Shown: piece by piece, positions 1 through 64,000 of the stretch
Numbering within the stretch: the first letter of the stretch is position 1
How the letters are laid out: every line of letters starts with the position of its first letter
Source: Calcarisporiella thermophila CBS 279.70
Taxonomy: Eukaryota > Fungi > Calcarisporiellomycota
Assembly: GCF_041956535.1 (NCBI RefSeq)
Contig: NW_027192210.1
Coordinates: forward strand, 318,021 to 382,020
Direction of reading: 5' to 3'
DNA: 64,000 nucleotides
Notes under the pieces: model-generated
The model's input: the letters and a program-made list of their open reading frames with translations, nothing else
Databases searched by the model: none
Told to the model about the DNA's origin: nothing
Translations under genes and position numbers: made by a program

Positions 1-1157
1 CAACGAGCGATGGCGCGAAATTTGCTGGAGGCGGCCTGGCAAATGCTATGATGGCCGCGGAACGCTCATTCATAATGCTATGAAATTTTTCAGCAGCTGC
101 AATGACCTTTTCGAGGTCCGAGCCCGGGAAGATCAGCTGGCCACTGAATACTTCGTTAGGCTGATCAAACGCACGATAAACAAACTACAAGGAGAGAAGA
201 GGGTTGATTTCTTTTGACAAGCCAACGGGTGGAAGAACCCCATTATAGTCCTGCGTCTACCATACCTCTGTAACGGCTCCCAAACATTTGCCATATCCTC
301 GAATACCCCAAAAAATTTCAGGATTCTCTGTCTTGGAGGCCTTGATAATCTTCCCATCCGCGGTAATCATCTCTACTTCTTCAAGAACATCGATTACAAG
401 ACCCTGTAGCATTGTGGGGTTAGGGATGACATAAGGTTCCTTATTCAATAAAAATATAAGAAAAGCAGTAATTATTCAAACCATACATAAAATCCAGTCA
501 ACCATCCGTATCCGCCCCCAAGTGTTAAACCCCCAATACCGGTATGATTGACGGTACCACCGACTTTGTAAGGCGCATAATAATAGTAATATTTTAGAAA
601 GATAGGGAGAAATAGACAGCACTCCAAGCAAGCAAACCTGTGGCGAGCTTATGTTTTGCTAACGCCCCATCAACGTCACGCCAGGTGGCACCACCTCCCG
701 CGTAGACCAGTTTTCTTTCCGGGTCTACCTTGACCTGATTAAGTTGGGTTAGATCAACGACGATACCGCTGCTACTAGAACCGCCTGAGCACGAATGACC
801 GCCGCCTTTGACGGCCATATTGATTTTATTGGCGGTGACAAATTTTAGCTATAAAAGGAACATGCAGGTTTAAGAGGTGGGTGAAAGACTTCAATTTGAA
901 GGGAAAATCGTACAGTAAGGGAGACATCCTGAGCGCTGGCGCACTGGACGACCATTTGCGCACGCCGCACCGCCGTTTCCGACCACCTAGAATCATGTTC
1001 CGCGTTGAACCATACCATTAGACCTTACACTACAACTAGCCACAACTAACCTCTCAAGGGATCGCTCATACCCATCATCGCCCGGAACAAACACTCTTGC
1101 ACCTGGGGAAAGGTTCTTTTTGAAGCTATCGATTTCGTTCTGCTTTATTGCCACCAT
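1..1157 (-). CDS. FAD-linked oxidoreductase (BBE/VAO-like FAD_binding_4), multi-exon, 3' end runs off the window
   Basis: Spliced exons read [16 protein letters not shown]...[15 protein letters not shown] (covalent-FAD His motif), [35 protein letters not shown] and [10 protein letters not shown], separated by GT-AG introns. Confidence 0.9.
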
Positions 1158-1920
1158 TTTCTTGATGTTCGAAAGTGAGGGGGGAAAATTTGAGCAAAAA
1201 ATAAGACGTGAAAAACTAGTTGTAATTTGTATTTATACTATGCCTGGGATTACTTGTGTGCATGGGGGCTTTCACCTGGCGTGAATATACGTTAATAGCC
1301 ACTTCAGCCGAGTAGAAAAGAGACACTCGTCCTATGAAGTCCAATGAAGTCGAGGTGATTCACCACAACTAAATCAAATTTATGCCTGCAAAAATAGAAT
1401 AGAGTGTTCTGGCTATGGACCGCTCTTTTGACCGGCCAAAAAATCAGGCATCCAATACAATGAAAGCCTTAAAAGAGCTCGACGATAAAGTGAGGCAGAT
1501 GATTTCTTGCTATCCAATTTTTTTTTCCCGGACGTCCGAATTCTACTGTGTGACATTTTAGAAAGTTTAATATTTGTCAAATAGATTCTAAGGTGATAGG
1601 CTAATGGCGCGTGGCTCAGAACCTTGTATTGGGATGGGATGAAAGACAGCGTTTAACCTTTTTTTGTCATTCACCGGAATGGAGAAGAAAAAGAAGCCAT
1701 GTTTATTATCTGAAATAATCCCATTTTTATTCATCAGTTTTAAACACTTATTTGTAGTAAGAAAGAGAGATAATATTATGAATTGATGATTAAAGAAGAC
1801 TAATATATATAAACAAATATGCTAATTCTTCATAATATTTATTATAAATGCGAGATAGGAGGGAGAAGGAAGGGAAGAGAGTAATTTAGATGGAGAGAGA
1901 ATCATGGCAGTGCTTTGGAC

Positions 1921-2835
1921 TTAAGCACGTGGTCTCTGCATCGGCGGCGAGAAGCGGTTACGGAGAGCGGCACCCACAGGATTGGGGACGGGGCGGAGGA
2001 TGTCACCTAGGCCCTGGTTTGCTCGCACGCCACCAATAGTTTGGGCACCACCACGAGCGAACCCGCTGAGAGTGTTGATGACGAAAGCAATTGGGTTGGT
2101 GCCGATGTCGGCAAGGGTGTTAGGAATACCAATGACGTCGAGGTTGGGGCCAGTGGCGATGATACGGCCATATCGGTCACGAGGGAATCCGGGGCCGATT
2201 TGTTGGCGTTTAGCAAACGACCGCAAGAGATGTTCAACATCCGCGTTGTCAGTCTGTGCTTGATCATCAGTCTCTGCTTCCTCGCTGTGGAACGTCTCCT
2301 CCTTGGCTACTTCTTCAGACTCGTGATTGCTCTCGTCCTCGGGGAGATCACGCTTGCGGTAAGCGGTGGGCCGTACCCATACGCATCCAGCGAATCCAGT
2401 GGGACTGTTGAGCCGCACTAAACACGTGCCACCAGGGCCCATGCAGCGCACATCCGAGGGGATGGTGAAGTCGACGTTGTAGAGACCCTGGCCACCAATG
2501 CCGGCAAACCCGGGGATGTTTCGGGTGATGGGAAGCTGCCTGCTGAATCCTCGGCCGTCTCGGGTGTCGATCATGGCAGCGAGAGGGCCTCCACCATCGA
2601 GGTTGTGGGTGCTCCAGACCCAACGGTTGGTACCATAGTACACGGGGTTGGGGCTGGTAGGAGGAGGAATCTCGACACCAACTCCACAGGGCGATTGCGA
2701 CGTGAAGCGAATACAGTCGAAGAAGCCGCGGTCCGTGCGGACGTTGAATGCACGGGGCTCGACGAGCTTACCGTGGCCGAGGACAAGCCCGGCGCAGGAT
2801 GCAAGAACAACAAGCTTTGAGAAGACACCGACCAT
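1921..2835 (-). CDS. Secreted precursor (304 aa): signal peptide, His1-starting Egh16/GAS1 (DUF3129)-like domain, RKR, acidic spacer, KR, 94-aa C-terminal peptide
   Basis: ATG at 2835. Signal MVGVFSKLVVLASCAGLVLG is followed by HGKLVEP. THNLDGGGP and CxGxxxxCLVRLNSPTGFAGCV resemble the Egh16-family motifs HQVNADGAGP and CxVRCxN..GPFGGC. Intronless, TATA box upstream. Confidence 0.75.
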   Translation of the reverse strand: MVGVFSKLVVLASCAGLVLGHGKLVEPRAFNVRTDRGFFDCIRFTSQSPCGVGVEIPPPTSPNPVYYGTNRWVWSTHNLDGGGPLAAMIDTRDGRGFSRQLPITRNIPGFAGIGGQGLYNVDFTIPSDVRCMGPGGTCLVRLNSPTGFAGCVWVRPTAYRKRDLPEDESNHESEEVAKEETFHSEEAETDDQAQTDNADVEHLLRSFAKRQQIGPGFPRDRYGRIIATGPNLDVIGIPNTLADIGTNPIAFVINTLSGFARGGAQTIGGVRANQGLGDILRPVPNPVGAALRNRFSPPMQRPRA

Positions 2836-2954
2836 GATTGTGTGTAAGTAATGAATGTAAAACGAATGTAATGGGTGAGAAGGGTGTGAAGATTGTTGTT
2901 GTAAAAGAGAGAAGAGTGATTTGATGCAGAAAATTGGAGAGTACAACCACGGTC

Positions 2955-2962
2955 TATTTATA
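2955..2962 (-). promoter_or_regulatory. TATA box (TATAAATA) of the Egh16-like precursor gene
   Basis: Exact consensus about 120 bp upstream of the ATG. Confidence 0.6.
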
Positions 2963-4998
2963 CGGTTGTCCACGCCTCGAGGACAGGAATGGAAATGTCT
3001 TATCCGAGAATACCTTCTGGGAAGTGGTCAGTCGCCTGAGACCTAGTGCGTTGGCCGATTAATTTCCATGATGGTCCAGGTTTTAAACAAACGACTTCGC
3101 CGGGAAATTTTTGGGTTCAATTCTATGGCGCACTCTTCGTTGCTCTTAAAACTTTCCTCAGTCACAAGATTAGACGGATGGGCCTTGATCAGTAAGTGTT
3201 TTTTGCGTATTCCATAGTATTGTGTCTCCCCGAAACTTGCGCTAACATTTAGTATAATACCGTAAAACCGTACTAGATAAAGCAATTTCCGCAAATGGAA
3301 GGAGAGCTGAGTAGGAAATGCTCACTTCCCAAATGCTTCCTTGGTGACATAGACATAGCCAATTTCCCAGGTGGTCTCAGCGGAGTTGGACAATGCTGAG
3401 GCGATCGCTCCGCTTTCTCCTCTTACCTAAGGCGCGACCTTCCTCCTTATGGAGATCCGTGGGCCTGAGCATTGTTGTGACTATGCTCAGGCCAATAGTC
3501 CCTGCAATATCGAGAGACTTGGCAGGTAAAGTAAAATATTTGCATGAGGGAGGTCGATGGTAATGCGTTGATGCGTGCGCGATACCACGAGCCGAAAAGA
3601 ACAATGGGTAGTCCACACTAAAGGCAGAGAGGAGAGCAGATTCAAAAGGGCCTAATCGGTTGTTTGTTATGCTTAGGATGTTTCAAAGGTCACCAACAGA
3701 GCTTCCTCAGGTATATCGGATCTCCACGTTTTTGGTGGAGTCAAGTAGGCAAAGCCCGGACTCAATCCACGAATTTGGGGGAAAGTAGCCACTTCACTAT
3801 GTCCAACTCTCGTGTTGTGATGACCATTATGGCTCGTGGAGCCAGCAAAGGGTGGCAGACGGTATCGCCACTTTTAGCACGAGTAGTGAGGAAGTTTGTA
3901 GAGCTCGATCTCTAGTAGAAGATTGCCTAGGTTCCCGAGTTTGCATTTAGATTAGAGAGCATTCATATGACCTAAGGATAACATATATCCTTCGATATGG
4001 CTGGTCCTTTTTTCCCCTCGATAACTCTTCGTTTGAGCACGTGGTTCTCACCTTCCCGAGTGACGGAGGCCAGGTGTGAGGAGACTTCCAAATGAAGGAT
4101 CGCCGCGATGACATCCCGGGAAGTTGGCTGCGGGCCACTCTGAACCAAGATTTATTGTATAAGCAGAGCGCTTCCTCGTGTCCCTAGGTGCCATTCCGAT
4201 TAGAAGGTCGCTTTGCATCCCCGAAACTGCTCACGTTTCATGCGAACCGTCGTGCTAGAATGGTCTCACCTTTGCCACGCACTGGCCAGGAATCCCTGAG
4301 AAATTTTGTCTCACACTGGGCCGCCTGCTCGGACCAGGGTTAAATCTGTACTCGAGCCAGCTGGGCATTGGCCAACGATGTCACTCTTCACTCGGTCATC
4401 CTGGGTTCAGTCGACCTAATTTCGCAAAGATCAACCATTCCAATCAGGCCGACTTTCACATCAAACTTACTCTTCTCTTAACACCCCACTCCGAAGCGCT
4501 CATGGCCGCGATTTCTACCCTATCACCACTAGATCCGATCTGGATGCAATCGCGGTGGTTTTGTGTCAAGTCCGCGGCTCTTTTATTCCGGCCCCTAGGC
4601 TGAAGGCTCTCTGAGACTCGGATGCCCCCAATATAATTCTTCCGATTAAATAATCAACACCTCCCCTCTTTGCAAAGGCCAGTTGCAGCTCCTTATTCGA
4701 TTTCTCCTTGAGGCCATCTCCATCCTCCTTTGGAACCATGGCCGTGCCCAAATTCGCTTATTAAACTCTATATTGGCTGGCAATTAGATAGTAAGTATAT
4801 ATTCCCGTAATAGCAACAGATAAACGGGGCTCAAGAACATGCAATAAAGTGCAACTCAAAGTACAAGTACAATGAAAGGATATATGTAGCAAAGATGAAG
4901 AAAAATAAAAAATAAAAGAGGGATCAAATTAACCTTCGCTGATAGTATACATTCATCTCCGCAGTCAGAGAAGTTAAAAAAAATTAATTAGCTATACA

Positions 4999-7900
4999 TC
5001 ACTCTATTCTCTTTCTCTTCTTTCCAAGCGAACCTCCTTTTCGTCCCTCACGTTTTCGTTTTTGAGGTTGCCGTGTGGACGCAGAAACTGTGCTGGAAGA
5101 TTCCTCGTCTAGATGAGAGCGCTGGCTGCTCCCAACCGATCGGGAGCTTGCTCTGCTTTTCCGTGAATTTCCACCCCGCCTCCTGGCTGGGGGCACTTCA
5201 TCTTCGCTAGGAGACCCAACAGTCTCCACGTCGCTCTCGTCGCTGTCCCCTGGATTCCAGATGGGAAACTCTCCAATTCGCTCTCTAAGCTTCAAGTCCG
5301 GTATCACCACTCTCACTTCAACGTTTTTCCAAGAATTGGGTTCTACAGTCCATCCCAGGTCGAAATCCTCATCTTCCTCAGATTGATCCTCCTCGCTCTC
5401 ACTCGCCGAGGCCTCCTCTGTGAAGACATCGGTATCATACTCTGCTACTCTTTCCTCCACCCTTTCTTCCTCCCTGGTTCGCCCCTGCTCCAAGTCGGCA
5501 TGATCTGCAAGCTCTCGGCTGACGTCGACCCCACTCTCCACTTTATCATTGTGCCTACCTTTATCCTCCGAGAAGGAAGTCTGTTGATCCAGGCGTTGCT
5601 GCCGAGCTTTTTGGGATAGAAAGTTGGGTTGGCGGGGAATAGTTACACGGGTTTGAATGGATCGGGAGGGGAGCGGCGTCGCTATAAGCTCGGGCGAGTA
5701 TTCGGTTGAGTCCGCCTCGGTCGGATGGTCGGGAGTAGAAGGATTCGAGGAATGAACATTCTCCAGAGGGCGGGCGTAGCTTAGTGCATCTTCGAGAGGG
5801 TCCGCACCGACACTACTGTATTCACAACATAGTTGGCTCTTCATCATCCCTAGAAAATGTTCTGGGCATCTAACTTACTCGATGATATGCTTCATTTTCC
5901 GTAACTCAGCCCGTTTCTCGGCAATTTTATCGTGTCCATAGGCCCATGACATAAACAGGGACTGAGAGGACTGCTGCTCCCCCTCCTGCTCCACTTCGTT
6001 ATCCCGTTCTATCTCCTCCTCCTCCTCCTGCTGTTCCATCTCTTGTTCCACTAGTTCCACCTGTTCCTCTTCTTCCCTTCGCTCCATTGCTTTCTCTTGA
6101 ACCCCCTCCTTCTCCAGCTCCACTACCTCATCTGGCCTAGTAGTGTGCATATTTACCTTTTGAACTGCTTCTTCCATAGATATTAGCTCATCATCTGATT
6201 CCTCTTCAAGCAGAATGGGATCTGTTGCATCTTTGACCGTTCTTCGCCCATGGGGTATTAAATCGGGACCTTGCCTAACTCTATCAAGGTTCGAGTCCCT
6301 TGGCGGTTGATTCGGGGTTGAAGTGTGTAGAATTCCTTCCATTAGGTTCTTGGTGGAGACTATAGTTGAGGTTGGCTTCGTATCGGGTTTCGTTGAAATC
6401 TGTGTCCCTTCCATCTCAGCGTCTGACAACTGACTAATTATCTCTCTTTGGCCGTTTTGCGATTCATCTTCTGAAGTCTCCTCATCACTCACCAAAATGA
6501 CGGGTTCGAGACTTGCAATCTCCAGAGTAATATCTTCAGGTGCATTCTCACACTCACGTATCAATAGCGCCAGATCTTCATAACCAAGTCTACGGAGAAG
6601 AGCCAGTTAGTATTGAATGGATGAAGCTTGCCACGTTAAAATGGCATACTTTTCGCGTAACCACCCCTGCTTTAGAGATGGGCCCTCTTGCATACTGGTC
6701 AGCTCCGCAGAATTTTTTTCCACAGGCGCTTCCATTGAATGATTGCTTGAACTACGGTGTGGTATATTCGATACAGAAACCTCGTTCTCCTCCTCGTCTT
6801 TGTTGTCATTATCCTGGTAATGTGCGTCCAATTGGGTGGGAAGAGGGTCAGAGTCAGGCGAAATCGGAACCTGTGAGGGCAGAGGGAATGGGGGTGGCGT
6901 AGACTCAATTTGTGATGAGGATGAGAGATGGTCGGCCGAAGTCGGACGCTTGTTCCTCTCTACTATAGGAGGTGGTTGCTGGGTACCCTTAGTCTGCACA
7001 TTATCAGCAGAAGTGGCGGACAAAATTATCACAGCAGACGGTATATTTGCATGCTCACGGTTTGAATTCACATAGTCCAGGGTTCCATTGGGTGAAGTTG
7101 CCATGGCAGGCGACGACGTGCCTCGATCCGATTTCTCTCCAAGAGGTTGGTTAGATAACAAGGTAGGGGTTGCCTCGCGTTCTTGAGTTCCATTTAGGGC
7201 GGCTCTCTCAGTTTGCGCCCAAGCGTCAACCTTGATTATAGGTTTTTTATAGCCAGGAACTACCTCGTTCGGCTCTGATGGATCGTTCTCGGATAGCTAA
7301 ATAGAGAGAGAATGCAAATTGGATGTGTTTAGGCTTTCTCTGACCAGTTTCTAATCTGGAAGAACTCACTTGTATGAAAGCTGGAACCGGGAGAAGCTTG
7401 ATGAACAATTTCATTTCTTTGCGAAGTAATTCAAGGAGGTTATTTCCGAGGTAACTTCGTTCGTCCGTGTCCAGGGGGCACTCCAGCTTTTCAATCAGCT
7501 ATGATATACAAAACAAGATCATGGAGGGTAGGCAATGGTGTTCACTCAATTATTTGTCCAAAGGAAATTAAATTACATCATAAGATTGCTGCTCGTATTT
7601 CTCAATAAACGCATCTCTGCACTCGGTATCAACCTCCTCCAGCCATGCAAGTTTCTCTACGGGGGTGAATACGGATTGCATCACATGCTCGAACACATCC
7701 TCTGCCTTCATCATTTTCAGCATGACGACCTACAGATAAACAGAAGTTCAATAAACGAGGTTCAAGGGATACGTTGTCTGCGTTCAACATTGTAGCTACC
7801 ACAGCTTTCAACTCAATGTAGGCGTCCAAAAATTCTGTGTACTCGGGGGATTTTTCGACTGTCAACGAAACCAGTTCATCGGCCACTTCGGATACAAGCT

Positions 7901-8432
7901 GACTTGCATCGTCGCCATCATTCATCACGGCGTCTACTGCATCAAGCGCTCTCACGCACCACTGAGTGAAGTTGGATCGCATAAGTGGTATGACATCGCG
8001 CTTCGAATCCAAATAATCTAATGCGGCATTGGAGGTATATGTGCGGAACCTTGCGAGGTGGGCGTCTAAGCAATAAAAAAATGTCGATTTTTCTCACATA
8101 TTAGTATGTAGAACAAGGCTAGTGTATTGCAATGGCACAAAGAACGTCGAATGCAATAGTGGTGGAGTTTAGTAACGCAAATTACCATAATAGAGCTGCC
8201 AATAGCGGCCGTTCCTTAACTCCAGATCTGTCTCTGCTGCCTCCTCTATAGCGCGATAAGCAATATAGTCCAACAGCCGAAGATTCTGCAGTATAAAGGT
8301 TGGGCTCAGTTTGACTCCTTGTTTTGGCCGTCCGTTATCCGATGTGATCGTATTTGACCGGATAATAGGACGCTTTTTAAGTGGAGTCAAACGTGAGTAA
8401 TCCGCCTTGGCCTGCGATTCTGATCTTGACAT
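4999..8432 (-). CDS. Uncharacterised large multi-exon, probably nuclear protein: helical N-terminal domain, acidic disordered body, C-terminal basic NLS-like tract
   Basis: Same-strand ORFs 8169-8471, 7629-8012, 6607-7161, 5875-6564 and 4999-5847 can be joined by GT-AG introns (e.g. 6590-6649). Ends KRKREGRKGGSLGKKRKRIE. Confidence 0.7.
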
Positions 8433-8598
8433 GACCGAATGTTTCAAATCATAGAGACAGTCGGGAGACAAAACAACGCGTTTCTTTCCTCTTCAATATA
8501 AAAACAAGTCACATGGTGGCTTACTTCTCGATTTAATGATGACGGTGTAAATTGATTCGACGACTTAATGAAGGATCATATCATATTTTGCACAATAT

Positions 8599-9931
8599 AT
8601 GGCTTCTCAGCTTCCCACCCGTTGTCATCAAACTCTCAAAGGACATACTGGCCCGGTACATGCAGTCAAATATAATACAAATGGCGAATATTGTCTAACG
8701 GGCGGGCAAGATCGCACTATACGGCTATGGAATCCCAATACTGCAAGTTGTATTAAAACTTACTCCGGGCATGGTAACTGGGTACTAGGAATAAGCGTGT
8801 AGGTCCAACTCTCATTTTCTTACTTTATAATCCTGTATAAAAGCTCTCAATTAACCAGTAACAATAAATCTCTTTCTTTTTTTTAAAGAGCGCCAGATAA
8901 TGCACGATTTGCAAGCTGTGGTGGGGATCGTGCAGTCTTTCTCTGGGACGTGGCCACCGGCCGGAGTATCGTTCGGTTTTCCGGGCACTATCAGAGAGTT
9001 AACTGTGTGGGATTCAATAGGGATGCTAGCGTCATTGTCAGCGGTATGGTCAAGCTTATTCATTAGTACTGGAGTTTCTTGAGCTCATATCTCTTTCTAT
9101 AGGCTCGGATGATACTACTGTACGGATATGGGATTGCAAGTAGGCCAATGAACCCTCCAGGACCGTTTCTCTTCTCATTTGGTTAATCTATCTCGATTTG
9201 CATGTACAGATCGCGAGCTAAATTTCCCATCCAGATCCTAGAAGAGGCGAAAGACGGGGTAACTTCACTACAAGTGTCCGACTACCAGATCATCACTGGG
9301 TAATTCATTTGGCCTTACCTTTACTTAGCCCCCATTCTCCAGTCTGAACTACGACTGAACCGTTTTTTTTACAAGCTCGACCGATGGCAGAACTCGAGTA
9401 TACGATCTTCGATTTGGAAAAGTATATGAAGATTACATAGGAAGTAAGTTTTCTCTACTCGACAGGATCTCCGCAAATCCATGTCTCAACTCTTTAATGT
9501 AATCAGACCCTATCACCTCTGTGCGGTTCAGCGGAGATGGCAACTGCATTCTAGTCAGCTCAACCGACAATACGCTACGTCTGATGGATAAAGAGAATGG
9601 GCAGCTATTAAATGAGTAATGCACCCGTTTCCTGCTTTTTATATATCGACTCAAGAATCCCTAACCCGTGTCCGAATGTAGTTTCCGCGGCCACAAACAT
9701 GAGAAATTCAAAATCCAGTCCTGTCTTTCCTACGATGATGCCTACGTGTTCAGCGGCTCTGAAGACGGCAACATCTATGCTTGGGACCTGATTGAGGGCC
9801 AAATGGCGGCGCAGCTCCGAGAGCATAGCAATGTAGTGACAGCTCTCGAGTATCATCCGAATGAAAATTACCTGTTGTCGGGGAGCGTGGACGGAACTGC
9901 TAAAGTCTGGGCCGTGCCCAACTTCGCATAG
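8599..9931 (+). CDS. WDR83: WD40 repeat protein, WDR83/MORG1 orthologue
   Basis: LKGHTGPVHAVKYNTNGEYCLTGGQDRTIRLWNP, FASCGGDR, GSEDGNIYAWDL and LLSGSVDGTAKVW; about 8 exons with GT-AG introns. Confidence 0.85.
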
Positions 9932-10290
9932 TCCTACTTGTAAATAGCGAATGGACTAGTAAATGCATTCTATTTATTAACAACAACAAACTGCCTAAAG
10001 AAAGAAGAATGAGAGTAACTCAAAAAAAAAAAAAATCGGAAATAATAAAGAAAGCGAGAGAAAAAATAGTTGAAAATAATATTGTGAACTAGAAATGAAG
10101 ACAATAATATAAACAAAATTTTGGTAATAATAGATTATGGTATTTTTACAGTATGTAAAAAAAAAAAAGAAGAAAAAAGAGAGAAGTAAGAGTCAACATA
10201 TCAATCAACCAGGCCCAATACAATCCAAAGCTCGAAGTTACATTCGATAAAATTAGTGAGTGTTAATAAGTTTAATTAGTTAACTAGTAA

Positions 10291-10329
10291 AGTGAGTGTG
10301 AGTGAGTGAGTGAGTGAGTGAGTGTGAGT
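10291..10329. repeat. (GAGT)n microsatellite in the 3' UTR of the C2H2 gene
   Basis: gtgagtgtgagtgagtgagtgagtgagtgagtgtgagt read directly. Confidence 0.9.
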
Positions 10330-10366
10330 ATATAAACTTGGGGTCATCGGGAGGGGGGAATGTTTC

Positions 10367-11672
10367 TCAATTTCTATCACTGAAGACCTCGCCCATGCCC
10401 AACTCCAGCTGCATAGGGGATTGTGAGAGGGGTCGCCAGTTCTGCATTACATCCATGTTGCGCATCGTTACCAACTGAAAGTCAATATCCACCCCACTAC
10501 GTTGTTGCCAAGAGATCATGGGTGAGGGTTGAGAAGGCTGCGAGTGGTCCTCGGAGCGCTGGAGATGGGTGGAGGTTTGTGGAGAAGGACGCCCGGCTTT
10601 GAAATGTATTTTGATATGCCGCCTCAAGTTACTTTGAACGGAGAAGCAGCGGCCGCAGCCCTCAACGGGGCAGCGAAAAGGTTTCTATGTGAGCGCACAA
10701 AAAAAGGATAAGCATCAAAGCAAATCCGTTAGCAGAGCTGCAAGCAATGGGGGTATCTACCTGGCCGGTATGTGAATGCATATGCGTCGCAAGGCTCGAA
10801 GGCCTAGAGAATCGCTTCTGACACACACTGCAAGGATATCTCCTCAATGGAGAGGTTCCGATTTTCGAGTTGAAAGTGAGCATCATCGACGGATCCGGGA
10901 TAGCCTTCTTTTTCTGCGAGGGGCATTTTTGTGTTGGAAGCGCCTGCGCCGAAGGAGAGGACTCCAAATATCGAAAAGAGGATAGGTCTTCGGATGGTGA
11001 GGAATTGTATTGAGATGGGTGGGAAGGTGTCGATGGCGTTAGGGTCATCATATGTCCCTGCCCGTAATTTAGGGGTGAAAAGCCAAGAAAAGATGGATGA
11101 TCAAGAGGATTGGGTGTGGAGTATAAGCGCGCGTAGCGAATCGATTCTGCGCCCTCACCTGCGGATCCGGGAGTAATGGGTGAAGATGATACAGTAGGCG
11201 GAGAGAGCATCGCCTTCTCGCCAGCATTCGATGGCGTGGCGGAATGATGCGTGTTGGACGGGAACACGAGGTTGGCTAACACTTCCGGGCTCCTTGGCTT
11301 GGGAGTTGCCGCAGTCGGTTCCAGAACGGGGTAGAGAGGAAGCGAGTGCCGTCGATAGTACGGGGAGAGAGGAGTATTAGAGGGTAGAACTACAGAATTG
11401 CGGGAATAAAGAGATTGGCCCGTGCTGGTGCCGTCGGCAGCAACATTCATGGGCGAGGCATCCTCACATGTAAAGGCCGAGAGACTAATACTTTGCGACT
11501 TCGCCGTGTCGGCTGCGGAGACGGTGGAAGAAGGCGGGAGTTCATAAGTGCCTATGCGGGGAATGCTTTCGTAGGAAAGTAAACTAGTGAAGGATGTGGG
11601 ATGCGAGGGGGAGTGCTGCGAGTGTGGAGGGGGGGTATTGAAGCTGGAATTTTTCTCTGACATTTCATACAT
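10367..11672 (-). CDS. Two-finger C2H2 zinc-finger transcription factor, MtfA-like (exons 11672-10761, 10684-10367)
   Basis: After splicing: [53 protein letters not shown]. The preceding FNSK motif resembles the MtfA family. Confidence 0.85.
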
Positions 11673-12426
11673 TAACAATCAATCTTGTTTGTTTGTGTCC
11701 ACGCAGAAATAGAGGCTGGCACGACAAGCTATTAAAGCGGGGAAATTAATGGAAGAATGACTCTCCTGTGAGCAATTGAATGAGAGAAAAGGGGGGAGGG
11801 GAGAGGGAGGAGAGGAGACAAGAGAAAGGGAAATGAAAGAGATGGGAAATGCAATTTTAAAAAGAGCAAGAGAATAAGAACAAAAAAAGGAGCAAACATA
11901 TATGAAACAAAATTTTTCACACTAGTAGAATAATTTGCAAAAAAAAATCCAGTAAGGCTATATATCCAATTCTGGACGCCTTTCACTTATCTTGCTTCTC
12001 TCATACGTTATAGGCTAATGACCTTGGCTGTGTTAATCGAAATTTTTACATCCAATATTATCCATATGGTTATAGTATCAACCCTGAGATGAAAACGGAA
12101 AAATGCTGCTCTAGGTCGTATATTGCATGTTAACTGATCACTGACAATTGCTAAAATCAAGATACCTCCTTAAACATTTTAGGAGTCCTTGCTGCCAGAT
12201 TGGATCTCTCGTCTTGCCATACTGGTTCTGAAAAAGGGTTGGATTCGTTGCCCTCTTAACTGCACTAGGAAATCCGATAAGCTCATACAAGGATTTCAAA
12301 CCTAGCGCGTGGTGGCCGAGCTAAGCCACCGGACTTCGGGCTAACGATGTCTTCGTGCATTGTCCGGCGAAGAGAAGTTTCCACCTTTTACATTCTTCCA
12401 GTTCTTCACCCAGTAGATATATCAGG

Positions 12427-13239
12427 ATGTCTAAGGTAAAGTAATGGATGCCATCCAGGACTGATGGATGGATGGATGAATGAACCTTTTGGAGCAAATA
12501 TACTCACCCGTTCATCTTGTCTTTTTCTATAGAGAGGTATGTTCATCATGTTGCATCTCGAGAGAAGAGGAATTGGGAGTGTGGTGCTCAACCACCCGAT
12601 CCAACACCCCACATCGCCCTTGTTTTTCATCTTTCCCCATCCCCCTTTACTAATTAATGCTCTTCTTTTCCGATTTCTTTTCCAGGACGCGGAGGAGCCT
12701 CTGGCAACAAGCTACGCATGACCCTTGGTCTGCCCGTCGGCGCCGTGGTTAACTGCGCAGACAACTCTGGCGCAAAGAACTTGTACATCATCGCCGTCAA
12801 GGGTATTAAGGGTCGTCTGAACCGACTGCCTGCTGCTGGCGTTGGCGACATGGTTATGGCCACCGTCAAGAAGGGTAAGCCTGAATTGAGGAAGAAGGTT
12901 ATGCCTGCCGTGATTATTCGTCAGCGCAAGGCCTGGCGCCGTCGTGATGGTGTCTTCATTTACTTTGAAGGTATGTCAAATTACACTTGCTCTCATCCTG
13001 AAAATGTTCATTTTTAACTTGGTAATCTTCGCTATAATAGATAATGCTGGTGTCATCATCAACCCCAAGGGTGAGATGAAGGGCTCCGCCATTACCGGCC
13101 CCGTGGGTAAAGAGTGCGCCGATCTCTGGCCCCGTATTGCCTCCAGCGCTGGTTCAGGTAAATATCTTATTTCGTCCCATTGGTCATACGTAGGATGGTA
13201 TCTAATAACGATATCTTTGTGAATGGTTTAGTCTTCTAA
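12427..13239 (+). CDS. RPL23: 60S ribosomal protein L23 (uL14), 140 aa; exons 12427-12435, 12533-12536, 12686-12970, 13041-13157, 13232-13239
   Basis: [37 protein letters not shown]...[25 protein letters not shown]. Confidence 0.97.
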
Positions 13240-13737
13240 GCGGACGAGTGCTTATTTTTTACTTTCAATAAAAACACGGCCATTTTCTTTATAAAATTCT
13301 TCCCTTTGGAAAAGGTGGATGATAATGTTGACATCTCAAAGCTAGACTGTGATTCAACCTTTAATTTTTATTGGATTGCATTGTCAAATTGGAGAGAGAG
13401 AAAGGGCGATGAAGGGAAAGAAGCACCCCTTTCCGCCAAATGATATCTAGGAGAATATAATAAGATGGACTCGTTATAAATACAATTCCTACTAGAAAAG
13501 ATGTAAAAGAAATATAAAATTTTGCATACTTGTATGGAAGTACATCGTAATAGAAAACGAAAGATGGAGGGAGAAAAAAAACAAAATGTTCATTGTTTTG
13601 TATAAAAAGTGGAAGAGGTTTTCTAATTTTTTTTTTCGTAATAAAACAGTTTTCAAGAAAGGATTATATAAAGTAGAAAATAAGATATAAAAAAAATATA
13701 AAAGGATATAGGTGGAAGAATATAGATTATAAAATGA

Positions 13738-16378
13738 TTAGTACCCATGCATGAACCACTCTCCGTTCCCATTTTGGCCGCCATAACCGCCCATCGCTAA
13801 TGCTGCCGCGGCAGCTCGTTGGTGTGCCGTGCTCAACCCCCCGGCCATTCCAAAGTCCCCTGGCAAACCCAATAATCCGGCAGCGCCCAGGGTCTGCATG
13901 GCGGCAACGACAGCTGCCTGCTGCGAGGCGTGGTGGGGGGGAGGCTGGTGGGGAATGCTTGGATGGATGTGTTGATGAGGAGCGGGCTGAGGTTGACCAA
14001 GGGGATGCTGGGCCGAGTATTGTGCGCGCTCCACGCGTTGTATCTTGGACTGAATGCGTTTGCCGTAGGGGGTGCTCCGGATAGCGGGCAGCAATGGTCG
14101 GATGGCCTCAATGAGTTTTGCACGGTTGATGGGATCCGCATGGTCAAGCGCTGTTTGCACAACGTAATTGCCGTAGGAATCCCTAAGTAAGCTCTCAAGC
14201 CGCTGTCGGTTCAACAGCTCCTCTAAGAGTGCATTTTTCGTGACCGCATCCGCAACCCGGATACACTTCTCAATGACATTGGAGCTGAATTTTTGCATCG
14301 ACAAGCGACAGACGTTCCCCCTGAAATTCGTATGAATAAGACGCTGCGAAATGAGATCATCATGGAGATCCAAGATGTATTGTACAACGTAGTTCCCAAA
14401 CGGATCCATCACCAGGGTCAGACCGTTGGCTATCACCTGTTCGGCGAGCTGATGAACTTGCGAGGTCGAGGCTCGGTCAATACAGCGCTGCATCACGCAG
14501 CAGCCATGGCGATGAGTGGCAACCTCGACGCATTGCTCGGAGACAGCATCATAGATGAACTGCTTATCTTGTGATGCAAGTCGATTGAGACACTTCTGGA
14601 TGACATGGTTCCCGTTCAAATCCTAGAAAAAAAAAGTTGGGATGGTAAAAACGGATCAGAAGGCAAGAGTGTTGCTAGGGGAGGTGGGAGAGGCCTACCT
14701 TGATAAGGGTTACCACGTTCCCACTCAAGGCTCCAATCACCGCACGTATTTGCTGCGGTGTGGAAAGATATTCGATCATACGCTGGACGGCGCGCGTTCC
14801 ATGCATGTTGAGCGAGATTCCGACCATCTCTGGAGCAACCGTTTGCACGAGACGCGTTCGCTGTTCGTCGTTGCAATATTCAAGTAGCTTTTGGCACAAG
14901 TAGTTTCCAAAGGGATCTAGTGAATATCCGCACAAGTATTAGTCAAGCTAGTACTTCATTCGGTTCAGGGAGAAAGGGAAGGGGGGGGGAGGATCCTCAC
15001 CTGTCATCAATTCGACAAAGTGGGGGTGAATTTCTTGAAAGATCATTTCCACAGTTTTTCTGTTCTGCTCCTCTAGTTTCTTCTGCAAGAACCGACATCC
15101 GTGCTGGTCCTTGCAAAATGAAAACAATCTTCCCTCCAAATCCTCGATCTTCACCCCAGCAAAACGGTTCGAGATTTCAATGTCGTTGTTTTTCTTTTTA
15201 CTCTTTCCATTGCCATTGGTACTACTGGATGGAGATCGACTGCTACCATTCGAGTGCATCCCATCACTTCCCTGGCGATTCAGCGGCAGCCCATATTGTT
15301 GATACAAAGCTTGGTTATAGGGGTTGAATGCTGCAAGTGCGGCAGCAACGGCTCCAGGATCAAGGAGCGGCTGAGCAGCAAGGTAGTCTAGCGGTGCTGG
15401 ATTCGTGGTCGCGAGATTAGTAGCTGAAGCATGGGCAGCCGCAAGCTCAACGGGAGAAGTGTGTTTAATGTGGGATGCACCGTTCACAGCAGAATAAAGC
15501 AAGCGATCATGCTCCAGTTCGCCAGAAGACTGAGGAGAAAAACCCCATTCCCGCAGATATTCGACTGCATGAAGGTTGGAGTTGTTCGGAGTGGCTTCGC
15601 CATTGAGAGTAGCAGAAGAGGCCGATAACTACATCCCATTGAGAGAACAAAGAAAGGAGTTGAGTAACCAGAAAAGCAGCTGTCCGCAAACATTTGCCGG
15701 CACTTACCACATTGGAACGGTTATCTCGCCCGCGAACCAATATGGGGAAACGGTCGTCGTCTTCATTTAAATACTTGCGAGCAAATAAAGAAGACACCTC
15801 TTTGTTTTCGTCGTCGTACAGGAAGCGGTCATTGAACTGAAGAGGAGGAAACGAGGGACTCTCAAGGCAAGTGTCGTCGAGTGAGAAGGCTTTTGTAGCA
15901 GAGGGTTTCGGAAGGTTTCTCCTTGGTAACGTGGAAACGCGTTAAAACCTCGAAAACATTAACCTATTCTCCATCCGAACACTTACTGCATTTCCGGATG
16001 GTCCTCATCATTCAACTGCAGACGCTCCATATCCAGCCATTCGTCCGCTTGCTTCGAATTTCTACGCGAACCCGGAAGGGAACGCGAGGCAAGTTGACGA
16101 CCTAACAAAGGGGGAGCCAATTCTGCATTTGATCCCGGACTGACGCCATCACAGCATGCATATTGATCTTCCCCCGCTGAGCGATAGTACCTGCGGTCAC
16201 CTCCTTCTTCGTAACTTGAATCAGGCGATGAAGGAGTAGAGCTCAATGGAGAAATGCGTGCTGGAGAGACTTGGTGCAATGTAGGAGCATCGGCAGCGGA
16301 AACAAGCTGATCCTTACTTGAAATGGTTGGAAGATAAGCGGCGGAGGTTGCAAGGCCATTGCAAGGATCAGAGAGCAT
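13738..16378 (-). CDS. Pumilio-family RNA-binding protein, Puf4/Puf5(Mpt5) clade
   Basis: Eight PUF repeats: KDQHGCRFLQ, DPFGNYLCQ, NMHGTRAVQ, NGNHVIQ, HRHGCCVMQ, DPFGNYVVQ, QKFSSNVIE, DSYGNYVVQ. T-R-Q in repeat 3 and C-C-Q in repeat 5 are typical of Puf4/5. Confidence 0.9.
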
Positions 16379-18183
16379 TTTTATTAGGAAGGAACAGGGG
16401 GAGAATTTAGTTAGAGATCTGAAGGAGGATATGCAAAAAGAGATTCTTTTGTGGAATGGAATCAATAAATGGCCTTTAATAATGTAGTAAAGAGGGAGAG
16501 TGTGAGAATTAGATGACCATCTAGTAAAGGTGATGAGTTAATTACCTGCAAAGAGTACACGAGACAAAAAAAAATAATTATGGTTAGCTAGTGGGAAGAT
16601 GATGGTCAATAAAAACACACGCAATATTGAGACAGCTGGTATGAATGAGAATGAGGAAATGTAAGTAGACTGTTTACAGAACAATAGAATAAAGCAGAAA
16701 ATGAAGGGAATGGGGATGCAGCAAAATAATCTCAAAAGATGGCCAAAGCAAAGGCAAGAGCATCTACAGACACCAGGAAGAAGGAGAGAAAGAGATGGAA
16801 AAAGCAAAAGTCTAGTTGAAATATAAAGGGAAAAGGGGGGAAGCATTTACCTCTATTATTTTCCGCGCTCTCTCTGTGAAACGAAAAATAAATGATAAAT
16901 AAAATGCAAGTAAAGAGACGGGGGAAAGAAAGAGTTGAAAGAGACACAGCTAAAGACCCTGCAAAGACGCAACTGAACAAATATATGCACGTGCGAGCAA
17001 GGAACAGGGAAGGAGAGAAAAGAAAACACAAGAGAGCAATGGAGGAATAAAGAGTTGCGAGATTTCGATTCGGTAACGAAAGCGTGAATACGCTTCCAAT
17101 TATGGGCAGCAATGAGATCGCGCCAAACTGCGGATAAGCATATTTGTCGGAAAACGTGTTTTTGAATGATTGTTGGGTGTGGAAGCTAGCTCGCCGCTTG
17201 CGACCCGTTTCCGGCTAGCATGAGCTCCCCCTGGGCCTTGCAAAGGCACTGCGAAGCTGCGCCCAATGAGCGCAGGTGCCTTAATTTCGTAAGCAAACCC
17301 TGCTGCGGCATATTGCAACTGATCGCGCTTCTGTTAGTTGCGTAAAACCTGTGATCCAGGAAGACCCCCAGTGGGCCGGCAAGAGGCCCAAACCGCGAGC
17401 CGCGCAAAGATCGAGAAGGGAGGCGGCGGAGGGCGTAGAATCGATAGGCAACTGTGGGCGCGGGAAACAAAGTTCAACCATTAAAGCAGATGCATCACAG
17501 CAGACAAGCTTCTTGAAAAATAAGTTTGGCAGGTTTTGATCCTGCAGCTATCCAAATGACGCGGCAGGGTCTCAGAGTCCCTCACCTGTTAGAGGGCGAG
17601 TCCTGGAGCCCTCTCAACCGGAGATGCGGCACAAATACTGATGATGCAGACTCTCAATAAATCATAAGCAAACAACAATAGCTACAGTAGATTTTTGCAC
17701 GACTTTTAAATTTAATTTCGAAAGAGTAAACAGCCGAGGTTGCAATACACTGGTATTGTTATCACAAGCTCGCAAACTCACTGACTCCAAGTCTGTTTCG
17801 ATAGAAAAATTCAATATAGTGGTCACTTTTTATCTAGAAAACAACATATAGATATAGCACCAAAAGCTTTCTTGTGCTGAAATAAGATAGGAATAGGGTA
17901 ATCATTAAGTGTTTTATTAAGAGATATGTATATCTAATGACGAAGAGATGATAAAAGAAAAATAAAAATAAAAATAAACGGAGATTGGTCTCTACTCACG
18001 GGAAATGCTTCATAGTAATTTCCTATAACAAGCATAGAAAATGCATTAATACGCCTGTTACAATATGACTTAACTGTATTCTATGTGAAAATGTCAGGTG
18101 CATACCTATAACCTCCAATAGCTAATAAAGTCTCTTGGAAGCCTCAAACAGCAACTGTTTTTCTATTGCAAGCAGAAACACGC

Positions 18184-18213
18184 TCTCCTCTTGCCGCAAG
18201 CGACAAGAGGAGA
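18184..18213. repeat. Perfect 10-bp inverted repeat (hairpin) upstream of the SCJ1-like gene
   Basis: TCTCCTCTTG-ccgcaagcga-CAAGAGGAGA. Confidence 0.8.
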
Positions 18214-18507
18214 ACGCCCTATATTCGAAACAACTCATGGGAAGAGCATCATTTCTCATAGGACTTGCTTCTAGCACACATGCACAGATATAAAGGGAAG
18301 AAAATGCTTACCTTATAAAAGAGCGACTGACCAACAAGTAAATAACAAAGATGTTAAAAGCCGTGTCAAGCAGTAAATATATATATAAACAAGCAAAGCC
18401 ACATTCAACATTGACCAATAGGCGAGAGACATGTTGATTCAAGTAAAGGGCACGTCTTCAGAACATTTTTATCGGTATTAAAGTATTCAATTCAAATAAT
18501 TGTGGGC

Positions 18508-20051
18508 ATGCGATTAAAGGCGATCTCCTTGTTCGTCTTGGTGCTCTCGGCGTGGGTTATATCCCTGGCGCTGGCTGGCCGCGACTATTATGATGTTCTA
18601 GGAGTTTCGCGGGATGCTAGCTTGCGGGAGATTAAAAAGGCATATAAAGTACTTTCAAAAAAATACCATCCAGACAAAAACCCAGGTGACAAGGAGGCAG
18701 AGGCCAAATTCGTCGAGCTAGCCCAGGGTGAGTAGTTTTTCCTGAAGAAGTATGCTGAGCTCGTGTTGAATTATTGAACCTGTTCTAGCCTACGAGGTCC
18801 TGAGTGACGATGAAAAAAAGCGCATATACGACCAATATGGAGAGGAAGGTTTGAAGCAGAGCGGACAGGGATCACAATTCCACGATCCTTTCGATATATT
18901 TAGACAATTCTTTGGTGGCGGTTCTATGAAATTCGGTAAGAATTCGTAGCTCATGGCCTCCCTTCGACTGTTTTACATCATCACCCTAACTTATGTCCGC
19001 TAAACTGCTTGTCTATTCAGAATTTCACACCGAACGAAAAGGACCCAGTCTACAGATACCCATTGACATAGAACTCCAGGACCTTTATCTTGGAAAGGAA
19101 GTTGAGGTGCGTGATAAGAATTAGGTTTGCTAGTAAGTTTGCTGTCCCCACTAATAGGACACATTGTAGTTCGATCTTTCTAGACAAGTCATTTGCGACC
19201 ACTGCCGTGGCTCGGGTGCCAAAAGCCCCAATGATATAGTCACTTGCACTTCCTGTCAAGGTCATGGTGTCAAGGTGGTTCGTCAAGCCCTTGGGCCTGG
19301 TATCTTTCAATCCTTCCAGTCCACATGCGACAAGTGTCACGGAACCGGAAAGATCATTCGCAAGGCGTGCGACGTCTGCAAGGGCCGCAAGGTCCGTCGT
19401 GGAAACGAGCAACTTACACTGGTGATTGAGCGTGGCATGGTGGAGGGAGACACCATCGTATTTGAACGAAAAGCAGACGAAACCCCCGATATCGTGCCTG
19501 GAGACTTGATATTTGTGCTAAGGGTGCTGCCCCATCCTATATTTACTCGGGATGGAAACGATCTTTACGCTACGCTGGACATCACCTTGACTGAATCTCT
19601 GGGCGGTTTCGAGAAAGAGATATCCCACCTAGATGGTCATAAAATCGTTTTGAAGCGTGATCAAATCACTCCTCATGGTAACTTCTTCTTTCTTTTATTT
19701 TCCTCCTCTCCATGGATTTGACCCGCTTTCCCGATACGAATTGAATGGTTGAATATTTTGGTAGGCTTTGTGCAGGAAATCGCTGGAGAAGGAATGCCCC
19801 ACCATAATTTCCCCTCGTTTAAGGGTAAATTATTTATCGAGTACTCCGTCATCTTCCCCATCTCAGTCACTTCGGACGTAGTAGATGGTAAGCATCACTC
19901 TAGGCTTAGTGCGATTAATTTGCGCGACTAATGCTTTCTTTCCGAATTAGCCCTTCAAAGTGGTGCCAAGTATGATCCCTCCATCGAAACCCCATCGTTT
20001 TCGAAGCCTTCGACCAAAAACAAGAAGAAACTTGAGCACTCAGAGCTCTGA
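18508..20051 (+). CDS. SCJ1: ER-lumenal type I DnaJ/Hsp40 (Scj1-like)
   Basis: Signal peptide, J domain with HPD, four CxxCxGxG-type repeats, C-terminal DnaJ domain, ends HSEL*. Confidence 0.88.
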
Positions 20052-20479
20052 CGATGCTTCCTCTTTTGCTATGTATTTGTAAATATTAGAGTTTTCATCC
20101 ATTAAACCTGGCTGGTTTCTATTTGACCCCAAGGCTCTACTTGACTAGACTTTAATTTTTATTCACTTTTGAATAAAGCAGCGGAGCAAGTGTGTGCGTG
20201 TGTGTTTTTATTGATATTGCAAATCTGTCCGTACATTTAGCATTCCTAGCAATGCTATATTTTTTCTCTACTAGTGTTTGCTTGAAATTTTTTTTTACAA
20301 CGTTTATTAAGATTGGAGGGGGAGAACGAATAAATGAATGGATGAATGAATAAGTGAATGAATGATTGTATTGGTCGTATACAACTGAAATAATGACTGA
20401 TGACATGATGTAGATCGATTTATATGCAATTATTACACTAAAAGCAATGACATTGTAGACTATCTCCTTGAATTACCGC

Positions 20480-21153
20480 TTAACTGGATGTCTTCTTCTT
20501 GGTCTTTTTGACCTTCTTCACTCGCTTCTTCTTGGTCACTGGGCCATCCGAGGAAGACGACGACGACGAAGAGGACGATGACTTAGACGACTCCTTTGGT
20601 TTCTCCGTCACCGTCTTCGTCTTCTTCTCCTTTGGCTTCTTCTCGCTCGACTTGGATTTCTTCTCGGTGGACTTTGGCTTCTTCTTATCGCCATTCTTTG
20701 ATTTCCCACCCTTCTTCTCCCCGCTGCTGGGCTTGGACTGCTGGTTGGAAGCGGGGGCGGGGGGCGCCGTGGCCGAACCTCCTCCAACGCGGCCCACTCT
20801 GCCGTTGAGTGGATTGAGGTTCACTGGGCTCAGAACATTACCGACCCTCTCGTTTCCGTTGGGCGAAGCTGTACACAAAGAGAGGGGAAGAGGAATTAGA
20901 GCAATGAACCATGGGAAAGAAACAGGAGGGGGGTATGCATACTGGCGTCGGCTCCAGCCCTTGCTAAACCTCGAGCCGTGTTGACGATCTGGCCAAGGGG
21001 ATCTCGGATGGTGTCCAGAATGGTGTCGCGCAGCCCAATGGGGTCGAGAACGTCGACCTGGCGCTTGTCGTGGTGGTGGGACGTGGGCTGGCTGGCGGCG
21101 AGCGTGGCACCCAAAAGGGTTGCGACCAGGGAAAGTTTAAGAGGGGACAACAT
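20480..21153 (-). CDS. Secreted prepro-protein (199 aa; exons 21153-20943, 20868-20480): signal, KR site, ~56-aa module, Lys/Ser-rich polycationic tail
   Basis: MLSPLKLSLVATLLGATLAA signal, then SHHHDKR|QVDVLDP. The intron has a GTATGC donor, CTAAT branch site and TACAG acceptor, and joins the two ORFs in frame. TATATAAA upstream. Confidence 0.85.
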
Positions 21154-21216
21154 TCACTTACTTTAGGATTTTGTGCCTGCGTCAATGTGCTTGTGAAAGG
21201 GGGGAAGAAGCTTCTC

Positions 21217-21224
21217 TTTATATA
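21217..21224 (-). promoter_or_regulatory. TATA box (TATATAAA) of the secreted prepro-protein gene
   Basis: Consensus about 65 bp upstream of ATG 21153. Confidence 0.55.
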
Positions 21225-22016
21225 AGATGCGGCCTGAGGGTAATTTTATCGCTTACGACTCTCACCCATCCCCCCATTTATTTCGAATCAATCCCTCCTC
21301 TTTTCAAGGATCCTAGTGTGTGCTAGTTTGTACTTTGGAGGTTTCGTTTTTTTGTGGGAGAGCATCAAGTGGTACGATGGTTTGATAGTAATGGGCCATT
21401 TATGCATTCGGGCGTTGGCACAAGCGGGCCTATGTTTTTAATTTTCTCGAGTTTTTTTCCTCTCCCCCACCTCTATCAAAATTCAGAATGACTTAGATTC
21501 CGGTTGAAGGGGTGCGAAGCTTGGCCCAGTTTCATCTGCTCGAGTACGACCTCGACAGCATTTTTTCTTTGCGGATCCAAATCGGTGGCAAATTCCTTCC
21601 CGGGCAAATGAAATCATCCGAATCTCAGGAGAATTAATACGAAAAACAACTCTGGATGGGTCTTGAAGATTGGTCTATTATTTTCCGGCCCATTTCTTCT
21701 GCTTTTAATAGTTCGATAATTCTACCAATTTGGAGGAGATAATTTCTAAGAGGGAGGGGGTTGTGCGATGGGAGCAAAGTGGCCTTTTATATATTATTCG
21801 GTCCGAAGAGGGGGGAGACCGCTTAAGCACATCTCGAACAAACATTAAGGATAAGTAGAGCGTATCACATGGCGAAGTAAGAAAGTGGAGAGGGAGGGGG
21901 ATTGAAATTAGAAATAACATTTCCATCTAGTCAATGCGTGATTACATCAGCAGTAACCTCTTTTGGAGTTTCACATTCACGGTAGGTTGCGGTTAAAGAA
22001 AGAGGATGCCTATCGA

Positions 22017-22991
22017 TTATTGATCCGAAGGATTTCGTTGCTCCGGGCCAAGGAAATAAGGTAAACAGACCTGGAGTTTCCCTTCTTTTTGGCAGGCACT
22101 GAGCCACTCTGGCTTAACGACCGGAATCGAGAGTCGGATCGCTTGATCATAGTTCGCGCCGCCCTGCGTGGTGGCAATCAAATGGGTGGTATCGCTTGTT
22201 GTTTCGTTATCCCATTTGGCACCAATCTGCTCCACCACTTTTTTCACGTCGCTAATCCGCTCCTCAACCGCCTCGCGGGCCCCATCAAATTCTCCAAATG
22301 CAATCCGGATTCCGGTCAGATTTTCCATGCTATGTGTCTTGACTTGCACAGAGTTGGATTCGTACCTTCCGGCAGAGGTGCGCAGCACGATCCTAAATCT
22401 ATACTCATGATCACACTCTAGCCCTGTGACTTTTGTTTGAACAGCAAAGGGGGTTTGCGGCACTGTGCTCGGCGGGAGCCTCTGACCGTCGCGATAGATT
22501 TCAAGTGCTTTGAACTCTGCCGAATGCAACACCAACGGGTCCCATTCGAGCGATACGCTTGTTTGCGTCACGGCACGAACGCGCAGAATAGGTGTCTCCG
22601 GGGAGTGAGAGCCATACTGAGTGAAAATGCGATCCTGGATGGAAAGAAACTCCTCCTCTTGCTGGCGTTCTGCATCGAGATTTCGTTGTACTGAAATATT
22701 AACAATGGAGCCGGAGGAAACTCCTTCTGGGAGAAGAAGGGATGGAAATTCAATGAGATGGTGATCATCGGTCAAAAGTAGTGCCTTAAAGAAGAGAAAT
22801 AAAATCATCAAAGTCCCATCATTGATAAAAGAAAAAAGAATTGCACTTTTGAAGATGGCCTCGCGGATGAGAATGCCACCTCATCGGTGAAATTCTTTTC
22901 ACATTAAACGTGTGTAGAGAACATTACTAACCATACCCGCGTCCAATTTACCGACAGTAAATTGGACGGATGAGGATGTACTTGATGTCAT
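22017..22991 (-). CDS. CHS5: Exomer subunit Chs5 (Chs5_N + FN3 + BRCT); exons 22991-22932, 22784-22017
   Basis: VQFTVGKLDAGM|ALLLTDDHHLIEFPSLLLP, FN3 (VTQTSVSLEWDPL...TKVTGLECDHEYRFRI) and BRCT (TTHLI...IPVVKPEWLSAC). Confidence 0.92.
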
Positions 22992-25022
22992 CGTTATGAG
23001 GAGCTCAATCTTCTATATACCTTCAATTGCACATCGTGCTGTAATTTTTTTATTGCGTGCAGAATATGGTGGCTTAGTCTATGGACTCGAAGATCAAAAT
23101 GCTCCCTTTAGGATAAGGTTTATTAAAGCCTTATTGTCCAGGGAATTGTGGAGACTCCTATATTAAACAATAATGTTTATTATCAGAGAGTTGGTTTGTC
23201 TACACAGTTTAAAGATATCCATATCCAATACTCAAAATAGATACCCACTTGGAACTGAGAAGAATTACTATTATATAGCTACAATTAAAAATAGCCCCTT
23301 TCTAAAATTTGCCTCGGTAAATATCCTCGCCAAAAATGCTTTTCAAATTAATAGCTTTTCTGACAGTGCTCACCTCCATTGCTCTGACCAAAGGAATTGT
23401 CTCATTGCTATCTTGTAGGTAGACAGTGTTGAGCAGGATGCGACTCTAGCAGCACATAAATGTATTACACAGCATCCAGCGAATGAGTTCCTTCATGCAT
23501 TTCGTATCACACCATGAACAAAAGCAATAAAAACATATATCTGAATGGAATTCATTTTAACGTGGAGAAGTGCAGTTGCTATTGTTATTGACACAAGAGT
23601 ATACGTCAAGCACAAGGATTTCGTGCTATGAGGCTTTTATCAGCTCTTTTTCATGGAGGGATTACAAGGCCACGATGATGTTGGCCACAAAACATTTGTT
23701 GCCAATCTAGTCGCTGGAAATTTGCGGTGTATATGAATATAGTCCTTTCAATGACACAACACTACATGTGAGCTCTATCAGATTTGGGTTGGTTAAGTTT
23801 GTAGTTTTCTACGGTTTTTGAGACATTAAATAAAAACGTGAGTGGGACTATCAGCCACGCTATAGCCGGATTGTTGTAGCCAGTGAAAAAGCTAGCAAGA
23901 AGGTGAGGCTTGCTGCCATTACGATGGCAATTGGGTGGGGATCCAAATGAGGGTTTGGATGCGACCTTTTTTACATCATGTTTGATATAAATGACAGGTT
24001 GCGTTGAGTTGAATAAGCTGGTTAGTACTTCGACAGGCATTTTCATAATGGCGTCTGCTGAAACGAGTAGCAGAAAGGCATGCAAGTACTATGATCGGTC
24101 AAAGTGTGCATTAGCTGTCGCGGTCTCTGACAGCAATGACTAGAGCGCTTTGTTCTCGAATTACGAAAAATGCATCGATTTTAGGGGATCCTGGATGCAT
24201 GGATTGTCACTCATAGCCAACACTTTTTTCCAGGACATCCTTTGCAGTGGGAATTTTGAGTGGATTTCCTGCCTATTACCTGAGTAAACTCATTCCCTCT
24301 AAAGAAATGATCAAAACATTCCATATATCGATGTCAAAGGAGAGATTTAAGGGAGTAGACGACGATGTCCCCATTGCACTTATTTACATCGGGGGTTGTG
24401 GGCTGGCGAAACCTTTTTCTTGACCTGCATGTATTATTCTAGGGTATGAAGACCAAAAATTTGTCCTTGCTAGACGAAATAGGGATTAGCTTCATAATGA
24501 ATTTGGCGATATCCTCCTATTAAAGAAATGATCTTTTTCCCCACTGATTGACTCCTCGGACCTCATTGAAATTTCAAAGAAAGCTTGCCTAGGTCGAGCA
24601 AGATATCAGAAAATTTTCAGAATCTATCCACGATTTCCGACGCTCCAAACACCTCTCTTTTCCTGGATCCCTTTGTTCCACCTTGGTTGTATTGGAGAAA
24701 TCCGTGATTGACTTGTCCTAACTAAAATCTCCTGCGCTCTATTTCCATCCTTTGCGTATTTCTGGTTTTGGCGGGTCACGTCTCTTTATCTTTTCCTATC
24801 TCACATATAAACGGCGGAACTGAGAATAGATAGCGCTGTTGAGGGAGGGGGGAATAAACTTACTCTCTCCTACTGTATTTTTCTCACTCAGATAACAAAG
24901 AGAAGGGGGGCTAATTTCTCGCCATTCTCTACGATTTTCCATTTCGTTCCCAGGAATCAGAAACGAAAGCCAAGGTGGCCGACGCCATCCAAATCCTCTA
25001 ATATATCCAGCAGGGCAAGCTC

Positions 25023-28000
25023 ATGTCCTTATCCGTCAGCAATCTCTTTACAAAATCCTCAGTTTCTCTTATCGATACATCGGCCCAATCGACATCGCCT
25101 CCCCCGCGGGTGACATCACCTTCACATCGCGAAGATGATAACGCTGCGCACCACCGCAAACGCAGCTCATCGCTGAGTTCTCTCATGTCACTGTTTGCTC
25201 TGAAGGGCGGAGGAAACCACGTCCAACTGGAGGAAAATGGTGGCGAGCGAGGCCCGGTGTCCCTGCCAGCGCGGCTGTCGGGTAGAAAGCGTCTTCCATC
25301 TCCTCTAAGAACTTCATCGCCCCCACCTGAAGGGCCGCTTCCAGAACCTGAAGAAATCTACACCAATCCATTTTATGTAATTATTTCCGAAACTCTGGAG
25401 CAGACTTATTTTTGTCCTCTTCCCCGTGCTATATACCTCTAACACTTAACTTGTTCTATTTCAGATTGCATTGCAGAAAACTCCTGTTCTGCAACGAGTG
25501 GCGGTGCTGCTGGTTCCGCATTCGCAGAGCCTCGTTGAGCTGAACATTACAAAGGATCTTTTACGTAAGGATGATGAATCGTTTGGGGGTTCCAAGAGGG
25601 TTATTAATCGGCTCTTCTTATTTATTAGAGACCCACTCGCTAGTTCCATCCCCATATTACAAGGGACAGTTTCTGAGTATGAATGGGAAAACCGTCCTTG
25701 CTGAAAAGAAATATGTGCAGGGTATCGAAGGTGAATCGGTGCAGCTTAGGCTCTCCTTGCCCGCTGTCCTATAACTCTCCCACGTCTCTTTACATAGGCT
25801 TCAAGCGCAGCAGAAAGGTACGCATCGTTACGGAGGTGTTGGTGTATAGCAACAACTATCGTCCAGTACGTGTGCTTATCATTGACCGGCCGCTCGAGGG
25901 TAATTCCAAGGTTGGCATTGCATCGTTTTTCTCTCCACCTTAGGCATATTGTTAACGTATCTGCACCTACTTTTTCGAACAGCCCCTCCCCCAAGAATTG
26001 TTGACAGTACCCCATGATCGCAACTCTGAAAAGTAAGTAAAAGCTCCACGGCTAATTTCGACACGATCCTCTAATTTATCCCTGTTTTCTAGTGATTTCG
26101 AGTTTCTGAAAGGCTTTTCTGAGAACGCAAGGGCTCTCAAAACGTTCCAGTCTGCCATCAGCGCCTTCAATGAGAACTATATCTATGTACGAGGGTATAC
26201 CTCATTTGCCGTCGATCGAATCATGCAGATATTCGAGAGGCTTGTGGAGGTAGGTGCCGCGCAGCCTTTCCTTGATCATGTCATGATGAGAGTGAACCAT
26301 TCACCTATATTTAACTTTAGGATATTCTGCGAGACAACTCACGGCTGAACAAGGTTTGCCGAGTAGCCTCGGAGCATGAGCACTTCCTCGAGCTAGTGGA
26401 AAAGTATGCAACCCCCTTCGCCCTTCGCCTTCTCCATATCACATGCTAACTATATTTTTTTATTTAGTGTTGTCATGGCTCAGGTGCATAACAAAATATT
26501 TGCCCAGTCACTTGTCCCCATGTTCGTAAATCACGACTCCTATATCGACTCCATCATTCGCATCTACAATCGCAAGGCGACGACACTTCGGGGCTTCAAT
26601 GTTGATGAGGAGCTCCACGGTATTCCTCTCGCCTACTTTAGCGCTGCCATTTCGCAGCTCCGCCGCTTTAATGACGCCAGCGTGGAGAGCAGCGAGAGGG
26701 ATTTTTGGCCTACTCTTTCATTGGAGCTTGAGTCGGAGGACGTGTTGGACCCGGTCGTCACCCCGCGGGAAAAGCTGATGTGCGTAAAGAAGTGTCTGGA
26801 CGAAATCTCTCGGGCGGTGGAGCGTTACATGTCCGAGATTCGCCCGGGGGACCCCAATTTACACGATTACGTGCAAGTGACCTCGGACGATTTCATCCCC
26901 CTTCTGTCGTTCATCGTGGTGCGTGCGCGGGTGGCACACCTGGTAAGCCATGTTTACCACATGGAGAGGTTCCGCTTGGCGAAAACGGACCGGCCCGAGC
27001 TTGGCTTTGCCCTGGTGACGCTGCAGGCTTCTCTGGAGTACCTGAAGTCGGATCCATTGGGGCTGCACGACTCCTCGACCACTTCCTCGGTGTCGTCGAT
27101 GGTCTCGACGGCGCCTATACCAATGCGGTCGCCCATCCAACCGCATCCTACTTTGCGGATTCGAACCGCCACCTCCTACTCGCCCGGGGCGAGCACGGCC
27201 GCCATTTCGTCTCCACACCTATCTCCGCCCACCTTGTTCAGTCTCTCACCGCGCATCCGAACCACCTCTCTCACCAGCGCTCCGTGGTCTGGTTCGGGCG
27301 GGTTCGCCAACCTCTCCAATAGCGTGCGAGAGACCAGGCGAGCGTCCCCATCGGGGTCTCTAGGGCGGCAGCTGGGGCATCGAAGGTGTCGGAGTGTTGA
27401 GGATGTGGCGGTTCAGGAGGGGGCGTGTCAGACCCCAGAGCATGGCAAAAAGGGAGCAGCGCTCTCCGCCGACGCCGACAAGCCGGTGTCTGCTCCCTCA
27501 ACGACCGGAAAAACGTTTCCAAACGTACCGGATGAAACTACGCCTAACGAGCCGGCTTCGAAAGACGGGGAGGCGGAAAAGCAGGCGCGCATGGAGGAGC
27601 ATGACTCCTCGAGGGGGGAAACGCCGGGGCAAAAGGATACACCACTCCCGAAATTGCATCCCACCAGCCACGGGTTTACAAGGAGGGTAGGACTGCGACG
27701 TGGAATAGACAGCGGCCTAGGCCGCTCGCTCAGCACTTCTGCTGCCTCGTCACCGTCTCTGATGAATGCGACGGCCCAGCCCCCCATGCGATCAGTTTCT
27801 GCATCGGCCTCGTGTGGGGCGCCTGAAGTCATTAGTTTAAGGCAGCCTCTACCGCCCCACACTACCCTTCCCCCTCGTGCTCCTTTGGCCAAGCGCTCTA
27901 CATGGCAACCCCTCGCGGGCCGACGGGTTAATCTGGAAAAGTCCAATCTTGACGTGAAGATATTGGAGAACATCGGCGAGGACGCGGGGAAGGTGCGGGA

Positions 28001-28094
28001 CGAATTGCTAGGGGAGTTTTTGACTTCGCTTTCGCGTGTGGAGGGAGAGGTCTGTGGAGATGGCAGCGGAGCCATACGATTTAAGATAAGATAA
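25023..28094 (+). CDS. VPS9-domain Rab GEF with VARP/ANKRD27-like N-terminal domain and disordered C-terminus
   Basis: NPFY|IALQK...VLLVP...FLSMNGKTV...GFK...VRIVTE...IIDRPLEG resembles the VARP N-terminus. VPS9 core: TPREKLMCV...TSDDFIPLLSFIVVRA...ELGFALVTLQASLEYL. Confidence 0.85.
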
Positions 28095-28726
28095 GGGACG
28101 GCTTGTCTTTGGCTGATACGTTGAATTGTGCGGAGCTCGTTATGTTTTTTTTTATTGTTGCCATGGCTTAACCCATTTTTCTTTTTCTACTTGGTTTATA
28201 CTTTTTCATCGGCATTGTCTTTTTTTTTTTTTTCCTTCTCTGTTACCTTAGTCTGATCTCTTCCATAATTATATCTGTACCATGTGATACTCTTTCAACC
28301 GGATTTTTCTATTAATTGTTCTTTATCTTTTCTTTCTCCATCATCAGTACCCGCCTATAATTTTTTTTGCCACATTTTCTCTTCTTTTTTCTTCTTTTTT
28401 TTCTATTTATAACACAACACATATATATCTGCGTTTTTGTTTGTTCTTTGCACTTGTGCTACTTCTGCGGACGGCTTATTTTAGTGAGAACGCTGAGCTA
28501 GCTGTCCTGACACTAAATGTGAAAGATATCAATGCGTTCCAAAAAAAAATGACGCTCCACAAATCCTCCATCAGATAGCCTGGAGTGGCTTTGAAATTCT
28601 GATGAATAGTTTCATTGCCACCCTCCTCGAATGCAGTCACGAAACTTTTCGGATTCTGGATATTTGAGTTCTTGGGGTAAAAGGTGAAGTGATCCAAAAT
28701 AGTAGCGGCCTCCCCTTCCTCCCATC

Positions 28727-29672
28727 ATGACACACGGAAAAACTGAGCATGACCGCATCTTCGATCATCTTGATCAGGAGTTCCAGCGGCTTGACTCTGT
28801 GCTTGCGCGCGAGGAGGTGCAGCCTCCAGGTACGTAAGGCATGAGAGCCGTTATTCCAGCGCAAATCATCGTCGCTTTATCTCACTCACTCCCTCCCCCT
28901 CACCTCATAAAACCTCCAGGCGCTTTTACACACACCATCTTCAAAGAATTGGACCTCATTCGCCGGAAGCAGATCGCCCTGGCCGTTTCCCACATTGCGC
29001 TAGAGCATGTGTTTGGGGAGGAGGGCAAGCGGGCCATCACCGATTTGGGCAACGAGTCTACTGCTGAGGTATATCGCAAGAACGCGGAGCACTTTGAAAA
29101 GAAGGAGCAGGATCTCAATGGCTTAATGTCCAAGGTAGGATCCCTTGCTTAGCCAGCGGACATCCGATTCATTAGTCAGGGATGCTAAATGCTCTATTTC
29201 TGTTAGCTCGAAGACCTGGGAAATGCCATGTAAGGATGACAGAAACGCGAAACATTGTTTAGTGTTTTCCACTGATTTCCCGCTTTGTATATGTCTTTGT
29301 ATATACAAAATGCCTTCGAGTAGATCAGGTTTCCATAGTCTCGCGTCGGTACGCAAGCCGCCCAACACCCTTCAAGATACCTCCACCGATACCAGCTATG
29401 TCCCTTACTTCCAGCAATCCACTGGATCGCTCGCCTCCACGGCCTCCAACTCGAACTCAAACGCCAGCTCCCTGAGCCGAGCCCGCTCGCACACCCTCCC
29501 GGCTCACGGGGACATGCCCTCGCGGCCGGGCAAAGAGCGGCCCGGCATTTACCGAATCACGTTTGGTTCGGTTTCCTCCGCGACCGGAAAACGGCGGTCG
29601 CCTCTCGGGGGGGAGGCGGGTGAGGAGCGAGAGGAGCTGCCTCTCTTTTCATCACCGACGAATGGGTTCTGA
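28727..29672 (+). CDS. Small multi-exon coiled-coil protein, possibly CCDC28-like; start uncertain
   Basis: Exons joined by GT-AG introns give MTHGKTEHDRIFDHLDQEF...ELDLIRRKQIALAVSHIALE...DLNGLMSK|LEDLGNAM followed by a Ser-rich tail. Confidence 0.6.
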
Positions 29673-29979
29673 CAACCTCGACTTCCCTCCTCCCTTCTGC
29701 ATCATGGACAGTCTCTTTTCTCTTTGTGTTCTCTATTCTTATGCAAACGGAGTCTTCTTCCGATAAAAACAAAATCTAATTATCTCGAGAGAAAGGAGAG
29801 CGAGTTGACGCAACAAATAAACAGCGGCAAAATTAAAAGAACAAAAATGGAATGCTCGAAATACACAAAATTGAAAATAATAAGCATGATTTAAATACTG
29901 CACATACAAGTTCAGCGTGGGGGGAGGGGAAGAGGGCGATTAAGGAGGAGGCGGATGTTCCGTGTGTACGAGCCGCATT

Positions 29980-30462
29980 TTAGAGAAGCGCCGCCATCCC
30001 CGCGACTAGCGCGATCAGTGCTACGGCTGCGCGCGCAGGGGTCATGAGGTTTGCCGCACTGGGGGGGTTCGTTCCGGTGGGGTTGGTGGGGACGGGCGCA
30101 TTTTCAGGCAGAATGGTGAGCTGTGCCCTCATGCCATTCTTGCAGTGCTGACCGACCGTGCAATAGTAGAACACGGTTCCGGTCTGGGTGAATGTCAGAT
30201 TGTAGCTGTCGCCGGCATTGGCCTTGACCGTCGAGTCGAATCCGCCGGGCACCGGCGCGCAAGCGTCCAGCGTTTGGGACTGGGTGACGCTGTGGGGGCC
30301 CTTGGCCCACCGCCACATGACGACATCGTTGACGCGGACTTTGGCGTCAGGAGGCGTGAATTTCAGGCCGTCCTGGGCGACCCATATCTCGATGGTGGTG
30401 GGGACGGCGTACGCGGTCACGAAGAGGGCGAGCAAGAGGAGCACAGAGGCGTTGGCGCGCAT
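29980..30462 (-). CDS. Secreted, probably GPI-anchored cupredoxin (type-1 blue copper)
   Basis: Signal MRANASVLLLLALFVTAYA. Cu ligands in PHSVTQ and YYCTVGQHCKNGM. P/T/S linker and hydrophobic C-terminus AAVALIALVAGMAALL. TTTTATAAAA upstream. Confidence 0.9.
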   Translation of the reverse strand: MRANASVLLLLALFVTAYAVPTTIEIWVAQDGLKFTPPDAKVRVNDVVMWRWAKGPHSVTQSQTLDACAPVPGGFDSTVKANAGDSYNLTFTQTGTVFYYCTVGQHCKNGMRAQLTILPENAPVPTNPTGTNPPSAANLMTPARAAVALIALVAGMAALL

Positions 30463-31642
30463 GGTTTGTTGTGGGAGAAAGAGCAAGAGAAGACGATAAG
30501 AGCGAGGGAAAGCGGAGGGCTGTGGTTTTGGCCGGGCCGCCTGCTCGGTTGGCCTTTTATAAAAATGTTTCTGCTCGAGCTTCGTCCGTTTGTGTGAAGA
30601 GCCTCCACACCCGCTTTTCCGCAGAGAGTGGTTTCTGCCATTCGCTGCACGCCCGCATATGGAACAACTGCAAAAGTGCCATCCACCCTTCTGAGCCGGC
30701 GGCAAATCCAGGCCTCTGCTTGCTTGCCCCGGGCAGTTTAACAATTTCGGATTCACAAGTACAGGGGTTTCGTTTTCATATAGCCATAACACGTGTAGCA
30801 TACGGGGCACAGATCGAGAATGCTTCCTCTTTAAGCCCGCGCAATCCGACGCATCCCCGCGCTGAGCACGGCCGCCGCCTGGCGCTCTCCGCCTCTGCAT
30901 GCCTCCCCCCCACCAAACCGTGTTATTCATGGGCGGCGCCATTGGCAAGGAGGAGGGGGCTTGGCTCGCTTTGTCTCGCGTGGAAACTTAGACCAGGAGA
31001 AGGGTGCGTCATTTAGCGTGACTGCCGTCCCCTCAAGCCCGAACCCACGGAAAGTGGAGAGGGTGGAAATGAATTGGACCCACCCGTGTTTATTCAAGGA
31101 AGCCTTCCATTTTCCAAGGAGAGTCCCCCCCCCAGCTCCGCGCCAGTCAGCGCGTCCCGCGCGACGAGAGCAGCAGGCGGGGCGCCGCAGCAAGGCCCTG
31201 CAAATGACCCTGTTCCTGGCTCGACGTACCGGGGGCAGGTCCGCATGCGTCACAACCTTAATCGTTTTTCGGAGCCAGACTTGGTGGCCGAGCAAAAATG
31301 CCGCGGCCCTCTCCCCCAACCCCAATGCCGGCTCAAGCCCCCGCCCTCTCCACGCTTCCAAGGCCGCCGTGTTCGGGGGGGCCGACGGCCTTGGCCATAT
31401 AAATGCGTCCACGCAAAGCACGAGGGGAGCTGAAAGAAAGGAGTGATTTTATTATTATTATTGTATAGGAATAAATAGAAATGTGTATATATATATATAT
31501 ATTTAGAGCATGGAAATAAAGCAAATGAATGAAACAATTGGATGACCATTTTTAAGAGAAAGAGAACAATCCTTCATCATCATCACCTTCATCATTATCC
31601 ACAAAAAGAATAAATATGGGTTTGTATTTTTCGTCAAGCCTC

Positions 31643-34600
31643 TCAATGCAGACCCCTTTGATCTAGTGATTCTTTAGAGGGCACTCTCGGCAGCGACGGG
31701 GGAGGATTCAGGTGGTGCTCAAAGGCCCCATCGGCCCCCCCATCCAGCAGTGTGGTCTGGGAGTTCCTTCGGTCGGGAATCCCGCCCGAAAACGAGGCGT
31801 CGGACGCTAGCGAGCTCGTCTCCATGGTGGGTGTGCGCATCATGACGGAGGGGGGGGGAGAGGGAAAAGCGGAGGCTCGAGGCGAGTTCCTCGGGCTGAG
31901 ATAGGTGCTCGTGCGCACGCCGGCGGGGGGCGGCGCGAAGAGATTGGGCGAGGAGTTGGAGGTGGAGAGGCGGCTGAGTCGCGGGGAGATGGAGGGGGTC
32001 CATCTTCCGCTCCCCGTCTCCACCAGATTGCCGCTTGACCCGGTGGAGGGCAAGCCGTTCCCGCTCCACGAGCGAGAGGCCCGCGGATCCACAGGGCCTC
32101 CTGCGGACAACATCTCGGGATTGAGCAGCATTCCTGCGCCCGCTGCGGGGGCCTTCGCGCCATTGGCCTCGTCGGGCATCCCCGACATCATGGTCAGGCG
32201 ATGGCTGTTCTCGCCACGCTTTAGCCCGAGGCGCTCCCGTTCCCATTCCTCCCACTTACGCATCACGATCGCGCTCGTCTCAAACTCTCCCTCCTTCTTC
32301 CCGTGGTCCTCGCCCGCCGTCTCGCCGAGCACCTTGCGCGTCTGGCCCCACGAGAAGTCATCGAAATGCCAAAATGAGTACACCGGCAGGACAAGATTCC
32401 ACACCGGGAGCGCAAGCAGGTACACAAACATCCACATGATGTACACGATCTTGCGCGTCGTGACCACAATCAGCAGGGCGGGCAGCCCAAGAATCGCGGC
32501 CAGGAGCACGAGCGGAATGGCCTGGACCGGCCCGATAATGGAGGCAATGATGAGCGACACCGTGAATACAATGGCCGCCGGCAGCACCACCGTGCCAATC
32601 AACTCCACAAAGACAGCAAACTGCATCGACAGACACGCAATGCCACAGAGGTCCGACACCAGGACCAGCTCCATCAAATTGTGGATCGTCGAGTTGATCC
32701 AGCGACGCCGCTGCGAGAGCAGCACGCTGAAGGTCTCCGGCACAACCGTTTTGCAGATCGCTTGCGGGACGAAGATCATCTGTCGCTTCGGGAAGGTGCG
32801 CAGCATCAGCGTGGAGAGGAAGCGATCCTCCCCGAGCAGCAGCAGATTCTTCTCGTGCAGTGAGGTCACCACATTCTGGTTGTACTCGAGCAGGATGTCC
32901 GGGTTGGCGAGCAAGGGAACCCAGCCGCCGTTTTTGGGCGCCTTGATACGATACATGCAGAAACATCCGGGCAGACAGGTCACACCGCCGAACATGGACT
33001 CGAAGGCCTTGGCGTAGTGGTGGGAGATGTAGTACTCGAACACTTGGATCATCGTCACCCCTACACAAAACGTCCATCAGTATGGAGATGCTCAAGAGGA
33101 AGGAGGGGAGGGGGGGCTGGGCCCAATGAAGCCTTCAAAATCACTTACAGCTCTGGCGTTTGTTCGCAATCCGGGTTTCCCCGCACAGCCCCATAATGGT
33201 CGTGTCATTGACCATGGCTCGCACCATGTAGCTTAGCGAGTCAGGCATGACCTTGGTGTCGGCATCCACCATCAACACAAGCTCGAATTGGTCCGGGGTG
33301 ACTCCGTTCATCAGCCACTGCATCTTCCAGAAGATCTCGTAGTCAAGCTCCGTGAAGCGGTCGTTGAAGAGCACGCGCTGGAAGTAGGACATGAGGAGCA
33401 CTTGCGAGTCACGCTTACCACGATTACCAGGCTTGGGCGACGATATTTCCGCGGGGGTGCCGCACTTTACAATGCAAATGGCCGGGATCCACTCATTATT
33501 GTAAATATAATGACCCGCATACTGATCAGAGAGGCGGATAGAGAAAACAGGGTTTAATTAGGGCCGCCCATTGTAAAATAAATACAAGTAGACGGATACA
33601 TACCACTTTTGCCATGTTGTGCTGCTTCTCCCCATCGGCGATGGCGATATAGGAGCAGGCCTTTGGATCGTTCATGTTTTTATCCAGGGTGAGCATGTCA
33701 ATGACCATATCCGGGGTAGTGCGATCGTTTCCGGAACCAGTAATAAGTCCATCGCAAATGACAAATAATAACTGCAGAAACAAGCATTAGGGGAGACGTG
33801 TAAATGTCTCTTTCCACGCGATAGCCCTGAACAATCAAGGAATTACCTTGTGCTTGTTGGAATAGGTCGTTGCCGCTAATGAGTCAAACGTGGTCCTCAA
33901 GCCCGCCTCCCCTTCGGAATAGCACGTCACCAACATGATCGTATACAGGTTCGAATCCATGACTTGCGTTTCGACCCCGTCCGCAGACCCTTTACCCCCG
34001 CCAAGATTTCTCTCGGGATCGTGTTGGCCACTGCCGCCCAAGAGGCGCTTCTTCTTCCCCACCAACTTCGGGGCCACGCACCAGCTGAACACCACCGCCA
34101 TGGAGAATCTCACCACGATCAGACACACAATGACCACTAGAGTGATCATCATCACGACGTTGGCGCCAAGACAACCAATGGTATCGCGCATCACAACGCC
34201 AACGGCATAGCGCGATTGAATGCAACGCATGGCTTGCTTTGTGTCAGGGTGAAACGAAAACGAGGCGGTGCCGTCGTGGCCGATGTGGCGAACGATTAAA
34301 CTGTGGACAGCTGGTCCAAAGTAGTTATCGTTGCGCGCAAGGTATGAGGACATGTTCATGACTAAATATCGGAGGAAAAAATAAACACCAAGTTAGATAA
34401 AGATGCAGCCACCGGCACACATAGGATCAGGTTACCCATATTGTTGAGGACGAAAAGTTTTGGGTCTGGATCGACACGATTCTTTACCAGATCTTCCCAT
34501 TCAAAAACCAGATTTCCCTTGGCTCTCACCGTGCTGCGCAGCTCCGCCAGCGGAATGCAGGGGCTGCTTGTGATGGTTCCACCATAGGGGCTGGTGACCG

Positions 34601-35591
34601 AGCAGCCGTTCTGGAAGTCGGGTGCAACGCGCTGGTTCTTGTCGAACTCGGCGCATCTACCTTCGGTGGCGTCAAACAGGGCCGAGATGTCCAGGCCCTT
34701 GTAAGCATCGGTGAATGCGATGTTTTTCCTTGCGAGAAAGGCTTGCATCGCCTCGTATGTGTAGAGTTCTCCGTGCACGTTCACGTCCTCTCGAAACACC
34801 TTCTCCAACCCGCTCCCGTCGGGTGCCTGTTGGGTATATGAGAATGAAACCTGCTTCTCCGGGCAGAGCAGCGGCTGTAGCCCATAGGTAACAAATCCGA
34901 GCAATATACAGAAAAATGCAATGATAAGACAGAGTGCTACTTTTTCGCGCCATGCCTGCTGCATCTGTGAGTCCTTTTTTCCGCACGAAGAGAGCGCGAA
35001 GCCAGGAATGCAGCATGTGACCATCTGTGCGAACCAGGTCCAGGGGGCAAACTTGAATTTTTCATCCGAGACCGCTTGCGGCGGAGGCTTGACCATAGGG
35101 CGGCGCACGGTGCGTAGTCGCTGCATGTCCGACCCGCCCCGAGGGCCGCCTTCTCGAATCATGGGCTGGCGTGCTCGCTGTCGCTCAGGACGTGTGAGCG
35201 AGCGCTGTCGGTTCAAGTGCGAGCGGCGGCTCCGCGATCCCCCATACTCGCCGCTCTGGAACTGCACCATCCCGGTGCCATTTGGGCTGGGCCGTTGCAT
35301 GGTGCGGCGCCGCTGGCGCTGATCGTGCGAAGATTTGCGTGCTTGCCGATAGGAATCAAATGAGGAATTACGATGTTGCTGATTGTATTGCTTGTAAGTG
35401 GACGAGCGAGGATGAGGCTGTAGATGGGTGGACTCCCGGGCTCGGCCACTGCTGTTATTGGAGTGACTGGAATGCGAGGTGTGTGAGCGACCCCCCATCT
35501 GCGTCGACATGCGGTGTTCCATCGGGGGCATGTTGAGATGGCCGCTTTGTCGGAAATTCGACTGTGGCCTGCGGGGTTGCCGACTGCTCAT
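31643..35591 (-). CDS. Chitin synthase, class IV (Chs3-like, division 2)
   Basis: [59 protein letters not shown] and [13 protein letters not shown]; no myosin motor domain. Confidence 0.95.
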
Positions 35592-36632
35592 GCTGGTTAG
35601 GAAAGATGATGAGAGTGTGGTTGTTTATTCCAGCGTGCAATGTGGGTGGTTGATGAAATAATGGTGCAATCTATAGATGGTGATGGTGAGGGGGTGTATA
35701 TAAGACACAGAGTGCAGAGGGGGATAAATAGATAAATAGATGAGAAGGAAGGTCGATGAGGAGAGGAGGGGGGGATATCTCGATCGATGCAAATTTAACA
35801 AGGATAAAAATAAATCATGCACCGGAGAGGGGATATTCTATTTTGAAGAGATAAAGAGCACAAATTATAAGCGTTCAATTGAGAAGCAGGAGGCTCGATA
35901 TCTGGGTTCCAGTCTTGCGTGTTTCACAGCAACCAACTTTAATTTCTGGTCCATTTGCGCACTGGGTATCCTCTAACTCGTGTCGGTCAGATTTGCACCT
36001 TCTATCTACGTCACAAAAGTGAAACCATCCAAAACCAAGGGGGGGCGCAGTCACAAACCGGAGCCTGTACTCCTCCGCCAAGGTCGATTGACGAGGAGGG
36101 GCCGATACTCTCCCGCATCGCCGCCCGCCCCCATCCTCCCTCGCTCAAGGGATCTCGAATTCACTTCCCCCCTCCTCTCTCGAGGACGACGAGTGCAACC
36201 ATATGATCCCTCGAGCATCCTAGTTTGGCAGGGGATAGAGAGGTGTGCCCTCCTGGGTGCTCTATCGTCTATGTTTCAGAGATCCAATTTCTTCTCTCTC
36301 CCCACTATCCTCCCTAAGAGGTATGGCAACGTGGGTGAAGAGCAAGTGGCCTAGAAACAACACAATCCAACCTTTTATTATTATGATAAGCTTCAATGAT
36401 ATTCTTCCATTCTAAAAGCGGAACCGGGAAAAAATAAGCGTGAGAATAAAAGGATGAAGAGGGGAGGGGTGAAAGAAAAAGCCATTTACAAAGAGGAAAG
36501 TATAAAGGAGAACAAGTAGAAAGCATAATTATACAGCAAATAGTGGAAAGGGAGACCCCACCCCCATCTCTCTCCCTCCCTCCACCTTTGATTACCAGCA
36601 TAGCCAAAAAGAAGTGACAAGAAAGGCAACAC

Positions 36633-38312
36633 TTACAACTGATCCTCCCCCATCTCCATATTGCCGACCTCCCCTCCCTCCTCACCCATCTCGTCGCCTC
36701 CCATTTCCCCGTCTAACATCCCCTCCTCTTGTTGAAGCTGCTGCAGATGTTGGTGCAGGTGTTTATCGACCTCTTCTCCCTCTGCTTTGATATCGTCTCC
36801 ATTCTCCATTTTCTCATCGCGCAGCTCTCCTACCCCCTCTTCAAGCCCTCCACCCTCCGCGCCAGGGAGCATCGAAACAGTAAGTCCCGGGCTTCCACCT
36901 CCCATTAAGCCCCCGCTGATTCCAACGACCGATCGCTTTCGCGTCATAGGCGAGACGGGAGATCGATGGGTCATTGAGGGAGAGGAGTGAGAGGCACCCT
37001 GTGACATTGCTAGTTGATGCGGACTCGAGCCTCCTCCAGATCCAGCATTGCCCGTGCCGATGCTAGAAGGATTTCCCTCCAAGCCTCCTCCCATCTGTTG
37101 CTCTCCCCCCGTTGTTTTCCCCTGCTGTTGCTGCTGCTGCTGCTGTTGTTGTTGTTGCTGCTGCTGCTGCTGTTGGGTTTGCCTTAAGTTCACGGCAAAT
37201 TTCTGCAGAGATTCAATGGCTCCCCATTGGTTGCTTTGGGAAAACTGCATCAAGTCACGCATCACCCATATCGTGTCATACATCTCCAGAGACTTCATCA
37301 CACGATCCGGGAAACCGCACGCACTTAACCGGGATTCACCCACGCTCCCATCGCTGCCCATGACTTTATCGCCGCTGCCGTCTTCGGATTTGATTTCTTT
37401 CATTCCGGGTCGTCGTGGGATATATTCGGTATGATGTCGCGTATTAAACTCGAATTTCTCGATTTTTGGGAATGGGTTGAACAGCACCCGAAGATGCCCT
37501 TCGGCGATCAACTATCCTCGCAAAAAGATAAATGGTCAGACGGGTATATAGACAGCTAAAGCAGCTTGGCCTACTTTGACTTCATTCTCATAGTGGTAAA
37601 GCATGGAAGCTCTCGGGCATTCAACAATGTTTGTGTGGGAGCCAAGCAAAAACTCTTGTGAACTGCCAACTACCAGCTGAATGGAAGTGACACCCTCCTG
37701 GAAAAGCGTGTAGTAAAATCGTGGCAGGGTGGGGGCAGCAATTTCTAACATAATGAGAGAATCACCAGGCATTAATCATCTGTCCCATCCAGCTCGAGGC
37801 ATTTGAAATCAAGGGCTCACCAAAGGGCTGGACCTCCTTCTTCTGGTCGTTCCACAGAGATATCCGCATCCCCCCATGATCGACGTAGAATTCACTAATG
37901 AACGCCCTCCAATAATCAAGCGTCTTGCTTTGCTACAGGTTCGGAAAGAGTAAGGTCAAAGATATTTTCGTTTTGCTTCTGCTCAGAGACAGTGAATACC
38001 AACCTCAGGATTTGCAGGTGATAATCGCTCAACATACTGTAATAACCGCAATACGGCAGCACCGCCCCCACTACCCATGGGCCGTGGTCCTTGCATAGGG
38101 GCGGGTCGCATATACACAGGCTGTCCGTATCCTGCAGCGGTTGGCATTACAAACCCAGCTGCCGCCGGCCTTGCAGTCCCTGCGCCCGCCATCATAGCTG
38201 CTGAAACTGCTGTAGAGGGTGGTCTTAGAGCTGCAGCAGCGGCTAACTGCTGTTGTTGCCGACGGAGCATTTGCGTCTGAGCATTGTGATTCAAATGTTG
38301 CGTCGCTGACAT
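36633..38312 (-). CDS. LIM-domain-binding/SEUSS-family transcriptional co-regulator (Mfg1/PtaB/Adn1-like)
   Basis: AVLRLLQYVERLS, YWRAFISEFY, EIAAPTLPRFYYTLFQEGVTSIQL, EGHLRVLF...KIEKFEFNTRHHTEYIPR, GFPDRVMKSLE and a polyQ tract. Confidence 0.85.
37122..37175 (-). repeat. CAG/CAA polyglutamine tract (18 Q)
   Basis: Read directly within the LDB-family CDS. Confidence 0.9.
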
Positions 38313-39202
38313 CTGCAATTTTTTGACCTTTCAAAAAAGTGGTAAAAAGGGGGAGCAATGATTAAAATTATATGCGGGGATGCTAATAATTGTGTAAAAA
38401 AAAGGTAGATGCAGGGGGAAAGAATCACGAAAGAGTAGGAAGCATGGCTTTCTCTTGTACTTGAAAATAATATAAAGGATGCCTAAAAAATCTGTTCCCA
38501 AGTTCAGGATCTTTAACTTCTAATAATAATTATATCAATCTGGTATATTCTTGATGAGATTATATGGCCGCGAAAATAAAACGATGTGGGAGGACCGGAG
38601 CGGAAATAAAATCAAAATGACTCTTCTCTGGGAAGTGGGAGGTGAACGAGTGCAATGTTGCAAGAGAGAGCGTGCAAAAACAAGAACAAGATCGCGCACC
38701 CAACAGATCTGTTACAATTTTAGATCGAAGATTAGGACACCTCTCGATATGTGGTGTATGAAAAGGAAAGGGTCTGAATTGTGCAGGAGTAAGGATGACG
38801 AAAGCCCATGACGGCAGCACCATGTGTGCTATTATTAGAAATTTTTTGCTATGAAATCGACTCGTTGGAAAACTGATCTTTTAATTTTATCTGGTCAAAC
38901 GCGTGGTAAAGAAAGGAACTCCTTGATATACCCACCATTGTTAGGCATTATATCCACATTTTTTATTCTGATTCCCCTCCTCCACCTTCCCCTCCCCACC
39001 GAATACACGGCCAACGCTTGTAGCACGCCCAACGCCTTTGTTTTGGTCTATTTTTTCATCATTATTTCTCCTCCTATCCTAGACATAGCCTCAAAACCCT
39101 TTTTTGTACTTATTGGTCTCATCGCTCCTCTTCCTACAACTTCCCGTGGTCTACTCTATGTCACTTTTGTCACCTTGATTGGATGATACCAGTACTAGAT
39201 CG

Positions 39203-41758
39203 ATGGCTACCACGAAAACCGATCATGCATCCCCGCTCACCCGAAAATCCACAGCAACCATGCGGCCTATGGGCCCTAGGGAAATTACTTGGATGAAGTC
39301 CTCCGCGCCCCAGCCTGGTCCGGCCGGTTTAAGAGCGAAAGTGGATGCGCCCAAGGCAAATGGTGAATCCGCTAGTAAGCGGCCACGGAGCAACATTGAA
39401 TTATCTACCGCCAACAATGCCGCCGCAATCTCAAAAGGGAAAGTCGCCACAGAGGTTAAACCAAAGCGCGCGATACTTGGGCCGCGGCCCCCTCCAAAGA
39501 ATTACGCATGGTCACCAGTAGTGTTCACAACGGGCTCTGTCAATAATAGAAATGCTAAGGAGGCAGAAAACTCTCAAAAGCCATTCTCATTATCTTCAGA
39601 GGAAGACACAATAGAGGAGAATTCAACGCCTTCACCTCCAGGCTCGTCTTCAATGCCTGCCGAGTCTTCTGTCTCTTCACAAGCTTACGACTCTGGCTCC
39701 ACCTCGTCCTCCTCTCCTCCTCTGCACGTTCAATCCTCCATCATCGATGGTAATAGCAAGTCTACGTCTACAGCCTCTCATTCGAACCAACAGCAACCCC
39801 AAGTCAATGGGGACGTTGGACAAGCGGACCTTTCGCGGTTTCCTAGTCTGAAGATGCCAGTACCGCAGCGAGTCATTCATAGTTTGGGTGACCAGATTGC
39901 GTATGTGCTCTCGTCGCCAGAGTACTTGCAAATGCTGGTTGAAGCAGGTTGGACGAACACGGAAGCCGCAACGAATGATGAAATTTCAACGGATTCGGTA
40001 GAACAGATGGGAGAGTTCCAATTGAGTGGTAGAGTATCCAACCTTTTTGCCAAATGGTTCTATTTTCTTGCCCAAAAATCAATTCTCATACTCACTCTAT
40101 TTCCCTCCAGTAGATACCCCTTTACATTATCGGAATCGTGATTTGGTGGCGTTCCCTCATCAAGGTATCGCTGATATCCCGTATGATTCTCCTGCAGCTA
40201 CAGTGCCGTCTTATTTGCAGACGCACCCTGCTTTCCAACACCCCTTCCATAGTCTAAAACCATCTTCTGTTGGAGTTATTCCCAAACATATCAAGGCCAT
40301 GAACGGAGATCAGTATGCTTTGGACAGCCCCTCTTCCGAATTGAATGCCGTCCCAAATCTATCCTTCCATGGTCCGAACTCTATGCCCATGAAGCGATCT
40401 ACTTGGACCCAGCCTGCCACCCCATTTATCGGGCTGTCTTCTCAGGGAACTCCTAATTCATTTATGAGTTCCACCTCACTAGCAACGTCAACTGCCTCCA
40501 AAGCCAGACTTTCTCTCCAGCTTGGACACACTGCTGCTGCGGCTCGTGATGGTAACAATCGCAAATTCAAAGTCTCCTCCACCCTGGTCCACGACGCTGA
40601 TGCCCTGGCTCTCTATCGCCAGCAGGCCGAGAAAACCCAGGATCCCGATATTCAACTCTCGTTTGCCAAATGCTTGCTTGAGATGGCCACCAGTTCGAAC
40701 GCAGTACCCTCCGAAACCCGTACCAAACTAGAGGCGGAGGCGGTGTATTGGGTGGAACGGCTTGCCTCCAAAGGCCATGGCGAAGCGTGCTACCTTAAGG
40801 GGATGTGGCACTACGAGGGGCGGTTTGGAGTGATAAAGTCAGCGGACAAAGCGAAGAGTTTCTATCTGACGGCGTCGAAACAAAATGTACCGTTGGCCAA
40901 CTATGCTCTTGGCAGGCACTATGAGGCGAACTCTCTCTATGCAAAGGCAATCACCTACTATAAGAAGGGGGCGGCGCTTGGAAATACAGAGGCTGGATTT
41001 GTAAACTTCAAATATTGGCTGATGGTGACCATTTCTAGGATTCTAAACTACCTCTCTTTTTTTCCTTTCCATCTCTCTAGAGACTGGCAATGATGCACCT
41101 GTTCGGTGAGATGAAGCAGCCCCAGAATTTCAAACAGGGAATGATGTATCTCAAGATAGCCGCCAAGGGCGCCACCGAGGCGTGTCCACAGCCGGCCTAC
41201 ATACTAGGATTGATTCTTGCTGACGAATATGATGCAGTCAAGATCCCGCGTGAGCACACAATGCCCGACGACGGCGCGGCGCTGTCCATGTTTTCGGCTG
41301 CGGCTTCGCTCGGGTATGGGCCTGCTCTGATACGGCTGGGGAGAATTTGGGAGAGAGGCGAGCTGGGGCTTGGGGTGGATATTGGTAAAGCTGTCGGATA
41401 TTACCGAGAGGCGGCAGAGGAGGCTGGGGAACCAGACGCGATGCTCTCGCTGTCTCGACTCTATCTCGAGGGAAGCCCTGAGTACCCCCGCGATGAAGAG
41501 CAAGCCTTCTACTGGTGTCAGAGCGCCGCCAATCTCGAGTATCCCACCGCATTATACGCCCTAGGCTATTTATTGGAGGTGGGTATTGGCTGCGAGCCCA
41601 ATATGGAGGAGGCAAAGACTTGCTACGAGAGGGCAGCCGAGAAGGGCAGCGAGGAAGCCAAGGCGAGATTACGGGGGATAGGTAGGATGACCAGCGGAGA
41701 GGGCGGCGATGGAATAGAAGCTAGAGAAAAGCCCAAGGGCGATTGTGTCATATCTTAG
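39203..41758 (+). CDS. SEL1-repeat chitin synthase activator (Chs4/Skt5-like) with CaaX box
   Basis: ALALYRQQAEKTQDPDIQLSFAKCLL, multiple SEL1 repeats (AFYWCQSAA...ALYALGYLLEVGIGC...AKTCYERAAEKG) and C-terminal CVIS*. Confidence 0.85.
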
Positions 41759-42196
41759 ATTTTGTTTTTTGTTTTTTGTTTTTTTTTTTTCGGGCCCGAG
41801 GTCACCGCTGATTTATTGTATATATTTCTCGCCTTTCATCTCATTTTATTGTTTAATTTTTACTGCCTCGCGATGGTAAAAATTTTATAAACACATGAAT
41901 ATTCCTCAATGCAGATCGATCTATTTGGGATGAGGGGTGGGGCCTCCATTGACACAGCATCCTTTGCGCATTCGCGAGAATTTTGTAAAGATTATCCAGC
42001 GGAGGGATAAATTCCTAGCGTCCCTGAGCCGATGAGCGAATATCCGTTCGTGCAGGGATAGCTCTCAACCACATTCCGGTTGCACAGAGAAAAATGTTTA
42101 ATTCCAGATAAATCTATACAGCTCTATTCCTTCTCCCCTATCGATTTTTGCTCTGAACGAGACTCCCCCGATTTTTCTCTGCGATTTACCTAGCGA

Positions 42197-44688
42197 ATGG
42201 ATCGTCCCATGGCCCCCAGTGGTGCGGCTTCCAACAGGGGTCCTCCTTCCTCGTCTCTCAAGGCGTCCACCACCGCCCAAGTCTACTACGAGGCATTTAC
42301 TCGATTCCTGGAGGATCATCTGGCCAAGGACCAGACCCTTACCCAAAGGTCGTCGGCGAAAGACAAACTAACCCGGCTCACCCGCCAGCAGTTTCAGGAA
42401 TTGTCGACCGATGTCTACGATGAATTGATGCGCCGATCGAATAAACCGGATGAGAGTATGCATTTATTTTTTTTCTCTCTAACTAGGTTCTAAGCTTAGC
42501 TTGGATTATTTACTCATTTCCATTTGTCCTCTCGATGCTTCTCAGTTCCATTCTTGCCGGTACGAAATGACTTTCATCCAAAGCGAAATCAAGCTCGACA
42601 GAAATTGGCCACGCTACCAAAGGTCCGATTTCAAGATCTCGCAAGCGATGTCTACTTCGAGTTGCAGAGGCGCCATCCGGAACTTAAAACACCGGTATTT
42701 ACCAAAGCCCAAGGAATGATAATTCAGTGCGAATTCTAATCTTCTATCTTGCCTTCAAGTATAAAAATACGTCTCATTCTCCTAGTGAGCAGGCAACGCC
42801 CAATCAATCGCAGACTGAAAATATTGTCCCGGTGAAAGGCACCATCAATGTCGAGAATGTAAACCCGTACGCAAATGCATCTCAGAGTCTTACACAAGAG
42901 AAACGCGACCCTAACGGGACATCTGCCTCTTCAATATCCTCTAACCAAAACGGCTATCCCCAGCGCCCTAGTGACCTCCCCCCACGGAACCCTCAAGACC
43001 CTAGTGCTTCCAAAATTTCCAGCAATTATAGCATTGACAAAGGGGGAGAGAATAACAAGAATTTCCAGTCTCTGGACAATTTGATGGTTGATTTGGGTAA
43101 TATGATCAGCAAGGAGCCCTATAGTGCCTCCAACACTATGACGAAATCGGAGAAGATGGAGAAAGTCGAGCAAGAAAGGAAATCTGAGAGAACAGTATGT
43201 TATTTAAGGGAGAGATTATAGCAATATCCGGGTTTATTGATTTTCGATATCTTTTTTTTTATTCAAGACGACCTCTTCAAATGCGGTCTCAAGCTTTAGT
43301 GGCTATGATAACAGCATGACTGAGTTCGAGCGAGTTCGAGCCGATTACGAATTACGTATCGCGACAATGAGGAAGCGAATCGGGCAATTGGAAAGCCGGT
43401 TGGCGGTAGTTATTTTCACTCTATTGGCATCGTTGTTGGCCCGGCGATGTTTACGCTGTTTACAATCTTAATTTAGGAGAATACTGGGGGAAAAACGACC
43501 GATGTTGTGAAGATGCAGCAGCTGGAAGATCAGCTTGCTCAGCAAAAGCACCAATACCAACAACAAACTGTCAAATTGAGTAAACTCCAGGCCGATTTTG
43601 ACAAGCTTCAAGAGGATTACAATAATCAGATGGAGGTACTTTCCTCGACAACTTTTAAATATCTTTGATCCATTCTCTGACAAAGGCTGTTTTTTTTGTT
43701 TCATTGTCTAGGTCGCCAACGATATTCGACAGGAACTTACGGCGTTGCTGGAGGAGATTAAGGATTTAAGTAGGCATAATGAGGAAATGGCTGCAGAGAG
43801 GGAGCAACAGGAGAGTACCATTAGGACTCTTACACAACAAGTATGCGTTCATGGTTCCGTGATTTCTCCATCCCGCCTGACTAATGGATTTCCTCTACTG
43901 TTTAGAATAAAGAGTGGAAGTCCAAATATGAAAGCTTGAAGATCGAGTTAAGAGGCCTGCGCTGCACTAACTCGTTCATTTATGAGGCGCCGCGGACGGA
44001 CATGGTGCGTGATGGATATTTGGTCCCATCTCAAAACGGAGTCGTAGATTATGCGCGTGTCATCGCGTATCAGCTTGCTGTGGATGAGTTATTGTGCGCT
44101 GGCCGGTAAGCTTGCCACCTCTTTTTGGCCTCTAAGGAAATTTGCTAACAAGCTTTTTTGGGCGTGTTGTTTAAATTCATTAGCACTCACACTCCAACCA
44201 ACGTTCTCTTGGCCATGAAGTCTATAGTCACTGCATGCAAGGCGATTACTGAAGAAGTGGAGGCGTATGAGGAAAACCATAGCTTAGCAATGTCAGAGGG
44301 TCTTGCCCAGTGCAAGGCTCGCCTCTCAGCAGCACTCACACACCTCATGTCTGCTGCTCGCAACCACGCAACCGGCGCCGGTCTATTCCCGGTTATTCTT
44401 CTGGACAGAGCCGCTGAACATCTTACAGCCGCAGTGGCAGAGATGGTAAAATCGGTGGGTTTGAGGCGGTCGCCTTCCCATGATGATGTCGCCGAGGAGA
44501 TGGGCGGGCGAGCCGGCGAGGAGAGGAGTCCGGCCAGCTCACCGACCGATAGTCAAGGCTCGGTGGTCTCTCCTCGAACCCCAAACGTTGGAAATGGGGT
44601 TTGGGCTCCGCCTGAAATCGAAAGAGTGCGAGGAAAGTTGGAGAGGGAACAGCGGAATGTGCCAGAGACCGGAAGAGGATTCTTTTAG
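42197..44688 (+). CDS. SPA2: Polarisome scaffold Spa2 (two SHD/GIT repeats, coiled coil, C-terminal helical domain)
   Basis: AKDKLTRLTRQQFQELSTDVYDELMRR, HPKRNQARQKLATLPKVRFQDLASDVYFELQRR and the C-terminal LMSAARNHATGAGLFPVILLDRAA. Confidence 0.92.
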
Positions 44689-45474
44689 ACGCCTCACTTT
44701 TTGCGGATATATGCAAAGCGTGTCCCTAGCGACGATGCGTACGGCGTGCCCCGCTAATGCGTACTAGTTGGGCAGCTGATGGCACCGATGTGTGCCGATA
44801 ATGATGATGTGTTTACTCTTTTTTTCCCCTTTTAATGATAGTGTTATCTATGCCATTCCTTATTATTATTTTTACCTATGATTATTACTGTATATAAGTG
44901 TATCACCGCGATTCAATATCTCTTTATATCCCCGTCTTCTCCCTACCCCTGTCTACTTCTTCTATTTTATTTGCTGTCCATGATTATATTGTCTGTTGGA
45001 TCCCTTCTTAACAGTAATATATATCAAATAGGCCAGATGGCTCTCGCTGGCTGCGACCTGTTTGGAGGAAACCTAATCCGGCCCGGATCCCTATCTTTCG
45101 CGTGCTTCCCAAACCATAATTTTGGCTTCAGGAGCTTTTCCCGCAGTGCGTCACCAATTTCCGCTCTGACATATGGACATGTGAAAAAAAATGTCACGTT
45201 TTTTGCTTTGATCTCCGTTTTCCATTTGCTATCTCCACTCTCCATCCTGGTCTTTTGGAGTAGCTTGCCTTCAGCCAAATTCCTTTAGTTTACTTTTGGC
45301 TGATATAAATACATACAAATATATTATCTATATACGTTTATTCCCCCCTCTTCTCTTCTCATTTCTTACTCCATCCTCAGATTAGACCAGGCACAGCTGT
45401 GCAGGGATTCTATGCTAGCTTTTTCTATTTCTAATTAGATAGACTATTCACATTTCCATTCACCAAGATCTAAT

Positions 45475-48443
45475 ATGTCTTCCGCCACCCCCCCCTTCTC
45501 CTCCCCCATCCATTCCCTTCTCGCCTCCTTCAATGCCGCCAAAAAATCACGGTCTCTTACGACCACCCAGAAGCAACTAGCCATCGCCATCGTCGCACTC
45601 TCTGCCGCCATCCTTAATCATCTCCGTCAGCAAGCCCTCAACCGCTCTTCTAATGCCAACCAGAAGCGAGTTGGCAGCCGGCCTCACATCTCACGCAATT
45701 CTTCGACGCAATCTGGATTCTCCGATGATTTTCTTTACGGCCCGCGCCGGACCGTCCTTGGGATGAATGAGACGTCTCCGGAAGTGTTTGAGCAGAATCG
45801 GGAAATGTTTCCCGTTGCGAAGCTGGGGCAAAAGGTCGGGGTTGGAAAGGAATTCCTGAGGGAATTGCGGGCGATTGTGAACATCATTATCCCCAGTGTG
45901 TGGAGCAAAGAAGTGTTTCTTCTTCTGCTGCAGTCCGCATTTTTGGTGCTAAGAACATGGTTGAGTGTAGTGGTTGCAAAATTGGATGGGCAAATCGTGA
46001 GGGATCTGGTGGGTGATAAAACTGGTGATTGAATAGGGTGGCTGTGAATGCGATTTATTAATTCTGTTGAGGTGATTAGGTGTCAGCGAACGGCCCAGCC
46101 TTTCTAAAAGGCCTTGGCTACTGGTTTGCGATTTCTCTGCCCGCTACCTACACAAACAGCATGGTAAGTCGTCTAAGCATTAAACCGGGAACTCGGGACC
46201 ATGTAGTAACTCTAGTGAATATCAACAGATTCGCTATTTGCAGTCCAAGCTTGCCATTTCATTCCGCACACGCTTAACTCGCTATGTCCATGACCTCTAT
46301 TTGAATGATCGGATCCCATATTACAAGGTGCTCAATCTGGATGTACGCATCGAGGGTGCAGATCAGTAAGTTTTTTTTTCACTTTCCTCACCAGTCCTAT
46401 GCTTACACGCTCTTTTCCAATATTTATTTTTCTCACTCTGCTTTCTCTCCCTCTCTTCTTACACTAGATATATTACCACCGATATTGCTCGCTTTACTGA
46501 AACATTGTCCAGTCTTTTCTCGAACTTGGGCAAGCCCCTTCTCGACATGTTTATTTTCAATTATCAGCTCGTCCAAAATATTGGATTTGCCGGGATGATC
46601 GGCCTATCAGTTAACTATATCGTGACGGCAAGGTTGCTGAGGGCTGTGTCACCGGCATTTGGAAAGTTGGCTGCAATAGAAGCCAAATTAGAGGTATGCT
46701 CTACATTGTGGTTGTGTTGAGTTTCGAGTTGCTAATTAGCTTCAATCCCGGGACACCCTTTCTTTCAACAATAGGGTGATTTCCGCTCTGCTCATGCTCG
46801 CCTCATCACCAATGCAGAAGAAATCGCTTTTTACAACGGTGCGCCCATAGAAAAAACGATCCTCAACCGCTCTTACCGCCAACTCATTCGCCATGTCAAC
46901 TCGATTTATCGCCTGCGAATTGGCTACAACATGTTCGAAGACTTCATTATAAAATATTCTTGGAGTGCAGTGGGTCTGCTCATGAGCGCGCTCCCTGTGT
47001 TTTTCCCGGGTTGGGTGAGCCTAACATCACAGATGGGCAGCTCAGACAAACACAAGGATGACACGGGCAAGCACACGAGCGGGTTCATCACCAACAAGCG
47101 ACTGATGATGTCGTTGGCGGATGCAGGCGGTCGAATGATGTATTCGTACAAAGATTTGGCAGAGCTGGCAGGGTACACCTCCAGAGTGTATAGCTTGCTG
47201 GCCGTGCTCCATGAGCTTCACGCCGGAAACTACATGAATGTGGAGCAGGCGAACGGCAAGGAGCCGGTCGGAGAGGAGGAAAAGCAAGCGAAAAACAAAG
47301 ATAAATATTTGCTGACAGACATCCGAGGCACCGTGCAGGAGGGCTACGACGGCGTCAAATTCCTCCATGTGCCCATTGTCGTGCCGGCGCCTGACAATCC
47401 CAAGGGCGGAGAGGAACTGATCCACGACCTCAACATCGAGGTTGGCCCCGGCGAACACCTGCTCGTCACCGGCCCCAATGGGGTGGGGAAGAGTGCGGTG
47501 GCCCGCGTGTTGAGCGGGCTCTGGCCGGTATGGAGAGGAGCGCTTGCGAAGCCTTTTGGCGGAGAGATTTTCTATGTGCCCCAGCGACCCTACTTGAGTC
47601 TTGGCACCCTGAGAGCGCAGTACGATTATCTCCTTTTGAATACCCGTATAGACTTCATCTGATAGTTGACTTGTGAATTTTATCCCCTCTTTCGCGTTTT
47701 AGGATCATCTACCCCCACTCCCTCGAAGACATGCAGGATGCAGGGCGTACCGACGAAGAACTCTTGGATATTTTGAAGGCCGTCCATTTGGAATACATTC
47801 CCGAGCGCGAGGGTGGTTTCGACACCGTGAAGGAATGGAAAGATGTGTTTTCCGGGGGCGAGAAACAGCGTGTGGGAATCGCGCGGCTGTTTTACCACCG
47901 GCCAAGATTTGCGGTCTTGGATGAGTGTAAGTGACAGATTTCAAGGCGATGCTGGCTCCTATAAAGTAAGATCTAATGGCTAATGGGAATGTTGCTCGAT
48001 TAGGCACGAGTGCCGTGAGTTCGGATGTTGAAGGACTCATGTACAATCATGCGAAGGAGATGGGCATTTGTGCGTATTGCTATATTGCTTTTTTGCCTTT
48101 TTTTTCAGACTCCTTAACTCGCTTTTAATGCTGCCCTACAGCTCTCATCACCATTTCGCATCGGCCAGCCCTGTTCAAGTACCACACGCACCTCTTGAAG
48201 CTTACCGGAGACCATGGGCGCTGGGAATTCTCGCGTATCGGCACCACGGAGGAACGCATGTCGAGCGACAAGGAAATCGAGGCGCTCGAGGCAAAACTTG
48301 AGCAGGTGGAGGCGCTAAAACAGCGATTGAGGGAAATCAATGCCGAACTCCAACTCAGCACGGCCCAAAAAGAAGGGGAGGGCCAGGACACAAGCAAGGG
48401 GGTGCTGAGGCATGCAAAGCGGACGCTTGTGGAAAGCGATTAG
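45475..48443 (+). CDS. PXA1: Peroxisomal ABCD half-transporter (Pxa1-like)
   Basis: [23 protein letters not shown] (EAA motif), Walker [23 protein letters not shown], signature FSGGEKQR and Walker B AVLDEC. Confidence 0.88.
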
Positions 48444-49085
48444 AGGTTATTTTTTCTTTTCTGTTGTAAAAACACATTACTGCACCCACCACTACTATTT
48501 AGTTATTTTTTGGCGAGGAAAGAGAGTGTGTAATTGGCTATGCGATAAATTATATAATCATCAATAAATATGGGCAAATAGATGGGACTATTTGGAAAGT
48601 GCGAGGAGGCTAAGGGAGTAGGGGGAAAAGCAGCAAAAATGTTTTGATTCGGATGGCTCTTGTATCATACCTCTTAAACTCGCAGGTATGTGGAGGGAGG
48701 TTGGAGCTAGCGCGGCTGATCCCCTCTTACAGGGCTGCCAAATAGAGGATATCTTGGTCCACTTTTAATTTCGATCGTAGTCGGTGGCAATCCCACATAG
48801 CTCGCGGAAATCCGGCAATGGCATTTCGGGCATTTTTTCAGCCTAGTGTGCTTGGCGGCCAGGCTATAAAAGCGAAAGAAACGGCCTCGCGACCTCCGCC
48901 TTTCTTAGCATCCTCACTAATCATATACCCGCTTGCATATCCTGAGGCATATACCCTTTTCCTCATATACCCCATAGACCCCATAGACCCACACCTCACC
49001 TACGCTCACTCACACACACTTGTTATCCCATCGAACCATTCACTTAACACACTCTGCACTTCAGCATAACTATCTGTCATTGAAG

Positions 49086-49705
49086 ATGAAGCTGTTGACC
49101 TTTTGTTTCCTCGTCCCCGTTGTCCTCGCCGTCCCGGTGGCATATCCTGAGTATGAGGTGCCAGAGGCCGCGGAACGGCCCGCACCCCATTTCCTCGGCA
49201 CCAAACTCCAGGTCCACCCAAAGGTGAATTTGCTGGGGAACAACCCGCTCGTGGTGATCCGACCCGCCCCGCCCCCCAAACCCGTACACAAACACAGACC
49301 CGTTGAACACGAGTCCATGGGAAAGGAGGAGTACGAGGAGGAGGGGGAGGAGGAGGGGGGGGAAGAGGAGGAGAAGTTGGACGAGGATACGCTGCTGGCG
49401 CTGAAAAAAAACAAGTCTCGACAGGCAACCGTACGCATGGGCTACTAGTAGGACCGCGCCTGCTCATCACTAGCACATTCGTCATCAAGCCTCCTTCACA
49501 GTCGCCGCGCCTCCAGCCCCTTCCCACACCTGAGGCTCAGGGTGGTGGAGGCGGTGGCAGGGGAGAGAGAGAAGAGGGTAGAGGAGGAGGAGGAGGCGTG
49601 GATACATTGGCGGTTGTGCTAGGTCCTGTCTTGGCGCTAATACTTTTAGCTATAGTAGGCTGTCTTATGAGTTCATGTAGTTGCGATGAATCTTATGGTC
49701 GATAG
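49086..49705 (+). CDS. Uncharacterised signal-peptide protein; spliced form (49086-49430, 49502-49705; 182 aa) is a single-pass membrane protein
   Basis: Signal MKLLTFCFLVPVVLA; Pro-rich, then Glu-rich. A GTACGC...CACAG intron puts LAVVLGPVLALILLAIVGCLM in frame. TATAAAA at 48865. Confidence 0.65.
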
Positions 49706-50607
49706 ATTTTCCAATGTTACTATTGTTTTTGTGATGTTATTTATCGACATGTCCAAGAAATAAAGGTTTATTTATATTGAGAGTGCTGGCTGGATGCAGT
49801 GATTGGAATAGTAGAAAGAGAAGAGATCGAACATGGAAAAAATGGTAAGGAAGAGAGATGAGGGTATTCATTTACAATGGTAGGAAATTTAATTGAAGCA
49901 GTCAATTATGCCTGAAATACTTCATTCCGAGCCAGTTCCACAGTACGGCCCACACGGTCACCGGCAGCGTCAGTGGCACCAGGGCAGAATAATATACATC
50001 CTCTTTAATGGCATCGAGAATCTAATCAATGAGGGTGCAGCTTTAGCTTACGTCTTCACATCCCATGCTACCTACTCATTCTACTGACCTTGTTGCCGGT
50101 AACCGGCATGAATTTTGAAACTACAACCGCATACATGCCCACAACAAACATCACAAAAGTCGTGATAAGGAGTGCATAACCCCATAGCCAAGTGGTGTTG
50201 GGTTCATTTTGTGACAGGTGTCGAGTGTGTGGATGGTGATAAAGGGGGGTTTTTTTTTGCGAAGGGATGGCAGGCGGGAGAACATGAGTGCATTGAGCTT
50301 GTAGATTTGGAGAAGAATAGGAGCGGTTGGGAACGTTCTATAGAAGAGGGGCAATTATTGTAAGGATGGAAGAGAGCAAATAGTTAGGCGGCTGGTTCTT
50401 TTACCTGATGGATGGTCCGTTTCTTTGCAGAACGTGTCATCCTTCTGAATCTATCTTCCTACTTCTTTTTCCCTATTCTTCTGAAAAGTGCGAATACAAT
50501 TTAAACTTTAGAGTGACTGCCGAGGGTTCGATTTTCAAGCGCTATACAAAGTTCTCTTTTATGTTTTTTTATAAATGCTCTTTCGCGCATTGTCCACATA
50601 CACCAAA

Positions 50608-51507
50608 ATGAGCGAGAAACTCTTTAGAATAGCTATCGATGGGCCTGCCGCCTCCGGAAAGAGTAAGTGGTTGCCGGTTTTTAATGCTCTAAATCTTTTA
50701 TCTATATCATTGCGTTCACTACGCAGGCACCACCGCCAAGATGGTTGCACGTGAACTTGGATTCGGCTATGTGGATACTGGTTGGAGAAGATCCTGAATC
50801 CTTTTGTTCTCATCTAGCTGGCTGACCAGGAACTGCTTTTGATGGAATAACTAGGCGCAATGTACCGTGCTGTGACCCTCGACGCCCTTGCCAACTCATT
50901 ATCACCCACTCTGGAGAAGGATTCCCAAGGCATTGCTCGGCTGGCTGCCAACTCCCGCATCGAATTTGGCCCGCTACCCTCTCCACATAGCAGCGCTTCA
51001 CAGCAGGTTTTTCTCAACGGGAAAGAGGTGACCACTGACATTCGCACCCCAGAAGTGACACGCTGCATAGCTGGTGTTGCGGCCAACCCAGGGGTGCGTG
51101 CAGCTCTGGTGGGCAAGCAGCAGGCACTGGGCCGCGGTGAGATGGACAGCGGGAGCAAAGGCCACGAAGTGCACGGAAGACTAGTCCGCGGCGTAGTCAT
51201 GGATGGAAGAGATATTGGTACAGTCGTGCTGCCCGACGCAGAGCTCAAAATTTTTCTTGTAGCAGACGACGAGGTGCGTGCGCAGCGAAGATGGAATGAA
51301 ATGCGACAGGAAGACAAAGCCAGGACCAGTTTAGAAGAGGTGTTGCGGGATCTGAAAGAAAGAGACCGAACCGACAGCGAGAGGGCCGTCGGGCCTCTGC
51401 GCGAGGCAGAGGGGGCGGTTCGTGTGGATACCAGTCAATTGACGATCGAGGGGCAGGTCAGGAAAATCGTGGAATTAGCACGAGAAAGGATTGAAAAGTG
51501 GGTTTAA
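50608..51507 (+). CDS. cmk: Bacterial-type (d)CMP/cytidylate kinase (253 aa); exons 50608-50662, 50727-50780, 50855-51507
   Basis: IAIDGPAASGKSTTAK, DTGAMYRAVT, VVMDGRDIGTVVLPDAELKIFL and ERDRTDSERAVGPL. Confidence 0.92.
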
Positions 51508-52186
51508 AAGATGCGTATGAGAGCGTATTTATTTCAATGAGCAAGTTGGCTTGTATTGATAATGAAAAAAAAATCTGATAACTCTACTGCTCGGCCATAG
51601 GCCCTGACGTTCTATTTTACGCGTACACATCCCACCGACATACGTGATAATCATGGCTTCAAATACCATTCTATTTATCCTTCACCTTTGGAATAAACTC
51701 TGTATCCACTACTGCCATATTGTTGACCAACTTCTGTAGTGCATGCTGTTTCTCTTCGAATGACTTTAGCGTTTCCTAATCCGTAGAAAAAGTGTTAATT
51801 GGATCGGAGAGATGGGTATGAATATATTATGGAGTCCTACGTTGATACGCTTTGCCTCAACCACCATTGCTTGCTCGCCTGCCTGGAGGTCGGCGTGGAG
51901 AGGGGAGAGTGATTCCGACAAGGATATGAGCAGATGATCACTAGCGCTTTCTAAAAGGGACAAGGGATCTAAGAAGAATCACGCGACACTGCTTAAATGA
52001 TAGCTCACTTACTAAGTTTTCTCTCCATCTATCTCATGTTGCATTCGATCAATATAAAAGTAATGTCTCCTAGTTTTCATGCAGTAGATTATTTTTTTTG
52101 CTAAGAGTTTTAGGTTAGGTTTGAAGTCGCGTGTCTTTAGAAATCGACTCGAATATTGAAGGGTCATCCAGTTCATTGATCACAAA

Positions 52187-55133
52187 ATGTCCAACGGGCT
52201 CTCTTCGCCCACCTCCTACCGGGCCCAAGACAAATCGCATCGCAACATCCGCAACCTTTCTATTCAGACTCCACAGCCGCCTGCACGGCAACCCCGCCGT
52301 CAACCCTTCTCCCTCTTCTCAGATTCCGACGATGAAGCCATTCCTTCAGTCCCGTTCCCTCACGAGGGCATCAATCGCGCGGCCCTGCGGGACCCCGCTC
52401 ATTTCGATGCGAATCAATTTCTCGTCCAACGTCGGCATCTCTCTCTTGATGACCAGAAGACCGAGCTCGAGGAACATCTCAAGTTCCTCAAAAATGAGTT
52501 GGTGGAGTTGATCAATAATGATTATGCCGATTTCATAAACCTGTCGATGAATTTAAAAGGAGTGGACGTGGGCATAGAGGACATTCGAAAGCCTGTCCTC
52601 GGGATGAGAAAAGACGTGCAGGTTTGTTTCACAATGACGCGTTTTTTATTGCCTTTTCATATGCAAGCTTGCTCTAATATCGGATATTCTATTGGGGATA
52701 GGCCATGAAGGGCAAGTTTGAAGGAGTCATATCCATTCTAGAAAGCAAGTTGGCCTATAGAGCTTCCATTCGTGAAAAGATGGTATCTCGATTACTTTTT
52801 ACGATTTTGAGCCTTTTTTTTCTTTCAACTAACCATTGTATAATACTATGCTATATGACAGTCTGTATTGCAATTGATGCTTAACATCAACGATTCGGTG
52901 ACCAAGGTTGAGAATCTGCTCCTCATCAACCTAGGTGCATCAGAAGAGAACCATGTTTATGCGGACAAGACCGGCGACAAGTAAGTGCCATACCTTGAAT
53001 CCGAAACATTGCTGATGCTGAATTTTTTTTGAATGTCAAGTATGACCAAGCGGATAGAGCGGGTGGCAGTAGAGTACAACCAAATGCAATACCTTGTAAA
53101 TAAAGGCAAAGGGTTACCTTTTGTAGAGAATATAGAATGGGTAAAATTGACTGCGGCTCATTTAGAGTATCCGAGTGGATGGTTGTTTATGAGCAAGAAA
53201 AACAAACTAACTGCTTTTTTTTTTTATCAACCCAAATTTCCAGAGAATTGCACGTATCATAGATTCTCTACAGTCGAATCTTTCATCTGCATTACGGGAG
53301 GCACTACAAGCCCTTCGTAAAGATCCAAAAGATACTGCCTCCAAGGATGCCCTTGCGCAATGCCTACGCACATATGCATTGATCGACCATTCCAGCGCAG
53401 CGGAAGAGGTTATCCGCAAGGAGCTAGTCGCTCCTTTTGTACAAGAGGTATTGAATGGGGTGCCAGCTGTGTTAAGCATTGCATATGGGTTTAACATTTT
53501 AATTTTTTTTTCCCTCTCAATGCGTTTCGACTTCTCTGGCAGGTAATAAGTAGGCGTGCCATTGAGGCTTCCAGTGACGCCACCGCCTCCCCTACTACAA
53601 CACGGAATACCTCGGCGAATTTGCTTGCGCTCTATAACAAAATCCTCAAGTTTGTGGTGCACGATTGTGCTCCCGTACTCGACATCACCAACAAAGTGTT
53701 GCGCGGCACTGGATACGAGCTGGTCGTCAATTGCTTCTGGGTGGAGATTGCCTCTGCACTGATGAAAAATGTGCCTATGATATTTGCCCCCGGCATTCCG
53801 GAGGTTTTCCACAAGGTGGGTCACCTGTTTTCAGAGCCGACGGCTTGATTCATTTGCCGGTGCCCTGTTCTCACCTGGAACTGTATTGCTTTAGAACTAC
53901 AGCATCTCGATGTCCTTTGTTACCAATATGGAAGCGCTCTGCCGCTCCGAGCGCTCCCTACTACACTTCCGAGCACACCCGGCCTACATCGACTTTATGC
54001 GGCGGTGGCAGCTCCCGGTGTATTTCCAACTGCGTTTCCGTGAGATTGCTAGCCGAGTCGAGGACATCCTATCAGGCCGCGATGTTGCCCAGAGTAGGGG
54101 CGCGGGGGAGGCGAGTAGAGGCCAGGAGAGAGAGGGGAAAGGCGACGAGCAAAAGGCGTTTGAAAGGGAACCGGTGCTGGCCGGGGGCAGAGAAGTTTTG
54201 CGAGCAATGGAGCGCTGCTGGGAGGATGAGGTTTATATATACGGGTTGGCCCACCGGTTTTGGAAGCTAACGTTGCAGCTGATGCAGCGATACCGGGGCT
54301 GGGTGCTTCAGCTCTTAGAAGGACTGGACAGAGAGAGAGGAGGAGCAGGAGGAGGGGCGGGAGAGATGGACGATGCCGCTCTGAGGCATCTGGTGGTCGT
54401 TGCACACGACACGGAGTGCGTTGCTCTTGGAGCGCAGCGACTCTTTGAGGATAAGATATCCACGCGGCTGCCGGCTGCCATGTCCGAAGACGCAGTGGTG
54501 GAGGAAGGAATGTGGGCGAGTGTTCAGGGGCTGCGTGAGTGTATTCCAAAGTTGCACGAGCACGTTATAGAGGCGCTGGTGGTGAGATGTGGCGATATAG
54601 TGCGGCAGATTAGGACCGTGACCGGGCAGTATCGGCACACGGGGCGGGGGGCGCCCAAGGGGCCTAGCTTCTTTGTGGTGGGGATTTTACAGCCGCTAGA
54701 GGGGTTTCTGCGGGAGAATGCATTGTACCTGGACATCGCCGGCGGAGAGGAGGCGGAGAGGGAGGCAGAGGGGGAAGGAGGTGAGGAGGAGGTACGAGCA
54801 AGGGAGATGCACAGCGTGGAGGCGGTGAAGCGGGGGGTCATTGAGGGCGTCACTGCTCGCTATGCGGCCAGTGCAGCAGAGCTGCTCGACACGCTTAAGC
54901 TTGCAGAGGGAAGTCTGCAGCGCCGCAAGGGTGCATCGCACCCCATGCATGCTGGCGGGATGTCCGACGAGGACAAGATTCGCGCCCAGATAGTGCTAGA
55001 TGTCAGGACGTATGCAGGAGAGGTGGACCGGATTTTGGGGGGACAAGGCAGGGCAAGCGATGACATCCACAGCTTGCACAAGTTGAAGGAGGTGGTCAAG
55101 GAGTACGAGCATCTAGACACGTTATCTGGTTAG
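52187..55133 (+). CDS. COG2: Conserved oligomeric Golgi complex subunit 2
   Basis: LKNELVELINNDYADFINLS, IFAPGIPEVFH, FMRRWQLPVYFQLRFREIA, LAHRFWKLTLQL and MSDEDKIRAQ. Confidence 0.93.
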
Positions 55134-56002
55134 GGAACTGAACCAGGATTCTTTTTTTTTTTTTTTGCTCTGCTGCCGTAATTTTTTTTTTTGCGTTGTC
55201 GTTTTTTTTTTTTGAACTATTTTCTATGCTATCCCATGGACGCGACTTTTTTTTGGTTATCTATTTGCTCTTTATCTACCCCTAACCTAAAATTACCCTA
55301 ACCCTCCGCCTCTCCCCCATCTCCCTTGTCCCACCATCCCCCTTTGTCTTTGAAGGCTTGGTAATGTAATAGATTGTCATTCGAAAAGGATGCAAGACTG
55401 TTCTCGCCACGCAAAACAACCGGGTGGAAAAAGCCGATCCCATTTATTTTTTTCTACTTTGAAACAACGAAAGAAAAGTATAGTCTTCTAACTATAAGAA
55501 ACAACAATCACTGCTTAGCAAAAAAATAAAAGGCTTAAGACGGAGTGGGAGGGGGAGGAAAAGCAATATATGCGGGGGGTGAAATCATATTCAAAACAAT
55601 TACATAAACACAAACAACCAAACAAAATCCATGAAGCAATAAAATAGGAGCAACAAAAATAAACAATAGGAGGGTGAAAAAACATAAGACTTGAATATGT
55701 ACAAATAAAGAAGCAAAATAACTATAGGATATGGACTCAAGTAGGGTGGGTGGGGGGGGGGGGAATAGTGTTATACTCAAGCAAATATCACAATGGAATG
55801 GATAACGAATTGATATAGAATGAAGGCTAGAGGAAAGGAGGAACCATAGAAATACCCCGAGATGTCAAGATATGCTAAGACACATAAATACCATGGTGGT
55901 GGGAGAAAAGGAGGATTGGGTAGGGCGTAAAACCGAGGGAAAAATGAAAATGCGCAATATTGGTGGGAAGGCAATAGGAGGGCGGCGACCGGGTAAAAAA
56001 GC

Positions 56003-56607
56003 TCATGAAGGGGGCGGATATCCGTACCCGTACCCATGGCTATAGGCATACGTTCCATAATCATAGCCGTATCCCCCATATCCGCATCCCGACTGATACT
56101 GGTAGGGCGGGTAAGAGTTTGGATGCATGGTGGTGGGGGCGGGCGGCGAAGATTGGTAATAGTAGGAAGTGGGGGGGGTGGTGGCTGGGGTCGCGTAGGC
56201 GCTGTGACTGGAGTATCTCTCTATGGTTTCTTGTGATGCAGCATGGCCGGAATTGAGAATATAATGAAGCGACGTCTTACTCTCACAGGCCGCTACGCCG
56301 CCCAGAGAAGAGTGGGGGAGAGAGGAGTTAGGGCAGCGTTAATGGGGACTGAAGCGGGCAGCCAAATCAGGTAGGGGGTGGCATGCTTACCATTGTTCAT
56401 TCGATTGCGATAACTACGCGTTGCCCTCTCGTTGCCCTGCTGGAGGTAGCGGGCGTATTTTTCGGGGTCCTGCTCCTTCATTCGCTGGCGGTACCGCTGC
56501 ATTTTGAGGGCAGCATTACTAGACTTCTTGGTGACGGTGGGGGCCGAGGCGGAATCCGCGCCTTGGGCGGGAGTTGTTTGCTGCGATGGCCAACCCCACT
56601 TGAACAT
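56003..56607 (-). CDS. Small putative DNA-binding protein (168 aa; exons 56607-56391, 56292-56003)
   Basis: A GTAAGC...CGTAG intron joins the basic helices (NAALKMQRYRQRMKEQDPEKY...NERATRSYRNR) in frame to KTSLHYILN and a Y/G/P-rich tail. The second exon's frame is absent from the ORF track. Confidence 0.7.
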
Positions 56608-56776
56608 GCCGATGTAGGGGATGCTAGGCTGGCGAAACGCTTTGTGAGGCGTAAGAAGATAATAAATCCAGGAGAGCCCTCCAGGGGATGACAGAGAAGA
56701 GAGAATGGGGAAATAGCAGCAGCGCGGTGGAGAAGCGCGAAGGGGGAGAAAGAGAGGAGGGGGAGAAGGGGAGAGT

Positions 56777-56794
56777 GAGAGAGAGAGAGAGAGA
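56777..56794. repeat. (GA)n microsatellite in the 5' region of the small basic protein gene
   Basis: Read directly. Confidence 0.8.
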
Positions 56795-58884
56795 AGCAGC
56801 CCAGCGGGTGGAACGAGTCAAAAAAAGAAAGCGAATAAAACACTTAATATGCGGAGAAGTACAGTTAGATTCTTATTTTAATGAAGACATGTGATAGTCC
56901 GTTTCGGGAGAAATTGGCCACGGCTGTCTTACCAGACGTGGTTCATAAGGAAGTCGAGTCTTCCTTATTCAATGACAGAAATTAAAACAGGCCCAACTAG
57001 TAGGAGCGCCAAAGAAAACGGCAAGAAACACGCGTCACGGTGCGCAGTGGGCCAGCCCTTATATACACTCGCCCCCGCCCCCCGCCGCCCTATCGGCCTT
57101 TGCCTGGCCGCTTCTGTAAACGCCTAGCTCGCCCCTGAACACATTGGCAAATTGGCGTGGCACATATTAAGGGGAAATGAATAGCTGAATTAATGAATGA
57201 GGAATGGAATGAATGATTAATAAATGATAAACCGAGCGATGCAATGAAGCGATGCCATGCAGCCGCACCGATGGATGTGCGGCGAGGATTGGGGAGGGGG
57301 GGTGCCCTTTTTTAGGTTGGCAGGATAGACATGGGGAGATTAGGGGAAACCTTGTTTCCTCCCTCGCGTCTCTTGCCTTGGCTCTGCGTCTCTCCTCTGG
57401 CCCCTCCGCGCCTTGGCGGCGGGCTCGTCTGCTTGCTTTGCGATTGCCCTCGCTGCCTTGGCCTCGCCCCTGCCTTTTCCGAGAGGGGGCCACCGCCTTT
57501 CGGCTGAGCACGGCTCTGGCAGCACAGGCCATGCAAGGCCACAGATCGCCCTTCCACTACCCAAGGTCCGCCCTCTGCGCTGGGCAAACGAAAGAGGGAA
57601 TTGGCACTTCTTTTACTATGGTGCCCACGGGTAGAACGGATCGCGGTGAGCTGCGTGGATTTGCGCAGATGAGGTCAGTGGAATATTCCCTGGGCGGCAC
57701 GGCGCAGTGGCATTGGCCAAGGTGGATGTTGTGTGGCGTTGCATGACAGCACTCAGCGGCGCCAAACCAAACTGGGGAGGCATGCATAACTAGGCGAGGC
57801 CTCGCAAGGCCGGATAAATACGCGTAGCAAGCGGTGGGCCGGGGAGGGCGGCCCTTGCTAGCCACTGTGCATGCGGTCCTTGCCCCGTCCTCCCGCTGCA
57901 CGGCCCAAGCACTCTCGCCGTTTCATTTAAATGCGGAGCAGTCATGGAGCCCAAGCACCAAAACACTACCGTGTCCGACTGCGGCCTCGCGACTGGCCGC
58001 AACGGAGCCTGCTGGGGATCGATCACGCTCATTCATAATGGCGACGGAGGGCGAAATTCTCACATCCAACGTCCGTGGCAATCTCACGATAGTACATGGA
58101 TAATGCCGCTTCGCCAAGCGAAGAGAAGAGCAAGCGATTAAACACAAGTCGTATTTTTCCATATTGAGCGCCGGCTCAGAGCACTCTTCTCTCTTTCCTG
58201 GGCTTCCCTTCCATCGCGGCCGTCCCACCGGAATTGAACGCTTCCCCCCATCCTCCCCCACTTCAGGCCATTTTAAAGGCGCGGTGGGGAGCGTGTGGGG
58301 CTGCTGATTTCGGGGACCTTGTACGGTTCAATAATGAAAAGAGGACTGAGAGGTCAGAGGATGTCTCCCGCTGGCATTTGGTCTTGTGGAGAAGTATACC
58401 GTGACCTCAAGCTCATTCATTATTCTGTCTTTACTGACAAGGAAATTTTTTACTAAGCATTTATGAATTAATTAATTTTCGTAAGGTTATCAGGCAAGAT
58501 TTCAATCCGATCATGAAGTGTTTAATTAAAAAACAGGGTTGGTTTGTAAAAAATTAAGATCAATTTGACTCCAGGAAACGAAAATAGCCACCGATGGCTT
58601 CAGAATGATTTCTGTTTTGTGCAGAGAAGGAGAGGGAGGAGGAGGGAGAGGGGGAACGATGGCATCGACAAAGATGGAAGCTGGTGTGCAGAATGCAGCA
58701 GATTTGCTGCAAGCAGAATTGCATCATGCATCTAAAAAAAAGGTCCAACGGCCAAAGAGAAGAAAACAACTATCAAAACATTGGCACCCAACCAGGTGTT
58801 GAGCACCTTGGCATAAGGTCCATGATCAACCACGGCTCAGCTCTTTTTTTTCCTTCCCATTTCCTCTCCTCTCCTTTTGTTTTC

Positions 58885-61800
58885 TTAGATGGTGCAGTAT
58901 TTTCGTAATAGCATTTGCGCCAATCCGGTCGACCCAACCGACGAGTAGAGCATGGCCAAGTTATAGGCTGCCTCTTGCCGCAGATCACTCTCGTCATCCT
59001 CGTCTTCGTGGGATGGAGGGGACCCCACCCCCACTGTTGCCCCACTACTCGCCTTAGCCGGCTCTAGCGATTCAGCCTCCACTTGTCCCCCGGCCGCTTC
59101 AACTCGTTCCGCCTCCTTGGGTGGGATTGGAGTGGTATCCGGCGACCCATTCGTCTTGGCTGATCTTCGCTGCTGCCGTTCCGAGGGAAGCTGGAAGACA
59201 CGCTCGTAGTGCCTGACAGCAAGAGTGCCTAAGTCTGATGCAAGCACAATGAATAAGTCGCAAAAAAAACAACTTGGAGGAAAACCAAAACCAAAATAAA
59301 AAGCCGGTGGCCCTCCCCCCTCCGCCCTGCGAAATAGGGGGCGAAAATATGGAGGAAATAAAATGTTTTGCCATCGAATGAAACACTCACCCAAATAGTG
59401 AAATGCCCGGGCCAGGTTATAGGCTGCCTCCTGGGAGCCCTCCCGCAGGCGGTAGTACCGCATAAGAAAGGTAAAGCCCTGCATAATCTGATGGTGGCGG
59501 TTGGCGGTGCCCGTACGCTGCATCGCGCGGTGCAGAAGCGAGATCCCAAGCGAGAAACAGATGACGGGGTCCGTCGGGTTCAAGAGGTAAGCCTTGGCAT
59601 AATGGTCTGAGGGACGTTTGAAAGAACAGGTCAATGGAGCGTGTATATTTAGAATAGCGACCCCAATGCCTTACCTATGGCCAGCCCGTAGCTCTTTGCA
59701 AAGCTCAGAATGTGGCCGTACAGGGTCAGAAGCACCGGGTCCTTGCACTTCCCCTTGCCGTGGTCGCGCAGCCGGGGCTCGTCCACATCCATGGCATCGC
59801 CAGCAGCGGGCTGCGCGGATGGCTCATCCACCTCCATCTGCAGCTCGTTCTCCTCTTCCGCCTCATCGCCTTCCCCCTCCGCCTGGTCCTTTTGCTGCTT
59901 GCGTCGACGCAGCTCATTGGTCTTAAATCCGGTTCGCCCCTCTTGCACCGACTTGACCAATCGCATGACGAATTTCTGAGATGGCCCGGAGGCAAAGTAG
60001 ACGCCCGACTCGTCCCCCCTAGAGACAACCATAGATACATCAATACCACGCTCTTTTAGGCGGGGGTAGGAGGAAAAAGGATTGCACAGACGCAGCTTAC
60101 CCGGGGAACATGGCCTCGTAAATGCGATAACCCTCGCGATTGAATCCAAGGTAGACGCAGAGCGATCGTGCCACCTCACACACGGTCTCATAATCTTGCG
60201 CTCGAACCGCACAACCTGGAGGATGCAAGTTAGGAGACACAAAAGAGTTTAATAATGGACACGAAATGATGTGCAGCAACGCTCGGTAGCAGATACTTGC
60301 TGATGAGAGCAATTTTTAGCTTTAGCTTTTTGGACGTATCGTTGTCAAACGACTTTGTGTCTCCAAGAAATCGCAGCACGTTCTGGGCTTCTTCGTAGCG
60401 GCCGTGGTAGCCGAGTATGATGGCATACTGATGCGTCATTCACGCGTGGGAACGATGGAAGACAGGAGTCAATACACGAAGTGAATAAGCCAAAGCCGTA
60501 GCTTTGTTCATTACCTTAATGATGAGCTCAAACCAGGTGGTCAGACTAAAGCCCATAAAATCGGAGGGCGATTTGGCCTCTTCCGTCGCACTTTCTGACT
60601 TGACACCTATGGTAGTAAGGAGAGTCATTATCGCATCCCATTTAGCTTGGGCTTTCACGCCAACGCAACAATCACAAACCTTCGACTTGATTTCGCAATC
60701 GCTCGGCCATCTCCAACGCTTGAACCTCCCGCTCCGTCTCCCGATCAAGCTGTCCAGATCGGGACCAATTCCTTTGCTAAAATAATAAGCAGTGGGGCTG
60801 AGATTAGCTCTCTCGATATGGGCCGGGAATGCCGCAGAGGGGAAATATCCCACTCGAAAAAATAGAGAGAAAGAGTTCAAGTTACCTTGCGACGATGGTG
60901 CCGAAACTCCTCCACCATGGACGACATCATGTCGAAATACTCGTGGAGAAGGCTTTGCTCTCGCCGGTGCTGTAACAGCGGTTCGATGAGATGGATCCGC
61001 TGCACCTTGTTGAAGATGTCCCGCTCTTTTTCTTGCCTCTGCAGCTCGGTCTGGCGCCTGTGCTCCTCTGGGTCAAGCATAGATCTTGGGAGGGGAGGCG
61101 GACGTTGTTTCCGTCGGCCCCTCCCCCCATCGTAGTCGGCTTCGTCCACCATCTCCATTCGGGCCCTCCGGTAGGCGGGTGCTCGGCGGAGTCGCCGTTC
61201 ACTTGCTCTGATCTCATTCGCCCTGACCACTGCGAATATCCAATTGAAATAAAACGAATATAAACCAGGCTGCTGATGGCGCCTTGAGAAATGAAAGCAC
61301 ACTTGCCTTGATCGATAAGATGGTAGGCCTTCTCCTTCTCACCCTGCGCTTCGAGACAGTAGGCAAGCCCCATCTTTGCATCGAGGTGATCGGGTACATC
61401 CTCCAGCACTATACAGGGGAGGAGGCGAAGGAGGTGACAAAGGGGGGAGGGGAGGAAATAAAGAATATAAGATGTTATATAAAGTGGGATTTGTTATCGC
61501 AAGAATGGATCAACAAGGCTACCTGCGTTGTAGTACTCGCTTGCGCTTTCATGGTTGCCCAATAAGCGATGACAATCGCCAATATGAACATAGACATTGG
61601 GTTCGAGCGGCTAAATGAAGATGCAATAGCCGGGTGTAAAAACAAAACAATCTCCAAAAAATAAAAAGTCCCGCCACTACCTCTTCCGACTCAAGCATGA
61701 GATTGAATACATCCAAAGCACGCCGGTACAGATCCTTTTCCATGAATGTCTCCGCCACCTCTTGGTACAGGTCCGAATAATTTGCAACGGGGTGCCGGAA

Positions 61801-63636
61801 AAGGTATTGATAGTGTTGCTGAGTGGGGCGGGGGGGATGAGAAGAGAGGGGAAACAAAAGGTGAGAGAGCATTTTAGTCAAATAACTCACAAAATTTCCA
61901 AAAAGCAAGAGTTCTCAGTAGCCCATACCATTCCATGGTTAATATTGTTCAAACGCACACGACATTGCCCCATTCTCACCCTCAGCTCCACGGGTATGTC
62001 GGCGCGTTTTCGCGCCTTTTCTATTGATTCTTCGGTTCGATCGTGCCAGTTTTCATCGTATTCGTTGTCGTTGTCCACCCCTGTAGCCTCCATATTATCC
62101 CAGTGGGTTTCCGCGGCACGGCCTTGTAGCAAGCGACAGCGGTGTTTGATCACAGTAAGCGCTTTACGGTACTCGCCTGCCTGCATGTATAGTTCAGCCA
62201 GCATATTCACCTCTGTGTAGGAGAAGCCGACGGGACGTCCTGTACGCTGGATTTCTTGAGCAAAATGATCCATTTCCTGCTCAAAAAGCGCAATCCCCTT
62301 AAGTGGATGGCTCATTTCACGGTAGATAGCCGCCAGCTCGCAGACAACGTTCATATGGTGAGGGGCGAGTTGGAGCAGTTTGTTGAAGCCCCTAATGGCC
62401 TAAAAGATAAATGGGAAGAGAAATAGGCCAAAATCACGCAAGCCTATGTTTAGAAGTCTATTCCAGCCAACATAACTCCTAGTGAATATCTACCTGAGGG
62501 AATTTCTTCTCCTCCTTGTATAAAAATGCTCGATCCCATATTGTGTCGACGTCGGTTGGATCCGCTTTGATCGCCTGCCCCAAACAGTATATAGCTTCCT
62601 GAATCATTCCTTGCTCTCTAATACAAGGGGGCGGGTTTTCACCATGCAGTGAAGAGAGTTTTCAAGATGCGAAATACTACCTAGCCATCTGTCCAAGACG
62701 CTTCCAGGTGTCTCCGTCCCGAGGCATAAGATGAGCAGCGACGAGACCAAAGCGAAGACCTTTCTGCATGTCCCCGAGCTCCTCGTAGATCAGACCAAGG
62801 GATACCCATGCTTGATGGATAGAGGGGGCCTTGGCAATGACCTGCTCGTAAATGTTGATGGCTTCTTCGTATTCCTGGTTGATGTAGTGCAGATTGGCCT
62901 TTCCTAACATTTCCTGGACATCGGCCGGCAATCTCTTTGGCATGCCTGCGCGACCCTGTTCATGTTTTTAAATAAAAAATGAATCGTACAGAATGAGGGT
63001 CAGTGGATAAAGCCAAGGAAGGTACATGGACGCAAGCACGTACTTTTTTTGGCTTTTGTTTCCTCGGGGCTCTCAGTTTTTTGACGTTTTGCGACGATAT
63101 CGCTATTTCCATTTCTTCATTGAAGTCCTCCATATCTTCCTGCTCAGCCTCGAACGCAGAATCCTCGTCCCCAGTCTCATAATATTTGCCAGTAGCATCC
63201 CTTTTGGCGGCTGCCACCATTTGCCTAAGAGCCACAAAGAAGATGAGGAATGGACACGGTACTTAAACAGAGGCGCTGCGGCCACCTGCGGCACTTACTT
63301 GACGGAATACTCTCCTTCCACCTCATCCTCGTCAATCTCCTCTTCTGGTTCGTCTTCCTCGGCAAATTCGTCGTGTTCAGTAATGTGGGAAGGGGAAGAT
63401 CGCTCCTCAACTTCAGGTAGAGGAAGAAGTGGCTGTGGAACCGGGCGTTCGACGAATGTGGGGGCGACTAGATCGGTCGCGACGCGTGTCTTTGAAGATC
63501 CTTCAAGAGGGTCTTCGTGCTGAGGCGGGTGATGATCGCCAAGAAAACGCGACAACTCTTGTTCTTCATCATCGCTAGCACTAAGCAGACCAAAAAAGGA
63601 CCGCGACGATTGTCCCGATCTCTTTTCTTCCGTCAT
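58885..63636 (-). CDS. TFC4: TFIIIC TPR subunit Tfc4/tau131 (GTF3C3), multi-exon
   Basis: Acidic N-terminus; TPRs MLGKANLHYI...QAWVSLGLIYEELGD...VAAHLMPRD; PVELRVRMGQC; QEAAYNLARAFH; LRQEAAYNLAMLY...AQMLLRKYCTI*. Confidence 0.93.
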
Positions 63637-64000
63637 TTTTTACCTTGGCATCCAACGAAATGGCCGACCAAGTTAGGAATCAAATGAAAAAAGAAGTGCC
63701 AGGTTTCAGACAACCTAATATACGTCATCTTATGACGAAAGCTTTCCTCCTTCAATATTGGAATCGTTGGAAATTTTTACCAAATAATGCATATAGGTTT
63801 TTTAACTAATATTACCTAGAGCCACAATTTCCACAAAATTTAAACATGTACTCCCCCATTTTTCTCTTTTTCTATTCCCCTGTGCTCGAGGCTCTCACTC
63901 GTTGATCACCCTCAAACTCAATTGCGGTCACTTAACCCGACTCTACCATCTTGCCTCTTTGTTAAAGGCGCACCGTCATGAGATTTGTACGGATAGTATT

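Follow-up and report, generated by a model that had tools for sequence, protein, structure and literature searches.

A secreted peptide module shared by Egh16-linked genes of Calcarisporiella thermophila and a few Streptomyces proteins

The soil fungus Calcarisporiella thermophila possesses an eight-gene family in which six members carry one copy each of a secreted module of about 56 aa that, judged by its sequence, is a previously undescribed and unnamed family, and whose only relatives found outside this fungus are about six small secreted Streptomyces proteins. The module is best explained as an autonomous secreted peptide domain with a core of about 30 aa. Our best guess, with a probability of roughly 0.4, is that it acts as a Kex2-released, pyroglutamate-capped, self-associating surface peptide. 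Two members of the family, genes A and B, lie in the window, the whole stretch of 64,000 nucleotides that was analysed (Table 1).

The similarity between modules A and B, reported in a first-pass annotation of the window, proved real: the first block, with 14 of 33 ungapped identities (confined to exon 1 of gene B), scores 72, which none of 20,000 shuffles reached (maximum 61), and 21 of 58 positions are identical overall. The positions given there for both modules and the presence of a TATA box in both genes also held, as did the free divergence of codons: synonymous sites are near saturation (pS 0.56 between A and exon 1 of B), and recent duplication of the module genes is rejected because these sites are saturated. 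Likewise, the module contains no Cys and is not a named domain, with nothing significant found in Pfam, NCBIfam, PDB sequences, Foldseek-PDB or the ESM Atlas. Its core reads (I-x-D-T)2-I-x-D-P, then L-G-Q-V-x-N-T-A-x-G-L-x-R-G, and is followed by an Asn-rich extension; the minimal core could be delimited because three short bacterial versions stop or diverge just past helix 2. In the second half of the core, small residues recur at every fourth position in the spacing G-x3-N-x3-G-x3-G/A, a glycine-zipper-like stripe. Polar residues predominate among the invariant positions (P, N, T, G, R; near-invariant D, T, D, Q), and the net charge of the module is 0 to −4. The alternating hydrophobic/polar periodicity proposed earlier did not survive: in all 10 copies tested, the hydrophobic moment of both segments is higher at the helix angle of 100 degrees (0.32-0.68) than at the strand angle of 170 degrees, and AlphaFold models are helical, at low confidence (pLDDT ~30-57). 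The core is predicted to be an amphipathic helix-Pro-helix and not beta-alternating.

Table 1. Features of genes A and B in the window
Feature	Positions	Strand	Remark
Gene A TATA box, TATAAAT, 127 nt upstream of ATG	2956..2962	-	sequence only
Gene A CDS, 304 aa, no intron	1921..2835	-	protein in NCBI/UniRef as P0001
Gene A signal peptide, aa 1-20; mature N-terminus His21	2776..2835	-	by eye
Gene A Egh16-like domain (PF11327), LPMO-type beta-sandwich, His1 and NxDGxGP Asp	2365..2775	-	33.9 bits vs cut-off 25; paralogue model
Gene A first dibasic site RKR↓D, aa 161-162, end of Egh16 domain	2350..2355	-	
Gene A acidic spacer, aa 163-208, found in gene A alone	2212..2349	-	
Gene A second dibasic site KR↓Q, aa 209-210	2206..2211	-	
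Module copy A, aa 232-287	1975..2142	-	
Gene B TATA box, TATATAA, 71 nt upstream of ATG	21218..21224	-	sequence only
Gene B (VTP21DRAFT_4918), 199 aa, two exons	20480..21153	-	NCBI model P0008, same 199 aa
Gene B signal peptide	21094..21153	-	homologous to P0002, P0004, P0003 signal peptides
Gene B dibasic site KR↓Q, aa 30-31	21061..21066	-	
Module copy B, first part, helix-Pro-helix core, exon 1	20943..21048	-	
Gene B intron, 74 nt, inside module, GTATGC..CTAAT..TACAG	20869..20942	-	same join in NCBI model
Module copy B, second part, Asn-rich GNE..PVNLNP, exon 2	20807..20868	-	
Gene B Lys/Ser-rich tail	20483..20760	-	

Four of the six module genes, gene A included, encode a signal peptide, an Egh16-like domain of the LPMO fold, a KR↓Q site, the module and a low-complexity tail; gene A additionally has a KR and an acidic spacer between the Egh16-like domain and KR↓Q, and its tail is short and basic. 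The module occurs without Egh16 in two fungal genes, gene B (signal peptide, KR↓Q, module, Lys/Ser tail) and P0005 (signal peptide, APPxxPK leader, module, Pro/Gln tail, no KR), and two further genes of the family have Egh16 without the module. The proposal of a family of processed peptides held in part: the family is unnamed and KR↓Q precedes the module in five of the six fungal copies (A, B, P0002, P0003 and P0004), 21 residues ahead of it in A and 4 in B as first noted, but KR is absent in P0005, and no bacterial copy has a KR site before the module. Because P0005 and the bacterial proteins lack KR, Kex2 release would be a secondary fungal adaptation that does not define the module. All six Egh16 genes have a KR where the Egh16 domain ends; in three of the fused genes two KR sites follow one another, and no KR closes the module directly behind it; each of the six precursors holds a single module with no tandem repeats. 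The predicted released peptides are 94-168 aa long and carry a net basic charge in A, B, P0003 and P0004 (39 K+R to 15 D+E in gene B), with Lys-rich tails in gene B, P0003 and P0004. Among the six fungal copies, gene B alone has a predicted intron in the module (GT..AG, branch point CTAAT), and the second part of its module was matched on its own by a profile built without that sequence (E 5.5e-6). No fungus other than C. thermophila gave a match to the module. Homologue searches returned gene A alone for gene A and only the six paralogues for the Egh16 alignment; these blanks are weak because the search was word-based and missed even 49%-identical paralogues. The hit P0009 (E 1.9e-9) was rejected because it is built of ten repeats, the best of which scores 3 bits on its own.

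The N-terminal domain of gene A belongs to the Egh16-like/DUF3129 family (PF11327), which includes Arthrobotrys TrsA and Magnaporthe Gas1/Gas2. This family is defined by a His directly after the signal peptide and a conserved Asp replacing the second His (PMC6950343), and TrsA has copper-dependent oxidase activity (PMC12377627). All six Egh16 paralogues exceed the PF11327 gathering cut-off, and H21 and D82 (P0002 numbering, signal cleavage site by eye) are invariant among them, as is G-H-G-K-L at the mature start of gene A aligned with its five paralogues. The best PDB match of the P0002 model is the AA15 LPMO 5msz (Z 8.3, rmsd 3.2 over 121 residues), with many other LPMOs also matched, and the top row in the Atlas is an Egh16-like cluster (TM 0.48). 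The two-histidine brace of canonical LPMOs (AA9-AA17) was not found: His1 is the only His in the P0002, P0003 and P0004 domains, and in gene A a further His, H77, lies three residues ahead of the Asp. Compared with known Egh16-like proteins, those described here come from a saprobe outside Dikarya, are compact (~140 aa), and in four of the six C. thermophila copies carry a passenger predicted to be separable by Kex2; we found no paper naming both 'Egh16' and 'Kex2'.

The two precursors in the window were initially regarded as otherwise unrelated, with the module shuffled onto different partners; instead, A and B belong to one gene family and there is a single partner, Egh16, which was acquired once and which B subsequently lost. 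Gene B and P0002 are sisters in the tree (84/84) and have a common signal peptide and KR↓Q junction. The gene B signal peptide is related to those of P0002 (0/5000 shuffles), P0004 (p 0.0006) and P0003 (p 0.0014), in contrast to that of P0005 (p 0.62), all signal peptides having been judged by eye. Gene B is identical to one fused gene at 52 of 59 positions with synonymous sites saturated, and compared with P0002 it shows dN 0.08 and pS 0.80, with 91% identity in exon 1 despite the saturation of synonymous sites. On these comparisons, gene B is shown to be an Egh16-deleted derivative of a P0002-like fused gene, and the module, including that in the stand-alone gene B, is under what the substitution pattern indicates to be strong purifying selection.

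The genome contains six P-domain genes for Kex2-type proteases. We consider it likely that Kex2 would cut KR↓Q in the Golgi, so that the His1 Egh16 domain and its module peptide would be freed 1:1, and that the N-terminal Gln of the peptide would cyclise to pyroglutamate. The freed peptide might then pack against itself via the small-residue stripe and lay its hydrophobic face on interfaces, such as the hyphal or spore wall, the air-water boundary or a hydrophobic substrate, as a coat of the repellent or chaplin type or an adhesin, with the Lys-, Gly- or Pro-rich tails as a wall anchor or spacer beside a wall-remodelling Egh16 domain. In Coprinopsis, Kex2 peptides with an N-terminal Gln are pyroglutamated (PMC9769878), and Ustilago hyphae are coated by Kex2-released amphipathic repellents (PMC3133707). 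Counted against a coat are the invariant polar residues, which by their pattern seem to fit specific binding as well as a generic surfactant, and the helical-looking core of the models, given that the coats known from fungi and streptomycetes assemble into amyloid fibrils (PMC3133707). Moreover, the genome is not short of surface coat proteins because it has three hydrophobin-like genes (PF01185 scan, three loci, none of them the module); the idea that the module substitutes for missing hydrophobins was rejected on the same ground.

Known systems resemble this one in part. Candidalysin, from Ece1, is a Kex2-released amphipathic helix-Pro-helix peptide; the module differs in its neutral to acidic core and has no match in Pfam or PDB sequences. 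Chaplins, which are widespread in Streptomyces, rodlins and hydrophobins are, like the module, small amphipathic proteins secreted by filamentous microbes of the soil. This is a functional analogy only: the module has a helical rather than a beta pattern, occurs in only a handful of strains, does not fit the eight-Cys pattern of hydrophobins, and matched no chaplin or rodlin family in Pfam (E<=10 or E<=1) or NCBIfam (E<=5). The KEX2-processed repeat proteins (KEPs; PMC9769878) and the Ustilago Rep1 repellents (PMC3133707) also have secreted precursors with dibasic sites and Cys-free amphipathic products that are probably pyroglutamate-capped, and some KEP-type proteins join a peptide to an enzyme domain, e.g. 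C. cinerea 365456 (PMC9769878). However, KEPs contain multiple repeated cores and Rep1 releases at least 10 repeats of 34-53 aa, as opposed to one module per precursor and predicted released peptides of 94-168 aa here; no sequence match to either was found, and the module also exists without KR and in bacteria.

Other functions were weighed against the surface-peptide reading. The released peptide could be a membrane-active antagonist, antimicrobial or cytolytic, whose helix-Pro-helix inserts into the membranes of competitors and oligomerises via the glycine-zipper-like stripe, with the Lys-rich tails aiding docking. The amphipathic helices, the spacing of small residues, the net basic peptides, and the patchy, accessory distribution of the Streptomyces copies near transposases, ricin-B and CAP genes are all compatible with this role, which we nevertheless regard as doubtful: the core is neutral to acidic and has three Asp on one face, helix 2 has a low mean hydrophobicity (0.05-0.35), the bacterial copies have no conserved immunity-type gene next to them, and strongly conserved polar residues are unlike typical lytic peptides. 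A specific ligand, whether a secreted inhibitor of small size, a signalling peptide or a binder of metals or cations, would recognise through its D-T-x-x-D-T and Q-x-x-N-T-x-x-G-x-x-R surface a single partner met by both organisms in soil; such a role would account for near-invariant polar residues across two kingdoms and for the conservation between exon 1 of gene B and P0002. This, too, seems unlikely, considering that no partner or receptor gene is conserved adjoining any module copy, that the tails, long, variable and of low complexity, are of a kind more usual in surface proteins, and that there is no structural match. Finally, the module of the fused genes might serve Egh16, either as a tether that remains bound, or rebinds once cleaved, and holds Egh16 on the wall, or as a pro-segment that aids folding or inhibits. 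A KR site is not necessarily cleaved, and module and Egh16 domain diverged in step across the four fused genes; yet the existence of module genes without Egh16 in the fungus and in all the bacteria, of two Egh16 genes without the module, and of serial KR sites in three fused genes, together with the lack of confident AlphaFold docking (module pLDDT ~30), make this quite unlikely.

Because the module was found outside this fungus only in a few Streptomyces, it has apparently crossed kingdoms, and the fungal and bacterial genes are, on sequence evidence, very probably related by horizontal transfer. The Streptomyces stand-alone genes have the KR-less layout given above for P0005, from the signal peptide and APPxxPK leader to the Pro/Gln tail, and one of them, L037, is identical to P0005 at 50 of 103 positions (49%, E 4e-30), the leader included. 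A reciprocal search recovered five of the six fungal copies (E 1e-9 to 1e-23), an HMM built from bacteria only ranked every fungal copy higher than 2,700 shuffles, gene A just weakly (E 0.035), and the tree separates P0005 and the bacteria from the fused clade (97/94, starred). The bacterial copies are very rare: a GTDB pattern scan yielded 1 confirmed copy in 185,579 species, two further 400-genome samples contained none, and phage, viral and metagenome scans were blank; the search of 1.84 billion proteins used one profile, of fungal sequences only. Matches in C22 (E 0.16), within an unrelated membrane protein, and on a Gemmatirosa plasmid (E 0.08) were not accepted. One Streptomyces copy adjoins other small secreted Gly-rich genes.

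With regard to direction, transfer from bacterium to fungus is somewhat favoured, whereas the reverse and passage via an unsampled third party each appear to be minority options. The GC3 of the Streptomyces copies (0.69-0.78) is below that of many neighbours (0.85-0.93), but was set aside as a sign of direction because other accessory neighbours are equally low (0.72-0.79). Gene A has the most divergent module and is roughly equidistant from every other copy in both Egh16 domain and module (the Egh16 tree of six paralogues is unrooted), which would fit an old fungal origin with transfer into Streptomyces. A fuller version of that scenario, which we find improbable, has a helical self-assembling surface peptide common to both groups by descent, moved in the rare fungus-to-Streptomyces direction and spread there as an accessory gene, with 1:1 co-secretion alongside the LPMO-like Egh16 in the fungus as a two-part polyprotein that modifies and coats the wall. 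Contamination or convergence, which would make the module a purely fungal lineage-specific invention, accords with the extreme rarity of bacterial copies but is largely refuted and barely credible, given that the fungal copies sit among fungal genes on contigs of 0.24-0.93 Mb, that the bacterial ones lie on a complete chromosome of 9.26 Mb and on contigs of 30-135 kb carrying Streptomyces genes, with actinobacterial signal peptides and sequences that differ from one another, and that 49% identity over 103 aa, leader included, is beyond convergence.

Within the fungus, a module copy is likely to have joined an Egh16 gene downstream of the KR already present at its C-terminus, with the contig-17 cluster as the probable site, the fusion then dispersing to four loci, gene A among them; gene B, as its sequence shows, subsequently shed its Egh16 domain. 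The P0003 linker retains a remnant of the P0005 leader. An origin of P0005 by fission, as for gene B, was rejected because P0005 has a different signal peptide of its own, no KR, and a leader common to Streptomyces.

With one fungal species and about six bacterial proteins, the general importance of the module is modest unless an activity is shown. Nevertheless, this unnamed secreted peptide family has a sharply delimited minimal core, about 30 aa long, that lends itself readily to synthesis and testing, and natural variants exist in two kingdoms. A single genome displays every stage of recruitment, from the bacterial-type stand-alone gene through fusion behind a Kex2 site and dispersal to loss of the partner. 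The poorly understood Egh16 gains a non-pathogenic context with a predicted co-released partner peptide, which bears on the role of this LPMO-like domain at the cell surface.

Genes A and B share a secreted module of about 56 amino acids, and this similarity reflects homology. The best local alignment between gene A and exon 1 of gene B recovers the block of 14 identities in 33 columns reported in the first-pass annotation, and its score of 72 was not reached in any of 20,000 shuffles (mean 27, maximum 61). Exon 2 of gene B on its own showed no significant alignment to gene A; it was matched by a family profile made without that exon (E 5.5e-6), and 21 of 58 positions are identical across the whole module. 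The spacing between KR|Q (a putative Kex2 site followed by Gln) and the module, the TATA boxes of both genes and the lack of Cys in the module are likewise as first described. The alternating periodicity claimed for the module gave way to a helical one upon computation, and the two precursors, originally considered unrelated, are distant members of one family in which gene A is the most divergent in both the Egh16-like domain and the module.

The genome of Calcarisporiella thermophila, a saprobe placed as sister of other Mucoromycotina (10.1101/2022.06.24.497490) and the species to which exact look-ups assign the paralogues, contains six copies of the module and six of the Egh16-like domain, spread over eight genes (see the table). 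Three of these, P0005, P0007 and P0003, are adjacent within a span of ~6 kb, with ordinary fungal genes on both sides. A KR site closes the Egh16-like domain in all six cases; because the two module-less genes possess it too, this site is older than the fusion. In P0002 and P0004, Gly/Leu tails with GGLLG repeats after the module replace, or precede, a Lys-rich tail, and a similar GGLL stretch ends P0015, a neighbour protein in Streptomyces.

The N-terminal domain of gene A scores above the PF11327 (Egh16-like) cut-off, and the predicted structure of P0002 is a beta-sandwich (pLDDT 79-91 across residues 61-160) with best matches to an Egh16-like cluster and to LPMOs (AA15, Z 8.3). His1 is present but, because an invariant Asp stands in for a second His, the domain is predicted to be LPMO-like without being a canonical LPMO. 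This combination is a described trait of the Egh16-like family (PMC6950343), one member of which, TrsA, shows copper-dependent oxidase activity (PMC12377627). An additional His, His77, is found only in gene A, three residues before the conserved Asp of NxDGxGP, and might be an extra copper ligand.

Sequence comparison shows that gene B is a deletion derivative of a fused gene that lost the Egh16-like domain. Its module is identical to that of P0002 at 52 of 59 positions, the two are sisters in the tree (84/84), their signal peptides match above all 5,000 shuffles, and their junctions can be aligned as DNA across KR|Q; the Lys-rich tail of gene B resembles those of P0003 and P0004. Between gene B and P0002, synonymous sites are saturated (pS 0.80) while dN is 0.08, so the module is under strong selection in a gene that lacks the Egh16-like domain and appears to function independently. 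Among the six fungal module genes, only gene B carries an intron, located inside the module, which looks like a gain because the genes among which gene B nests have none. Just upstream of its ATG is a perfect match to a splice donor, GTAAGT, which could be the sign of an alternative 5' splice.

Features of the window, the C. thermophila genome and the Streptomyces loci
Feature	Location	Strand
Gene A (P0001), fused Egh16 and module, 304 aa, intronless	window 2835-1921	-
His77 of gene A	window 2605-2607	-
Gene B (P0008), module only	window 21153-20480	-
Gene B intron, 74 nt	window 20942-20869	-
GTAAGT upstream of gene B	window 21156-21161	-
Cytidylate kinase-like ORF	window 50851-51504	+
P0002, fused	contig 33	
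P0003, fused	contig 17	
P0004, fused	contig 9	
P0005, module only	contig 17	
P0006, Egh16 only	contig 14	
P0007, Egh16 only	contig 17	
Gly/Leu tails of P0002, P0004	L004:1390-1530, L005:1195-1700	-
P-domain genes	G000:C5:1110032 and 1111919, C7:757755 and 759502, C17:258385, C19:558104 (L043-L045, L048, L049)	
Hydrophobin-like protein	G000:C25:89122-89352 (L046:664-1065)	
Two hydrophobin-like proteins	G000:C18:373349-373579 and 374809-375051 (L047)	
Module ORF, Streptomyces sp. NPDC052101	L037:3860-4225	
Cyt/volvatoxin-type-like ORF, same contig	L041:10366-11028	+
Module gene neighbours, Streptomyces sp. NPDC055254	L039:6572-6907 and 9407-10303	

Elsewhere in the genome, the Pfam hydrophobin model (PF01185) detects three secreted proteins with eight Cys, all scoring over its cut-off (best E 3.7e-21). 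Hydrophobins are usually held to be confined to Dikarya, outside which C. thermophila falls; transfer or overlooked ancestry is possible. By eye, one ORF in the window resembles a bacterial-type cytidylate kinase.

Searches of Pfam, NCBIfam, PDB and the Atlas gave no match to the module. When a profile built from all six copies in the fungus was searched against 1.84 billion representatives, no second fungus was found, and four small proteins were detected (E 8e-7 to 4e-4), two of them named Streptomyces proteins and one on a high-GC Logan contig; a repeat protein that also matched was dismissed as spurious. Further searches added P0014 and the NPDC052101 ORF, which is identical to P0005 at 50 of 103 positions (E 4e-30) in an alignment that takes in the two halves of the module, the Pro/Gln tail and the APPxxPK leader that follows the signal peptide; KR is absent from both proteins. 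The reciprocal search recovered five of the six fungal copies (E 1e-9 to 1e-23). Bacterial copies are rare: a pattern scan of 185,579 GTDB species confirmed one, and two additional 400-genome samples, from Streptomyces and Streptomycetales, contained none. Several of the copies have a transposase or integrase gene as a neighbour. Contamination is a very unlikely source of these copies because they have actinobacterial signal peptides and the contigs that carry them, among them a complete chromosome, are genuinely those of Streptomyces. In Streptomyces sp. NPDC055254 the module is encoded twice, by the nearly identical genes of P0011 and P0014; genes for ricin-B, CAP and I36-inhibitor proteins occur nearby, and two related small secreted genes, two-Cys, Gly/Leu-rich and lacking a Pfam match, adjoin the module gene, one fused to a Gly-rich domain. 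In NPDC052101, an ORF resembling, by eye, the Cyt/volvatoxin type lies ~8 kb from the module gene.

The unrooted module tree (64 columns, with a long branch for gene A) splits bacteria from the fungus (88/90) and groups P0005 with the bacteria, opposite the fused clade and gene B (97/94, starred). The stand-alone module is likely the ancestral form and the Egh16 fusion derived, since Egh16-only genes exist, P0005 has the architecture and leader of the bacterial proteins but not the signal peptide of the family, and the P0003 linker retains a trace of the P0005-type leader. This likely ancestry, together with the greater general frequency of transfer from bacteria to fungi than the reverse, leads us to lean towards a bacterial origin of the fungal genes; GC3 does not settle the direction. 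Gene A lies at roughly the same distance from every other copy, for the Egh16-like domain as for the module, and its depth (dN about 0.5-0.7) exceeds the P0005-L037 split (0.29), so that, given equal rates, the fungal family would be older than the bacterial copies, a reading we consider unlikely. The remaining probability belongs to an unsampled third donor.

Three bacterial versions end or diverge directly after the second helix, which puts the minimal unit at ~30 residues. This core comprises three tetrads of the form hydrophobic-x-Asp-Thr/Pro, a Pro that never varies, and a predicted helix that is hydrophobic on one face and has small residues along another (G, N, G, G/A at every fourth position). 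Each of the two module segments shows amphipathicity at 100 degrees, and the charge of the module ranges from neutral to acidic. The Kex2 family is expanded in C. thermophila, with six proprotein-convertase P-domain genes, of which the five inspected all encode Kex2-type subtilases; two pairs lie tail to tail. In another fungus, Kex2 products beginning with Gln are pyroglutamated (PMC9769878). The sequence data establish the homology, architecture, selection and distribution of the module. We infer that the fused precursors are probably cleaved into the Egh16-like domain and a capped peptide of 94-168 residues. By analogy with repellents and chaplins (PMC3133707), although the module falls outside both families, the released peptide may self-associate at interfaces, where it would serve as a coat or an adhesin (probability roughly 0.4). 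The mostly polar conserved residues would suit a specific ligand or inhibitor, which we regard as improbable, to the same degree as a membrane-active antagonist. That the module is a tether or pro-segment for the Egh16-like domain is more doubtful still.

The module genes represent a variant within the class of secreted peptide precursors that Kex2 processes, and their known range is narrow. Taken together, these results define a real, previously undescribed secreted peptide module, the distribution of which unexpectedly spans two kingdoms, and a gene family that holds a well preserved record of domain fusion and loss.
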